Shown here: positions 1-64,000 of the stretch, piece by piece
How positions within the stretch are numbered: position 1 is the stretch's first letter
How the letters are laid out: each line of letters begins with the position of its first letter
NCBI RefSeq assembly: GCF_001194135.2
Contig: NC_068987.1
Location: 465-64,464, forward strand
Direction: 5' to 3'
From: Octopus bimaculoides
Lineage: Eukaryota
Length of the DNA stretch: 64,000 bases
Translations under genes and position numbers: made by a program
Notes under the pieces: generated by a model
Databases searched by the model: none
Told to the model about the DNA's origin: nothing
The model's input: only the letters and a program-made list of their open reading frames with translations

Positions 1-1149
1 GCACACTGGCCATAAAGACGGGGACCGAATATTGAACACTGGCCATAAAGACGGGGACCGAAAATTGAACACTGGCCATAAAGTCGGGGAACAAAATTCG
101 CACAGTGGCCATAAAGTCGGGGACCAAATATTGCACACTGGCCATAAAGACGGGAGACTAAAAATCGCACACTGGCCATAAATTCGGGGACGAAAAATCG
201 CACAGTGGCCATAAAGACGGGGACCAAACATTGAACACTGGCCATAAAGTCAGGGAACAAAATCCGCACACTGGCCATAAAATCGGGGACCAGAAATCCA
301 CACTGGCCATAAAATCGGGGACCAGAAATCCACACTGGCCATAAAGTCGGGGACGAATAATTGCACAGTGGCCATAAAGACGGGGACCACAAATCGCACA
401 CTGGCCATAAAGTCGGGGACCAAATATTGAACACTGGCCATAAAGTCGGGGTCGAATAATTGGACATGGGCCATAAAGACGGGGACCACAAGTCGCACAC
501 TGGCCATAAAGTCGGGGAACAAATATTGAAAACTGTCCATAAAGTCGTGGACCATAAATCGCACATTGGCCATAAAGACAGGGACGTAAAATTGAACAAT
601 GGCTATAAAGTCGGGGACCAAAAATCGCACAGTGGCCATAAGGTTGGGGACGAATCATTGCACACTGGCCATAAAGACGGGGACCAAATATTGAACACTG
701 GCCATAAAGTTGGGGAGCTATAATTCGACACTGGCCAAAAAATGGGGGACGAAAAATCGCACACTGGCCATAAAGTCGGGGACCAAATATTGCACACTAG
801 CCATAAAGACGGGGACGAAAAATTGAGCACTGGTCATAAAGTCGGGGACGAAAAATTGAACACTAGCCATAAATTCGAGGACGAAAAATTGCACACCGGC
901 CATAAAGACGGGGACCAAACATTGTACACTGGCCATAAAGTCAGGGAACAAAATTCGCACACTGGCCATAAAGTCGGGGACCAGAAATTCAACTCTGGCC
1001 ATAAAGTCGGGGACGAATAATTGAACACTGGCCATAAAAACGGGGACCAAAAATTGAACACTGGTCATAAAGACAGGGTCCAATCATTTGCACACTGGCC
1101 ATAAAGTCGGGGTCCAAACATTTGCAAACTGGCCATAAAGTTGGGGATA
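1..1149. repeat. 33-bp GC-rich minisatellite, ~35 copies, runs off the left edge of the window
   Basis: Consensus approx. CACTGGCCATAAAGTCGGGGACCAAATATTGCA repeated head-to-tail; the 11-aa periodicity of every ORF in this interval (HTGHKVGDQIL, YGQCSIFGPRL, PDFMASVQFLV) reflects the 33-nt unit. Confidence 0.95.
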
Positions 1150-2169
1150 CCATCTTCCCCTGAGGTATGATATAGTTGCAAAAATTATTTACAATACTAT
1201 TCATAGGACGTACTGTCCTGATGTCTACAGTGAAAGGTACGTGAAAACCAGCAGGTATTTGCACCTTTCAAAACAAGGAATACTACAAAAGCATCAAGTC
1301 AGTGCAAACATAACAGACCAGATATTGTTTTGTGGAACAGGAAGTGGAAGTTATGCACTGTTGTGGGGGTCAGCTGCCCAGTAGATGTGACTGGACAGAA
1401 GTCCAAGAAACAGAGAACATTTATGGTGAATACAAAACTGACAGCTCTTGTACTCTGAGTTCTATGAATTCTCATTTCTACCCATCACCAGGTGTGCATC
1501 AGGTTAGGGTACCAACAGATATGCACAGAAACCTAGAAATACAGAGAAAGAGCAAAAGAAAACTGACGTGGATTCTTTAAATCCAATCTATTAGTAGCAC
1601 AATGAGGATTTGAAAGACATTCCCAAAATTCTCCATCTGAGATTTTTATGTAAATAGATGTATACACTTGGGTGTATGTACTGACAGTTCAACTAACACA
1701 CCAACTCACCTAAATATTTACAAACACTTGGAACTTTTTTAACTCAAAAAGTCTTGTTGTTTTGTTAGTGACCAGCTTGAATTCTCTCAAGAACTTAAAT
1801 AAAACTCAAAGAAAAATCCTTCCTATGTACCTACCTTCTTTCCTTCACTTACATCAGTCATGTGACAATGGCCATACTGGGGTACTGCAAAGACGGATTT
1901 AGGGTAGCTACCGGTATTAGTAGATGTTGTCATTCAGCCTAGTCTCTTGATCTATGTCATGAGGGTGTGTTGTGTGGGTGAATGATGTCACCTACCAATA
2001 CCAAAAGATTGCCAGATTTAGTCAAACAAATTAATCCCACTACTTATTCTACTGGTCTCTTTTGCCAAGCTACAGGGACATAAACAAACTAACACTGGTT
2101 GTCAAGCTGTTCTGAAGGGCAAACACTGAAACCAGGGAAATGATCTTGCTTGAAATGCAGAAAAGGAGT

Positions 2170-2900
2170 AACTCAAATTCCATATGCTGTATTGATGTAA
2201 ACTATAGACACAAGAGATGTAGAAGCATCACTGGCAGACTATCTGAGAATTAAGCTTCATATGTGATAAATGCACTGGAGCAGTATGTATGAGTTCAGCA
2301 GAAAGTGAATCTCTTACAGGCTCAGATGGCTCACTTAGAAGTTGAAAGCTTTTGTTGCCTACATGTAATTAGCAAAGAAGGTCATTGCACTGAAAGTATA
2401 GTTGTTAGAGTAAGAGGAAGGAGAAAGTTCTGGGAGCTACTATTACTATCAACAATAAAAATATTTTTCCTAAGGATGAAGAGTAACAGATTGTATGATG
2501 CTAGGGTTAGAGATGCAATGCTGCATGCTAGTGAGATATGGGTCTTGAATGCAGAGGAGTTGAGAAGAGTGAAAAGAAATGAAGTGAGCATACTCTGTTG
2601 GATGTGCAATGTGAGCATGCATGAAAAGCATAGTACAAAGATGCAGAATGTAAAATTGGGCAAAAGAGGAATTAGATGTAGTGTGCAAAAAAAGAAGACT
2701 GTGCTGGTATGAACATGTGTGTGGATGAGGACAGCTGTATAAAGAAAAGCCAAATGCTTAATGTGGCTGCAACTTGTGGAAGAGAGAGGCCCAAGAAGAC
2801 ATGGGGAAAAGCAGTGAATGCTGACCTTGGCACCCTCAGCCTGATGGAAATGACAAACAACTTGGGTCTTTATCGACATGAAGTTCTCAAAAACAGCTGT
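2170..2900 (+). mobile_element. Decayed RTE-clade LINE, 3' part of ORF
   Basis: ORF 2305-2712 contains RLYDARVRDAMLHASEIW, matching the C-terminal RT-associated motif (RLYDACVRTAMLHGSETW) of the better preserved copies at 5.5-6.9 kb and 52-55.7 kb; frameshifts and stops. Ends approximate. Confidence 0.8.
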
Positions 2901-3369
2901 CTTCATCAATGAAACTGAGTTCTGAAAGCAGTGTAGTGTCCTCTCCAGTCACCCCACACCCCTGCCTTTCTCTACCCCAGTCTCAGCAGTCTACCCAACC
3001 ATGTCATCTCCCTCTCTTGTTCTTTCTGTCAACTGTATCATCATTACTATTTCTCCAGCTCCCCATCCATTCTCTTCTACATCCCTGTTCTGTATTTCAT
3101 GGCTCATTGTTCATCCACCCTTGAACCCTTCCCCTTTTGGCAGTCAGCTTCCGCAACCCTTCAACTCCTTCCTATAAAATCTTGCAGATCACCCACTCAC
3201 CTTGTATTTATGGGCCACCTGGGCACCACATCAACATTATCTACTTGTTGCAGCTCCTGATCATTTTCTCTCTCTCTCTCTCTCTCCTACTAAATGAGAA
3301 TGGCCATGTAGATCTTCTACAAGAACCTGCTTGGACCTTCCCTTCCTTTTCATAGTTTAACCCCCTTCC

Positions 3370-3530
3370 CCTTGGGTTCATAGTCTTGTGAGCTGCATGG
3401 GGACCTCACAAGTGCCAGTGGAATGAGAACAGCTCCCAGTACATGCTGTAAAGTGTTTGGCATTAGAAAAGACATGCAGCCACGGAAATGATGCCAAAGC
3501 AAACAATGAAGTCCTTAGACTCAGTTGATT
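3370..3530 (+). mobile_element. SINE/RTE 3'-tail fragment ending in (GAT)n
   Basis: ...GGCATTAGAAAAGACATGCAGC...CATGTTAAATATTGATGATGATG, the same module seen in many copies across the window. Confidence 0.65.
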
Positions 3531-5044
3531 CTACCCAAACCAGCCAGACCATGGAACATGCATGTTAAATATTGATGATGATGATGATATTATATATATA
3601 TATATATATATATACTGATGTGTCTGGGGAAATATATATACATATATTTGTATGTGTGAAAAAAAACAAAACAAATAGATAGTTGAAAGCAGCACTACAT
3701 TTCAAAAGCATAGTTTATTAAAAAAAATAACAAGCTCATTACATATCAATATTACATAACCACTCTCCATTTCATTAGGTGATATTTTGCCATATATTAT
3801 GAAACTATGAAGGAAGTGCTATTTATGAAGCAAACAGAATGACACTTGAAATTTCAATGTAGGGTGGTGATATTAAACCTGGTGACCAATCAAAACAACA
3901 TGATTCCAAGTAATCTGTAGTTAACTTCAACAGAAGTGGTCTAATGGTCATTATTTAATATCCATGTTCTAACAGAGATAATAGCTCTGACCTTTCCTCA
4001 TACTTTTCTTGTTTCAACAATTCTACTTTCAGAACATCTTCCTCCATTGAGAATAGTAAGATTCTATTACCTCGAGGCAGCTTCCACAGCCTTTTAGGAA
4101 ATCCTATGTCAACTGTACATTTCCCACAAACAAACATTACTTTCTCTGTTATTCTTCCTGCAATTCCACTGCAGCTCGTCTGTCCACAGCATGTCCTGCT
4201 TACACTGTTCCTATACACTGTCTGTTTTCTTTCTTACTAGAAATTTGGTCTTTGTTAAGTGAACCTTAAAAGGCCCTTTGAGTTCACAAATAACAAAATA
4301 TCACATGTATAGGGTTTAGTAATCACGTTTTAACAGCATCAATGATTGGGGAAAATGTGTTTCCCAACACCTGTTCCTGCCCTGACAACTAGCACCTAAC
4401 TGGGCACATTACATGTTCATAAGATGATCAACTTCATAAGTGTTTAATGCACAAAGTTATCCTATTGTTCTTTATCTCACTCATTGTATGATAGCATCCA
4501 ATATCTACTACTTAATATCATATAATGTCAATAAATTATACAGTGATAATTATAGATTTCTAACTGAGATCAATGTGAAAATTTGATTTGCAGATCAAGT
4601 TTGTGAATTCAATAATACATCATTGTGTCACCACAAGTTTTGGTTAAATGGTCTACATAAAAAATGATGGAATAATAATTCCAGACTAAACCAAATTTAG
4701 GTAAATTCCATGTCAAGAATATTCATAAAGAGTTATGAGGCCATAATTCAAGATTACAGGTCTTACAACAGTTGAGATGAGATGAAAGAAAAAAAAAAGT
4801 ATTAAAATATGATATATGACATACACATGTTGATGACAATGCTTAATCCGGTTTTCATGAATGCAAAACAGGCAGACAATGATGACAATGGTGACAATGA
4901 TGACTCACAGGTTGTGCTTTCAATGGAGTAAATGACTCTGCCCACCTCGTCTGTGTTCTCTTCAGAAGTTTCAAATATTAAATCAATTCAAGTTGAAACC
5001 ATTCTGCTTTTACAATAGAGTAACAACAAACAAATTATACCACC

Positions 5045-5490
5045 CATCATCATCATCATCATTTAGCATCCATTATCCATGATGGCATGGGGTGGACAGT
5101 TTTAACCAGGACTGGTAAGCTGAGGGGGCTGCACCAGACTCCAGTCTGATTTGACATGGTTTCTACAGCTGGATGCCCTTCCTAACACCAACCACTTCAA
5201 GAGTGTAATGGGTGCCTTTTATGTGCCACCGGCACAGGTGCAAGTCACGTGACACTAATATCTGCCACAACTACGATTTCACTTGGTTTCTCAAGCACAG
5301 CATTTTGCCAAAGATTTCAGACATTTGTTATTGCTTCTGTGAGGCCCAGCACTTGAAAGGTGCTTTTTACATGCCACCAGCATGAGTGCTAGTTGTGTGA
5401 TACTGGTATCAGCCACATTGCCTGTGAGACCCAACACTAGAAAAGTGCTTTTTACATGCCAGTTATGTGACACTGACAACAGCCACAATT
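5045..5490 (-). mobile_element. SINE/RTE 3'-tail module with (CAT)n end
   Basis: CATCATCATC...TTTCTACAGCTGGATGCCCTTCCTAA...CAACCAC; directly adjoins the RTE body at 5500-6860. Confidence 0.75.
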
Positions 5491-5499
5491 ATGATTTCA

Positions 5500-6860
5500 T
5501 TTGGCTTGTTGGGTTTTCTCAAGCACAGCATATCTCCAAAGGTCTCAGTCACTAGTCATTGCCTCGGTGAGGCCCAATATTCGAAGGTCATACTTCACCA
5601 CTTCATCCCAGGTTTTCCTGGATCTACCTCTTCCACAGTTTCCCTCAACTGCTAGGGTGTGACACTTTTTCACACAGCTGTCCTCAACCATTTGCAACAC
5701 ATGACCATACCAGCGCAGTTGTCTCTCTTGCACACCATATCTGAAGCTTCTTAGGTTCAGCTTTTCTCTCAGGGTACTTACACTCTGTCAAGTATGCACA
5801 CTGACATTACACATCCAGCGGAGCATACTGGTTTCATTCCTTGCAAACTTACGCACGTCCTCAGCAGTCAAGGCCCATGTTTCACTGCCATGTAGCATGG
5901 CTGTTTCGTACACATGCGTCATACAGTCTACCTTTTACTCTGAGCGAGAGGCCCTTTGTCACCAGCAGAGGTAAGAGCTCTCTGAACTTTGCCCAGGCTA
6001 TTCTTATTCTAGCAGCTAAACTTTCAGCGCACCCTCCCCCACTACTGACTTGGTTACCTAGGTAACGGAAGCTATCAACTACGTCTAGATTTTCTCCCTG
6101 GAATGTGGCAGAAGTTATTTTCTGCACATTTTCAGTGTTTATTGCTCGAGCATTTGCCACATACAAAAACTATCTTCCCAGTTAGCCTTCCTTTGATATT
6201 GCTCCACCTCTTATGTGTCCATAGCTTACACTGGGTGCATCTTATAGAGTTTCTACCTACGCCTTTTCTACAGATCAAGCAGGGCCACCTACCTGAAGGG
6301 ATTTGTGGTTTGTCTGCCTTCCTACTAATTAGGACTTTGGTTTTAGCTAGGTTGACTCTAAGGTCCTTCGATTCTAATCCTTGCTTCCACACCTGAAACT
6401 TTTCCTCTAGTTCTGATAGTGACTCAGCAATTAGAGCAAGGTCATCAGCATAGAGGAGCTCCCAGGGGCATCTTGTCTTGAATTCCTCTGTTATTGCCTG
6501 GAGGACTATGATGAATAAGAGGGGGCTGAGGACTGATCCTTTGTGGAGCCCTACTCGGGAATTCTTCACAGTACTCGTTGCCAACCCTCACCTTACTGAC
6601 AGCATCCCTGTACATGGCTTGCACAGCTCTCTCACTAACCCTTCATCTATCCCTAGTTTCCTTATTCACCACTAGATAAGGGATTGAGGTACCCTGTCAA
6701 AGGCTTTCTCCATATCAACAAAAGCCAGGTACAGAGGTTTATCTTTGGCTAGATATTTCTCTTGCAGCTGTGTTACCAGAAATATAGCATCAGTGATGCT
6801 TTTCCCTGGCACAAACCCAAACTGCATCTCATCTAATCTGACTCTCTCCCTAATTAGTTG
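5500..6860 (-). mobile_element. RTE-clade LINE, 5'-truncated, reverse transcriptase region
   Basis: Minus-strand ORFs give MQFGFVPGKS...LAFVDMEKAFDRVP, GLHKGSVLSPLLF, ELLYADDLALIAES (RT catalytic YADD), FRYLG, RLYDACVR; several frameshifts. Confidence 0.93.
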
Positions 6861-6865
6861 GGCTA

Positions 6866-6915
<50 letters not shown>

Positions 6916-6935
6916 AGAGAGAGAAAGAGAGAGAG
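6866..6935. repeat. (GT)n(GA)n microsatellite
   Basis: Directly visible dinucleotide runs. Confidence 0.95.
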
Positions 6936-7091
6936 TAGGCCACAGAAAATTTGCCTCAATTATCTGTCTGACCTGTGCAAGCAAGGAAAAGTGAATGTTA
7001 AAACAATGATGGCAACAGTATTCTGTATTAAGATATTCATATGTAGGTAGGTAATTGTTCGGAAGAATGATTTATCGCAGTCATCAGCCTT

Positions 7092-8492
7092 TTATGCTGT
7101 ATGAGTATACTTGTGTCTTTTTAAGTTACCAGCATGAGAGAAGGATCTACCACAGATATCACAGTGATATGGCTTCTCTCCTGTATGAATACGTTTGTGA
7201 GTAATTAAGTGACTTGTTACAGAGAACGATTTCCCACAGATATCACAGTGATATTGCCTTTCTCCTCTATGAATGTGTTTGTGATCAGTCAACTTACTAT
7301 TTACAGGGAACGATTTATCATTGTAATATGATTTCTCAGTTAAATGAAGGCGTTTGTGTTTAGTTAAGTACCTATTGTGAGAAAATGGTATACCACAAAT
7401 ATCACAGTGAAATGGTTTCTCTCCTATATGGATGCGTTTGTGCTTAGTTACATCACTATTTTGAGAGAACGAATTACCACAGATATCACAGTGATATGGC
7501 TTCTCTCCTGTATGAATACGTTTGTGGATAATTAAATGACTTGTTTGAGAAAATGATTTGCCACAGATATCACAATGATATGGTTTATCTCCTGTATGAA
7601 TATGTTTGTGTGTAGTTAAGTGACTTCTTTGAGAGAATGATATACCACAGATATCACACTGGTATGGTTTCTCTCCTGTATGAATATGTCTGTGTATAGT
7701 TAATTTACTTCTAGCAAAGAATGATTTACCACAGATCTCACAGAAATATGGCTTCTTTCCTTTATGAACATATCTGTGATGTATCGTTAGAGCACTTCCA
7801 TGAGAGAAGGATATATCACACATATCACAGTGGTATGGTTTCCCTCCTGTATGAATATGTCTATGCATAGTTAAGTTACTTGTTGCAGAGAATGTTTTCT
7901 CACAGTTATCACACTGATGTGGTTTCTCTCCTGTATGAATGTACTTATGTATAGTTAAGTTACTTGCTGCAGAAAATGATTTACCACAGATATCACAGTG
8001 ATAAGGTTTTTCTCCTGTATGAATATGTCTATGTACATTTAGGTTACTTGTTGCAGAGAAAGATTTGCCACAGATATCACAATGATATGGCTTCTCTCCT
8101 GTATGAATGCGTTGGTGTTTAGTTAAGTTACTCCCTACAGAGAAGGATTTACCACAGATATCACAGTGATATGGTTTTTCTCCTGTATGAGTATGTCTAT
8201 GACTAGTTAAATGACCTCTTTGAGAGAATGATTTATCACAGACTTCACAGTGATATGGCTTCTCTCCTGTATGAATGTATCTGTGTTTTGATAAGTTGCT
8301 TTTTTCAGAGAATGATTTACCACAGATATCGCAATAGTATGGTTTTTCACCTGTATGAATACGTTTGTGAGTGTTTAGGTTGCCTTTTTTAGCGAATGAC
8401 TTCTTACAGATATCACAGTGATGTGATGTTTTTCTTATCTCTTTCACTATCTCATCATTAATTACATTTAACCTACTGCTCACATAATTCAT
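7092..8492 (-). CDS. Poly-C2H2 zinc-finger protein (ZNF gene 1), ~466 aa from the first ATG, 15 intact fingers + 1 Cys-less degenerate finger
   Basis: Tandem CxxC-x12-HxxxH repeats with TGEKPY linkers; first in-frame ATG at 8490-8492 (the track's start at 8519 is GTG); candidate acceptor AG at 8850-8851. Confidence 0.93.
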
Positions 8493-8979
8493 TTTCAATA
8501 AGTTTTTTTCTCTCACCACAATATATATATATGTGTATATATATATAAATATTTCTTGTCTTCTTTTTTTATATTTAACTCATAAGAAATATTTTTACTG
8601 TTATATTTTCATCAACTGTGCTCTTTGTCAATATCTGAAGATGCTGCAATCTCTTTTGTAAATTTGTCCATGTTGAATGAGAATGAAAAGGTCACCTTAA
8701 ACAGATTCCAGACAGTAATTCTATCAGATTTATACAAACAGGGTTATATAATTTCTGTATAACATTTTCCTTAAGTCTTTAAAAGATGATAAATATTGAT
8801 GATGCATCTGATGTAAACATTTTCTTTTTAGCCAATACCATCTGATATTCTGAAATAACAGAGAGAAACAATATAAGATGTAGAGGATAACATAAAATGT
8901 AAATATAACAATGGACATTTCTCTATATTTCTATGGTGATGAACTGTCAACAGAAGTATCTAGCTAAAAGTAAGCCATT

Positions 8980-10085
8980 GTACCTGACATTCACTGACCT
9001 GCAGAATGTCTTTAACAGGGTTCCTTTGCTCTGTGATATGGTGATTTCTGAGGAAGCTAGGAGTTGATGAATGGTTTGTGAGGGTTGTACAAACCACGTA
9101 TAGGGATGCAGTCAGTAAAGTGACAGTTGGGCATGAGTACTACAATAAAGTTAGGGTACGGGTAGGTGCGTACTAGTCCCTTAGTCCCTTCTTAGTCCCT
9201 TCTTATTGTCCTCCAGATCATAATAGTGGAATTTATAACTTGCTGCCTTTGGAAACTATTATATGTCAACGACCTCATTCTCAAAGCAGAATCTAGAGTA
9301 GAATTTGAAAAGAAATTCTTGGTATGGAAGCAAACCTGGAATTGAAGAGCCTTAAAGTTAACTAAGCAAAGACAAAAGTTCTAGTAAAAGCAGAAAAATA
9401 GACTCCCATTCACTGCTCACGTAAATGGCCCTGCCTGATATGTAGGAGAGACTAAGGCAGGAATTCAGTATAATGTACCTGGTGCAAGCTATGGATGCAA
9501 AAGTGATGCAGTGGAATCACAGAAAAGTTAACTGAGAAAGTAGTGTTTGTATGTGGAAGAAGCATAGGAGCCATAAGGAATAAGGAGACAGGGAATATAG
9601 TTTCTCTTAGAAATAATAATAGATGACATTCTGAAAATATAGTTGCTAGAATAAGGAGGTATTACTTTGTTAGTTACAAAAGGTCTCTCTCTGAACAAAG
9701 GCAGACTGTATGATGCTTTGGTACTAACAGCAAAGCTACATTGTAGTGTGATGTGGGCCATGAATCTAGAGGACATGCAAAGACTAGAGAGGACTGAAGC
9801 TAGTACATTCTGCTGGATGTACATAGATGACAAAGTGACATGGTTTTGATCTCTCAAAAATAAGACATAAAAGGAATGAGTTGTTGTGTGCAAGATAGAC
9901 AACTGCACTGGTTTGGTCATGTGATGTGTATGAATGAGAGCAGCTGTATAAAGAAATGCTGGTTGCTTAATGTGGAAGACATGGGATGAGGTAGTAAAGG
10001 CTGAGCAGAAGATGCAGAGGAGATAACAAAGGACCGATATGAATGGCAATTCACTGTGCTTGAGAAGACCTGTCCAACCCAGCAA
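8980..10085 (+). mobile_element. Decayed RTE LINE fragment, antisense in the predicted intron of ZNF gene 1
   Basis: LVTKGLSLNKGRLYDALV and homology by eye with the RTE at 5.5-6.9 kb; many stops. Confidence 0.8.
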
Positions 10086-13000
10086 AAATGATATCTTAAA
10101 TAAAAGCATTCTGATTGTAACTGATTTTGCCCTGTCAACCATTCCTCACATCTCCTTCCTCTAACAACCAGCCTTCCACCATTTTGCATATTATCCCTTC
10201 CTCTTTCTGTATATCTTTATCACTCCACATCTTACCCCTCCCTCCCCATACTGTTCCTTCCTCCCTTCCCTATCTATATTTTACTCGTTACCTTTCCACA
10301 GTTATCTCTCTCCTACGTCACACTCATTAAAATATTTCATATATGGACAATAATAACTGCTGCATACATTCTACATCACACTCTGCCCCTCAACCTTCTG
10401 ATCTACCCCCTCTTAAGCCACCTCTATCGCTCACCATACGCTCTCTCTCTCTCTCTCTCTCCATATAGATGTTTCCCATCATTCATATCTCCTCCAGCCC
10501 CATCTCCAACCATCTGTTACTCTTCCCTCACACACTTAGGAAAATACCCACTACTTTCTACCATTTCCTGACCCACTGTCTGTATCCTCTTTTACACTCA
10601 CCTTTCTATAGCCTGGGAGTCAGCTCTGACATTGCATCACCGTCATCTTTATCCCCTCGCAACTACTCACAGCCACTAGAGCCAGTGACATGAAGAGGCT
10701 CCCAGCACATGCTGAAAAGTGGTTGGCATTAGGGTTAGGGTGTCTAGCTGTAGAAGCCATGTCAAAGTTCAGCCAAGCTGGGCAGCTTGAGGCATGCTGT
10801 CAAACCATCCAATCTATATCGGAATGGAAAATGGCTGTTAAATGATGATGGGAAAATAAACATTTACCGAATCATACAACCTTATGTGAAGTTGATATAT
10901 TTTCAGACTGTGTAACATCATCAAAGTTTTAGCATCCAGTTTTCCATGCTTACATAGGTTACATGGAATTTGTCAAAGGTAGTTTTTCTATGGCTGGATG
11001 TCCTTGTCACCAACTCTTACCTGTTTCCAAAACAAGGTAACATTTCCCATAAATAGATATGCTCTTCATGGAAAACAGGAGCAAATGAACATCATCTGCT
11101 TGACAGTGGAACTTGTTTACAACCACCACATGATGTCAAGACATCGTTATACACAAACACATATACATCATCATCATTTCACATCTACTTTTCCATGCTC
11201 TGCATGACTCAGACAGAACTAGTTGATGTGGGGGTTTTTTTTTTACAACCAGATGCCCTTCCTGTCACCAACCCTCACCCATTTTACAAGTAAAGTTATA
11301 TTTTCCCATGACCAAACATGTCTTGGAAGACACTGCATGAATGACAGTAACACACACACATGTACCAATGCCCCGCACATATCTACTGCAACCTCCACCA
11401 TATATTTCTCTCCATCATTTGCTACAGTCACCTTAATCCTGCCCATTCACTCAGACCAAACATTGGTATCACCTCACCTATCCTCACCACCCTCAATGTC
11501 CCTGAAGGGCATCTCCTGACATATCTTTGCTATCATCTCCCTCACTATCATTCTCCTCATCTTATTCTCTAACTCAATCTTCTTTCTTTTCCAATAGGGG
11601 TATCCATGTATCTAAACCATAAAAAAACACTTATCTGTTCCTCCATACATTTAATTTTTCAACTGGCACAAAGTTACACCCTCTCAAAACTAATCCCCAC
11701 TCCCAATTGAAGGGATTTTGTGTCTCGAGGTATTTGGTGATCTTGTTAGTGCCAGTGTCACATAAAAAGCACCCAGTCCTCACTTTGTAAAGTGGTTGGC
11801 ATTAGGAAGGACATCAAGTTGTAGAAACCATGCCAAAACAGACAATGGAGCCTGTTAGGGTTCCTAGCTTTGCTAGCTCTTGTCAACTATCCAACTCATA
11901 CCAGCATGGGAAATAGATCTTAAATGATGATGAAGATATATAAAAGATGGACTTCTTTCAGTTTTTGTCAACCAAATACAGCCTCAGACTATAATCAAAG
12001 AGACTTGCCCAAGGTGTCATGTAATGGGACTGAAATCAAAACCATTTGGTCGGGAGAGTTTCGAGTTCCCATTTCTCAGAATTGTGATGAATGAGAATGT
12101 GAAATTCTGAGCAACAGTTTTGTGAATATTTTGCAGGTTTATATAAAATTAGGATTAGGGTTATATAAAATACTTCTGATTCATCATCTTTCTTCCCCTT
12201 AAATATGAGTCACCGTGTAGCTCCACTACAAGAACCTGCTCTACCCCAACCTCATCCCCTCAAAGCCCATCTAAAATAAGGATGCACTCTTCTCCTTGGG
12301 TTTTGTAGACTTGTGAACTGCATGGTAACCTCAATAATACTAGTGACATGAAAAAGCACTCAATACACATTGTAAACTGGTTAGCATTAGGAAGGGTATG
12401 CAGCTGGGAACACAGTGCAGTCCTCTGATCCAGTCAAACTGTTCAACTCATGCTACCATGGAACACGGACGTTAAATGATGGTATCATCATTTAACATAC
12501 AGGCTTTTAATTTTCATCTACCAAATTCGCTCATAAGGCTATGGTTGGTGACAACAGAAGACACTTGCCTAAGGTGCTGTCCTAAGACCACATGGTTAGA
12601 AAACAAGTTTCCAAACAACATAGCCACGCCTTTTTTTAAATTAGTGAAAGGAAAAAAAAAAAAAACAGTTGTCTTCAGCAAGATTTGAACCAAGTACATA
12701 AAGAGATGTAAATAAATTCTGCAATGTTTTTGTTTTTTTTTTGTATATATTCTATTACATCTGACATTCTTATTTACATCCATACACATACAGAGCCTGT
12801 AAACTAGGAAACAAACAGATCTGATGCAAATTGGGTACATCATTGATGAGGTCACAAATGATGCCAAAAGGACTTTGACGAATATAGCTGATTGATTGAC
12901 TGAATGATTAATCAAACAATCGATTATTTAAGTAGTTGACTAATAATAAAAGAAGTGAAATAGAACCAACGCGTATATTATTGACGTAATGACCGTCCTG

Positions 13001-13523
13001 AGATACAAAAATATGTTCTAACATACGAGTTCACACTAAAAATCTTGCAAACCAAATACAAAAATACTGAAAGTGAATTTTTTGTAAATCTAATAGCTTT
13101 CGGTGCTTTCTGGGTATTACTGATTGTTTTTTAAATTACATTTTAACTTTATTTACAACATTGGTGTTGATTTTAACACCGCGTGTGGAAAACTGGGATA
13201 TCATTTGACATTTTAAAGTCAAAAAACAATTTAAACAAACGGGAAGATTCCCGTTTGTTTGTTTCTGACAAATGGCATTGACCAAACAATATTCATCGCA
13301 GACAATTTGATGTCCCTCACTAAAAACTTTTGTGGCGACAGAATGGATATAATGGAGTTGACAAAACATATAATATGTCGTATAATGTTTGATACTTTTA
13401 TAATAAATTCTTATTAAACAATCAGTAAATAAGGATATTTTTTTATATTCTCAAAATAATAATAAATATCAGGAATGGTTAATAGTTTCACTACAAATGA
13501 CACTTTAGGCTGTTAATACTTAC

Positions 13524-13710
13524 GGGAATATTTCACAAATGACGGTGTCTGGTTGTAGAGAAAATATTTTTGGCAAGATAATATTAGAGCTTTGTCTGGC
13601 ATTTAATAAATGAAGAAATATTTTTAAAAAGACATGTTTACATTTAATCAATATTTTCGTTTCTGGGAACCAAAGACGGAAGTGAAAGCTACTCTTACAG
13701 CGCATGCGTA
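13524..13710 (-). promoter_or_regulatory. Putative promoter and non-coding exon 1 of ZNF gene 1
   Basis: Minus-strand donor GTAAGT (ACTTAC 13518-13523); CGGAAGTGAAAG from 13677 (ETS/IRF-like); GCGCATGCG 13700-13708 (NRF-1-like); local CpG enrichment. Confidence 0.5.
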
Positions 13711-14587
13711 TCTAGGATTAAACTTTCATTTCTTTTCCGTCTCACAGCTAATTGTCTCTGTAGTAGTCATGTAATTGAATTCCATTTACTTACTAGGATG
13801 TTTTATAGGAATATTAAATTGATTCAGGGAGGTTACTTTGATTGGCCTACATGATAAAGTTGGATTCTTTTTATTAGGGACTTTTGTTTTTTGTGGGTGT
13901 GACCAAAATTTCAATATTTCGCATAAAGGGACGAACCACCTATGTTAAACTGCTGTTTAGAAGTTGGTTGTTTTGATATTGGAAGTAAATTAAGGCAAAC
14001 AATTAAACGGAGGACAAATGTAGATTTTTTTTTTCCTGTATGTAACGAGAATGTTATCAATGGATACTTTCTTTCTCGAAACACTACAACAAAAGCTACG
14101 GAGATGAACTTGCATAGCAAGTGGTTTGATCAGAGATTATGTGCTGAAAGTAAAGCGACTGCAGAGTGGAAGACACAAGTTAGCCACTCAGAAACACACA
14201 ATGCCTGTTTAACTTCACGTATATATTTATGTGTCAAAACTTTCGTCGCTTCAAACTGACAAAGAATTTTGCTGCATCTGAAAATTCTTGAAAATATTGT
14301 GGTAGATGGTTTGGGATGTTTCTCTTGATGTTTTGTTTTTGTTAGGATAGTTTAGTCGTTCTGGTTGGTTGCCCATAGCGGGTCAGTTATTAACGATACA
14401 TGATGACTTTATCAGCTGTGTTTTCTATATATTCATTCTCATTTCTTCCGGCCCTATTATTCGTAGAATACAGTGTTGGTCGGAGAGCTGAAGGTATCAC
14501 GGAGTTGCTCTCTGGACAGTCGCATGTTAGAGTAGTTTTAGCAGTAGTAAGGATAGTTCTATATTTAAGAGATGAGGAATTATCTAT

Positions 14588-14801
14588 ATTATTTACATTT
14601 GACGGATATTTGTCCTCATCTTGTTTGTTGTTAACACATTTCGGCTGATAAACCCTCCAGCCCTCATCAGGTGTATTGGGGAAATTTCGAACCTGGGTTC
14701 TAATTCCGAAGGCACGTGATGAAGGCTGGAGGGTATATCAGCCGAAACGTTGTGTTAGCAACAAACAAGATGAGGACAAATATCCATCAAATGTAAATAA
14801 T
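14588..14801. mobile_element. Palindromic Penelope-type mini-element with two inverted, decayed hammerhead motifs
   Basis: Arms ~14588-14675 and ~14712-14801 are reverse complements with few mismatches; each carries (C)TGATGA-N-GGCTG...CAGCC-GAA(ACGT). Confidence 0.75.
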
Positions 14802-17679
14802 GTAGTAGTAATGATAGTTGGGTACTTTTTTTGTTATTTCACCCGCATTAAAAGATGGGATTATCTCCCCACTAAAACCTTGGGTTATCTCCCATATGTT
14901 GAGTGAGCTTTATATAGGTTTATCTTATTAATTTCTCTTGAAATTAACTTACATTTAGGACATTGTAAGAACTAATTTAAATCTTAATAAATATTATCTT
15001 TTTGAGAAAGCTTTTTCGAAGATAGTTCAGTCGGGAAGAGTCCATTTGCAAACGCACATACACACATAAGAGGAGAAAAAAGCACACCCTGGGAATGTTG
15101 ACCCCCATCCTGCACCCACCCGACTCCCACTTTGCCCCATCCTCCCCCTACAGACACCAACCCTCTGCACACCCCACCAACACAAAGACAAACACACAGG
15201 AGCCTTGAAACCGCCTCTCCACGCCCTATGAGAAAAAGTACGTCACATATGACAGAACAACCAGAGAACATTATGGTGAAATGGAAACATGGGACAAATA
15301 TGGTAAAAGTAAATCCGGATTACCATGGTGATAGAATTGTGTGGTGCCGAACTTGGAACAATTGTCAAGCATAAATGATTATGAATGGTCAAGAAAATTA
15401 GTACCAACCAATTACTAAAGTAGATAGATTATCATGACCTCCATCATAATTATAATATACACATTCTTCAGAAGGATGACGATTAACAGTGTTTTAAAGT
15501 CGTACAAACAGGTTAAAGTCACTCGGAGATGGGGGCCGAGCTACTTCATTTAATTTTTCATCCATTATTTCATTCATTTTTTTTTTTTGTTCCCACCTTG
15601 TATTGTCCCCTCTATGTTGACCCTTGTCGGTAATAAAGAAGTTTTTACATTTATGGTTTACTTAACACTTAGGCACTACAGTTGAGGTCATGTAAGTCGA
15701 AATTTGTTGATAATTATTGCTGGTTTCATGTTTTCTAAACACTTTGTTCTATAGTCTTATGGCAGTTTGTTGACGCTTTCTCCCTTCTTCAAAGGGGGTA
15801 GCATTGGTGTTAAGGATGGAGTATGAAAACCTCAGCCCCTCGGAGCTTGTGTTCTAAGGAGGAAAAACTGAAGTTTGTAAAAATAATGGAGGAACAAATA
15901 CAGAAGAAAAGAAATTGTGTTGCAGTGGCCAGGAGTCGCAGGAACGAAACTGGATTATCAGAACTGAACAACTGTACGAGCATGTTTCGTAGGGAAGGGT
16001 GCGATGTATAGGTGTCCCCTCCCAAAGAAGTTTTAAAAGCAACCAAGGAGAGAACTATCACACACAGGACATACTCTGTAAAAACAAAGAAAATAGAAAT
16101 CATGTCGACCGTCCAAATTAAAAAAGCTTTAAAACCAATCTGGCAAGGGATTTCTTACCTCGCAAGAGGAAGGAAGTTTGGAACGGTGGAGGTGTGCTCC
16201 TGAGTAGCTTGTGCTAGGCTACACCCTGAAAGACGGGGGTGGGGGGAGTTACTTGATCCTAACAACAATGTCAATCTTCTTAAGGTATGAGATGAACTCA
16301 CCCAAGTAGATCACTGGTAATTATTTTCTATCATCCTAACAAAAAATGAAAGACAATACCAGTTTGGCATCAATCCAACTCATAAGGAATTCCCAAACTA
16401 CATGAGGTAAAATAACAAAGATGGTTTTATAGTTTAAACCACTTACTCCTTACAACAGAATATGAAAGTTTAGAGAAATAGCTAACCTTACTTAATATTC
16501 AAATTCAGGAAATTTTAGCCCAAATATTTCTTGTTTACAGCTGTACAAGCAAAGATGTGCAGAATGAGGAATGTTATTTATGTGCAAATATCAATACTTA
16601 GAATAATTTTTTTCACACAACACAAGATAAAAATTGCTTATGTTGCTAAGTTGCTTCAGATATTACAAATAAAGTATCACACACACATGTTTTTGTTCAA
16701 AAACAGTATCAGGTCTTTTGACAGCAATCAGTGACTGGGAAACCATTCTCCAGGGCCATTTGATTTGCTTACTAATCAACTGACTGATTACATATGTTTG
16801 CAGAATATCAATCATCATTAAAATTCAATACCACATTATCCTACTATATTCATTTCATTAACAACTTAATAACCTCTAAAATTTAGTTTAAAATTATAGA
16901 ACTTCAAAGTTAAATAATTAGTAAAGACCAATTTAGAGTAACTCCTAATATACATAGATCAAGTTAAGGAATTCCTAAGTTTATGGTTGAATCAGCACAA
17001 ATTTTCATCAGATATTCAACATAAAAAAAAAAGAGGAAAACAATAATTTGAGAACAATTCAGGTTTATTAACATTTCAGGTTGTTAAGAATGTTTACAAA
17101 GGAGTAACGAGACCAGAACTTGAGACTTTGGTCATCACAGATGAACAGGAAAAAAGATTCAAGAAACTGTAGCGATATCATATATAAGAGACGTACAACA
17201 CATGCCAGCAAGCACAACATTGGTGATGATTCACAAATTATATTACAATGTATTTAAATTAAACTTAAGGCTACAGTGAGACAAATTAACAATCACAATC
17301 AAACCATAAAGAAATAATTAAAAAACATATCTTGCTAGCCACAGAATAATTTGCCTTGATGGGACACCTAATAAAAATAAACCCAGATACAAGAAAGTTT
17401 GCAGAACACACAGATATATACATCGATCCTATTATGGAATGAGGAAATATTGGCTTATGATTTGTTACTTATACATTAATGAGGTTATTTGAGATTACAT
17501 TTCATAATGGTAATTGGCAAACCAATAGTATCTTATGCAAATGGGCTAAATGCACTTTAAACATGTATTCCATAGATGTAGTTAAGATTAATATGACATG
17601 TTGGGAGATTATCCTCACATTGTTACAGCTTGTCTATCTACACACGTTTATATTATGGTTACATATTAGGGCTCTTAGG

Positions 17680-17860
17680 TACAGGTGTGGCTGTAGGGCT
17701 ATGAAGTTTGCACCCCAACCACAGGGTTTTGGGTTTAGCCCCACTGCATAGTATCTTGGGCAAGTGCATTCTACTTGTCCTAGGCTGACCAAAAACTTTG
17801 TGAGTTGATCTAGCAAATGAAAACTGACAGAAGCCCATTATATATGTTATGTGTGTATGC
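17680..17860 (+). mobile_element. tRNA-derived SINE
   Basis: GTGGCTGT...GGTTTAGCCCCACTGCATAGTATCTTGGGCAAGTG...; same family at 48370-48540 (+) and ~11950-12060, 12490-12630, 56270-56370 (-). Confidence 0.75.
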
Positions 17861-17885
17861 GTGTGTGTGAGTGTAAATATACATA

Positions 17886-19196
17886 GATGGTCATCTCATA
17901 AGTAATGTCGTTTTTCAGACTGTACATGAAAATGGAGGTCATGGAAGAGCACATTAGACATGTCATGGCAATTATGCAACAAATACTGTAATAAACGTGC
18001 AAAAAGTGTATGGTGAAGGTATTTTGAATATTCACAAGTGCCAACAATGGTTCCATAAATTTCAACAAGAGGACTTTAGCTTGGAAGATGCCTGTCACAC
18101 TGGCCAGTGTCTCTTTTCATAATGATGTGTTGAAAGCTGCTACTGGAAGAAATCCACATGCAACTGTTGAGGAGTTAGCAGAAAAGATTATTTCAATGGC
18201 ATCAACTGTCCATTGTCACTTTCAAGAACTTGGAATAGTGTCTAAGCTTGGTAAAAGTGGGCTTCACAAGAACTGGGTGAAAACAATCAGAGAGAATGTG
18301 TCAATATCTGTACTGCTCTTTATTTTTTGAACTACCTAGTGACTGGTGATCAAAAGTGGATACTCTTTAGTATCGCCAAAATCAATCGGTCCAACCAGAA
18401 CAAACAACATCATCATCATCATTGTTTAACGTCTGCTTTCCATGCTGGCATGGGTTGAACAGTTTGACTGAGGACTGGAGAGCCAGATGGCTGCACCAGG
18501 CTCCAATCTGATCTGGCAGAGTTTCTACAGCTGGATGCCCTTCCTAATGCCAACCACTCCCAGAGTGTAGTGAGTGCTTTTACATGCCACCTGCACGAGG
18601 GCCAGTCAGGCGGTACTGGCAACGACCTCGCTTGAATGTTGTCTTTCACGTGCCACTGGCACTCGGTAAGTTTTGATAAGTGTTTGATGCAATACACTTT
18701 GAAACCTTACAACAAAACTAGACAATTACAGCTCAAGTGTAATGTTGTAATGTAAGTAAATTGATGAGATGAATGAAAAAAAAAACTAACAGAGAAAAGG
18801 TGTCCTTCTAGTCAACTGAAAAGGTGTCCTTTTCCATCATGACTATGTCAGATCTCACAACCTGTACCAAGATTGAAGAGCTAGGCTGGGAAAGGCTTCT
18901 ACATCTTCCATATCCTCCTGCCCTTGCTCCTTCAGATTATCATTTATTCCAAATCTTGCAAAATTTTCATGATGGAAAAGAATACAATTCCTTAAAGGCA
19001 CTTGAAATGGACCTTCGAGAGTTTTTCTCTTCTCAGACAGCTGATTTCTATACAAATAGCATAAAAAACATTTTATAGCATTGAAAAAATGTTATTGATT
19101 CTGATGGGGAATATATAGTTGATTAAATTGGTAGCTTACTTGCTTTTTATTTCTTAAAAGCCTACTACAAAAAATGACATTACTTATGGGAGGACC

Positions 19197-19199
<3 letters not shown>
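17886..19199 (+). mobile_element. Decayed mariner (DD34D) transposon interrupted by a SINE
   Basis: TIRs ATGGTCATCTCATAAGTAATGTCGTTTTT (17887-) and its near-complement AAAAAATGACATTACTTATGGGAGGACCAGA (-19199), TA on both flanks; transposase remnant HLPYPPALAPSDYHLF; SINE tail at ~18410-18660. Confidence 0.88.
18410..18660 (-). mobile_element. SINE nested in the mariner element
   Basis: CATCATCATC...TTTCTACAGCTGGATGCCCTTCCTAATGCCAACCAC module splits the transposase remnant. Confidence 0.8.
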
Positions 19200-19246
<47 letters not shown>

Positions 19247-19649
19247 CCACCCAATTCTTAGATACATTCAACTGTACATGAGGCAGTGGGAATAGCAACA
19301 TTATTGATAGTGTGTGAATGCAGAGATGCCTGATTGGCTGAAATATGAAATAGAATCAGCAGATGCATAATAAACATTATCAACCGTATCATATATTTAA
19401 CGTATACACTATGTTTACTTGCTGTTAGTTTGCAATTTGGCATTGTGGAGATCAATCCGCCAAAACACCCTGTATTAAAACACCTGAAAGTCATAGACAA
19501 GCATGACGCCACCATCACTTTGAGGGAGTAATCACCACCACACCAATTCACAGCCTACTAGCAAACACACATGGAATAAGCATTAAGCATGTGCAGTCAA
19601 TAACGTTTATTATACTTGCACCACATCTATTTCATATTTAAATTTATTC

Positions 19650-20640
19650 TTATGTATGCATTATAGAATGTCTACCCAAGATACAACTTCTTTGCCCCAG
19701 CCAATGGATCAAGGTGTGGCAGCTGACTTCAAGGCATATTATGAGAACTTTCAAACAACTTCTGAAAGCAATTCACAGGAAGGATAAACTTACAGTTAGA
19801 GACTTCTAGAAGAAATTCAACATGAATACAAGTGAATAATGGCTAAACTTTGAATAGTAAATATGGCCAGATTGTATCCATGACATTAAAAGTTTTCCTC
19901 AAGCATGTATTTCCTCAATACATCAAATTCAAAAAAATATTTTGTACTTAAAAAGGACATAGGATTTGAAGAAGTCGTAGAGGATGATGTAACTGAGTTA
20001 CTAGTGTTCCAGAAAGAAAGTTTATCTAATGAGGAGTTGATGTGAGAAAAAAGACAAACTGGGAATACAGATGAGACAAAGTTTCACCATTGCCATTTAA
20101 ATTGTTTAATGAGTTGACACTTGAGAAGAATCTGCAGCTTTTTGCTGCTAATGGTCCTAATTGTGGATGTAATATAAAAATTACAAGAAGAGTAGACAAT
20201 AAGCTCAGTTCCTATACTGAGCTGTACAAAGAGATGATAAATCATAAACAACAAACAACTTTGGATAAGTTCTTCATCCCTACGATAGTAAATATTGTTC
20301 CTCATCCACCTAGTAATGCTCGTTCTAACACCACCCCTCACACAGTAGCTAACATCTTTTGTGGTAAGAATGTACTCTTATGATACTGATTTATATTAAT
20401 TTCTTAACATATTCCTCTTGAAATGTTTTTGTATTCCTCTGTGTCTGTATTGTATGTGTGTTTAGTAATTGTAATTTTCATGTATAAATGTGATAATGTT
20501 GCTTGTTCTGTTTTCTTCTTTTTTAATTTTGCTAAAAGAAAATCTGTAGGAACACAATCTCAATATATAAATCAAGAGGAAAAATTTGTTATAGCCAAAT
20601 TTTCAGGAATGCATTGCTTCTATAAAGTGAGGGATTCCTG
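19650..20640 (+). mobile_element. Tigger/pogo-like DNA transposon, 3' fragment
   Basis: Remnant PMDQGV..DFKAYY (pogo DDE motif), GFEEV.EDDVTELL, QQTTLDKFF; right end ...GTGAGGGATTCCTG|TA (reverse complement CAGGAATCCCTCAC, Tigger-like) with TA. Confidence 0.75.
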
Positions 20641-21497
20641 TATATAAAAATTTATGTATTAACCTTCCTGATATACCTGAAGAATTGCTGGAATAATACT
20701 GATATGATGTATTATTGCATATCTTCTAGTAAAATGGTACTGAAACAATTGTAGTAGTGTGTAATAGAATGTGTTGCTCACTCCAATCTCTTTGTTAATA
20801 CTTTACATATAGATATGTGTGTGTGTGTTATACTTAGAAGTGATGCACAGTGCCAGAATTTTCAACGCAAGTCTAATATAACAAACTATTTCAAATCCAT
20901 GTAATTGGAGTCAGGAAAGGTTAGTTTGAACTGGCATCAAGGTGTAGAAATTGTAACAATGAAGTCAAACCAAATAATCATACTTTGAAGGCATTTGATA
21001 TGTTTCAAATCTGCATAATATATATTAGAAAATACTTCCCATTACACAAGGCCTTCCTCAGTTAATACACTTCGAAAAGGAAGCTCTTGTGCAAAGGGAT
21101 GTAGCTTCTATTATATATTATGCAGATATAAACACATTAAATGCTTTCAAAATAGTCATTTGGTTTCAAAAGTTATTTGGCTTCATTATTACAATATATA
21201 TATATAAGTGTGTGTTTGTCGCCTTGTCTTGACATTGTGTGATAGTTGTAAATGATGTCAGTCAAACAAGCATCATCATTTATTACCAATATTCAGTGCA
21301 AACAAGACTGGCTTTGCTCTGAAACAAATGATGATTGGTGATGAAGGACATTGGGCCTTAGAAAATCTGTCTCAATAAATTTCATTCAACACTTCAACCT
21401 AGGATGATGATGAAAACATTCCCGACAGAATGGTTTTTCTCATTGATAAGCTTACTTTCATGCACAAGACATTTTTAAGAGAATGATTTACCACAAA

Positions 21498-22928
21498 TCA
21501 GTTATAAGGATTTCTCTTTGTATGAATGAGTTTGTGTTTAGTTAAATCACCATTTTGAGAGAATGATATACAACAGATATGACAGTGATATGATTTCTCT
21601 CCTGTGTGAATATGTATGTGGTTAGTTAAGTTAGATCTTTGAGAAAAAGATTTACCACATATATCACAGCAGTATGGTTTCTCTCCTGTGTGAATGCGTT
21701 TGTGAGCAGTCAAGTCATGATTTCGAGAGAATGATTTACCACAGATATCACAAGAATATGGTTTATCTCCTGTATGTATGCGTATATGAGTAGTTAAATC
21801 ACCATTTCGGGAAAATGATTTACCACAGATATCACAGTGATGTGGCTTCTCCCCTGTATGAATCTGTATGTGGCTTGTTAAAGTAGATCTTTGAGAGAAT
21901 GATTTATCACAGATATCACAGTGATATGGCTTTTCTCCTGTATGAATGCGTTTGTGAGTAGTTAAGACACTTCCCTCAGAGAAAGATTTACCACAAATAT
22001 CACAGCAATATGGCTTTTCTCCTGTGTGAACACGTTTGTGAGTTGTCAAGTCATGATTTCGAGAGAATGATTTACTGCAGACATCACAAGAATATGGTTT
22101 GTCCCCTGTATGAATGCGTGTGTGAATAGTTAAGTCACCATTTCCAGAGAATGACTTACCACAGATATCGCAGTGGTATGGCTTCTCACCTGTATGAATG
22201 CGTATATGAGTAGTTAAGTCACCATTTCGAAAGAATGCTTTACCACAGATTTCACAACGACAAGACTTCTCTCCAGTATGAATGTGCTTGTGTTTAGTTA
22301 AATGATAATTTCGATAGAATGATTTTCCACAAATATCACAGTGATATGGTTTCTCTCCTGTATGAGTGTATTTGTGATCTGTTAAGTGCTCATTTCGAGA
22401 GAATGATTTACCACAGATATCACAGTGGAAAGGTTTCTCTCCCGTATGAATGAGTTTGTGTACAGTTAAGTGGTCATTCCGAGAGAACGATTTACCACAG
22501 ACATCACAGCAATATGGCTTCTCTCCCGTGTGAATTCGTTTGTGGCCTGTCAAGCCATTTCTTTGAGCAAACGATTTACCACAGACATCACAGTGGAAAG
22601 GTTTCTCTCCTGTATGAATCTGTTTGTGTATAGTCAATTTACCACTTTGAGAAAACGATTTATCACAAATATCACAGTGATATGGTTTTTCTCCTGTATG
22701 AATACGTTTGTGTATAGTTACATCACCATTTCGAGAGAATGATTTACCACAGACATCACAGTGATATGGCTTCTCTCCAGTATGGATACGTTTATGAGTA
22801 GTTAGGTGGCCTTTTTGAGTGAATGACTTTTTGCATATATCACAGTGGTATGTTTTTCCAATTTCTTTCAGTATTCCATTAGGAAAATCAACTGTTTTAG
22901 GTTGGGTTTTACATAATTTATTTTCCAT
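21498..22928 (-). CDS. Poly-C2H2 zinc-finger protein (ZNF gene 2), 476 aa, 16 fingers
   Basis: Intact ATG-to-stop ORF with 16 CxxC...HxxxH units and TGEKP linkers; candidate acceptor AG at 23261-23262. Confidence 0.95.
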
Positions 22929-24075
22929 GATTTTTATTCTCTCACCACAATATACAGATATGTTTTCCCAATATTTTAAACAAATATATGCACTGCAATA
23001 TTTCCATCAACTATAATTTCTTCTCAATATCCAATCTTCAAACTTGTAAATAACCACATATACAAAATTGTCTTGTATATGTTTCAGACAGTAAGGTAGA
23101 GAAATTTTCCCAATGTCATCCAGAGGAAATATTTTATAATTCTACCATAGATTTATATATACGCAACGTGATATTTGTTCTGTGTAACATCTTCTTTTAG
23201 TCTTTAAAACTTTATAAAAACTCATGATGTACTTCAAGTATGCCATTTGCATTAGATTCGCTGAAATAATAGAGAGACATTATAAGATGTAAGTGGCATT
23301 TAAAAAGAGATTCGATATTTTACTACATTCCATCAGGATAAAGTGTAGATAGAAAACATTTATGTGGACAAACTTTACCTTTTAAATGTTGTTAAAATTA
23401 AACCTCACGACAAAATGACAGACTACAACTTTAGTTTCTGTTTTGTTGTAAGTGTTGCAATAAGAAATAACTCGAAGCCATTCCAACTGTGGCTCTCCAA
23501 TCAATACATCGTGTAACATATTTAATCTATATAAAAAGTATTTCATTTTATAAAAATAATAAATGTATAGGATGGATACCTAAAAATATTCTGACAATTT
23601 TGTCAGGACTAAAATATGGTTATTTCACATTATAACAGTTACAGGAACATAATTTTAACAAGTTTTGTTCTAGTAGGGTCATATGAAATATATGCAAGTT
23701 ATTTCGTCGCTTTTGTTTCAGTTTAACGTTTTCTAATACATTAGAAAACAAAAAGAAACATTAATTAAAATCTATTAATTAAAATCTATTGAACACTGAA
23801 CACGAAAATAAGGGAAATTTTTACAATTCTCTTCGAAGATGAATTCTTTTTTTTTTTTTTTTTTTTTTCAATTGTTTTTGATGTTTTGAATGAATCTTGC
23901 ATTCAAATCATTTGGAAATTATAATAATGTAAACATTAACCATTTCTCCTTCTTTGGTAAATTTTGACTTTCAAAGTGAAACAGAAAAAAATATTTATTT
24001 ACCGAAAAAAAAACAATTAACAATAAATATACAAAGGTATTGGTTCTGATAAGAGATAAAAGTGAAGTTATTTAC

Positions 24076-24310
24076 CTGAGAAGTGGAATTTGGTGAATGG
24101 AAACTATAAAATGCCGTCGTCTTCATACAGATCGATTAATAAGTTGTTCGATTATTTATAAACAACGAAGATCAAGAATTCAATGAACGAAAGGAAAACA
24201 GTGAAAGTGATGAAAGCTGCAACGGAAGTTGAAGTTTTGTATTTCTATTGGTCAGTTTAGGGTCATGTGACATAGTTTACACTCACACACACAATCAGGA
24301 GGCGGAGACC
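24076..24310 (-). promoter_or_regulatory. Putative promoter and exon 1 of ZNF gene 2
   Basis: Minus-strand donor GTAAAT (GT at 24074-24075); CGGAAGT 24223-24229; GAAAGTGA motif; ATTGG (CCAAT on the gene's sense strand) nearby; CpG enrichment. Confidence 0.45.
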
Positions 24311-24463
24311 TTGGTTGACGAAACCAGGACCGGATGAAAAGCTCATTAAAACATTTTGGTTACCCCCATTTACATTTAATTCAAAATGAAACAAAACTAA
24401 CAGTTAGATGGAAAATGATGTTTATTTTTGTATACTTTCACTTTATTTATATTTGTAAAGTTT

Positions 24464-24473
24464 NNNNNNNNNN
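24464..24473. other. Assembly gap (10 N)
   Basis: Run of N. Confidence 1.
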
Positions 24474-24699
24474 AAATAGCAAGGTCTTGAGCAGTTCCTC
24501 ACTGTGACCCCTTGAACACTGAAATTATATTTCCGATCATATAAACCACTCCGAATATTATTTTAGCAAATTTAAAGTCATTTTTCATTTTTTGTGCTGC
24601 TCCCTCCCCACTTCCCTTGATGACCTAAGCGTATGCTCAATGGTTAATCCAGCACTGAGTATAACTAGTAAAATATTATCAATAATATATTTTACTACT

Positions 24700-25460
24700 G
24701 TTGCATTACCAGTAAAATATATCAAAAATGCATTTTACATGGTGAAAATATTATCTCGCATTAGGCTGACCACCAAGTTGATGGTGTACCAAACAGTTGT
24801 ACAGCCTGCATGGGCAGTAGCATTACTGACACCTGTGAGACTTGGATGGTTTACAAACACCATGCCAGAAAGCTAAACTGCTTCCACATGAACTAGCTGA
24901 AGAAGCTGTTGAAAGTCATCTGATAAAACAGAGTCTCAGACATAGAGGTCCTCTCTTGAACTGATCTTCCAAGCATTTAGACACTGCTGAAGAAAGGCTA
25001 AGTCAGATGGGCAGATCACCATGTTTGTATTCCTGACATACAACTCCCCAAAAGACTGTTTTACAGTAATCTGGCAGAAGTCAAGTGCATGCAAGGAGAA
25101 TAGAAAAAGTGCTTCAAGAACACACTCAAAGCCTGACTGAAGTTCTTTGAGACCAACCCCAAAACTTGGGAAGCACAAGCATCAGACTGCCCTGCCAGGC
25201 AAAACTGTATCAATAGAGGTGTCACCTCCTAAAGCCAGAACAGGATTGCAGAGGCACAAAGAGAAGGAAAAAAAAAACACAAACAACAGGAGTCCAGACC
25301 TGACTGCTTGCCTTCAGTCCTGGCAGACCACCAGTGCCTGGCCTGTGGCAGAGCCTTGTCTAAGCATGCATTGGGTTGATAGGCCACAGCCAGACTCACC
25401 ATGTCCTATCGTCTTCTGCCATTGATGTCCTTGGTCATCGTTGACAACAGACAAAATAAT
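24700..25460 (+). mobile_element. RTE-BovB-like LINE 3' end, decayed
   Basis: Remnants MVYQ.VV, CETWMVYKHHARKLNCFH..LKKLLKV; 3' end GATGTCCTTGGTCATCGT...; a related 3' end lies at ~41300-41570. Confidence 0.7.
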
Positions 25461-27179
25461 AATTATAATAGATGTCAGTTAAATGCTCAGTCTTGAGTCC
25501 ATTCAAGAAATATTGGCATCTGAGTATCATATTAAATAATTAGATACCATTAATAGGTATAGTACTGTGGAATTCTGAGATAAATCTCTTCATAAACTTG
25601 AGTTAAATACATTATGTCGGAATGAGATGAACATCATCACTTCAGTGGTTCATGAGAAACAAACAGATGTGTTTCAACTTTGCTGAGTTTTTTCAAGACA
25701 ACATGTTTTCTAACAATAGGTATACATTTAGTGTGATACACAATTGGCAATTTTAGCTTAATGCTAACTCAGCTGCATAAAGTGAGTCTTTCTACAGACT
25801 GGCAAGCTCCTGCAATACCAGTGAATGTTTTTTTTGGTGGTGGGGGGGTTTCCTGTATATCAAGATAAAAATCTCATTTAAGTGGGTAAAAATTGAGTGT
25901 TTGGCATCGACAAACCTCAACAAAGGTGAACTGCATTGGTTTTTCTCATGAGTCATGCAGCAACAATGTTCATCTTACTGATATATATTGCATTCTAACA
26001 CAGTTCTATGAAGGGATTTTATCTTCAACAATTCCATGGCATCGTACCTTCTAACAGTGTGTATACATTGCTACAAATGGTGATTTTACTTCACAACAAT
26101 CTCCATTGCAATGCTGCCTCAACAAATTTCATCCAACTCAGGAGAGCATGGGAAAGTGGATGTTAAAACGATGATGATGAGGATGACTGTGTATGTTTGC
26201 GTGTACATTTGTTACATCACATGAATATTGTAAACAAGCATCACCATTACAGAAACAACAAATTTCACTTCTAGTCTTCTATGAAAACCAAGTTTGGCCA
26301 TGAGAAAATATGACCTTGCTTGGAAACAAGCAAGGGTAGGTGAAAGGAAAGGCATCTGGCTATTGAAAATCAATGAAATTCGACTCCTGCAAATATAAAA
26401 AAATGGATGTTAAAATGATAATCAGAAGGAGGAGGAAGAGGAAGAGATCCGGAAGAAACGGTCGATGTGTTGCTATTGTAAATTAATAATGTATTTTTGT
26501 TAAAAACACATTATAACAAGTACATCAGGCCAACAAAATACACAGAAAATAGATAGAATTTTTATTTTTTTGCTTATTCTTTGTGGTGGTGGGGAGTTGT
26601 ATATTATTTCAATACTGTAAGGAGTTTATAAGTCAAAAATGGTCTCTAGTTCTAATCGTAATGTGAATGTTTCTGTGCATTGGTTTATGTTACCTCACAG
26701 AATTAAGCTAAAGTGAGAGAGAGACACAGAGTTTGAGTGTTCTTGCAGTTGCTTGAAGGCAAGCTAATGTGTGGTGGTGAGGAGAGGGGCAATGAATGTG
26801 TATAAATGGCTGGTGAATCTAAGCATTAATTAAGGCAGCTAATCTAATGAAATTGAACTAATGGGTTCTGTTTTATTTTTAATAGGACACTCTAGGGAAT
26901 AGTTCCTTGAGAACTTGGTGAGCTGATAGGCCAGTTGTAGTCAATGAAAAATCTCAAAGTGAATTTGTTAGATTGACTGACTTGTAGAACTGTGGCAGCT
27001 GGCTGCAAAATTTTGTGGCTAGGCTGTGCAATGTTCCCATATAAAACCAAATCACAATATTAAGTTTACAATGACTCACATGTATTTGCATAAAGGTATT
27101 AAAAAGATTACTTGCTGGGAATGTTGAGTTGAATGCCACGAGTGTGTCTATGTGCAAGAGAGATGAGAAAATAAATCTT

Positions 27180-28260
27180 CATATTTGATGAGATGATCTT
27201 TTAACAGGGCTGCCAATAAGCCAAAAATACCACAAACCTCTTTGCCAAGGTCCTCTCTTCTCTCATTTGAATTTCCATGCATGTCAATTCATAACCATCA
27301 TTTAGCATGAAACTATGAAATTTTCCATTACTCTTGATACCTACTCAGATGTGATAGGAGAGCAAGATCCCTTGATGTTAAATGTCACTATCAAATACAG
27401 AAATCTGATATGTTGTGTGGTTTTGGATCCTAATTTCAGATGCTAAGTACTGTTATAAATCTTTTGGCACAAATTTATACTTGAAATAAATTTATCTGAT
27501 GATAAGGACAGTGTGCTTAACAACAAATCAGATGCTGATATTTTTTAATTTCATCAAATGCCTTCAGATAATTTTCAGACCAGTTCTACTTTATATCCTT
27601 TTTTAATAGATTATTTAGTGGAACTCATGCATTTTTGGAATATAATTTTGGTAATAATTTGCCAGTCCCAGAAAGCTTGTAAGATCGCTATGTTTGTTGG
27701 AGGGAGCATATTCTTAATTGTGTCTGCCCTTGACAGATCTGGTTGACGTCCATTTCTGTCAATGATTTGTCCTAAATTTTCGGTAAGAAAAATTCACTTT
27801 ACTTCACTGAAAGTAAAGCCATAATCCTTAATTTTTTTTTTAACACATACTTTACATGCTCAACATACTGATACCTGGATTCACTTTTAATGAGTATATC
27901 ATCCAGCTATGGAATTGCAAATTCACAGTCTGCTAATATTGCATTCACAATCATTTATGGTCCACTCCAATTTGTAGGTACGCGTCAGAGAGTTCCATTT
28001 TAGAAAATATCTTGCCACCATTTAACTTCACAAATATGTCCTCTGGCGTAGGTAGCAGATATTTTAAGACATATCTGTTAAACCAATGGAAAAATCAGTA
28101 GACACTCTGATTTTATTATTCTTTTTTCTTAACATATACAGTTGGTGATGCCCATTAACTATACTCCACTTTTTGGATAACTCCAGTTAGTTCTAGTCTC
28201 ACTAAGTTTCTCTGTGGCATTGGAGATATTTGTAGGAACTGAGCCATTAACCACAAAGTT
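27180..28260 (-). mobile_element. Gypsy (Mag-like) pol fragment, heavily decayed
   Basis: Manual minus-strand translation: VIQKVEYS*WASPTVYVKKK, KIRVSTDFSIGLN, LLPTPEDIFVKLNGGKIFSKMELSDAYLQI, *LDDILIKSES, LGQIIDRNGRQPD, LANYY. Confidence 0.8.
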
Positions 28261-28639
28261 CTTGGCAATGTTGGCAGCTTGTCTCACCGAAGTGTCAGAT
28301 GATGCCTGTCAGGGCACTTGGCTTTCCCAATGCCTTAGCCTTGCCATCGCCCATGGTAACGCATGCCTTAGTAATGCAAGCTTGCTGGCTTGCTTCAGTA
28401 GGTTCCATTATACCTAGTGGTGTGTGTTCAGTTGCTGTGGTTAAAAAAAAAAAAACCCTCACAAATGGTCTCAATACAGTTTTAACTGAAAGATTTGAAA
28501 GAATTAGAAGAAAGTTCTCTGGTAATTTCCTTTCATGTAAATAAATGATTTTATTAATTTGATAATTTGCCAACAAAATCTTTATAAAATGACAATGTTC
28601 TAGAACATGTACATGTTTATGTGTTATAAAGGACAGATC

Positions 28640-29640
28640 TTCTCAAGCATATTGTCGGACACATCAAGGGCACAACCCATTTAAAAGTACCTTTGATGCG
28701 TCGGGTGATAATAATATGCTCAAGAAGACCTGTTGAGACAAGTAAAACCAAAATCGTTCTGGTGGCACATAAAATGCATTATCTGAACATGGTCGATGCC
28801 AGTGACCACTGACTGGCTCCCATGCTGGTGGAACGTAGAAAGCACCATTCGAACATGGCCGATGCCAGGCCCACCTGACTGGCTCATTGTGTTTAGTGAA
28901 CCCAAATAATTTTGCACCATAGAATAGTAGGTGGATATCAGGGAGAACTTTCGCTGAAGAGAACTGGTTCACAAACAGAGTCAAACTCTCCAAGAGTTCA
29001 AGTCCAGCGTCACCGGCAGATAAGGAGATACCATCTTTGAGGTGTTGAGGCCAAAGGCCATCAATTCCCGCACCTGAACCAGCAGGGAAGGATGAAATTG
29101 CCTTTCTGATGTTATCAGAGGTGAAGACTAGTCTCAAGTAGTCTGGGGGATTGGGCCAGTTTAGTTGATTATCTGGGGGTGCTGATAGGTGCTTCTCTTT
29201 CAGGTGCCTAAGAGACTCAGAATTACATGGAGCAAGGGAGGATAGTGAGGAAAGGAGACGGCCGGCCTCTTTTATGTCAAATTCACTGAATTTGGCATTG
29301 ACTGCATGCTTGAGGTTTATTGGTTGCCTGTTGGTCGATGTCAAATTGAGGTGAGAAGTGATCGGAGTGGACTCAAATAATTGTCTTTAGGTATTGGCTA
29401 GTGCAAGCATGGAGAGCAGTCAGGTGGTGAGCTAGCATCGACCAACAGTAGAGGTCTAGCGCTGGAACTCAATCAACGAAGTGAGTTAGCAGAAGAAGCA
29501 GGGTATGTAACATTAGTTCCAATGGTTGGACTAGAACGAAAGTCGGTGGTGGAGGGGGACGGTTGAAAGTTGTAGGAGTGGCGGGGTTGGTAGGGTAAGC
29601 GCAATTTAGCTGTTGTTTTTAGCATATCTCACGACCGTCT
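28640..29640 (-). mobile_element. CRE-clade-like non-LTR retrotransposon fragment (N-terminal part of RT), interrupted by a SINE-derived repeat at ~28745-28870
   Basis: ORF 28664-29344: AISSFPAGSGAGIDGLWPQHLKD...LLESLTLFVN...FYGAKL resembles the CRE RT motif SF..GS.GG.DGL.PQHLKD...FYGA.L as recalled; extent approximate. Confidence 0.65.
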
Positions 29641-30169
29641 GATATCTTCCTTATTTTAAAATATTTTCGGTTAATTACTACAAGTTCTCTCAGTCACCAA
29701 TAAGCAAGTTAACAAGCCTAATGGGTGTAGGAAGATCTGTATTGAATGTTTTTAAGTATAAGCCTAGTTGGGGGTAAGGAGAATGTTTTACAGTATAAAA
29801 ATGTGTCTTTAAGGAGTTATTGGTGAACGACATCAAGAACCAGTATACATTCTTCCGTGTCATCAGGAACATTGGTATTGTCTTGCAGCCCCCAAAAGAA
29901 ACTTATGAAATCACTGATTTTCAGATATTTTACTGTCTTTTAAAAAAATGAATATATTGTGAATGAAAAAAACTAGATCCCCGTTTTTCTCGGCTGAACA
30001 GCGAAAACACGGTCGCACATTCACAAACATATAAGTACACTCATTGTCTTTCAAGTCCACAAGCGAGTTGAACAGTAAAATCTCTCCCTCACACACATAC
30101 ATACATCTTTTCTGTTTTCACGAATCGCTTATGTTTATGTATTTTTGTGTATGTGCATATGTAGGCGGG

Positions 30170-30242
30170 GGTAAAGAATGCGCACACCACCCGTTTTCGG
30201 CATAACCCTAACCCTAAATACAGGGTGTGCGTATTCTTTACC
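30170..30242. repeat. Small hairpin with a (CCCTAA)-repeat loop
   Basis: GGTAAAGAATGCGCACACC ... GGTGTGCGTATTCTTTACC inverted arms (one mismatch); loop contains TAACCCTAACCCTAA. Confidence 0.8.
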
Positions 30243-30835
30243 TTTGTCCCCGAAAAGACAACCAGCACTTTCCAATCAAACGGGGCAGCGAGATCAATTA
30301 TAACCGTGGAATATATAAAAATATCCTCGGTTACTTGAAATGCCGAAACGAAAATAGAATAGTTCACTAGTTCTTTTTTTTTTTCTCTCTGATAATTTTT
30401 TCTGCATTTCGAAATTCCTCCTGACTTTATACATCCTCACATGTTTTAATTAATGTTTAATTAATGGAGTTAGTGACCAATTTCTTCTAAGCTGCGTAAA
30501 TCTTTTCCTCATAAAACACGTACTTTTAAAATGAAAGTATTGCTAAAACAGTAAGAGTATTTTTTTTTTTTATAATCTACAAACTTTTCTTTCTTCTTTA
30601 TATCTTTTAAAAATTAATTTTTATCAGAAGCCCTCCTCATCTCTCTCTCTATCACATGACGAAAATTGACCAATGAAATCCGACCAACATCACAGCCTCA
30701 TGCCGTCCATCGTAGTTTCATTGATGTAATTGTTGGACACAGATGAAAATATTTGACTCTAATTTAACCGTCATCGAGATTTATATGTGGTATTTATTAT
30801 TATTATGTTTTTTTTTCTTCTATTCAGTTTTTGTT

Positions 30836-31084
30836 GGTACTACTAAAGCAGCACGGTCCCGAACGCGCAGTCGCGCGTCCGTGCTAGCTAGTCGTGAGTT
30901 GTCGATCCTAGCCCTGACCCTGTCCCTAACCCTAACTCTAACCCTATCCCTAACCCGCGTGTGTAAATGAATACATGTTTAGGGTTAGGGTTAGGGACAG
31001 GGTCAGGGCTAGGATCGACCACTCACGACTAGCTAGCGCGGACGCGCGACTGCGCGTTCGGGACAGTGCTGCTTTAGTAGTACC
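30836..31084. mobile_element. CpG-rich foldback/MITE with internal telomere-type (CCCTAA)n/(TTAGGG)n arrays
   Basis: Arms of ~105 bp are reverse complements with ~3 mismatches; ends GGTAC...GTACC; GTT on both flanks (possible 3-bp TSD). Confidence 0.85.
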
Positions 31085-31144
31085 GTTTTTTTTTTTAATT
31101 TCATGTTCGTTGATATTATTTTCCTTTGATCTGTCATAAAATTC

Positions 31145-31200
31145 CTAACATCCCCCTACCCTCCCCCTCAGTCAGGTTTCACTTTTGCGCTTAACGACGA
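31145..31200 (+). promoter_or_regulatory. Putative core promoter of ZNF gene 3
   Basis: TAACATCCCCC...GGTTTCACTTTTGCGC aligns with TAACATCCCCCC...GAGTTTCACTTCCGGC upstream of ZNF gene 4. Confidence 0.4.
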
Positions 31201-31622
31201 TCATCGATGGAATTTTGATGCGCAACCGCTGAGATTTATTTAGTTTCTGATGGGAGACCACGTAACCGAGTTTCTAAGATTGATTCTATGTTCTTGTTGC
31301 AGTGCTGATCTCTCGAGATGTGCAATTGATTCATCAATTGAAAAAGTTGAGATGTTTCAGCATCTGAACTTTGTTATTTTTCCTACTCGCAGTCACGACG
31401 ACGGGACCTGGACTGTGGTGCCCCGGGGCACATGCCGGACGAAACCCTTTCACGGTTCGTTTAAGAGCCTCTATTGCCATTGACTGCATCATTGTTATTG
31501 TTATTAGTCTTCATTGAATGTGGCCCTGCCTTTTTAGGTTTCGGCCAGTTTTTCAAATGAAAAAAAAAAAAAAAAGGTACTAATATCACTTAATCTGAAA
31601 GTGTATCTGTGGTTTGCAAATA

Positions 31623-32898
31623 TCAGGTGATCCCATAAGTTCTGTCCGAATTTTGAATAAAGAAAACGAGTTATCAAATGTGATATTTAATTGGAATTTA
31701 ATCGTCAGTGTACTTTCCCTGATTATCTATGACTTCCTTCCATCTATTTACAAGCTTTTTAATCCCATCAATGTAAAATTCTTTTGGTTTCAAAGTGAAG
31801 AACTCTGAAATGTCAGTTTCGACCTCCTTCTGGCTTGTGAAATTTATGTCCCCCAAATGATTCTGTAAACTACGAAACAAATGATAATCTGAAGGAGCAA
31901 GGTCAGGAGAATAAGGTGGATGAGGAATTTTTTTCCCAACCAAGCTCTTCGATCTTCTGTGGTGTGATCTTTGCAAGGGGTGGGGGGTCATGCATTGTCC
32001 TGATGAAATATCACTGGTTTTCGATTTACTAAAGTGGGTCTTTTTTTCTTTAAAGCTTGGTTCAAACGCTCTAATTGCTGACAGTAGACTTGAGCATTGA
32101 TTGTTGAATTAGGTGGTAACAATTCAAAGTGAATTACTCCTTTGCAATCCCACCAGATAGAGAGAAGAACCTTTTTCCCATGAAGTTGTCTTCTTGGTTG
32201 TGGTTGAGCCTTTTCCCTTTTACCAAACCACTGTTTACAACGTTTAACATTTCAATAGAAGATCCATTTTGCGTCACCAGTCACAAGTCTATCAAAAAAG
32301 GGTGAAATGAGTTCGCGAGAATGGAGAGAAGAGCAGATGTCAACTCAGGATTTGCAGTTGCTTTCAGACAATTCATGAGGCACCCATTTTTCCAAGTTGT
32401 TAAGATGATGATGAACAGGTGTATGGTTTGAATTAAGCTTTATTGCCAATTCTTCAACTGATAATGTAGGATTTTCTTCAAGTAATACCTCAAGGAGCTT
32501 ATCATTAAACTCAACTGGACGTCTTGTGCGATCTTCATCTTCAAGGCTGAAATTTCCACTTCTGAATTTTGTAAACCATCTTCTGCAAGTTCTTTCATTC
32601 AAGCATTCTTTCCCATAAACTGAGTATATGTTTCGAGTCGCTTCGGCTGCAGAGTTTCCTTTTTTGTACTCATTAAGCATTATGTGCCTTAAATGCTCTT
32701 TGGATACTTCCATGTTAGAAAGGGTTTTAATCAAAGAAATTTTAATTCTATTATTCTGTAAAATAATATTTCATTTGTTTAAATGTACACAAATGCATAA
32801 AAATAATTTTTTTATTCCATTAGACATTCTAAAATACCATTAAATTTCATTCAATTTTAAAAAAGGTAAAATCAGACAGAACTTGTGGGATGACCTGA
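31623..32898 (-). mobile_element. Near full-length mariner (DD34D) transposon, 1276 bp, transposase pseudogenised
   Basis: TIRs TCAGGTGATCCCATAAGTTCTGTCCGAATTTT / AAAATCAGACAGAACTTGTGGGATGACCTGA, TA at 31621-22 and 32899-900; HTH region EHLRHIML...RRWFTKFRSG, WVPHEL, HPPYSPDLAPSDYHLF. Confidence 0.95.
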
Positions 32899-33437
32899 TA
32901 TGTTGACCATAATGTTAATAAATTATTGAGTAATGTTTTGCATCTATAGTTATCACTAAAGAAATCTTGTAAAATGTCCGTTGTTGAATCTCTCCAGTTC
33001 AAGTATCCCTTATATCTTACATTATTTTTCTATTATTTCAGAATATCAGAAAGACTCAAGGAAGATGATGTACAGCTCAGTTATAACACTATTTATTTAA
33101 ATCTATGGTGGAATTACTGAAATATTTTCTGTGTGTGACTATTACCAACATTCTATGTGGGAATCTATACGAGATAGTTTTGTATTCTAATGAGATATGG
33201 ATGAGTTTACAAAGGAATGTGTCCCAGCCATGTATATTGTCAAGTTGATGGAGAAACAGCAGTAGAAATACTTGTCAGAAGGAATCAAAAAATAAGGTCT
33301 AAGAAAAGAAAATAATGAAATATGTTGAGAGAAAATTGATAGACAATGAATTGTAAGAGAAGCAGTCTAAAAAGTTTGATTTTCCTGGTGTGTTGAAAGA
33401 GTAAGGCAAAACGTCATACCAGTGTGATATCTTTAAA

Positions 33438-34499
33438 ATGTCATTCTCTCAAACAAACAATTTTATTCACAAATGCATTTATACAGGAGAAAAGCCATAT
33501 TCCTGTGATATCTGCAATAAATTATTTTCTAGAGGTTTTGACTTAACAAGACACAAACGCATTCATATGGCACAGAGACCAAATCATTGTGATACTTGTG
33601 GTAAATCATTCTCTCTAAATGATCACCTAACTAAACACAAACACATTCACACAGGAGAAAAACCATATCATTGTGATATCTGTGGCAAATCATTCTCTCT
33701 GGATGATCACTTAACTAAACACAAACGCATTCATACAGGTGAGAAATCATATAACTGTGATATCTGTGGCAAATCATTCTCTGGAAGTAGTGACTTAAAA
33801 AGACATAGACGCATACATACAGGAGAGAAGCCATACCGCTGTGGTAACTGTGCTAAATCCTTCTCTGAAAAATCTAAATTAAATAAACACAAACGATTTC
33901 ACACAGGTGAGAAGCCATATTGCTGTGACATCTGTTATAAATCATTCTATGGAAGAGGCGACTTAACTAAACACAAATGCATTCATACAGGAAAGAAACC
34001 ATATCATTGTGATATTTGTGGCAAATCATTCTGTGGAAGTAATGACTTGACAAGACACAAGCGAGTACATACAGGTGAGAAGCCATATCACTGTGATATT
34101 TGTGGCAAATCATTCTCTCTAAATGATCACTTAACTAAACACAAACGAATTCATACAGGAGAGAAGCCATACAATTGTAGTATCTGCAGTAAATGCTTCA
34201 CTAGAAGCGGTGACTTAACTAAACACATACGCAGTCACACAGGAGAGAAACCATATCACTGTGATATCTGTTATAACTCATTCTCTGGAAGTAATGACTT
34301 AAGAAGACACAAACGCATTCATACAGGAGAGAAGCCATACCACTGTGATGCTTGTGGCAAATCATTCTCTCTAAATGATCACTTAAGAAGACACAAACGG
34401 ATTCATACAGGGGAGAAGCCATATCATTGTGATATCTGTGGTAAATTGTTCTCACGAAATGATCACTTGACTAAACACAAACGAATTCACATTAGATAG
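33438..34499 (+). CDS. Poly-C2H2 zinc-finger protein (ZNF gene 3), 353 aa, 12 intact fingers; ancestral N-terminus disrupted
   Basis: 12 C2H2 units with TGEKP linkers; upstream in-frame sequence homologous to the gene 2 N-terminus has ATA in place of ATG (33339) and stops at 33354 and 33402; acceptor AG at 33040-33041. Confidence 0.8.
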
Positions 34500-35249
34500 A
34501 AACGATGCAGTGATTTTAACGGAGGAAATAACATAATTACTTGCTGTCACATTCCTATAGGAGAGAAGACATATAACTGATATTTCTGGTAAATCATTCA
34601 CTTGGACAAGTCACTTGACTACGTGTATGTTTTATTTGGAAGAGTAACTGTGTCAGCATCTAAAGTAATTCTCTAAGAAAACTAGCAAATATTAAATTGT
34701 GCACACAGGACAGAACCATGTGATAACAACTTCCCAGCACTGTTGTTTTATATAAACACTATTGTATCTAATAAAAGCATTCTTTGAAACAATTCCTCTG
34801 TATTCTATCTTATTTCCAAATAGTAGAAAAGATATTGATTTTATTTGCAGTAGTAGGTAAATAGGTAAGTAGTGTCTGAAATCAGGGATAACAACTGTAC
34901 AGTACTTCTGTTCATATACAGTTTCCTCTTTAGTCAAAATTAGACTTGACCCAAAAGTAAATGACATGAAATTTATAAATGGAATTGTGGTGGACACGTC
35001 TGGAGTGTGATTGATGACACATGGCCAGAAAAGTCAAGAGATAAGATTTTAAGATACAAAAGGAAACATCTGATGACAAAATAACTTGAATAAATTCGAC
35101 TAAAATATGTTGGCTTCCTTGAACTTGCTATAGTCATGAGAAATGTTATCATCATCATTGAGCATTCATTCTTCATGCTGGCATGGGTTGGATGGTTTGA
35201 TAGGAGCTGCTCCTGAGACAGCGACTATTTTACTTACATTTTCATGTCT

Positions 35250-35700
35250 TCCCCAACACAGCAAACACCTGAAGTCTTGGTCCCTTGTCACCTCTTCTGT
35301 GAGGCCCAACGTCTGAAGATCCTTTCTCACTACATCATCCCATGTCTTCCACGCCGTTACTTCACAATTAGAGTTTGGCCCTTCTTGATGCAGCTGTCCT
35401 CATCCATTTGCATCACATAACCATTCCAGTACACCTTTCTCTCTTGCAAACTACATCTGCTGCCTCATGTACCCAATTTTTTTCACACTCTGCCATACAT
35501 GCACACTGACATTACCCGTCCAATGGAACATGTTGGCTTCAGTTCTTTCAAGCCTTCACATATCCTCTGCATTCAAAACTCGTGTCTCACTGCCATGTAG
35601 CATAGTTGTTCATATATAGGCATCATACAAGAGGCTCTTTGTTACTAACAGAAGTCGTAGCTCTCTGAACTTTGCCCTGCCCATTTGTTTTCTAGCATCT
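35250..35700 (-). mobile_element. RTE LINE 3' fragment
   Basis: Homologous by eye to 5545-6000 (…CAAAGTTCAGAGAGCTAC…, LYDAYI..TMLHGSET). Confidence 0.7.
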
Positions 35701-37206
35701 ACACTAGAATATATTGATGTGAAAGACAACAACACTGAATCCTCTAAGTTTTATTTTCTACTATGTGCTGGCTTGGGTAGTTCTATAATTAATTTAGCTA
35801 AACAGGCATAATTCCAAAAGTTTGTAAGTTCAGATTTACTTTGTACAATGATACATGTAGAAACAAATGTTTTCAATTGCAACATTTGTGAAAACAAGAT
35901 TGAGTTAAAAGTGTTGTAGAAATGAGTGTAATATATCATTGTCATCATTTCATGTCCATCTTCCTTGCTAGCATGGATTGGTTGGTTTGAGGGTGTCTGA
36001 TGTGTCAGGGGACTGCCTTCAGCTCCAATGTCTTTTTTAGAATAGTTTCTAAGACTGGGTACACTTCCTCTTGATGCTACCTACCAAGTATACTGGGGGC
36101 TTTTGCATGTTGCCAAGATTACTTGACTGAGGTGACTAGTATTGATGAAGGTGGCTTTCTTTCTGATGTTGAAGGACAAGAGTATGATAGAGGAATAGGA
36201 AGAGAGGAGGAGATATACATGGGTATCACAGCAGGAAAGAAATGATGGTGATGATGAAGTGTCAAGGTACAAGAAAGTGAAGCTGAAGAGGAACAGGAGT
36301 GGTTTAGAAGAGTGTGAGGAAAGCAACAAATGGTTGGAGGTGGAAATATCGGCGAATGCAGTGAATAGCAAACAGGAAGAGGTAGGGTCAATAGTGAATA
36401 TGAGTTTGAAGAGGAGGATAAGGTGAGTACGAAAATAGGATGAGTGTAATAAAGCTCTAGAGGAGAGGTGAGAGGGGCAGAGATAAGAAACGGGGTGAGA
36501 GTGAAAAAAGGACATCATAAAATCGGTTCTTCTGATCGTCTGCTAGCCTTGATGGTGGGGGCCATAGGCAGAGATAAATATAACTGTTGATAAGTCTATC
36601 ACATGCTCTACTTCAGTCACCTTTCAAAAATTGGCAACCAAACTGAAAAGATTCAGATCTTGTTCTTTGGGAGTTATAAACACTTACTGTAAGATTTTTG
36701 TTTTGTTTTATCAAGTAAATCAAACGTTTATTTGTATCATTCAGTGCAGCCCTTAATATGTTTACAAACTGTATTTACTGGCGTGGGGGATGGAGGTAGG
36801 GCAAGAGTAATATTCATTACCTTTTTGACTCTCCAGAATTACATTTGAAACATTTCATGCACATCAATATCCATCCTTAGACATCTGGCAGATAAGAAAT
36901 GCAACAAACATTTTCCCCACAATTTTTTTCATAATCATAATCTATGCTGTTTTGAAAGGTGTTTCTGTAAAATTTCATTAAAAGATATCCATTTTTATAG
37001 ATTGGTTGGTTTGAGGGTGACAGAGGACTACCTTGAGCTCATCTTTTTTGCAATAGTTTCTAAGACTGGGTAAAGTTATGAGGGGAAAAAAACCCAATCA
37101 TGTGAATCTTCCGAACTCCTCTCCCCACCCCTTCGGAAAACATTTTCCTCAGAAATTTCTTTGTAATCTGTGTCATTTGAACAGTATTTTGTATAACATT
37201 TTCCAG

Positions 37207-39304
37207 TTAACCTCCAGAGTTTGACCCCGAGCAAAAGATTTTTTTAAAATAGGGTAATAGGTGTCAAACATGTAAACAGATATGAAACAAAATGCACGTT
37301 GGCGAATGGGAGCAGGGGGAGACGACACGGAAAATTCACATCGGGAATGTTCCAAGTCCTCTCACCACTTCCCCGTTTGTCGGCACAAATTTTTTCTTCA
37401 TGTTCGTTTACTACACATTATTTTACACCTAGTATACTATTGTTTTTCAATTTTTGTGACGGGGTGGATTCAGATAATTCACACGATCCAGTAACCTGAC
37501 AACTGGTCACAAAAATGAAGAAAAAAAATAGTGTACTAGGTGTAAAACAACATGTAGTAAACGAATATGAAAAAAAAAATGCATGCTGGCGAACGGGAGA
37601 GCACTCGGAAAATTCACACAATCCGAAAACTCAACGTTAACACCTGGTCACAAAAAGTAAAAAAAAAAGTAGTGTAATAGGCGTTAAACATGTAGTAAAG
37701 GAATATGGGCAAAAAAGTGCGTGCTGGCGAATGGGGGTGGGGTGGGAGAGGACTTGGAAAATTCTCTTGCCCAAGATGCCATGCAGTGGGACTGAACCCG
37801 GAACCATGTGGTTGAGAAGGATATCCATTTTGTTGAGGGAAAAAATCGGATCATATGAATTGCCCTGATCTCCCTCCCCTCCCACTTCGTCAGTAAGTGT
37901 CTTCAACCAATGCATTCTGAAGGCCGAAGGTGGCATTTCAGAAGAAAAATTATCTATGCTATAAACGAAGATGAAAACCAAAATGTGTGCACCAAATTTT
38001 CCCTATTCTGTCTTCTGCATAATGGTATTAACAGAAACAATTGCAGCATAGTTGCTTGTAAGCCATTCAAGAACTCACACACACACAAAAAAGAACCATT
38101 GCTTTCATTGTGACATTGAAATTTCATTTGTGTCTAAATATTTTCATTCTTTAAAACCCTGACAAAAATTTGTGCTGCATCTGTTTTGTCAGTGAACAAA
38201 GTCTCAGTTTCAAAGCGACAAAAAATATTCAGATTGAAATGAGATTTAAATGTTGCAGTGAAACTAACGGTTTTTTTTTTGGGGGGGGGGAGTTCTTGAA
38301 TTGCTTACAAACGTCTATGTTGCAATTGTTTCTGTTAAAACCATTATGCAGAAGACAGAATCGAAAAAATTTGGTGCACGCATTTTTGTTTTCATCTTTG
38401 TTTATAGCGTTGATAATTTTTCCTTTGAAATGCCACCTTTGGCCTCCAGGATGCATTGGTTGGCCCGAAGCTATAGTTGAAGACACTTGCTGGCGAACGG
38501 GGCTGAGGTGGGGAGGAAGACTAGGACAATTCACACGATACAATTTTTTTCCATCAGCAAAATGGATATTCTTCGTAACNNNNNNNNNNNNNNNNNNNNN
38601 NNNNNNNNNNNNNNNNNNNNNNNNNNNNNNNNNNNNNNNNNNNNNNNNNNNNNNNNNNNNNNNNNNNNNNNNNNNNNNNNNNNNNNNNNNNNNNNNNNNN
38701 NNNNNNNNNNNNNNNNNNNNNNNNNNNNNNNNNNNNNNNNNNNNNNNNNNNNNNNNNNNNNNNNNNNNNNNNNNNNNNNNNNNNNNNNNNNNNNNNNNNN
38801 NNNNNNNNNNNNNNNNNNNNNNNNNNNNNNNNNNNNNNNNNNNNNNNNNNNNNNNNNNNNNNNNNNNNNNNNNNNNNNNNNNNNNNNNNNNNNNNNNNNN
38901 NNNNNNNNNNNNNNNNNNNNNNNNNNNNNNNNNNNNNNNNNNNNNNNTCTTCATAATCGTTTAGTACACATTATTTTTCACCTATTGCAATTTTTCTTCT
39001 CTTTTTTTTTTTTGTTTTTTTGGTAGTCGGGTTACTGGATCGTGTGAATTATCCGAGTCCGCACCCAACTCACCCCATCACAAAAATTGAAAAAACAATC
39101 GTATACTAGGTGTAAAATAATGTGTAGTAAATGAACATGAATAAAAAAAATTGCGCCGACGAACGGGAAAGTGGTGAAAGGACTCGGAACATTCCTGATG
39201 GGAATTTTCTCAGTCGTCTCTCCCGCTCCCGTTCGACAGCGAACATTTTTTTTTCATATTCGTTTATTACATGTTGTTTTACACCTATTAACACTGGAAG
39301 TTAA
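37207..39304. mobile_element. ~2.1 kb TTAA-flanked palindromic (foldback) element spanning an assembly gap
   Basis: TTAA|CCTCCAG ... CTGGAAG|TTAA; 37255-37570 is the reverse complement of ~38950-39290, and ~37815-38160 of ~38215-38579; centre near 38185; internal sub-repeats. Confidence 0.75.
38580..38947. other. Assembly gap (368 N)
   Basis: Run of N inside the right arm of the foldback. Confidence 1.
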
Positions 39305-39429
39305 CCCATTTCCCCGAAAGTCTTATCCCCCCTCACCGTTCGTTTGCGCAAATCTTTGGTTCCATATTCATTCTTTACACACAGTAAGCTGGGCTTTTAT
39401 TTTCGTTTTCGTAACTGGGGCATAAGGTG

Positions 39430-39590
39430 TATATTTATGTCTTTATTGGCCACAGGGAGCTAAACATAGAGGGGAAAATCGAGGACAGGGATTAAGTCGA
39501 TTACAACGACCCAGTGCGTAACTGGTACTTATTTAATCGACCCCAAAAGGCAAAGTCGACCTCGACGGAATTTGAATTCAGAACGTAACG
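39430..39590 (-). mobile_element. CORE/MIR-like SINE
   Basis: Reverse complement of GAATTCAAATTCCGTCGAGGTCGACTTTGCCTTT...GGGGTCGATTAAATAAGTACCAGTT...; same family at 62620-62800 (+). Confidence 0.75.
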
Positions 39591-39709
39591 AAACAGTATA
39601 CTGACCAATAAGATGGACATTAGAGGAGATATTAAGACGAAGTAAATACTAAGGACGCCAACTAAAATAAAATGAATCTAGAGTTGGCTTCTCTCTTATG
39701 AGTACAGAT

Positions 39710-39968
39710 AACATCCCCCCATCCCATACAATGAGTTTCACTTCCGGCTTATAACCAACATCTCTCTCTCTCTCTCTCTCTCTGCAAACAATGTTAGCAT
39801 ATTAAAATTTTTACCCTGCGTCATTAACTTAAATAGATTATTAATCAAAAGATAACAGAAATATTCTGTTAGAATAAATTGAAAGTAGTTCTGCTTAATT
39901 TATCAACAATGTCCTCGTCCAATTTTACTCCATTTCTCCTTCTTTCATCTTTTAAACTATATTCGTAT
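39710..39968 (+). promoter_or_regulatory. Putative promoter and exon 1 of ZNF gene 4
   Basis: GAGTTTCACTTCCGG 39733-39747 (CCGGAAGTGAAAC on the opposite strand); donor GTAAGT at 39969-39974. Confidence 0.5.
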
Positions 39969-40117
39969 GTAAGTAGCCGTCATTTATAGACATTTTACAC
40001 GTTTCTTTTATGCAAAATCTATCTTTTATATTTATATCTCTACTTTCTATTTTACAACTACAATATTCCTTTCCTGGCAATACGCAAAAGAAAATACAAC
40101 CACAAACATTAATAGGC

Positions 40118-41286
40118 ATTTATGCCCCCTCCCCGACTTTGGATTATCATAACTTTCAGAAAAAGGGATATTTTTTAATGAAATTTTCTACAATTATGTA
40201 TTATATCATGTAGATTCCGAATAGGAAAGACATCCGCCCGGGGAATCCGGAATATACAAAATATTTTGGGGAAAGTATTTTAGGAGTTGGGTGTGGGAAA
40301 TTTCGGAAAATTCACCGGAGTCCACTTCAATTCGTCTTAACTTTCAAGAAAATAGATATTTTTAAATGAAATTCTCTACAAATATACCTCAGACTTTGTA
40401 GATTCCGAGGGCATAGGAATTTGGGAGGAAAAACAATTGGGGGTTATTTTTGAGAACTGTTCCTCGTGGGTGTTTCGGCACTAGTCCATATTTGTTTCAT
40501 TTTCTCCGCTTCGTGCGTTTATGCATCCGTAGATTTCTACTGAAGCCCTCACCAAAATACTCGTTATGCTAAAAATAACAGCTAACGGTCTGGTACACAG
40601 AAATATGCTATTAAGACGACTTATCTGTTGCATACAATTTTTTAAAACTTCAAGTAAATTCCCAGGTAAACGTTTCTAATAGAAAGGCAGAAGACACCAG
40701 AAGCAAAAATAAGGAATATACACGACGCACAGTTAAATATACAAGTGTAAAGGGCAAAGTTTCGATATAAAATCGAAAGATCACCAGGGCAAAATTTTGA
40801 CCATCTTGCAAAGTATAATTTGTTACATAATCTCTATAATAAACATGATACTGAATGAAATAATTCCCCGTTTGAACATTTTTAATTACGTGTGTGTGTG
40901 TGTGTGTAGAAATCTACGGATGCACAAAACGGAGAAAAATATGGACGACTAGTGCCGAAACACCACTAAGGAGGGAAACGGTTCTCAAAATTAACCCCCA
41001 ATTGTTTTCCCCAAAATTCTTATGTCCTTGGAATCTACATAGTCCGAGGTTTATTTGTAGAAGATTTCATTAAAAAATATCCATTTTCTTAAAAGTTAAG
41101 ACGAATTGAAGTGGACTCAGGTGAATTTTCCGAAATTCCCCCCCCCCTCCTAAAACACTTTCCCCAAAACATTTTGTATATTCGGAATCTACATGATATA
41201 ACACATAACTGTAGAAAATTTCATTCAAAATATCCATTTTTCTGAAAGTTATGATCATCCAAAGTCGGCAGTAGTGGGGCAGAAAT
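40118..41286. mobile_element. ~1.17 kb foldback element in the predicted intron of ZNF gene 4
   Basis: Arms ~40118-40540 and ~40905-41286 are reverse complements, each with an internal tandem duplication; spacer ~365 bp. Confidence 0.85.
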
Positions 41287-43023
41287 CTGTACGTAACCGA
41301 ACCATTTTCAGGCTATGTACTATGGGCAGTTTTAGATGGTCAAATTCAGAACGCTTTTAGAAGGATGTATGTGTGCGCATGCACAAAGGAATCAGACTGG
41401 TCATATTTAACTTTGAACATTTGTCATATCGAAGTGTAAACCTACCTTATACAAAAGACAGTTCCTAGTTTGCATTGGTCTGATCGGCCATAACTGAACG
41501 TCCTGTGACCCATCTTCTCCCATGTAATGTCCTGGTCATCGTCAACAACGATGGACGAACATTATTATATTGTTATATACTATAATGGCATTAGATTAGA
41601 ATATAGAGTATTTTCTATTGTCACCTTTTAGTTTCCATCTTCTTTGTTGGCATAGGCTGGACAGGATTTCATGGCTCCAAGGACTGCGTCAGACTCCAGT
41701 GTCTTGTGTTGTGCATTGGGTCCTTTTTTTCAAAGCCCCAGCACTAATAAGGTCACCATGAAGCTTGCAAAATTAAGATCTTCAATGAAGTGAGGCCTTA
41801 TTAGTGAAGGAAGTGGTTTTATGCCAGGTGATGAATGCTTAGAGTATGTAAGAAGGGGCTGGCGCAGGGTTCGTATTGCAGAGGACATACATGGTTACAT
41901 GCATTATACTAGAGGGAGTGGAGCCAGAAAAAGAAATAAAAATGGCAGTGATGAGTGGTCTAGATGGACCCTAAACATACGGTTATTTTGATAGAGATTA
42001 TTCTAGATCAATAACTGAAATAGAAACTTCATCCTTAGCAAAAGTTCAGTATCAATTTTGGTCCAGTGGATGGAGTTTTTGAAACTGGTCTCCCCCCAGC
42101 AGTTGTCATGGAACAATACTAGGCCTTAGTTTTTAATTTTTTGTGTGTATAGCTATACTCTTGACATTATCAGTCTTATATGCTGTCATCTCCTTTTGTG
42201 CTGCCAAAGCATCATTCTGTTTAACCAAACTATTCTCCTTCATATTAGTATTTTGAGTATACAAGCCAAAATTTGAAAATGCTAAGGTGGGATGATTTTT
42301 TAGTTGGCTGAAGAAATGCACTGATGGCAATGAGTACCCATCATGGGGCAGTTGTGTATTTTTGTTGAATCAGGTGAGAAACAGGATAATTTTAAGACAC
42401 AGACTAACATATATTAACTAGTGGTCATTGATGAAATTCTTCCTGTCAAGATCCATACCCACAGCCCTCTTTATCTACTTCTGCCACATCTATATATCAA
42501 AGTGTCTTCTCTCTGTAAACATGTTCTAACATTTTCTTGCTATTCTAACTTTCAATATCTGTGATCCAAATATCTTCTCTTCAATAATCTTCATGTTAAC
42601 TCTTGATTGTCCCTTGTATCTTACTTATGTTGTCTTTTTATTTCAGGTTATCTGATGACATTGAGATAAAATTATGTCACTGAAGATGTTCGACTTATTT
42701 ATCAACTTTTGAAGACTGAAAATAACTTCATCAAACTGATGTCAGTCTTTTTCTACAACACTTGGATGAATGAATGAATGTGAGATATTTCCTCAGAATT
42801 GAGATTATCTACAATAATTCTCATATCGACTGCAAATGTATATTCAGAGATTATTTATTATGATGTTTTAACTGTTTTGAAGTTATTTTTTCAAAAGAAC
42901 TGCTAGTCTCATCACCTTCTTATTTATTAATTACAAAATTCTATCCTAAGTCTTTCTTCAAAGCCAAAATACTTTCAGATTTTAACAAAGACCATCATAT
43001 ATATGGATTTAAAAGAGACACTT

Positions 43024-43182
43024 ATGGATGATAAGGCAGAGCTTGAAAATAATATTTCATCTATCCAGACACAAGAAAATACAGAAGAGGGATCACACCA
43101 TTGTGAGATATGTGGGAAATTATTCACAATAAGAAAGAATTTAATTCAACATAAATTTATTCACTCAGAGATACAACTGTGA
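43024..43182 (+). pseudogene. Frameshifted ancestral N-terminus of ZNF gene 4 (52-aa upstream ORF with one finger)
   Basis: ATG 43024: MDDKAELENN...HHCEICGKLFTIRKNLIQHKFIHSEIQL*; a deletion in the first linker puts the next finger (YNCENCDKQFTMSSS...) in another frame. Confidence 0.8.
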
Positions 43183-43204
43183 AAACTGTGACAAACAATT
43201 CACT

Positions 43205-43873
43205 ATGAGCAGTTCCTTATTTCAGCACAAGCTTATTCACACAGGAAAGAAACCATATCACTGTGATATCTGTGGTAAAACATTCTCTGAAAGTGGTCAT
43301 TTAACTTCTCACAAACGTGTTCACACTGGAGAAAGACCATACCGCTGTGAGATCTGTGGTAAAAATTTCTCTCAAAATAGCAATTTATCTCTCCACAAAT
43401 ATATCCACACTGGAGAGAAACCATATCACTGTAATATTTGTGGTAAAACATTCTCTCTAAATGGTAATTTATCATCCCACGTACGTATCCATACAGGAGA
43501 AAAACCATACCACTGTGAGATTTGTGGCAAAGCATTTTCCCAAAATGGTAGTTTGTCTTGTCACAAACGTATTCACACAGGTGAGAAACCATATCACTGT
43601 GATATCTGTGGCAAAACATTTTCACACAACCATAATTTATCTAATCACAAACGTATCCACACTGGTGAGAAACCTTACCATTGTGATATCTGTGCTAAAA
43701 CATTCTCTCAGAATAGCGTTTTAAGTACTCATAAACATATCCACACAAGAGAGAAACCATATCACTGTGATATATGTAATAAAACCTTCTCTCAAAAACG
43801 TTATTTGTTTTCCCATAAACGTATCCACACAGATGGGAGATCACACCAATGTGATGGTAGCTTAATGATATGA
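43205..43873 (+). CDS. Poly-C2H2 zinc-finger ORF (ZNF gene 4), 222 aa, 7 intact fingers; possibly a pseudogene
   Basis: Seven C2H2 units; starts at a Met inside finger 2 of the ancestral frame; acceptor AG 42645-42646; AATAAA at 43895 and 43912. Confidence 0.7.
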   Translation: MSSSLFQHKLIHTGKKPYHCDICGKTFSESGHLTSHKRVHTGERPYRCEICGKNFSQNSNLSLHKYIHTGEKPYHCNICGKTFSLNGNLSSHVRIHTGEKPYHCEICGKAFSQNGSLSCHKRIHTGEKPYHCDICGKTFSHNHNLSNHKRIHTGEKPYHCDICAKTFSQNSVLSTHKHIHTREKPYHCDICNKTFSQKRYLFSHKRIHTDGRSHQCDGSLMI

Positions 43874-43959
43874 CAACTGGTCACTGAGATGAAAAATAAA
43901 AACCTACATGGAATAAAATATGTATTTTTTTTTTTTCATTCTGACAGATTTACAATATG

Positions 43960-46900
43960 ATGTAGCGCCATTCTTGTTGAACCTTGTTTTATATTATTTG
44001 TAAAGCTCCAACATCTTTAAATCAGAGCTCACTGAATCTTTCTTAGATACTCTGTGTATCTGTTACGTCATACATCATGAGATCATGATGTCACATCTTA
44101 ACGTAAAGTCACTTCCATTACATCTCCCATCTTTACAAACATTGCAAGGGATTGGAACTTGAATCATCAACTTCAAATAAATTTAGTTATATATTCATTA
44201 TCATTCTGATAAAGCAACTTTCTTCAGAGTCCATGAATATATCTTCTTTAGATTTAACTGTCCATAAATGAATTTTTTTTTTTCCATTAAGTAAATAATC
44301 TCTTTAACTTCTTTAAACATGGAAAGAATAATGAAATATGCTTTCAGGCAATTAACACAGTTCAACTTCTTTAACTTGAAATCAAACACTTAACACAGTT
44401 CATGAATCTCTCTTTTCATAGAGCACTTCTCGAATTCAACAGTTCTTAATATCAATCTCAATATTCTGGCATGTTGATTTTTCGTTTGGATCTTGTAGTT
44501 TGATTACAGATAGTGTCTCTAGCCTCAGACTCATCTGTATCGTAGTCTCTTCACATTCTCCATTTGGCTAAGCTGTTGGATTCTTAGCAGCTGTCCACAG
44601 ATGACAACGATTTCATCAATACTTGTCTTCTATCTGACGTCTGTTGGATCTTGGTGCGTCATCCACTGATTTTTTTCAACTCCAGGCTTCCATGTCTGAT
44701 TTCCTTGAATCCTGACTTGCCGCCCATGAGTTAAGTGAGGTAACTCTCTAATACCTCTGTCGCTGTAGTAATTTTACTGGTCTTGACGTGCTTTCAGCTG
44801 ATCATGTAGCTGGTTCTTCTGTACTTGAGGTTTCAGCAAGGCATCGGACACAGTTGAGCGACTTTTCAGACGCCTGCTCATTAGCATTTGAGCTGGTGAT
44901 AGATTGACTATGTCAACCGGTGTCTTTCTGTACTCAAGTAAAGCCAAGTAGACATCTCAGGCACTGGCTTCTGCTTTCTTGAGCAGACTTTTTACTGTCT
45001 GAACTGTGCGCTCAGCTTGTCTGTTTGGGTGTGTCAGACTTGATGTTGTGTGTTTGAAATCCTTTTCTAGACCAAAGTTACGGAACTCTGCATTCGTAAA
45101 CTGTGGTTTGTTATCTATCATGAGCTCACCTGGGATGCGGTGTCTGGCAAAGACAGATTTCACTGCCGTAACTGTCGTTTTACTTGATAGGCCAGACAAT
45201 TTCAGGGTACTTTGAGAAATAGTCGATACACACCAGGTAGTCAATGTTCTTATACACAAACAAGTTGGCTCCGACTTTGGCCCATGGTTGATCAGGAATT
45301 TCATGGCTCTTCCATGGTTGTTTCGGATTACTCTTTCTATTCTTGTTGCACACAGAACATTGTGATACAAATTCTTCAATTTGTACAGTCATTCCTAGCC
45401 AGAAGCTAACTTCTTTGACTCTGAGTATGCACTTTGTCACTCTGAAATGAGCATCATGAATTCTCTTCCATATTCCTGTTTGTAGTGTTGCAGGAACTAC
45501 AACTTTGTCAGCTTTAAAGATGAGGTCATCAATAAAAGTCAATTCACCTCGACTATTCCAGTAGTCTTTCACACTTGCTGAAACATATTTTCTATTTTCT
45601 GGCCATCTGCACAGAATCACTGATTTCAGCTGTTGCAGTTGTGGATCTGCAATCACTGGCAATCCGGAATTCACTTAACTTTCCTGAAGTTATCAACAGT
45701 TGTGATATTAGCTCCCGCATCACACTCACTTTCATCAAACCAATCATTACTGGCTTGAAGATATGCCCTGCTCAAGGAATCTGCAACAGTCAGTTCTTTG
45801 GATGATACTTCTGTAAACACAGCAACATTCTCTGCAACCTGCTCAAGGGTTTCTGAAATATGATTTCACGGGACTTGTGATCAGTTTCTACTGTTTTTCC
45901 ATAGATGTACTGATGAAACTTCTCACATCCATGTAGGATACCATCTCTTTCTCAGTCTATGCATACTTCGTTTGCTCACTTGTCAGCAACTGCTAAATTG
46001 AACGCTATAGTCTTGTCAGCTTGCATTAACACTGCTCCTAGCCCTTTGGAGCTTGCATCCACTGAGAACATGACTGGCTTTGTAACATCAAAGTACTGTA
46101 GTACTGGAGACTCTGTCACTCTTTGTTTCAAATTCTTGAAACGTGTTTGCTGCCTTCCTTCCCAGTGCCATGCAATGTCCTTCGGCAATAACTCTTGTAG
46201 AGCTGCAATTTTACTAGAGACACTTGGTATGAACTTTCCCAGATACTCTATCATATCATGGAATCTCATCAGATCTGTTTTGTTTTCAGGCTCAGGCATT
46301 CCTCGGATAGCTTTCACCTTTCCAGGATTTGGCTTCAGTCTCTTGTCAGTGAGTAGATGCCCTACACATGCGGCCTCCATCATTCTCTGCTTGCATTTCT
46401 TTGCATTCCATTTCAGGCCACTTGACTGTATTCTATTCAGAATGGCATGCAGTCTTTCATCATGTTGCTTGACATCTGTACCCCACACCCAGATGTCATC
46501 AACAATACATTCTGTGCCTGATAAACCTTCTAGGATCTGTGACATTGTTCTTTGAAATACCTCTGGCGCTGACTTCACTCTAAAAGGTAGTCAAGTGGAT
46601 CGGTATCTACTGAATGGAGTATTGAAGGTACACAATTTGGAACTATTTTCATCAAGTTGTATCTGCCAAAATCCAGACTCTGCATCAAGAACGGAGAACA
46701 GTTTGGCACCTGGCATTCGTGACATAATTTCCTCAACAGTTCTCATGGCATGCATCCAAGTCCCTGGAACTGCTCTGGATATTCTCCCAGTATGTCTGTA
46801 TTCATTTTCTGAATGCTGTGAACTCACTGAACCAACTTCAATTTCTCACAGGGTTTCCTTCCCAGTATACTTGGACAGTTTTCCTCCACAACCCAGAATA

Positions 46901-48001
46901 CTACTTCATTCAAAGTGCCACTGATTTCACTTGATACTCTCTGTCCAAGTGAGAATGACTTTTCTTCAAAGTATGACACAAGTTTCACTTTTGAGTCGAA
47001 CATTGATTTGGAAATGATATTGCACTGTACACCTGTATCCAGTTTGACTTCAGTGGTTTCTTGTAGATTAATAAAGTCTCATACCTGTCTTCATTATTTT
47101 CATCGGTGGTCATCTGTCCAGGGAATACTTCAATTTTCTCTCTCTAGCGTCTCTACATTTTACACATGCTGGCAAAATGATGTTTACCACTGTATTTGCC
47201 ACAAACTTTTCTTGCAGCAGGACACTTGTCTTTAGCATGTTTCTAACCACACTCTCTATACTGAGAGTATTTTTTTTGGTTCAACCTTTAGGTTCATACT
47301 TCTTGGATCCCTCCTGGCATTCATTTCATTAAATATAGTTGATTGTTCATCATTAAGAACTTTCAATTGTGCTCTGATTTCTGTAGCTCTACACATCTGT
47401 ACAGTTTTTTTTCCAAATCAAGATCATGTTCTCAATAACCGCGTTCTCAGGCTATCACTAAGAATTCCACAGACGATTCTGTCTTTAATGAGCCCTTCAT
47501 TCAATGTCCCAAACTCACAAGTTCTAAATTTATTCTTTAAATCTATCAAATACTGATCAATTGATTTACCTGGTTTCTGAGATTGTGTGAAAAATGCATG
47601 TCTCTCAATATTCAGATTTTTCTTAGGTTCACAGAATTCCCGAAACTTTTGTTTCACTTTGTTGTGATTATTGCTATCCACTTCCTCACTCCACTCAAAA
47701 GTGCTATACACTTGAACTGCAGCCTCTCCTACCACTTGTAGTAAAGTAGAATGCTTCACATTCTGTGATTTTGTTGCAATTCCATTAGCCGTAAGGTATA
47801 GTTCAAACCTTTGTTCTCGGCTATGTTGCCTTTGAGATTAATCTCATTCAGGCAATTATTCAATCCCTCCTCTGACACCATCTAAGTTATGACATGATAC
47901 AGGGCACAGCCATTACTATACATATTTCTTACATCATACATCACAAACTTGTGATGTCACACTTTGTGTGTACATCTTAATGTAAAGTCACTTTCATTAC
48001 A
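43960..48001 (-). mobile_element. Full-length but decayed Ty3/Gypsy (Mag-like) LTR retrotransposon
   Basis: gag (FCEPKKNLNIERHAFFTQSQ...LIKDRIVCGI), protease (KLDTGVQCNII), RT (LDAESGFWQIQLD; CIVDDIWVWG), RNase H (VDASSKGLGAVL), integrase (PWAKVGANLF, DNKPQF); PBS TGGTGTCAGAGGAGGGATT at 47862-47880; PPT AAAGATGGGAGA next to 44122; LTRs ~47881-48001 and ~43961-44122; ATATG at 43955-59 and 48002-06 is a possible TSD. Confidence 0.93.
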
Positions 48002-48170
48002 ATATGGACATGAAATACCTAAACCAGTAAAGCTACCTTTCTTGCATTCATTGAGAAATACCTTTAAAATCTTTTTATACCAACTGCCTGAAACTATCCT
48101 TCTATGATACAAACTTCCTGTTTTAAAATGATCTAAAATAAAATTGTTTACTAAAAAGACCGGTGATTGT

Positions 48171-48215
48171 CGTGCACTGATGATGGGTAAATACCTAGAA
48201 ACCTGGGTCTGTGCG
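48171..48215 (+). ncRNA. Minimal type I hammerhead ribozyme (Penelope-type) with intact core and GUC cleavage triplet
   Basis: CGUGCA-CUGAUGA-UGGGU(AAAU)ACCUA-GAA-ACC(UG)GGU-C-UGUGCG: 6-bp stem I, 5-bp stem II, self-complementary stem III ACCUGGGU; predicted cut after C48209. Confidence 0.8.
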
Positions 48216-48369
48216 TATCATGTCAGGTCGAAGATGTGGGAAGGATGGCTTCCCATTGCAAATACTGATAGGGCACAGAAAGTGTGTCAATAGCCAGCTG
48301 GAGGAGATGTCCTCCTGGAACTACAAGCTACAGTAGCATCTACCCTTAGTGGTTAGCCACATTTAATAG

Positions 48370-48780
48370 GTGTAGGAGTGGCTGTATGGTAGCTTGCTTA
48401 CGAACCACATGGTTCTGGGTTCAGCCCCACTGCGTGGCACCTTGAGCAAGTGTTTTCTACTATAGCCTCGGGCTGACCAAAGCCTTGTGAGTGGATTTGG
48501 TAGACGGAAACTGAAAGAAGCTTGTCGTATATATATGTATATATATATAAATAAATATATATATATATGTTTGTGTGTCTGTGTTTGTCCCCCCCAACAT
48601 CGCTTGACAACCGATGCTGGTGTGTTTACGTCCCTGTAACTTAGCAGTTCGGCAAAAGAGACCGATAGAGTAAGTCCTAGGCTTACAAAGAATAAGTCCT
48701 GGGGTCAGTTCGCTTGACTAAAGGTGGTGCTCCAGCATGGCCACAGTCAAATGACTGAAATAGGTAAAAGAGTAAAATTT
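48370..48780 (+). mobile_element. Composite tRNA-derived SINE: tRNA-like head, (TA)n, then reverse-oriented CORE-like segment
   Basis: Head GGAGTGGCTGTATGGTAG...CCACTGCGTGGCACCTTGAGCAAGTG; after the microsatellite, CTTGACAACCGATGCTGG...CCAGCATGGCCACAGTC, also present at 63380-63560 and (reverse) 63770-63990. Confidence 0.75.
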
Positions 48781-49949
48781 CATGTACATTTATTCTAAAA
48801 AGCTGCTTGGTAATGACTTTTAGTTATTTTACTAAATTTATTGAAACCAAGACAGTATCTCAACAAAAAGGTTATTACTGTGTCAGAGCATCAGTGTTCT
48901 GTCTGTCATCAAAGATAACATTACACATACCAACAGATTGTACTCAACTGATTTTCTTCAGTTGCCATCGATCTACTTTTACAACTAATCTCCCATCACA
49001 GTTCAACTTAGTTTGATGACAGGTGTTCATAAAGAAATTAGATTCTGTAGATTTTATTAAAGTTTTGAAAATGAAATGCATTTTAATATACACTGACTTT
49101 ATTATCCTTCAATGTACAAAGTGACTGTGGTGCCAGGCAAGAGGTTGGAGTATGATAGTGGGACAGAGATAGCTGTCTTACTAGTGAGGAGATACTTGGC
49201 TACCGCAGGAGGACTCTATCAAACAGTTCAACCCATAGCTAACATTGAAGATGGACATTAAATGATGATGTCAAATGGTCTCATTGAAACAGTTATCTCC
49301 CTTACTCCGCAAAAGTCTCTTAAGCTCTGCGCCATCAACGCATTTAATTCTACTTTGGCAAAAAAACAAGTTTTTCTTACATAAATACGTGGTCAGTATC
49401 TCTTTGTAATTAAAAATAACGTTATTTGGTAAATCAACATGGGATTATCACTATATTCATTAGAAATAACAACCAAATCTTCCTCAAATTACACATTGTC
49501 TCAAAAGGAAGGACACATTGGATAACGTAATTCTAAGATATACTATGTACTGAAAAGTGCCAAACAGTGTCACAGCTTAATCCGTCTTGGTTGTATGTCT
49601 GCTGGATCAGGACTAAAGGCTGAGCAACAACAAAGAAGGATGTGTTGGATAATCTCAACTTCGATGTATCATAACTGAAGTTGTAAAAACAGGGATAATG
49701 TTTGATCACAGATGTACTGCATTAGGTTTGACCTGGAGCTAGAAATTAGTAATATTGGTTGAATGGTAGAGAAAATGTGATTAGTCTATCCTGCCATGAC
49801 TGAATTTGCCTTTCATCCTTTAAGTGATTGAGAAAATAAGGATCAATAATGTTCTAGGTTGGTTTGACTGTTAACTCTACAACACACCATTACTCAAAAA
49901 TAGGTTATCTATGTAATAAAATAATTTATACAGAACTATATTTGCCATT

Positions 49950-50095
49950 GGTGAAGGCACGTGGCCTAGTGGTTAGGCTGTTGCACTCACAATCGCTAGA
50001 TCATGGGTTTGATTATTGGACTGAGCGATGTGTTGTATTCTTGAGCAAAACACTCCATTTCACATCGCCCCAGTCCACTCAGCTGTAAATGGATT
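49950..50095 (+). mobile_element. tRNA-derived SINE head with conserved central domain
   Basis: A-box-like TGGCCTAGTGG, then TTCTTGAGCAAAACACT...CCAGTCCACTCAGCTGTAAATGG. Confidence 0.6.
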
Positions 50096-52039
50096 ACCTC
50101 TTGTGATGGACCAGCCTTCCAATCTGAGGAAATGTTGGCCTGCTTGCCTAGCTAGCATCATTTGACAGCTAAAGGGGTGCAAAGAGCATTGTGACTAGTG
50201 AGGTATAACAACATCTGATAGTCAATCACAGGATCATATCCTTGCTATGAAAAGTATGCCTCAGTCACATAATAATGTCATTTAACTTAGATAAAGTTGG
50301 TTTTGAAAGAAAGGCAACTTTTTGTCTCAATCAAAAATATTTTCTCTGTTTTGGATTTTTAAATTTTGTAAATAGCTTGGTCAGAGGAGGAAGGGTCATA
50401 CCCATAGCCATTTTTAGGGTCTATAAGACTGGTAGGTCTTCTGTACATCTTGCAAGAACATTGAGACTGACATGATTGGTGTTACACCTGAACAGCTGCA
50501 GGTAAACATTTTCTGGGGATGAAGGATTATGAATGGTGGTAAGTGGAGACAATGTGTGTGAGTTGGGAGTGTTTATGTTGACATCGACCCAGCTAACTGC
50601 AAGAGGAAAAATCAGAGAAAGAGGAGAGAGAGGACATCTGTGGAACAGTTGAGTGGCAAGTGGCTTTTCTTTGGATGTAGTTTGTGGGTGCTTGGGTGCA
50701 GAGCAGCAGCAGCACTGTTCCAAGGATGTGATCAGTGGGGCTTACACTTGATTTTTGTAGTGAGTCAACAGCTGATTAGGACTGAAGTATTTTGGGGTTT
50801 AAAAGCTGAATGTTGGTCTTAGCAGTTCAGTTTTGGCAGTCTTATCTATGTAGGGGGTCACCATGAGACATCATCAAAGTGTAGGCTTTTTTAGGATTTT
50901 AGTTGTATGTTGTTCACGGTTAGAGAAGGTGAGAGGCAAGGTGTAAGTTTGGCTGAGGTGAAAGCAAAAAATGTAATTAAGAAGCTTGCTTCCTCCTAAC
51001 CACATGGTTTTGATTTTAGTTTCACTGCACAGAACCTTGTTTTCCACTATAGTTCTGAGTCAACCAAAGTCTTTTTGTTGGAGTCGAGAGTCAGAAAGTG
51101 GATCCAATTTCCATGCTGGTATGGGTTGGATGGATTGACAAGAGCTGGTGAGCCAGAGGACTGCAGCAGACTCTGTTGTCTGCTTTGGCATGTGTTCTAT
51201 GGCTGGGTACTCTTTCTAATACCATACCCCGGGTACTTTTTATGTTGCCAGGTAACTTTCAAGACAAGACCCTGAACTGAAGGGGAATAAGATAGGGTGA
51301 TAGAGACAGGTGTCTTGCAGTGGAGATTCATGGTGAGCTCAGTTGGAAAGAGAGAGAAAGAACATGACCCCTCAAGTTACAGGGAGGGGGATGACAGTGA
51401 ACTGGTACAAAGGTCTGGCTAGGATGAATGAGAAGGTGAGTTTGTGTGAGTGCAAAAGGAGAGGGAAAGTTAGAGGGAAAGAGAATTCAGTGTGGAGTGA
51501 AGAGAGGTGGAGGAGGAGTTAGGAAGAGATTCGTCAGGGACAGATTGTGTGCAGAGGCATAGAAATAAATGGCATACCATTAGGCCCCCATTTTAACTTA
51601 GATGAGCAAGTCTTCTCATGCACAATAAATCACCAATCATTTCAGTCCTTTGTCATCTCCAAGATGTTCAACATCTGAAGCTCATTTTTCACTACATCAT
51701 CTCAAATCTTTGTCTTCCACAGAGTCTATACACATTTATGGTACATCTTAATACAGCATCATTGTCTTCAGCATCATTGTTTAATGTCTGTTTTCCAAGC
51801 TGGCTTGACAGGTGCTGGCCAGCTGGGGAGCTGTCCAGATTCCAAATGATCTGTTGTGGCATCGTTTCTACAGCTAGATGCCTTTCCTAATGCCAACCAC
51901 TTTACAGAGTATGCTTTTTACATGCTTCCCGCATGGGTGCACATATGCAGCACTGGTACGAGTGCCTTTTCCAAGCCTATATGTACAGACGACAGTGATT
52001 TTACTTGGTTTGACACATCTTCTCAAGTACAACAAATTG

Positions 52040-55000
52040 CTACAGCTGCTGATCCCTTATCATTTTCTCAGTGAGGCCCAGCATCTGAAGATCCTTTCTC
52101 ACCACTTTGTCCCTTGTCTTCCACAGGTTCCCTCTACAAATAGAGCTCAGTACTTCTTTGTGCTGCTGTGCTCAACCACACACATCACATGACCAAACCA
52201 GCACAGTCTTCTCTCTCTTACATCGGATGCTTCTTACACCTAGTATTCCTCTTAAATCACCCACACTTTCTTGTGTGTGCACACTAACATTACTCAACCA
52301 GCAGAGAATGCTAGCCTCATTTCTTTCAATCCTTCGCAAGTCCTCTATAATTAAAACTCATGTTTCACTACCATGTAGCATAGGCATCATACAATCTGCC
52401 TTTCACGCTGAGGGAGAGACCCTTAGTTACCAACAAAGACAGAAGCTCTCTGAACGTTGCCCAGCCTGTTCTTATTCTAGCAACTACACTTTTAGAACTT
52501 CCTCCACCACTACTAATTCAGTCACCTAGGCAACACAAGCTATCTATTACTTCTAATGATCCCCCTGAGCATTTCTAGTGCTTATTGTACCCACACATTT
52601 ATCACATACAAAGTCTATCTTTTTCATTAACCTTCCTGTGACATTGCTACACCTCTTATGTATCCAAAGCTTGCACTGGCTACAACATATGGAGTTTCTA
52701 CCAAAAACCTTTCTTACATATCGAGCAGGGCCATCTCCCTGACAGTTCCTGTGATTTGTCTGTTTTCCTATTTACTATAAGTTTGGTTTTAGTTAAATTA
52801 ACTCTAAGGCCCTTAGATTCCACACCTGAAATTTCTTCTCTAGTTCTCAGTGATTCAGCTTCATCCATATAAAACACATGACCATACCAGTAGTCTTTTC
52901 TGTTGCACACTATATCTGACGCCTCTTCTACCCAATTTTTTAAAACACATTTACACTTTGACATACAAGCACATCCATTGGAGCATGCTAGCTTCATTTT
53001 TCTTTTGAGCCTTTGCATGTCCTCTACAGTTGCAGTCCACATTTCACTACCATGTAGCATAGCTGTTCGTACACATGCATCATACAATCTGCCTTTCACC
53101 CTGAAAGGAAGGCCTTTTGTTACCAACAAAGATAATATCTCTAAACTTTTCCCAGCTGGATCATATTCTAGCAATTATGCTTCCAGAAGTCCTCCTCCAC
53201 TGCTAATTAGGTCACCAAGATGACAGAAACTGTTTATTACTGCCATTGATCCTCCTGTCTTCTTAATCTTTATTGTTCCTGCATATTTGTCACAAAGACT
53301 ACTTTCTCTTTTTAACCCTCTTATGATTCCACTGCACTGCTTATGTGCTCATAGCATGCACTGAGTACTCTATGGAATTTCTACATAATGAGCCTGGCCA
53401 TTTCCTTCAAAGAATCAGTAATTTGCCTGCTTTCCTTTGGTCTTTGTTAAATTAACTGCAAGGACTTTTAATTCTAGGCTTTGCTTCCACTTCTGCAATT
53501 TCTTCTGTATTTCTACCACAAGTTCAGCTATAAGAACAAGGTCGTCAGCATAGAGGAGCTCCCACAGGCAACCAGTCTTAAATTCCTCTGTTAAAGGTTG
53601 GAGGACTATGATAAGAGGAGACTGAGAACTGATCCCCAGTGAACTTTTACCTGCACACAAAATTCATTGCTATACTCATTCCACCTTACAGATAGTATCC
53701 CTTGGGGAGTTCTCACCAGCCCCTAGCTTCTGCAATGACACCAGTTGAGAGGGAAAAAGACCTTGTCAAAGACTTTGTCCATATCAACAAATGCTTTTCC
53801 TGCAGTTGCCTTACTAGGAAGATAACACCAGTAGTCTTTCTCCATGGCACAAAATGAAACTGCTTCTCGTCTATGTTAATTCACTTTCTAATTAGTTGAG
53901 CGATGACCGTTTCTGTAACTTTCATGACCTGGTCCAGCAATTCGGTACCTCTATAATTACTTGTCTACAGTAGGGATCACCAAACTATGGCCCACAAGGT
54001 CAGTTCATCCGGTCTGCCATCACACAGTACTTTTTGTGTAAGAACCTGCAACGAGAGTTCATTTGCCTCTGGTATCAGTGTTTGGAACAACTTATGTCTG
54101 TGAGCAAACATTTTCAATAATGATGTGAAATCAACACACCAAACGATATTGACTGATGAACATTTGAAAGCAATGCTCTTGGTTGGACGCAGCAATTCCA
54201 AAGCAAATATTTATATCTTAAAAGCTAAACACCAGTTTCACAAACCTCACTAACCCTTTTTTTTTTTTTGCTGCTTAGTTTGAGCAAAATGGTTATGTGG
54301 CCCACACTTGTCATTCTCTGTTATCCGGTCTGCCAAAGAAAAAAAAAAATTTGGTGACCCCTGGTCTAGAACACCTCCCTTACCTTTATGGCAGTTGGCT
54401 ATAATGCTGCTACATAAGTTATTGTGTATGATATCTTCCTGGAAAACCTAATCAACTGTACAGGTGACTAGGCCATATTCTAATCATCTTGGTGATAATT
54501 CCTGATGGACCAGGGGCTTTTCCTATCCTTAATTGCTTTATCTATTATACTGCTGTCAACTTGGATAGCTGGTCTGTTTGTTGGATCCACATCCAGAAGA
54601 CTCTCCTCCCATGCCTTCACCACAATTAGCAGCCTTCCATAGTGACCACCCCATGCCTCGTTTTATTCTGAATCACTAAGTGCAAGTCTTCCCATCGTTC
54701 CACCCAACCACACACTCTTCTCCTAAAACATAATTCACTCTGACAGACGGTCTTGTAACTATGCAACAAAACAGTGACCTCTTCCTTTTTGCTTTCCCCT
54801 AGCAAAATATACTCGTTGTCTAGCTTCTTTTCTAGCTGCCCCGTATACTACCCCCACTCATCCATCATGTCACTCTTTGCCTGGTTGGAACTTTGCACTG
54901 GCCAAGTGTTGGGCCTGGAGTTTATGCTATACATCTCCATCTCCTTGTCAAATGCTTTAATTAGGACATCTGGAAATCTTTAACTATTCAATGGATCCTT

Positions 55001-55680
55001 AAGCTTCCATACTTTCCTTTTCCAGACTGCTTTGTCTTTCAGATTCCTAACCTGAAGTTATGTTAGGGAGTACATTCTTCACTTGAGATGGTTTATGAGT
55101 ATCCATCTATCTCACTTTCTGGTGAGAACATAGTCAATCTGGTTTGTGTATCCACCACATTGATAGGTGATCAGGTGACTGGCTGGTTTCCTGAAGTTAA
55201 TGTTGCAAATCATTAGGTCATTTGCATCACAAAACTCTAAATCCTTCACCTCCTTGTACACCATGGAAGCCAGCAAGATACTCCCCATATGGCCACTGAA
55301 GTGGCCAGTCAAGAAGATAAGATTAATGTCATTTATTGTTGAGATAGTCTGCAAAAGGGCAACATATAATTGATCCTTTTGTTAATCTGGCAGTTCTGTT
55401 TGATGAGTATAGGCAGAGGGAATAGTTGTATTTACCAAGACTTGTCTAAGTACAAGAACCTATAATACAGACTGACTGCCTTGATCACTTTATCCACCCA
55501 TTTCACAACTAAAAGAATGCTGTCAGTATTGCCTTCCCAGATTTTATGTGTATGCTCTTAGTTGGTGAGGAGTTTGCCTGAGGCTCCTTTCCGTCTTACC
55601 TCTGGCATATAGTATACATCTACATGCCTCCAGTTTAGCATTTCAACAATCTCACCAGATCTTTTCAATGTGCCTACACA
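52040..55680 (-). mobile_element. Near full-length decayed RTE LINE (APE endonuclease + RT)
   Basis: Endonuclease start VGTLK.SGEIVEML at ~55670; ICNINFRKPASHLITY..GG.TNQIDYVL; ELLYADDLVLIAE; RLYDACVRTAMLHGSEMW; many disablements; SINE tail at 51770-52040. Confidence 0.88.
53971..54363 (+). mobile_element. hAT (Charlie/SPIN-like) non-autonomous element nested in the RTE
   Basis: TIRs TAGGGATCACCAAA / TTTGGTGACCCCTG; flanks GTCTACAG and GTCTAGAA (NTCTAGAN-type 8-bp TSD, imperfect); internal remnant LTDEHLKAML of the hAT transposase C-terminus. Confidence 0.8.
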
Positions 55681-57454
55681 AGGATACAGACACACACACA
55701 TCATCATCATTACCATTTAATGTCTGTTTTCCATGCTGAAATGGGCTGGATGGTTTGACAGGAGCTGGCAAGCCAGAGGACTGTGCCAAAGTTTACTGCC
55801 TGCTTTGGCCTAGTTTCTACAGCTGGATGCCCTTCTTGTAGCCAACCACTTCACAGAGTGTGGACTGGAAGCTTTTTACATGGCACCAGCAAGGTCAGCA
55901 ACTAACTTGCAAGACAAGACCCCTCGACAGGAGAGTAGTATTGAGGGAAGTGCGTTTGTATAAGGTGATGAGAGATTCAATATATTTACACACATACATA
56001 TCATCATAGTTCAATGTTCACTTTTCCATGCTTACATGGGTCAGACAGAATGTTATAGAAGATATTCTACTGCCAGATGTCCTTCCTGTTGACAACTTTC
56101 ACTTGTAATATTTCCCCCAAGGCCAAGTATTTTTTGTGTAAGACTGAAAAGTAATATCATTTGCATGATGATGCTCATTTACCACCATCCATATGAAGAC
56201 AAGAGTATAAACAAGCACAGATGATGAGCCTCTTCCTGTATCCACCCCTACACATACACAAAAGGCATGGGTTGGCCTTAGGCTATTGTAGACACCTATC
56301 CAAGTTGCCATGCAGTGGGATCAACCCCCAGGATTATGTCATTGTGAAGTGAACTTCTTAACCATACTATAATATCCCTAGGATAAGTCTACCATATTTT
56401 GAGTTCTGATTCTCAGTCAACCTGCCCAAGATTTACCATAGTTCAGTTCCTTGCACTGACTATTGAATTCTAGCTTTCTTCATTCTTGTATGAAACCCCA
56501 GGACTATGCCATGCTCTCTTTTTCTCACTAACTAGCATTTTGATTTCAGCAATGTTGACCTTCAGGCTTTAAGACTGTAGACAATGCTTCCAGCTTTGGA
56601 ATTCTGCTTGACAGATTTTCCCAGGAGAATTAGAATCATTAGCATACATAAATACTCAATGTCAATTAGTGCAGAACTCAAGAACTATAAGATTAAAATG
56701 CAGCTAAGAGAACTCTGATGAATACTTGCCTTTACACTAAACTTCGCACAGAACATGCTGAGAACCCGACTTTTGCTGACAGCACCTTCCTACATAGCTT
56801 CATAAACTCTACAAGTCTTAGTATCATCTGCATCAAATATACTTAGTACCCCAAAACTCAGTCAAAGACCTATATCAGAAAAAAAAGAACAGCATGTTCT
56901 TTACCAAGAAATATTCTTGTAACTGTCTCATTGAAAATACAGCATCTGTACTCTCACATCTCGGCACAAACTCAAACTGCATTTTGAAGATTTTTTTAGA
57001 TGTTTTCGAAGCTGGTATGAGTATTTAAAAATTAAGTTTTATTTTTGTATTTTAACTTAATTTTATTATCATTTTCAATACATTTACATAAGATAGTTAT
57101 ATTTGCTGTCATCATTGACAGCACAAATACACTAATCATAAATAGAAAATACTCAAAATAGTTGCAGTAGAAGTTTTGTAGTGTTTACGTCTATTTCACA
57201 AGTTTTCTTCTGAATTTAATTTGATGTGTCTTTCACAAGAATCTCATTGTAACTTAATCCTGTCACAATATGATGTCTCTCTCTCATAATTTCATTGTCA
57301 CTTGAATATCTCTGCTATGGTGAAGTGAGCCACAAGAATCTCTCATTGGAATTTTTTTTTTTTAATAGAATTTCACCATTCTATGGATTACTTTCCAGGT
57401 GTATCTGTCTATGATGAGAAATATATTGGAAGACAGTTTTCTCTCAAAACAATG

Positions 57455-58900
57455 CTACAATTTGTCTCCAGAATGTGTCTGTACATGATTAGAAAACTGG
57501 CCTTTCCAAGTGAAGTCTTTACCACAAACGTCACAATGGTAAGGCTTTTCTCCTGTGTGAACGCGTTTGTGAGCAGTTAAAGAACTAACACGAGGGAATT
57601 TCTTACCACAGATATCACAGTCATATGGTTTCTCACCTGTGTGAATAATATTGTGATTGGATAAGTGACTGCTGCGAGAGAATGTTTTACCACAGGTTTC
57701 ACAACGATATGGACACTCCCCTTTGTGAATACGTTTGTGACTTGCCAAGTTCCCACTCAGAGAGAATGATTTATCACAAATATCACAGTGGTATGGTTTT
57801 TCTCCAGTGTGAACACGTTTGTGACAAGATAATTGATTCATACAAGTAAATGTTTTACCACAAATATCACAATGGTACGGTTTCTCTCCAGTATGAAGAC
57901 GTTTATGACAAGATAGTTGGCTTCTACATGCAAATGTCTTATTACAAATATCGCAATTATATGGTTTCTCTCCAGTATGAATTCGCTCATGACGAGACAA
58001 CTGACTCTTGCATGTAAATGTTTTATCACAGATATCGCAGTGGTAAGGTTTCTCTCCAGTGTGGATACGTATATGACAAGACAGGGAACTGTTGGCAGTG
58101 AATTTCTTTCCACAGATTTCACAATGAAAAGGTTTTGAACCTGTGTGAATTAGTTTATGTTGAATGACATGGCTTTTTTGTGCAAACGTCCTTCCACAAA
58201 TGTCACACTGGAATGGCTTATCTCCAGTATGAACACGTTGATGTCGAGATAACTCACCTTTCAGTGAAAATGTTTTACCACAAATATCACATGGATATGG
58301 TTTCTCTCCTGTGTGAATCCATATGTGAGTTGATAGTTGAACTTTAAAAGTGAAGCCTTTCCCACAGATATCACACTGGAATAATTTCTCTCTTGTGTGG
58401 ATGAGCTTGTGTTTAGATAAGTAACTAAAATGTGAGAAGTTTTTATCACAAATATCACACTTATATGGTTGCTCTCCAGTATGAGTTCTTCTGTGTGAAA
58501 CTAATTGGCTGCTGCAAGACAAAATTTTCCCACAGATATCACAATGATACGGGGTCTCACCTGAATGAATCCGTTTGTGAAGAGTTAAACTGTTAATTCG
58601 AGAGAAAAATTTACCACAAATATCACAGTGGTAAGGTTTCTCTCCAGTGTGGATACGTTTGTGGAAATACAGAGAACTACTTGAAGATAACTTTTTACCA
58701 CAAATTTCACAGGGAAAGAGTTTAGAGGTTGTGTGATTTAATTTATGCTGAGTCAAATAACTATTTCTTGTGAAGGATTTCCCACAAATGTCACAGGGAT
58801 GGGATTTCTTAGCTGCACCTACCTTTGTCTCTTTATAGGAATCCTCAACCTTTTCTATTGTTTCATCATCAACTTCATTCTCAAACTGCTTTTCTTCCAT
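57455..58900 (-). CDS. Poly-C2H2 zinc-finger protein (ZNF gene 5), ~481 aa, 16 fingers, acidic N-terminus
   Basis: First ATG at 58898-58900 (MEEKQFENEVDDE...); 16 C2H2 units; candidate acceptor AG at 59128-59129. Confidence 0.93.
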   Translation of the reverse strand: MEEKQFENEVDDETIEKVEDSYKETKVGAAKKSHPCDICGKSFTRNSYLTQHKLNHTTSKLFPCEICGKKLSSSSSLYFHKRIHTGEKPYHCDICGKFFSRINSLTLHKRIHSGETPYHCDICGKILSCSSQLVSHRRTHTGEQPYKCDICDKNFSHFSYLSKHKLIHTREKLFQCDICGKGFTFKVQLSTHIWIHTGEKPYPCDICGKTFSLKGELSRHQRVHTGDKPFQCDICGRTFAQKSHVIQHKLIHTGSKPFHCEICGKKFTANSSLSCHIRIHTGEKPYHCDICDKTFTCKSQLSRHERIHTGEKPYNCDICNKTFACRSQLSCHKRLHTGEKPYHCDICGKTFTCMNQLSCHKRVHTGEKPYHCDICDKSFSLSGNLASHKRIHKGECPYRCETCGKTFSRSSHLSNHNIIHTGEKPYDCDICGKKFPRVSSLTAHKRVHTGEKPYHCDVCGKDFTWKGQFSNHVQTHSGDKL

Positions 58901-61900
58901 AATTCCTTTCCTTTGTTCAAATAATACAAAAAAATGTTGAAAATTCTTGGAGTCTTTTGACGACAAAACTTTTCAATAAAAGTCCTCAATATTCTTTAAA
59001 TTAAACTATTTTTTTTTTTTAAGTCTGCAGAACTCTCAATCTAAAGACACTTTCTTTAGATGGAATTTTTCTCTAGAGTTAAATAAGAATTCATGAAGTA
59101 GTTCAAATTCTCTAGATATATTCAGATCTATAAAAGACATGTATAAGTCAGCCAAAGTTTTGTGCTACATGTTTCAAGAGAAACTATTACAGAAAATTAC
59201 AGAGAAGCCAAATATCTTGACAATGGCAAATTCTTGCAGGTGTAAACTGAAATACTTTTGATAATAAAGATTGTTTCACAGAGTCTCATGTCTTGAACCT
59301 GTCAAGTTGTTGCTGTGTTCTTGGTATGAAATTTCAGTCTTAAAGGTAGCTGAGTCTGAAACAAAAGAGAAAAAAATGTATAAGAGATGAAAGACAGTTT
59401 AAAGGTGAGACAAAGATTATGGAAAGATTTGAAAAGAGACTTTGAAAGAGCAAGACAGACAGAAAATATGCAAAGAGAAGAACTATACACAGGTACAGGC
59501 ATGTAGTAGTAATGTTTAGAGAGACAGAAACAAGACCTGGTTTATCATATTTCGTAAAATACTTCAGTCTGGACATGTTGCACTTTGTCTATCATAAAGT
59601 CTATTCCTGTAGATTCAGGTGGTGGTCATGGTGGAAGCAAACATGGTTACTTTGGTCAGAATGTGACACTTGTTCCTCTGCAAGTGGAATGTCTATTTTA
59701 TACAGAATGGTTGTTCTGTTTGCAGCGGATATAAACATTTGGGAGGAGATGTTGAAGCTATGAGAAGAAAGTGAATGTATGTGTGCGAAGGGAGTAAGCT
59801 GTAGAGCTGCCATGTGTACAGTTGGTGTGTAGCTGTAGTGTTTATACTTACAAGATCAGTGTATAACTGAAGTCTGTACAGCTGGTGTCCACTCCTCAAT
59901 GGCTGCTACAAAGGTAATTCTTCTGTCCATTTCTTTGTCAGTTGACAAATATCTAAGTCTCACACTAGGTTGACTGAATTCCAAAACAATAAAGATATCT
60001 GACACAAATTGACAGTTTAAGGGTCATTAAGGGCAGTTGATTAAACTGCCCCTGGTATTTTGTTGCTATTTACTTTGTCTTCAGCATAACAATATTGAGG
60101 TAGCATCAAGGTCATTTTGACTTGTTAGAAATATGGCCAAATCTTCTTCAAATCACACTGAAGCATCTTAAAAAATAAAAGGTACATTATGCAACCTCAA
60201 AAAAGATAGGATGGTAACTGCTAGAATGTCTGTGATCAAAGATCAGCTTAATCACCATTAACCAAAGACTAAACAACTTGTATGAAAATGGTGACATTTT
60301 TATATTTCACTTTCAATCTTTGGAAATGTCCTCCCTCTCCAAACTTTTACAAATGGGAATCTACTAAAATATAAGAATGTCATACTTTCACACCTCTTTC
60401 CCTTGAAAATCGATTGAATAATTAAAAAAGTAATTTTCCTAATTTTGTCAGAAGAGCATCATCTATGAGATTTTTGTCTTTTTGTAGGGCCTCTAAGATT
60501 AAGAGAAAAGGAGTATCCCAGATACTCGGTCTAAATGCTTTCAATAGAATGGACTCAACTATAAATACCCAAATCTTATCCTATAGTCTTAAAAAGGAAG
60601 GGCACATTAAATAATAGTTACAGCTACATTATGTCTGAATAAGAGAAGCGGTGGTCACTGTTGAACATCATTTGATCGTAGATCTTGTGAAACACGATCG
60701 ACTTGGGAATAAACAGGTAAGAACACATCAAATATTGCAGTCGTAGATATACTACGTCTGAAAAGATGAGATTGGATTGTTACATATGGAACACCTTTCA
60801 GCAAAAATCGTCTTGGAAGACAGTCAAAAAGATTAAGTTTATTAATTTTCAATTTTAAAACTGCACAAGCACTATAGTCTCGTTCTTATTTTCTGATGGC
60901 AATAATTGATGTTGTTTAGATCCAGGCTAATCCTCATTATACAAACCACTGGTTAAAAATATTCCAGCGGTGACAATTCATTCTTTTATATCTATGACTA
61001 CCTTGTCCTTTTTTTAAAGGCTATGTGTTGAGACTTAGCTGTTGCTTCTAGCAGGTCGAGCAATTGTGTATACGCTCGCTAGCTGGTAGTAGTATTTATT
61101 GTTTCGTCCCAGGTAATTTCTGCTTAAGCAAACCTATGATTTAAAGCATTCCAGCCGTGACTATTCCTACTCTATCTGCTTATGTTTACATTGTCTAATG
61201 TGTCCTTTGTTAAAAGCAACAGCACACGATTTAAAGGACAGTAGTTGTCATTTCTAGCAAACCAGAGTGACCACACAAAAGCTTTTTCCTTCGTTGGTGT
61301 TATAATAGTATTAGTAGTAGTCAATTACCAAGTAGATATCGAAATTTCTGTAAATTCCAGGCCAAAATCAGACCTTCATAAGAAGTCAGTTTATAGAATA
61401 TGGAATACAAACCGACTTTTCGACGTTTTTTCCACGCCCCTCCCTGTTGAAAACTTTCAAGTAGTGCGACAGTGCTACAAATATATTATTTAGGTACATT
61501 AATTAATATTAAGAGTATCATAATTTTAGTAATTCTTAGTGTTTATATTTTTCTTTAGCTCTATCTTTTAGAAAACTGGGAAAATGTAGGAATTTATGCA
61601 AACAATAAATTACCAACGTGTGGGCAAAAATTAACATCATTTTTAATATCCCTGTAATCTTAGGGGTGTTGTTTCATTCCAACGTAACTTTTAGACGATT
61701 AAAGGCGTTCCAGCCCTGACTATTTTCATTTTTGTGTCTAGAACCAATTTTTTTCTATATTTTTAAAAGACAGTAGCATAATTTTTTTTTAAAGAAAATC
61801 TGACTGTTATTTCTAGCAGGCCGAGTTACTGTTTAACGGAGCAATTCCTTGTTTGGGTGGCAATTTAACGCACATAAGAATAAGACATTTCCATCACGTT

Positions 61901-62056
61901 AGTTTGGATAGACTTGTTTGTTTGAAGCACAACCACAATGTTAAATTGGTAAAATATATTCCTTTCCCTCTTCCACTCGTTTCTGTCTTTTGTTAGTCCT
62001 GACAAAGAAATAGATTTCATGCTTATTAAATATCACAATAGATAAATAATACTTAC

Positions 62057-62560
62057 GTAACAAAGTGGAGTATGGGAAATGTCTTTAACTAATCAACCCT
62101 GAAACAAAAGAAGACAATTTCGAAGAGAGAAAATAAACAGTAATTTGTAAATAATTCGATCTGAGATTTGATTGTAAAATTGTGGGAAAAGCGAGGAGTG
62201 GGAAGGTTGTCAGGGGACTTAACTCTGTCACTTTTACGGGACAATGGATTTGTGCGATTAGCAATTCGTCTGACCAGTTCGACTTTTTCAAACAGTGCAT
62301 CTAGAGGCAGATTAACCAGTGTGACCTCTCTGGTAGTTTGTGATACGAGGGAGATTTGGTTGCTATAAAATTTTCTGGTAGTTTAAGCGAATAGAAGAGA
62401 AAATTCGTTCATCTTCCCATTTGAAACCTGTTGGTGAAGTCTCTAAAAACACATACGGAAAAATAGTTTCCAGTCCTACGACTAAAACAGTAATTTAAAA
62501 TGCTACATAGTTTTGAATTAGTAAAATTCTCAGTACACATATCACTCCTTTCCGCTACAC
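62057..62560 (-). promoter_or_regulatory. Putative exon 1/promoter of ZNF gene 5
   Basis: Minus-strand donor GTAAGT (ACTTAC 62051-62056); CpG-enriched stretch upstream; 5' limit uncertain. Confidence 0.4.
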
Positions 62561-62619
62561 ATTGCCAAGAAGCAGGTTCTGGTGGCAGTCAAGTTCATAA
62601 CCCCTGATAGAATCCTTAG

Positions 62620-62800
62620 TAAGCTGGGCGAAATGCTTAGCGACATTTCGTTCGTCTCTACGTTCTGAGTTCAAATTTCGCTGGGATTGATTTTGCCTTT
62701 CATCCTTTCGAGGTCGTTAAAATAAGTACAAGTTGAGCACTAGGGTCGATGTAATCGACTTCATTCTCCCCAGAAATTGTTGATCTTGTGCTTAAATTTG
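62620..62800 (+). mobile_element. CORE/MIR-like tRNA-derived SINE
   Basis: GAGTTCAAATT (B-box-like) followed by TTTGCCTTTCATCCTTTCGAGGTCG...AAAATAAGTAC...GGGTCGATGTAATCGACT. Confidence 0.75.
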
Positions 62801-63655
62801 AAAGCAATATAGGTTTCTAGTGATTTTATTTTTCTTGCGCTGATAATGTTTGTTACAAAGATATGACTGTAATTTCATTTTTAGTTAATGCAGTTGTCCT
62901 GTTTGCTAGACCGCATGTCATTTGATAAAGTTTCTCCTACAATGCTGTTTCCGAACAAAAAGCTTGTAGGCGTACTAGTTACTTGTACGACTGTGTGACC
63001 AGATGGGTAGGTTGAGTTCATCAGTCTCAGCTGGCAACAGACCTAAGAAGAAAACTCCAATTTGAGCATAAGAAGCTTGTAAGCCTTGTCAGGTTATCTA
63101 ATTTGGAAAAGGAAAATCCTACGTGTCACGTATGTGCCAAGGACCTTGATGTTACTGCCCTAGCTTGTAAAGCCATGTTGAACTATGGGTACAAAGGATC
63201 GGGTCACTTTCGATCGTACTGCACTTCACTAAAAGTGTACAGAAATAAACATTATTTTCCCTCTTACTGTTTTGCTTCGTTTTGAAAAATAAAAATTCAT
63301 TTTATGGTTTGTTATTGCTTATATTTTGGATTACATAATGTTTATGGAGACACCGAAGTCTTTTAAGTGCTTAATCCGGCCCTGCGTGCGGGTATCTGCG
63401 TTTGTCTTCCATCACCGCTTGACAACCAGTGTTGGTGTGTTTATATTATCGTAACTTAGCGGCTCGGCAAAATAAACAGATAGAATTAGTACTAGGGTTG
63501 ATTCATTTGTCTAAAGATTCTTCAAGATGGTGCCCCAGCATAGGCCACGGTCTAATGACTGAAACATACGTTTATGAATTTGTGTTACATATAAGGATAC
63601 ATATCATAAAACAGAATAGACTTTGCGGAGCAAGTGTACACACGAGGACGAAAAG

Positions 63656-63700
63656 TGTCACTGAAGAGGTCACAGATGTGTGGCGAAAGAATTCTGGACA
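63656..63700 (+). ncRNA. Decayed Penelope-type hammerhead motif (cleavage site mutated)
   Basis: UGUCA-CUGAAGA-G-GUCACA(GAUG)UGUGGC-GAA-AGAAUUCU-G-GACA: intact core, 6-bp stem II, palindromic stem III, but G at position 17. Confidence 0.6.
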
Positions 63701-64000
63701 ATGACGTGAGTTAGAATAAGAACGGAAATAAACGAGTGAAGAACGAAAGTATAGTGCGTGTGCTTATTTACTCTTTTACTTGTTTCAGTCATTTGACTTT
63801 GGTCAGGCTGGAGCACCGCCTTGAGTCGAGCAAATCGACCCCAGGACTTATTCTTTGTAAGCCTACTACTTATTCTATCGGTATCTTTTGCCGAACCACT
63901 AAGTTACGGAGATGTAAACACACCAGCATCGGTTGTCAAGCGATCTGGGGGGGGGGGCAAACATAGACACACAAACATATACACACATACGTATGTATAT

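What the first reader, a model, noticed from the sequence alone, without database searches (positions are those of the whole stretch)
48171..48215. Intact minimal hammerhead ribozyme immediately downstream of a zinc-finger gene
Seen in sequence: every conserved core nucleotide (CUGAUGA, GAAA, UH) is present with a GUC triplet, a 6-bp stem I (two G-U), a 5-bp stem II with a 4-nt loop, and stem III ACCUGGGU, which is self-complementary. Established: short type I hammerheads with palindromic stem III are typical of Penelope-like elements and tend to cleave as dimers. Inference: it is on the same strand as ZNF gene 4, and with the Gypsy insertion (43960-48001) removed it sits only ~255 nt after the stop codon and ~210 nt after the AATAAA signals. 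It could have been a 3'-UTR or post-poly(A) self-cleavage site affecting ZNF mRNA stability or termination, later displaced 4 kb by the retrotransposon. No Penelope ORF or second copy is visible beside it. The U-A pair at the base of stem II is non-canonical and may lower activity.
Basis: partly seen in the sequence, partly recalled or inferred. Interest (0 to 1): 0.8.

Follow-up and report, generated by a model that had tools for sequence, protein, structure and literature searches.

The report
Retroelement-derived hammerhead ribozyme relic in octopus
The hammerhead ribozyme motif is really there, but it is a truncated, untranscribed copy of a dispersed ribozyme-carrying retroelement family that landed behind the zinc-finger gene together with a SINE, so it is an ordinary transposon relic and not a regulator of that gene.

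Summary
The motif at 48171-48215 (+) is exactly as described. It is the only hammerhead in the window, where chance predicts 0.003-0.04. It is not a gene-specific device. Bases 48156-48366 are a fragment of a repeat family, cut short at both ends. That family has roughly 50-450 copy-equivalents of the hammerhead segment in three related species, and tens of thousands of copies of its 3' module. In the family consensus stem II has a G-C pair where the window has G-U, and stem III is the perfect palindrome ACCCGGGU. In RNA reads from other copies the first stem I pair is G-C where the window has A-U. No invariant core position varies among those reads. The fragment directly abuts a full-length SINE (48369-48777), and both sit inside one older repeat that resumes at 48778. 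This fits a single insertion, probably a template-switch chimera. Partial reads of three RNA-seq runs give zero reads over the unique flank 48002-48085, and ZNF transcripts end near 43880-43970. No other ZNF ORF in the window (four confirmed) has such a motif. No Rfam hammerhead model matches. Verdict: a new member of the known type I hammerheads of Penelope-like elements and retrozymes, most likely inert here. Interest is low.

The parts
48171..48215 (+). Minimal type I hammerhead motif. Stem I 48171-76/48210-15; CUGAUGA 48177-83; stem II + loop 48184-97; GAAA 48198-48201; stem III 48201-08; predicted cleavage after C48209.
   Evidence: chance expectation
48163..48221 (+). Extended hammerhead. 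Internal loop 1 (U48168-G-U48170 / U48216) and a closing helix GUGAU/AUCAU beyond the 6-bp stem I. The consensus C at 48221 turns G48163-U into G-C.
   Evidence: read; variant 48221 T>C; outer helix present in the MFE of the consensus-corrected 81-mer
48156..48366 (+). Fragment of a hammerhead-bearing repeat family, truncated at both ends. Other copies continue upstream (...GGGACCCCTTCGCATCG) and downstream (GGTGGCAAATATACTTCAC...).
   Evidence: depth profiles and loose-end consensus; no continuation in the window
48237..48366 (+). High-copy 3' module of the family, roughly 100-fold (20- to 300-fold by run) more abundant than the hammerhead segment. Other copies are transcribed. It contains the hairpins UGGGAAGGAUGGCUUCCCA and GGAGGAGAUGUCCUCC.
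48369..48777 (+). Full-length SINE with a tRNA-like head, an internal (TA)n tract and an A-rich tail, in the same orientation and directly abutting the hammerhead fragment. It is extremely abundant (summed depth in the millions).
48075..48155 (+). Left part of an older high-copy repeat ('R1') that hosts the composite insertion.
   Evidence: (flank consensus)
48778..48795 (+). R1 resumes here. TTTCATGTACATTTAT matches the R1 downstream consensus TTTCATGTTAATTTAT 14/16, and is the only such match in the window.
43205..43873 (+). Last C2H2 zinc-finger ORF block of the upstream gene (stop codon 43871-43873). AATAAA at 43895 and 43912.
   Evidence: weak RNA coverage ending about 43882-43970
44048..48001 (-). 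Degraded LTR retroelement. An integrase zinc-binding domain lies on the minus strand at 45180-45674. The LTR-like ends 44048-44122 and 47915-48001 are only about 80% alike. The left boundary is uncertain.

Best explanation
The motif is a genuine hammerhead sequence, inherited from a family of hammerhead-carrying retroelements of octopus genomes. That family is either the 3'/pseudo-LTR region of a Penelope-like element or its non-autonomous 'retrozyme' derivative. From the published biology of such elements, the ribozyme cuts multimeric or read-through transcripts to unit length. Its stem III is too short to be stable in one molecule. Two copies therefore pair through the palindrome ACCCGGGU into a double hammerhead with an 8-bp stem III. 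The copy in this window is a by-product, not a working element. A 211-bp internal piece of the element's RNA (48156-48366) was most likely copied after the reverse transcriptase finished a SINE RNA and switched template. The chimera then integrated in a single event into an older repeat, about 170 bp past the present end of the LTR element. It lacks the family's 5' and 3' ends and has no partner copy. It carries C>T changes at 48196, 48204 and 48210, the last two at CpG sites. These weaken stem II, spoil the stem III palindrome and favour a competing hairpin. It is not detectably transcribed. It therefore most likely does nothing at this locus. Shown: the motif, the family membership, the truncations, the nesting, and the lack of RNA in the sampled runs. 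Inferred: the dimer mechanism, the template switch and the inactivity.
For: Motif and its rarity by chance. Multi-copy family in three species: single-copy depth is 14-16 in X1, against about 800-1200 on 48160-48230, and 92-178 matching contigs per run. Boundaries: homology starts at 48155/6 and ends at 48365/6, while other copies run on. Majority variants improve the ribozyme: 48196 T>C (52-78% of depth) makes G-C in stem II, and 48204 T>C (59-69%) makes CCCGGG. In RNA reads from other copies 48176 is G in 20/20 reads and 48210 is C in 22/27. That is a G-C pair where the window has A-U, changed on both sides. U7, the one free core position, varies in 40-60% of depth. None of the 12 invariant core positions is among the 15 variable positions (P=0.03). 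48203 C>T and 48206 G>A, which could only pair between two molecules, both occur in the same read sets. The ViennaRNA optimum for a dimer of the consensus-corrected 45-mer is a double hammerhead with an 8-bp intermolecular stem III. For the window sequence it is not. Nesting: R1 flank consensus, and its unique 14/16 match at 48778, immediately after the SINE tail (0.26 matches expected in the whole window). No transcription. Literature: canonical metazoan type I hammerheads have helix I of 6 bp, helix II of 4 bp, and a 1-2 bp helix III with a palindromic loop, and act as dimers (PMC4209133). They reside in non-LTR retrozymes and co-occur with PLEs (PMC7229834; bioRxiv 10.64898/2026.07.22.740005). 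PLEs are abundant and recently active in Octopus (PMC13282606).
Against: No Rfam hammerhead covariance model reports the motif, even at E<=10. No Penelope ORF, pseudo-LTR partner or tandem unit is present in the window, so the parent element type is not identified. Family sequences could be seen only as variant tables and 30-nt loose-end consensuses from Logan contigs. Linkage between variants is therefore not established, and copy numbers are rough. Only about 6% of each of three RNA runs was read, from unknown tissues, so low or tissue-restricted transcription is not excluded. The template-switch model rests on one junction. At that junction 2 nt (TA, 48367-48368) are unassigned, and the target-site duplication cannot be separated from the SINE's A-rich tail. 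The core is fully intact, so residual cleavage in trans or at high concentration cannot be ruled out.
Confidence: 0.82

Rival explanations
1. Exapted ribozyme. The hammerhead was, or is, used to cleave read-through ZNF transcripts downstream of the poly(A) signals, influencing termination or mRNA stability.
For: It is on the same strand as the ZNF ORF and 256 nt after the stop codon once the LTR element is removed. The core is fully intact. The locus is present in every sampled individual of the species. Hammerheads with roles in mRNA are known in amniotes (mentioned in PMC7229834).
Against: No RNA reads fall on 43973-44130 or 48002-48085. The copy is a truncated passenger of a SINE insertion inside another repeat. 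It differs from the family consensus by changes that weaken it. No partner copy exists for dimerisation. The other ZNF ORFs in the window lack any such motif.
Confidence: 0.03
2. A still-competent element copy. The fragment is a functional unit of an active retrozyme or PLE that can be transcribed, self-cleave (in trans with RNAs of sister copies) and perhaps circularise.
For: The core is intact. Sister copies are transcribed at a low level (10-19 reads per run at >=80%). A subset of copies appears joined head to tail: the loose end after 48365 reads ...ACTTCACGATGTCGTGCA, which runs into the hammerhead 5' strand GTCGTGCA.
Against: This copy lacks both ends of the family unit and abuts a SINE instead of the family's 3' end. 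No reads carry its private variants: all reads have G48176. A competing hairpin is predicted.
Confidence: 0.08
3. Chance occurrence of the hammerhead consensus in AT-rich intergenic DNA.
For: At 0.003 per 64 kb a 2-3 Gb genome would hold on the order of 100 chance motifs of this quality (extrapolated). No Rfam hit. The fold z-score is only -1.5.
Against: The motif lies in a repeat family whose consensus is a better hammerhead. That family varies at U7 but not at invariant core positions, and shows a two-sided change in stem I.
Confidence: 0.02
4. A C/D-box snoRNA-like element: UGAUGA as the C box with a terminal stem.
For: Weak Rfam matches to snoU30 (14.8 bits, E=3.5) and sR55 (8.9 bits, E=6.5) over the CUGAUGAUGGGU stretch.
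Against: The scores are far below gathering (45 and 35 bits). There is no CUGA D box before the 3' stem strand (the sequence is GUCUGUGCG). 45 nt is too short. The match is explained by the shared UGAUGA hexamer.
Confidence: 0.01

Closest known systems
Canonical metazoan type I hammerheads of non-LTR retrozymes (coral, mussel, axolotl; Cervera & de la Pena 2020, PMC7229834)
   Same: Open helix I of 6 bp followed by an internal loop and a closing helix. Helix II of 4-5 bp with a 4-nt loop. Very short helix III with a palindromic centre. Low-GC, multi-copy, species-specific repeat. A family 3' end that in some copies runs straight into the next hammerhead, implying a unit of about 220 bp. A weakened 10.1-11.1 pair also occurs in axolotl HHR_Amex2 (U-U).
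   Different: Only one truncated unit is present here. A tandem arrangement is only hinted at, from loose-end consensuses. circRNAs were not tested. The base of stem II is U-A in the DNA copies. No octopus or cephalopod retrozyme turned up in the papers searched.
Hammerheads in the pseudo-LTRs of Penelope-like elements (Cervera & de la Pena 2014, PMC4209133; Craig et al. 2021, PMC8557442)
   Same: Type I topology, palindromic short helix III, and a presumed dimeric mode of action. Dispersed copies whose abundance rises toward the 3' end, as expected from 5' truncation. PLEs are abundant in Octopus (PMC13282606).
   Different: The 'min-HHR' of PLEs has a long helix II (6-8 bp), a bulged base at its 5' end, a 4-5 bp helix I and essentially no helix III. 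This motif has none of those traits. No RT/GIY-YIG ORF or second pseudo-LTR lies nearby.
Chimeric retrocopies made by template switching of a LINE-type reverse transcriptase (e.g. U6-L1 chimeras in mammals; my own knowledge, not checked here)
   Same: A full-length 3' partner (the SINE) is fused at its 5' end to an internal fragment of another RNA in the same orientation. The whole is inserted at one A/T-rich target, with the host repeat resuming exactly after the tail.
   Different: It is inferred from a single locus. The target-site duplication and the junction microhomology cannot be resolved.
Hammerheads embedded in vertebrate mRNAs or introns (HH9/HH10, rodent Clec2 3'-UTR; my own knowledge plus a mention in PMC7229834)
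   Same: A hammerhead close to a protein-coding gene, on the sense strand.
   Different: Those are conserved at orthologous loci and transcribed with the gene. This one is a repeat copy with no RNA coverage.

Membership tests
Hammerhead ribozyme (type I) | Invariant core C3 U4 G5 A6 N7 G8 A9 / G12 A13 A14 / A15.1-U16.1 / H17 | tested here: met
   All are present at 48177-48183, 48198-48201 and 48208-48209.
Hammerhead ribozyme (type I) | Three helices around the core, with helix I open and helices II and III closed | tested here: met
   Helix I has 6 bp plus an extension. Helix II has 5 bp. Helix III has only 3 bp around a 2-nt centre, so it is unstable as a monomer and needs a dimer.
Hammerhead ribozyme (type I) | G10.1-C11.1 pair at the base of helix II (usual, not absolute) | tested here: not met
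   It is U48184-A48197. The same holds for most DNA copies of the family. A or C occurs at 48184 in some copies without a matching change at 48197.
Hammerhead ribozyme (type I) | Score at or above the gathering threshold of an Rfam hammerhead covariance model | tested here: not met
   No hammerhead family is reported at gathering score, nor at E<=10 on 201 or 67 bases.
Hammerhead ribozyme (type I) | Helices supported by covariation among relatives | tested here: inconclusive
   48176/48210 is A-U in the window and G-C in the RNA reads. 48196 gives G-U versus G-C. 48203/48206 may change C-G to U-A. Linkage within single copies could not be read from the tables.
Hammerhead ribozyme (type I) | Site-specific self-cleavage after H17 | not testable with these tools
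   There is no pile-up of read ends at 48209/48210, but only 0-19 reads cover the site.
Penelope-like element (pseudo-LTR hammerhead) | Adjacent ORF with RT and GIY-YIG endonuclease | tested here: not met
   The ORFs of the window are C2H2 ZNFs, an LTR-element integrase and LINE-type RT remnants (YADD) on the minus strand about 4-8 kb away.
Penelope-like element (pseudo-LTR hammerhead) | A second hammerhead/pseudo-LTR in tandem or inverted nearby | tested here: not met
   There is no second copy of 48002-48366 in the window. The only other relaxed hit (63661-63694) is at chance level.
Penelope-like element (pseudo-LTR hammerhead) | min-HHR architecture: long helix II, 5' bulge, short helix I, no helix III | tested here: not met
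   The architecture is the 'canonical' 6 bp / 4-5 bp / short palindromic helix III described in PMC4209133.
Non-LTR retrozyme | Canonical type I hammerhead inside a short (170-400 bp), low-GC repeat | tested here: met
   The family segment is >=211 bp. The implied unit is about 220 bp. There are many copies in three species.
Non-LTR retrozyme | Head-to-tail tandem arrays | tested here: inconclusive
   The loose end after 48365 (...ACTTCACGATGTCGTGCA) runs into the hammerhead 5' strand in a subset of contigs and RNA reads. Other copies have a different upstream sequence. The window holds a single unit.
Non-LTR retrozyme | Expression as small circular RNAs | not tested
   This needs back-junction reads or northern/RT-PCR.

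The most novel reading that the evidence does not exclude
Octopus genomes harbour a so far undescribed, still expressed retrozyme-like family of about 220 nt. Its canonical type I hammerhead has a U-A (or mismatched) 10.1-11.1 pair and a CCCGGG dimerisation palindrome. RNA of this family is picked up by the SINE/LINE machinery through template switching. That would scatter intact ribozyme cores next to genes such as the expanded C2H2 ZNF clusters, where a few might be exapted.
Probability: 0.25. Interest if true: 0.4.

Novelty: new member of a known kind. Interest (0 to 1): 0.15.

Why it matters
It matters little for the ZNF gene. The result removes an attractive but unsupported regulatory story. 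It also shows that an intact hammerhead core next to a gene can be a retrotransposition by-product. Two modest points of value remain. First, it points to a hammerhead-bearing repeat family in octopods that the ribozyme papers I searched do not mention. That family could be mined for circRNA-producing retrozymes in a lineage known for unusual RNA biology. Second, the locus is a clean example of a ribozyme-element/SINE chimera. This bears on which reverse transcriptase can access these RNAs.

Tried and rejected
Several steps led nowhere or gave negative results.

- Rfam at gathering score, and at E<=10 on 201 and 67 bases, gave no hammerhead. It gave only weak snoRNA look-alikes caused by UGAUGA.
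- Self-BLAST of 48002-49200 against the window found no second copy of the hammerhead segment.
- I searched the window for the family's 3' continuation and for an intact copy of the host repeat R1. There were no matches.
- ORFs up to 8 kb downstream were scanned for a Penelope RT/GIY-YIG. Only LINE-type RT remnants turned up.
- I looked for an 'empty site' joint (43960->48001) in two related species. None was among the listed joints, which is inconclusive because 68 joints were not shown.
- I looked for read ends at the cleavage site in RNA-seq. There were too few reads.
- Junction-specific k-mer look-ups meant to date the insertion showed only that the locus is present in all sampled individuals of the source species.
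- I could not fetch sequences of other family copies. No eukaryotic genome collection is searchable here, so no covariance model of the family could be built.
- A second, relaxed hammerhead-like hit at 63661-63694 was set aside as chance (0.72 expected per window).

Full report
THE OBSERVATION. The sequence at 48171-48215 (+) is CGUGCA-CUGAUGA-UGGGU-AAAU-ACCUA-GAAA-CCUGGGUC-UGUGCG.
- Stem I has 6 bp, two of them G-U pairs.
- The CUGAUGA and GAAA core elements are complete.
- Stem II has 5 bp, a U-A pair at its base, one G-U pair and a 4-nt loop.
- Stem III is A15.1-C-C/G-G-U16.1 around a 2-nt centre.
- The cleavage triplet is GUC, with C17 = 48209.

A descriptor script finds this as the only hammerhead on either strand of the window. 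Simulated sequence with the window's dinucleotide content gives 0.04 hits per 64 kb for a loose descriptor. A descriptor as strict as this motif gives 0.003. Stem I also continues beyond an asymmetric internal loop (UGU/U) into a second helix, GUGAU 48163-67 with AUCAU 48217-21. This is the layout of the 'canonical' metazoan type I hammerhead described in PMC4209133.

Three cautions apply. No Rfam hammerhead model reports the site, even at E<=10 on 67 bases. Only weak snoRNA look-alikes appear, through the shared UGAUGA. The 45-mer's minimum free energy fold (-11.1 kcal/mol, z = -1.5) is not the hammerhead fold, for which stems I+II give -5.9. ACCUGGGU is self-complementary only with two central G-U wobbles.

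CONTEXT. The window is bases ~465-64464 of CM046607.1 in assembly GCA_001194135.2. To my knowledge this is Octopus bimaculoides. It is a cluster of C2H2 zinc-finger genes on both strands. The ZNF ORF upstream of the motif stops at 43873, and AATAAA signals lie at 43895 and 43912. Between it and the motif lies a degraded LTR retroelement with an integrase domain on the minus strand. Its two LTR-like ends are only about 80% alike over about 85 nt. It is also not obviously younger than the hammerhead copy.

THE MOTIF BELONGS TO A REPEAT FAMILY. I laid Logan contigs from DNA runs of the source species (organism A) and two related species (B and C) on the region.
- 48006-48073 is single copy, with depth 14-18 in run X1.
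- The hammerhead segment 48160-48230 has a summed depth of about 800-1200 in X1, about 6000 in X5 (single copy 56), about 22000 in X14 and about 12000 in X15. This corresponds to roughly 50-450 copy-equivalents at >=80% identity.
- 92-178 distinct contigs per run match the segment.
- Homology starts at 48155/6 and stops at 48365/6.
- Other copies continue upstream with ...TTGCATTGGGACCCCTTCGCATCG and downstream with GGTGGCAAATATACTTCAC.... Neither sequence is in the window, so the window copy is truncated at both ends.
- The 3' part, 48237-48366, is roughly a hundred times (20- to 300-fold, by run) more abundant, which means tens of thousands of copies. This rise toward the 3' end fits 5'-truncated retrotransposition, or a module shared with other elements.

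THE FAMILY CONSENSUS IS A BETTER RIBOZYME THAN THE WINDOW COPY. Majority variants among the DNA copies are listed below.
- 48196 T>C (52-78% of depth) turns a stem II G-U pair into G-C.
- 48204 T>C (59-69%) turns CCUGGG into the perfect palindrome CCCGGG.
- 48210 T>C (34-59%).

The last two window T's sit at CpG sites of the consensus, as expected for neutral decay. In RNA reads from other, expressed copies, 48176 is G in 20 of 20 reads and 48210 is C in 22 of 27. The first pair of stem I is therefore G-C in those copies and A-U in the window, a change on both sides that keeps the pair.

U7 (48181), the only free position of the core, varies in 40-60% of depth. None of the 12 invariant core positions is among the 15 variable positions in 48171-48236. 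The probability of that under random placement is 0.03.

48203 C>T and 48206 G>A both occur in the same read sets. Together they would give the palindrome CUCGAG. These two positions can pair only between two molecules. That hints at the dimeric stem III, although linkage within single reads could not be checked.

The U-A pair at the base of stem II is a family trait, not a private defect. Some copies have A or C at 48184 without a compensating change.

ViennaRNA predicts that two molecules of the consensus-corrected 45-mer form a double hammerhead with an 8-bp intermolecular stem III as their optimum. The window sequence instead prefers a hairpin, ACCUAG/CUGGGU, that buries GAAA.

HOW THE COPY GOT THERE. 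Directly 3' of the fragment lies a full-length SINE in the same orientation (about 48369-48777). It has a tRNA-like head and an A-rich tail, and its summed depth is in the millions.

Directly 5' lies a piece of another high-copy repeat, which I call R1 (about 48075-48155). Its consensus continues ...CCTTCCATCAAAATTTCATGTTAATTTATG in other copies. The window's only match to TTTCATGTTAATTTAT with two or fewer mismatches is at 48778-48793, the first base after the SINE tail. Only 0.26 such matches are expected in the whole window.

R1 is therefore split exactly by the pair 'hammerhead fragment + SINE'. The simplest reading is one target-primed reverse transcription event at an AAAA/TTT site. The enzyme copied the SINE RNA to its 5' end and then switched to an RNA of the hammerhead family. 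It copied 211 nt of that RNA before the event ended.

This part is inference. Two bases (TA, 48367-68) at the junction are unassigned, and the target duplication cannot be separated from the SINE tail. The locus is present in all sampled individuals of the species.

TRANSCRIPTION. I used three RNA-seq runs of the species, kept as raw reads, with about 12 million reads examined in each.
- No read covers the unique stretch 48002-48085.
- At >=90% identity, 0-5 reads touch the hammerhead, and all of them carry G48176, so they come from other copies.
- The ZNF gene is weakly expressed. An RNA contig ends at 43882, one fragment reaches about 43970, and nothing lies on 43973-44130.
- At >=80% identity, 10-19 reads per run cover the family's hammerhead segment. 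They show no pile-up of ends at 48209/48210, but there are too few reads to judge cleavage.

COMPARISON WITH KNOWN SYSTEMS. Type I hammerheads with a very short, palindromic helix III are long known in metazoan repeats and act as dimers (PMC4209133, PMC6765202). The 'canonical' form has helix I of 6 bp, helix II of 4 bp and loop-loop contacts. It resides in non-LTR retrozymes, which are short tandem repeats of 170-400 bp expressed as circRNAs, found for example in mussel (PMC7229834). A 2026 preprint derives these from PLE pseudo-LTRs (10.64898/2026.07.22.740005). PLEs carry hammerheads in their pseudo-LTRs and are typically 5'-truncated (PMC8557442). They are abundant and recently active in Octopus vulgaris (PMC13282606).

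The motif here matches the canonical/retrozyme architecture, not the PLE 'min-HHR', which has a long helix II, a 5' bulge and no helix III. In a subset of contigs and RNA reads, the sequence after the family's 3' module (...ACTTCACGATGTCGTGCA) runs into the hammerhead's 5' strand GTCGTGCA. That suggests head-to-tail units of about 220 bp. Other copies have a different upstream sequence, and the window holds one unit only.

No RT/GIY-YIG ORF lies nearby. The RT remnants about 4-8 kb downstream are LINE-like and on the other strand. I therefore file the motif as a relic of a hammerhead-bearing retroelement of the PLE/retrozyme kind, without deciding between the two.

VERDICT. The family itself is a modestly interesting lead for retrozyme/circRNA work in cephalopods. 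The papers I searched that treat hammerheads do not mention octopus. As a finding about this locus it is ordinary.

Noticed in passing
window 1-64000 (= CM046607.1 ~465-64464): The window is the very first ~64 kb of a 110.5-Mb chromosome-scale record. The C2H2 ZNF cluster therefore lies at an assembly (possibly chromosome) end.
   Followed up: partly
63661-63694 (+): A second, relaxed hammerhead-like string: CUGAAGA, a bulged G, a 6-bp stem II, GAAA, GAAUUC, and a stem I of only 3 bp. It lies between two SINE fragments. It superficially resembles a PLE min-HHR, but the relaxed descriptor expects 0.72 hits per window by chance.
   Followed up: partly
48237-48366 (+): This 130-bp module is present at tens of thousands of copy-equivalents in three species, with other copies transcribed. 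It contains a hairpin UGGGAAGGAUGGCUUCCCA, and a sub-family reads GGGAACGAUGAUUUCCC at the same place, which may be covariation. Some contigs show inverted joints inside it.
   Followed up: partly
48100-48144 (+) and flanks: A fragment of another very abundant repeat ('R1'; depth up to about 24000 in X1 and about 96000 in X14), also represented in RNA reads. Its type was not identified.
   Followed up: no
52000-56500 (-): Decayed LINE-type reverse transcriptase remnants: a YADD motif, several repeated C-terminal blocks such as KGLPFRVKGRLYDACVRTAMLHGSE, and a weak RVT_1 hit at 53415-53660.
   Followed up: partly
44048-44122 vs 47915-48001: The supposed LTR pair of the 'Gypsy' element shares only about 80% identity over about 85 nt, with a 13-nt indel. 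Repeat depth begins near 44074, not 43960. The element is old or incomplete, and its left boundary is uncertain.
   Followed up: partly
24464-24473 and 38580-38947: Two runs of N (assembly gaps). The ORFs listed at 38170-39026 overlap the second gap and are artefacts.
   Followed up: no
48168-48183 in other genomic copies: One Logan contig in each of two runs of the source species carries a local duplication, CGTGCACTGATGA-CGTGCACTGA, of the hammerhead's 5' half.
   Followed up: no
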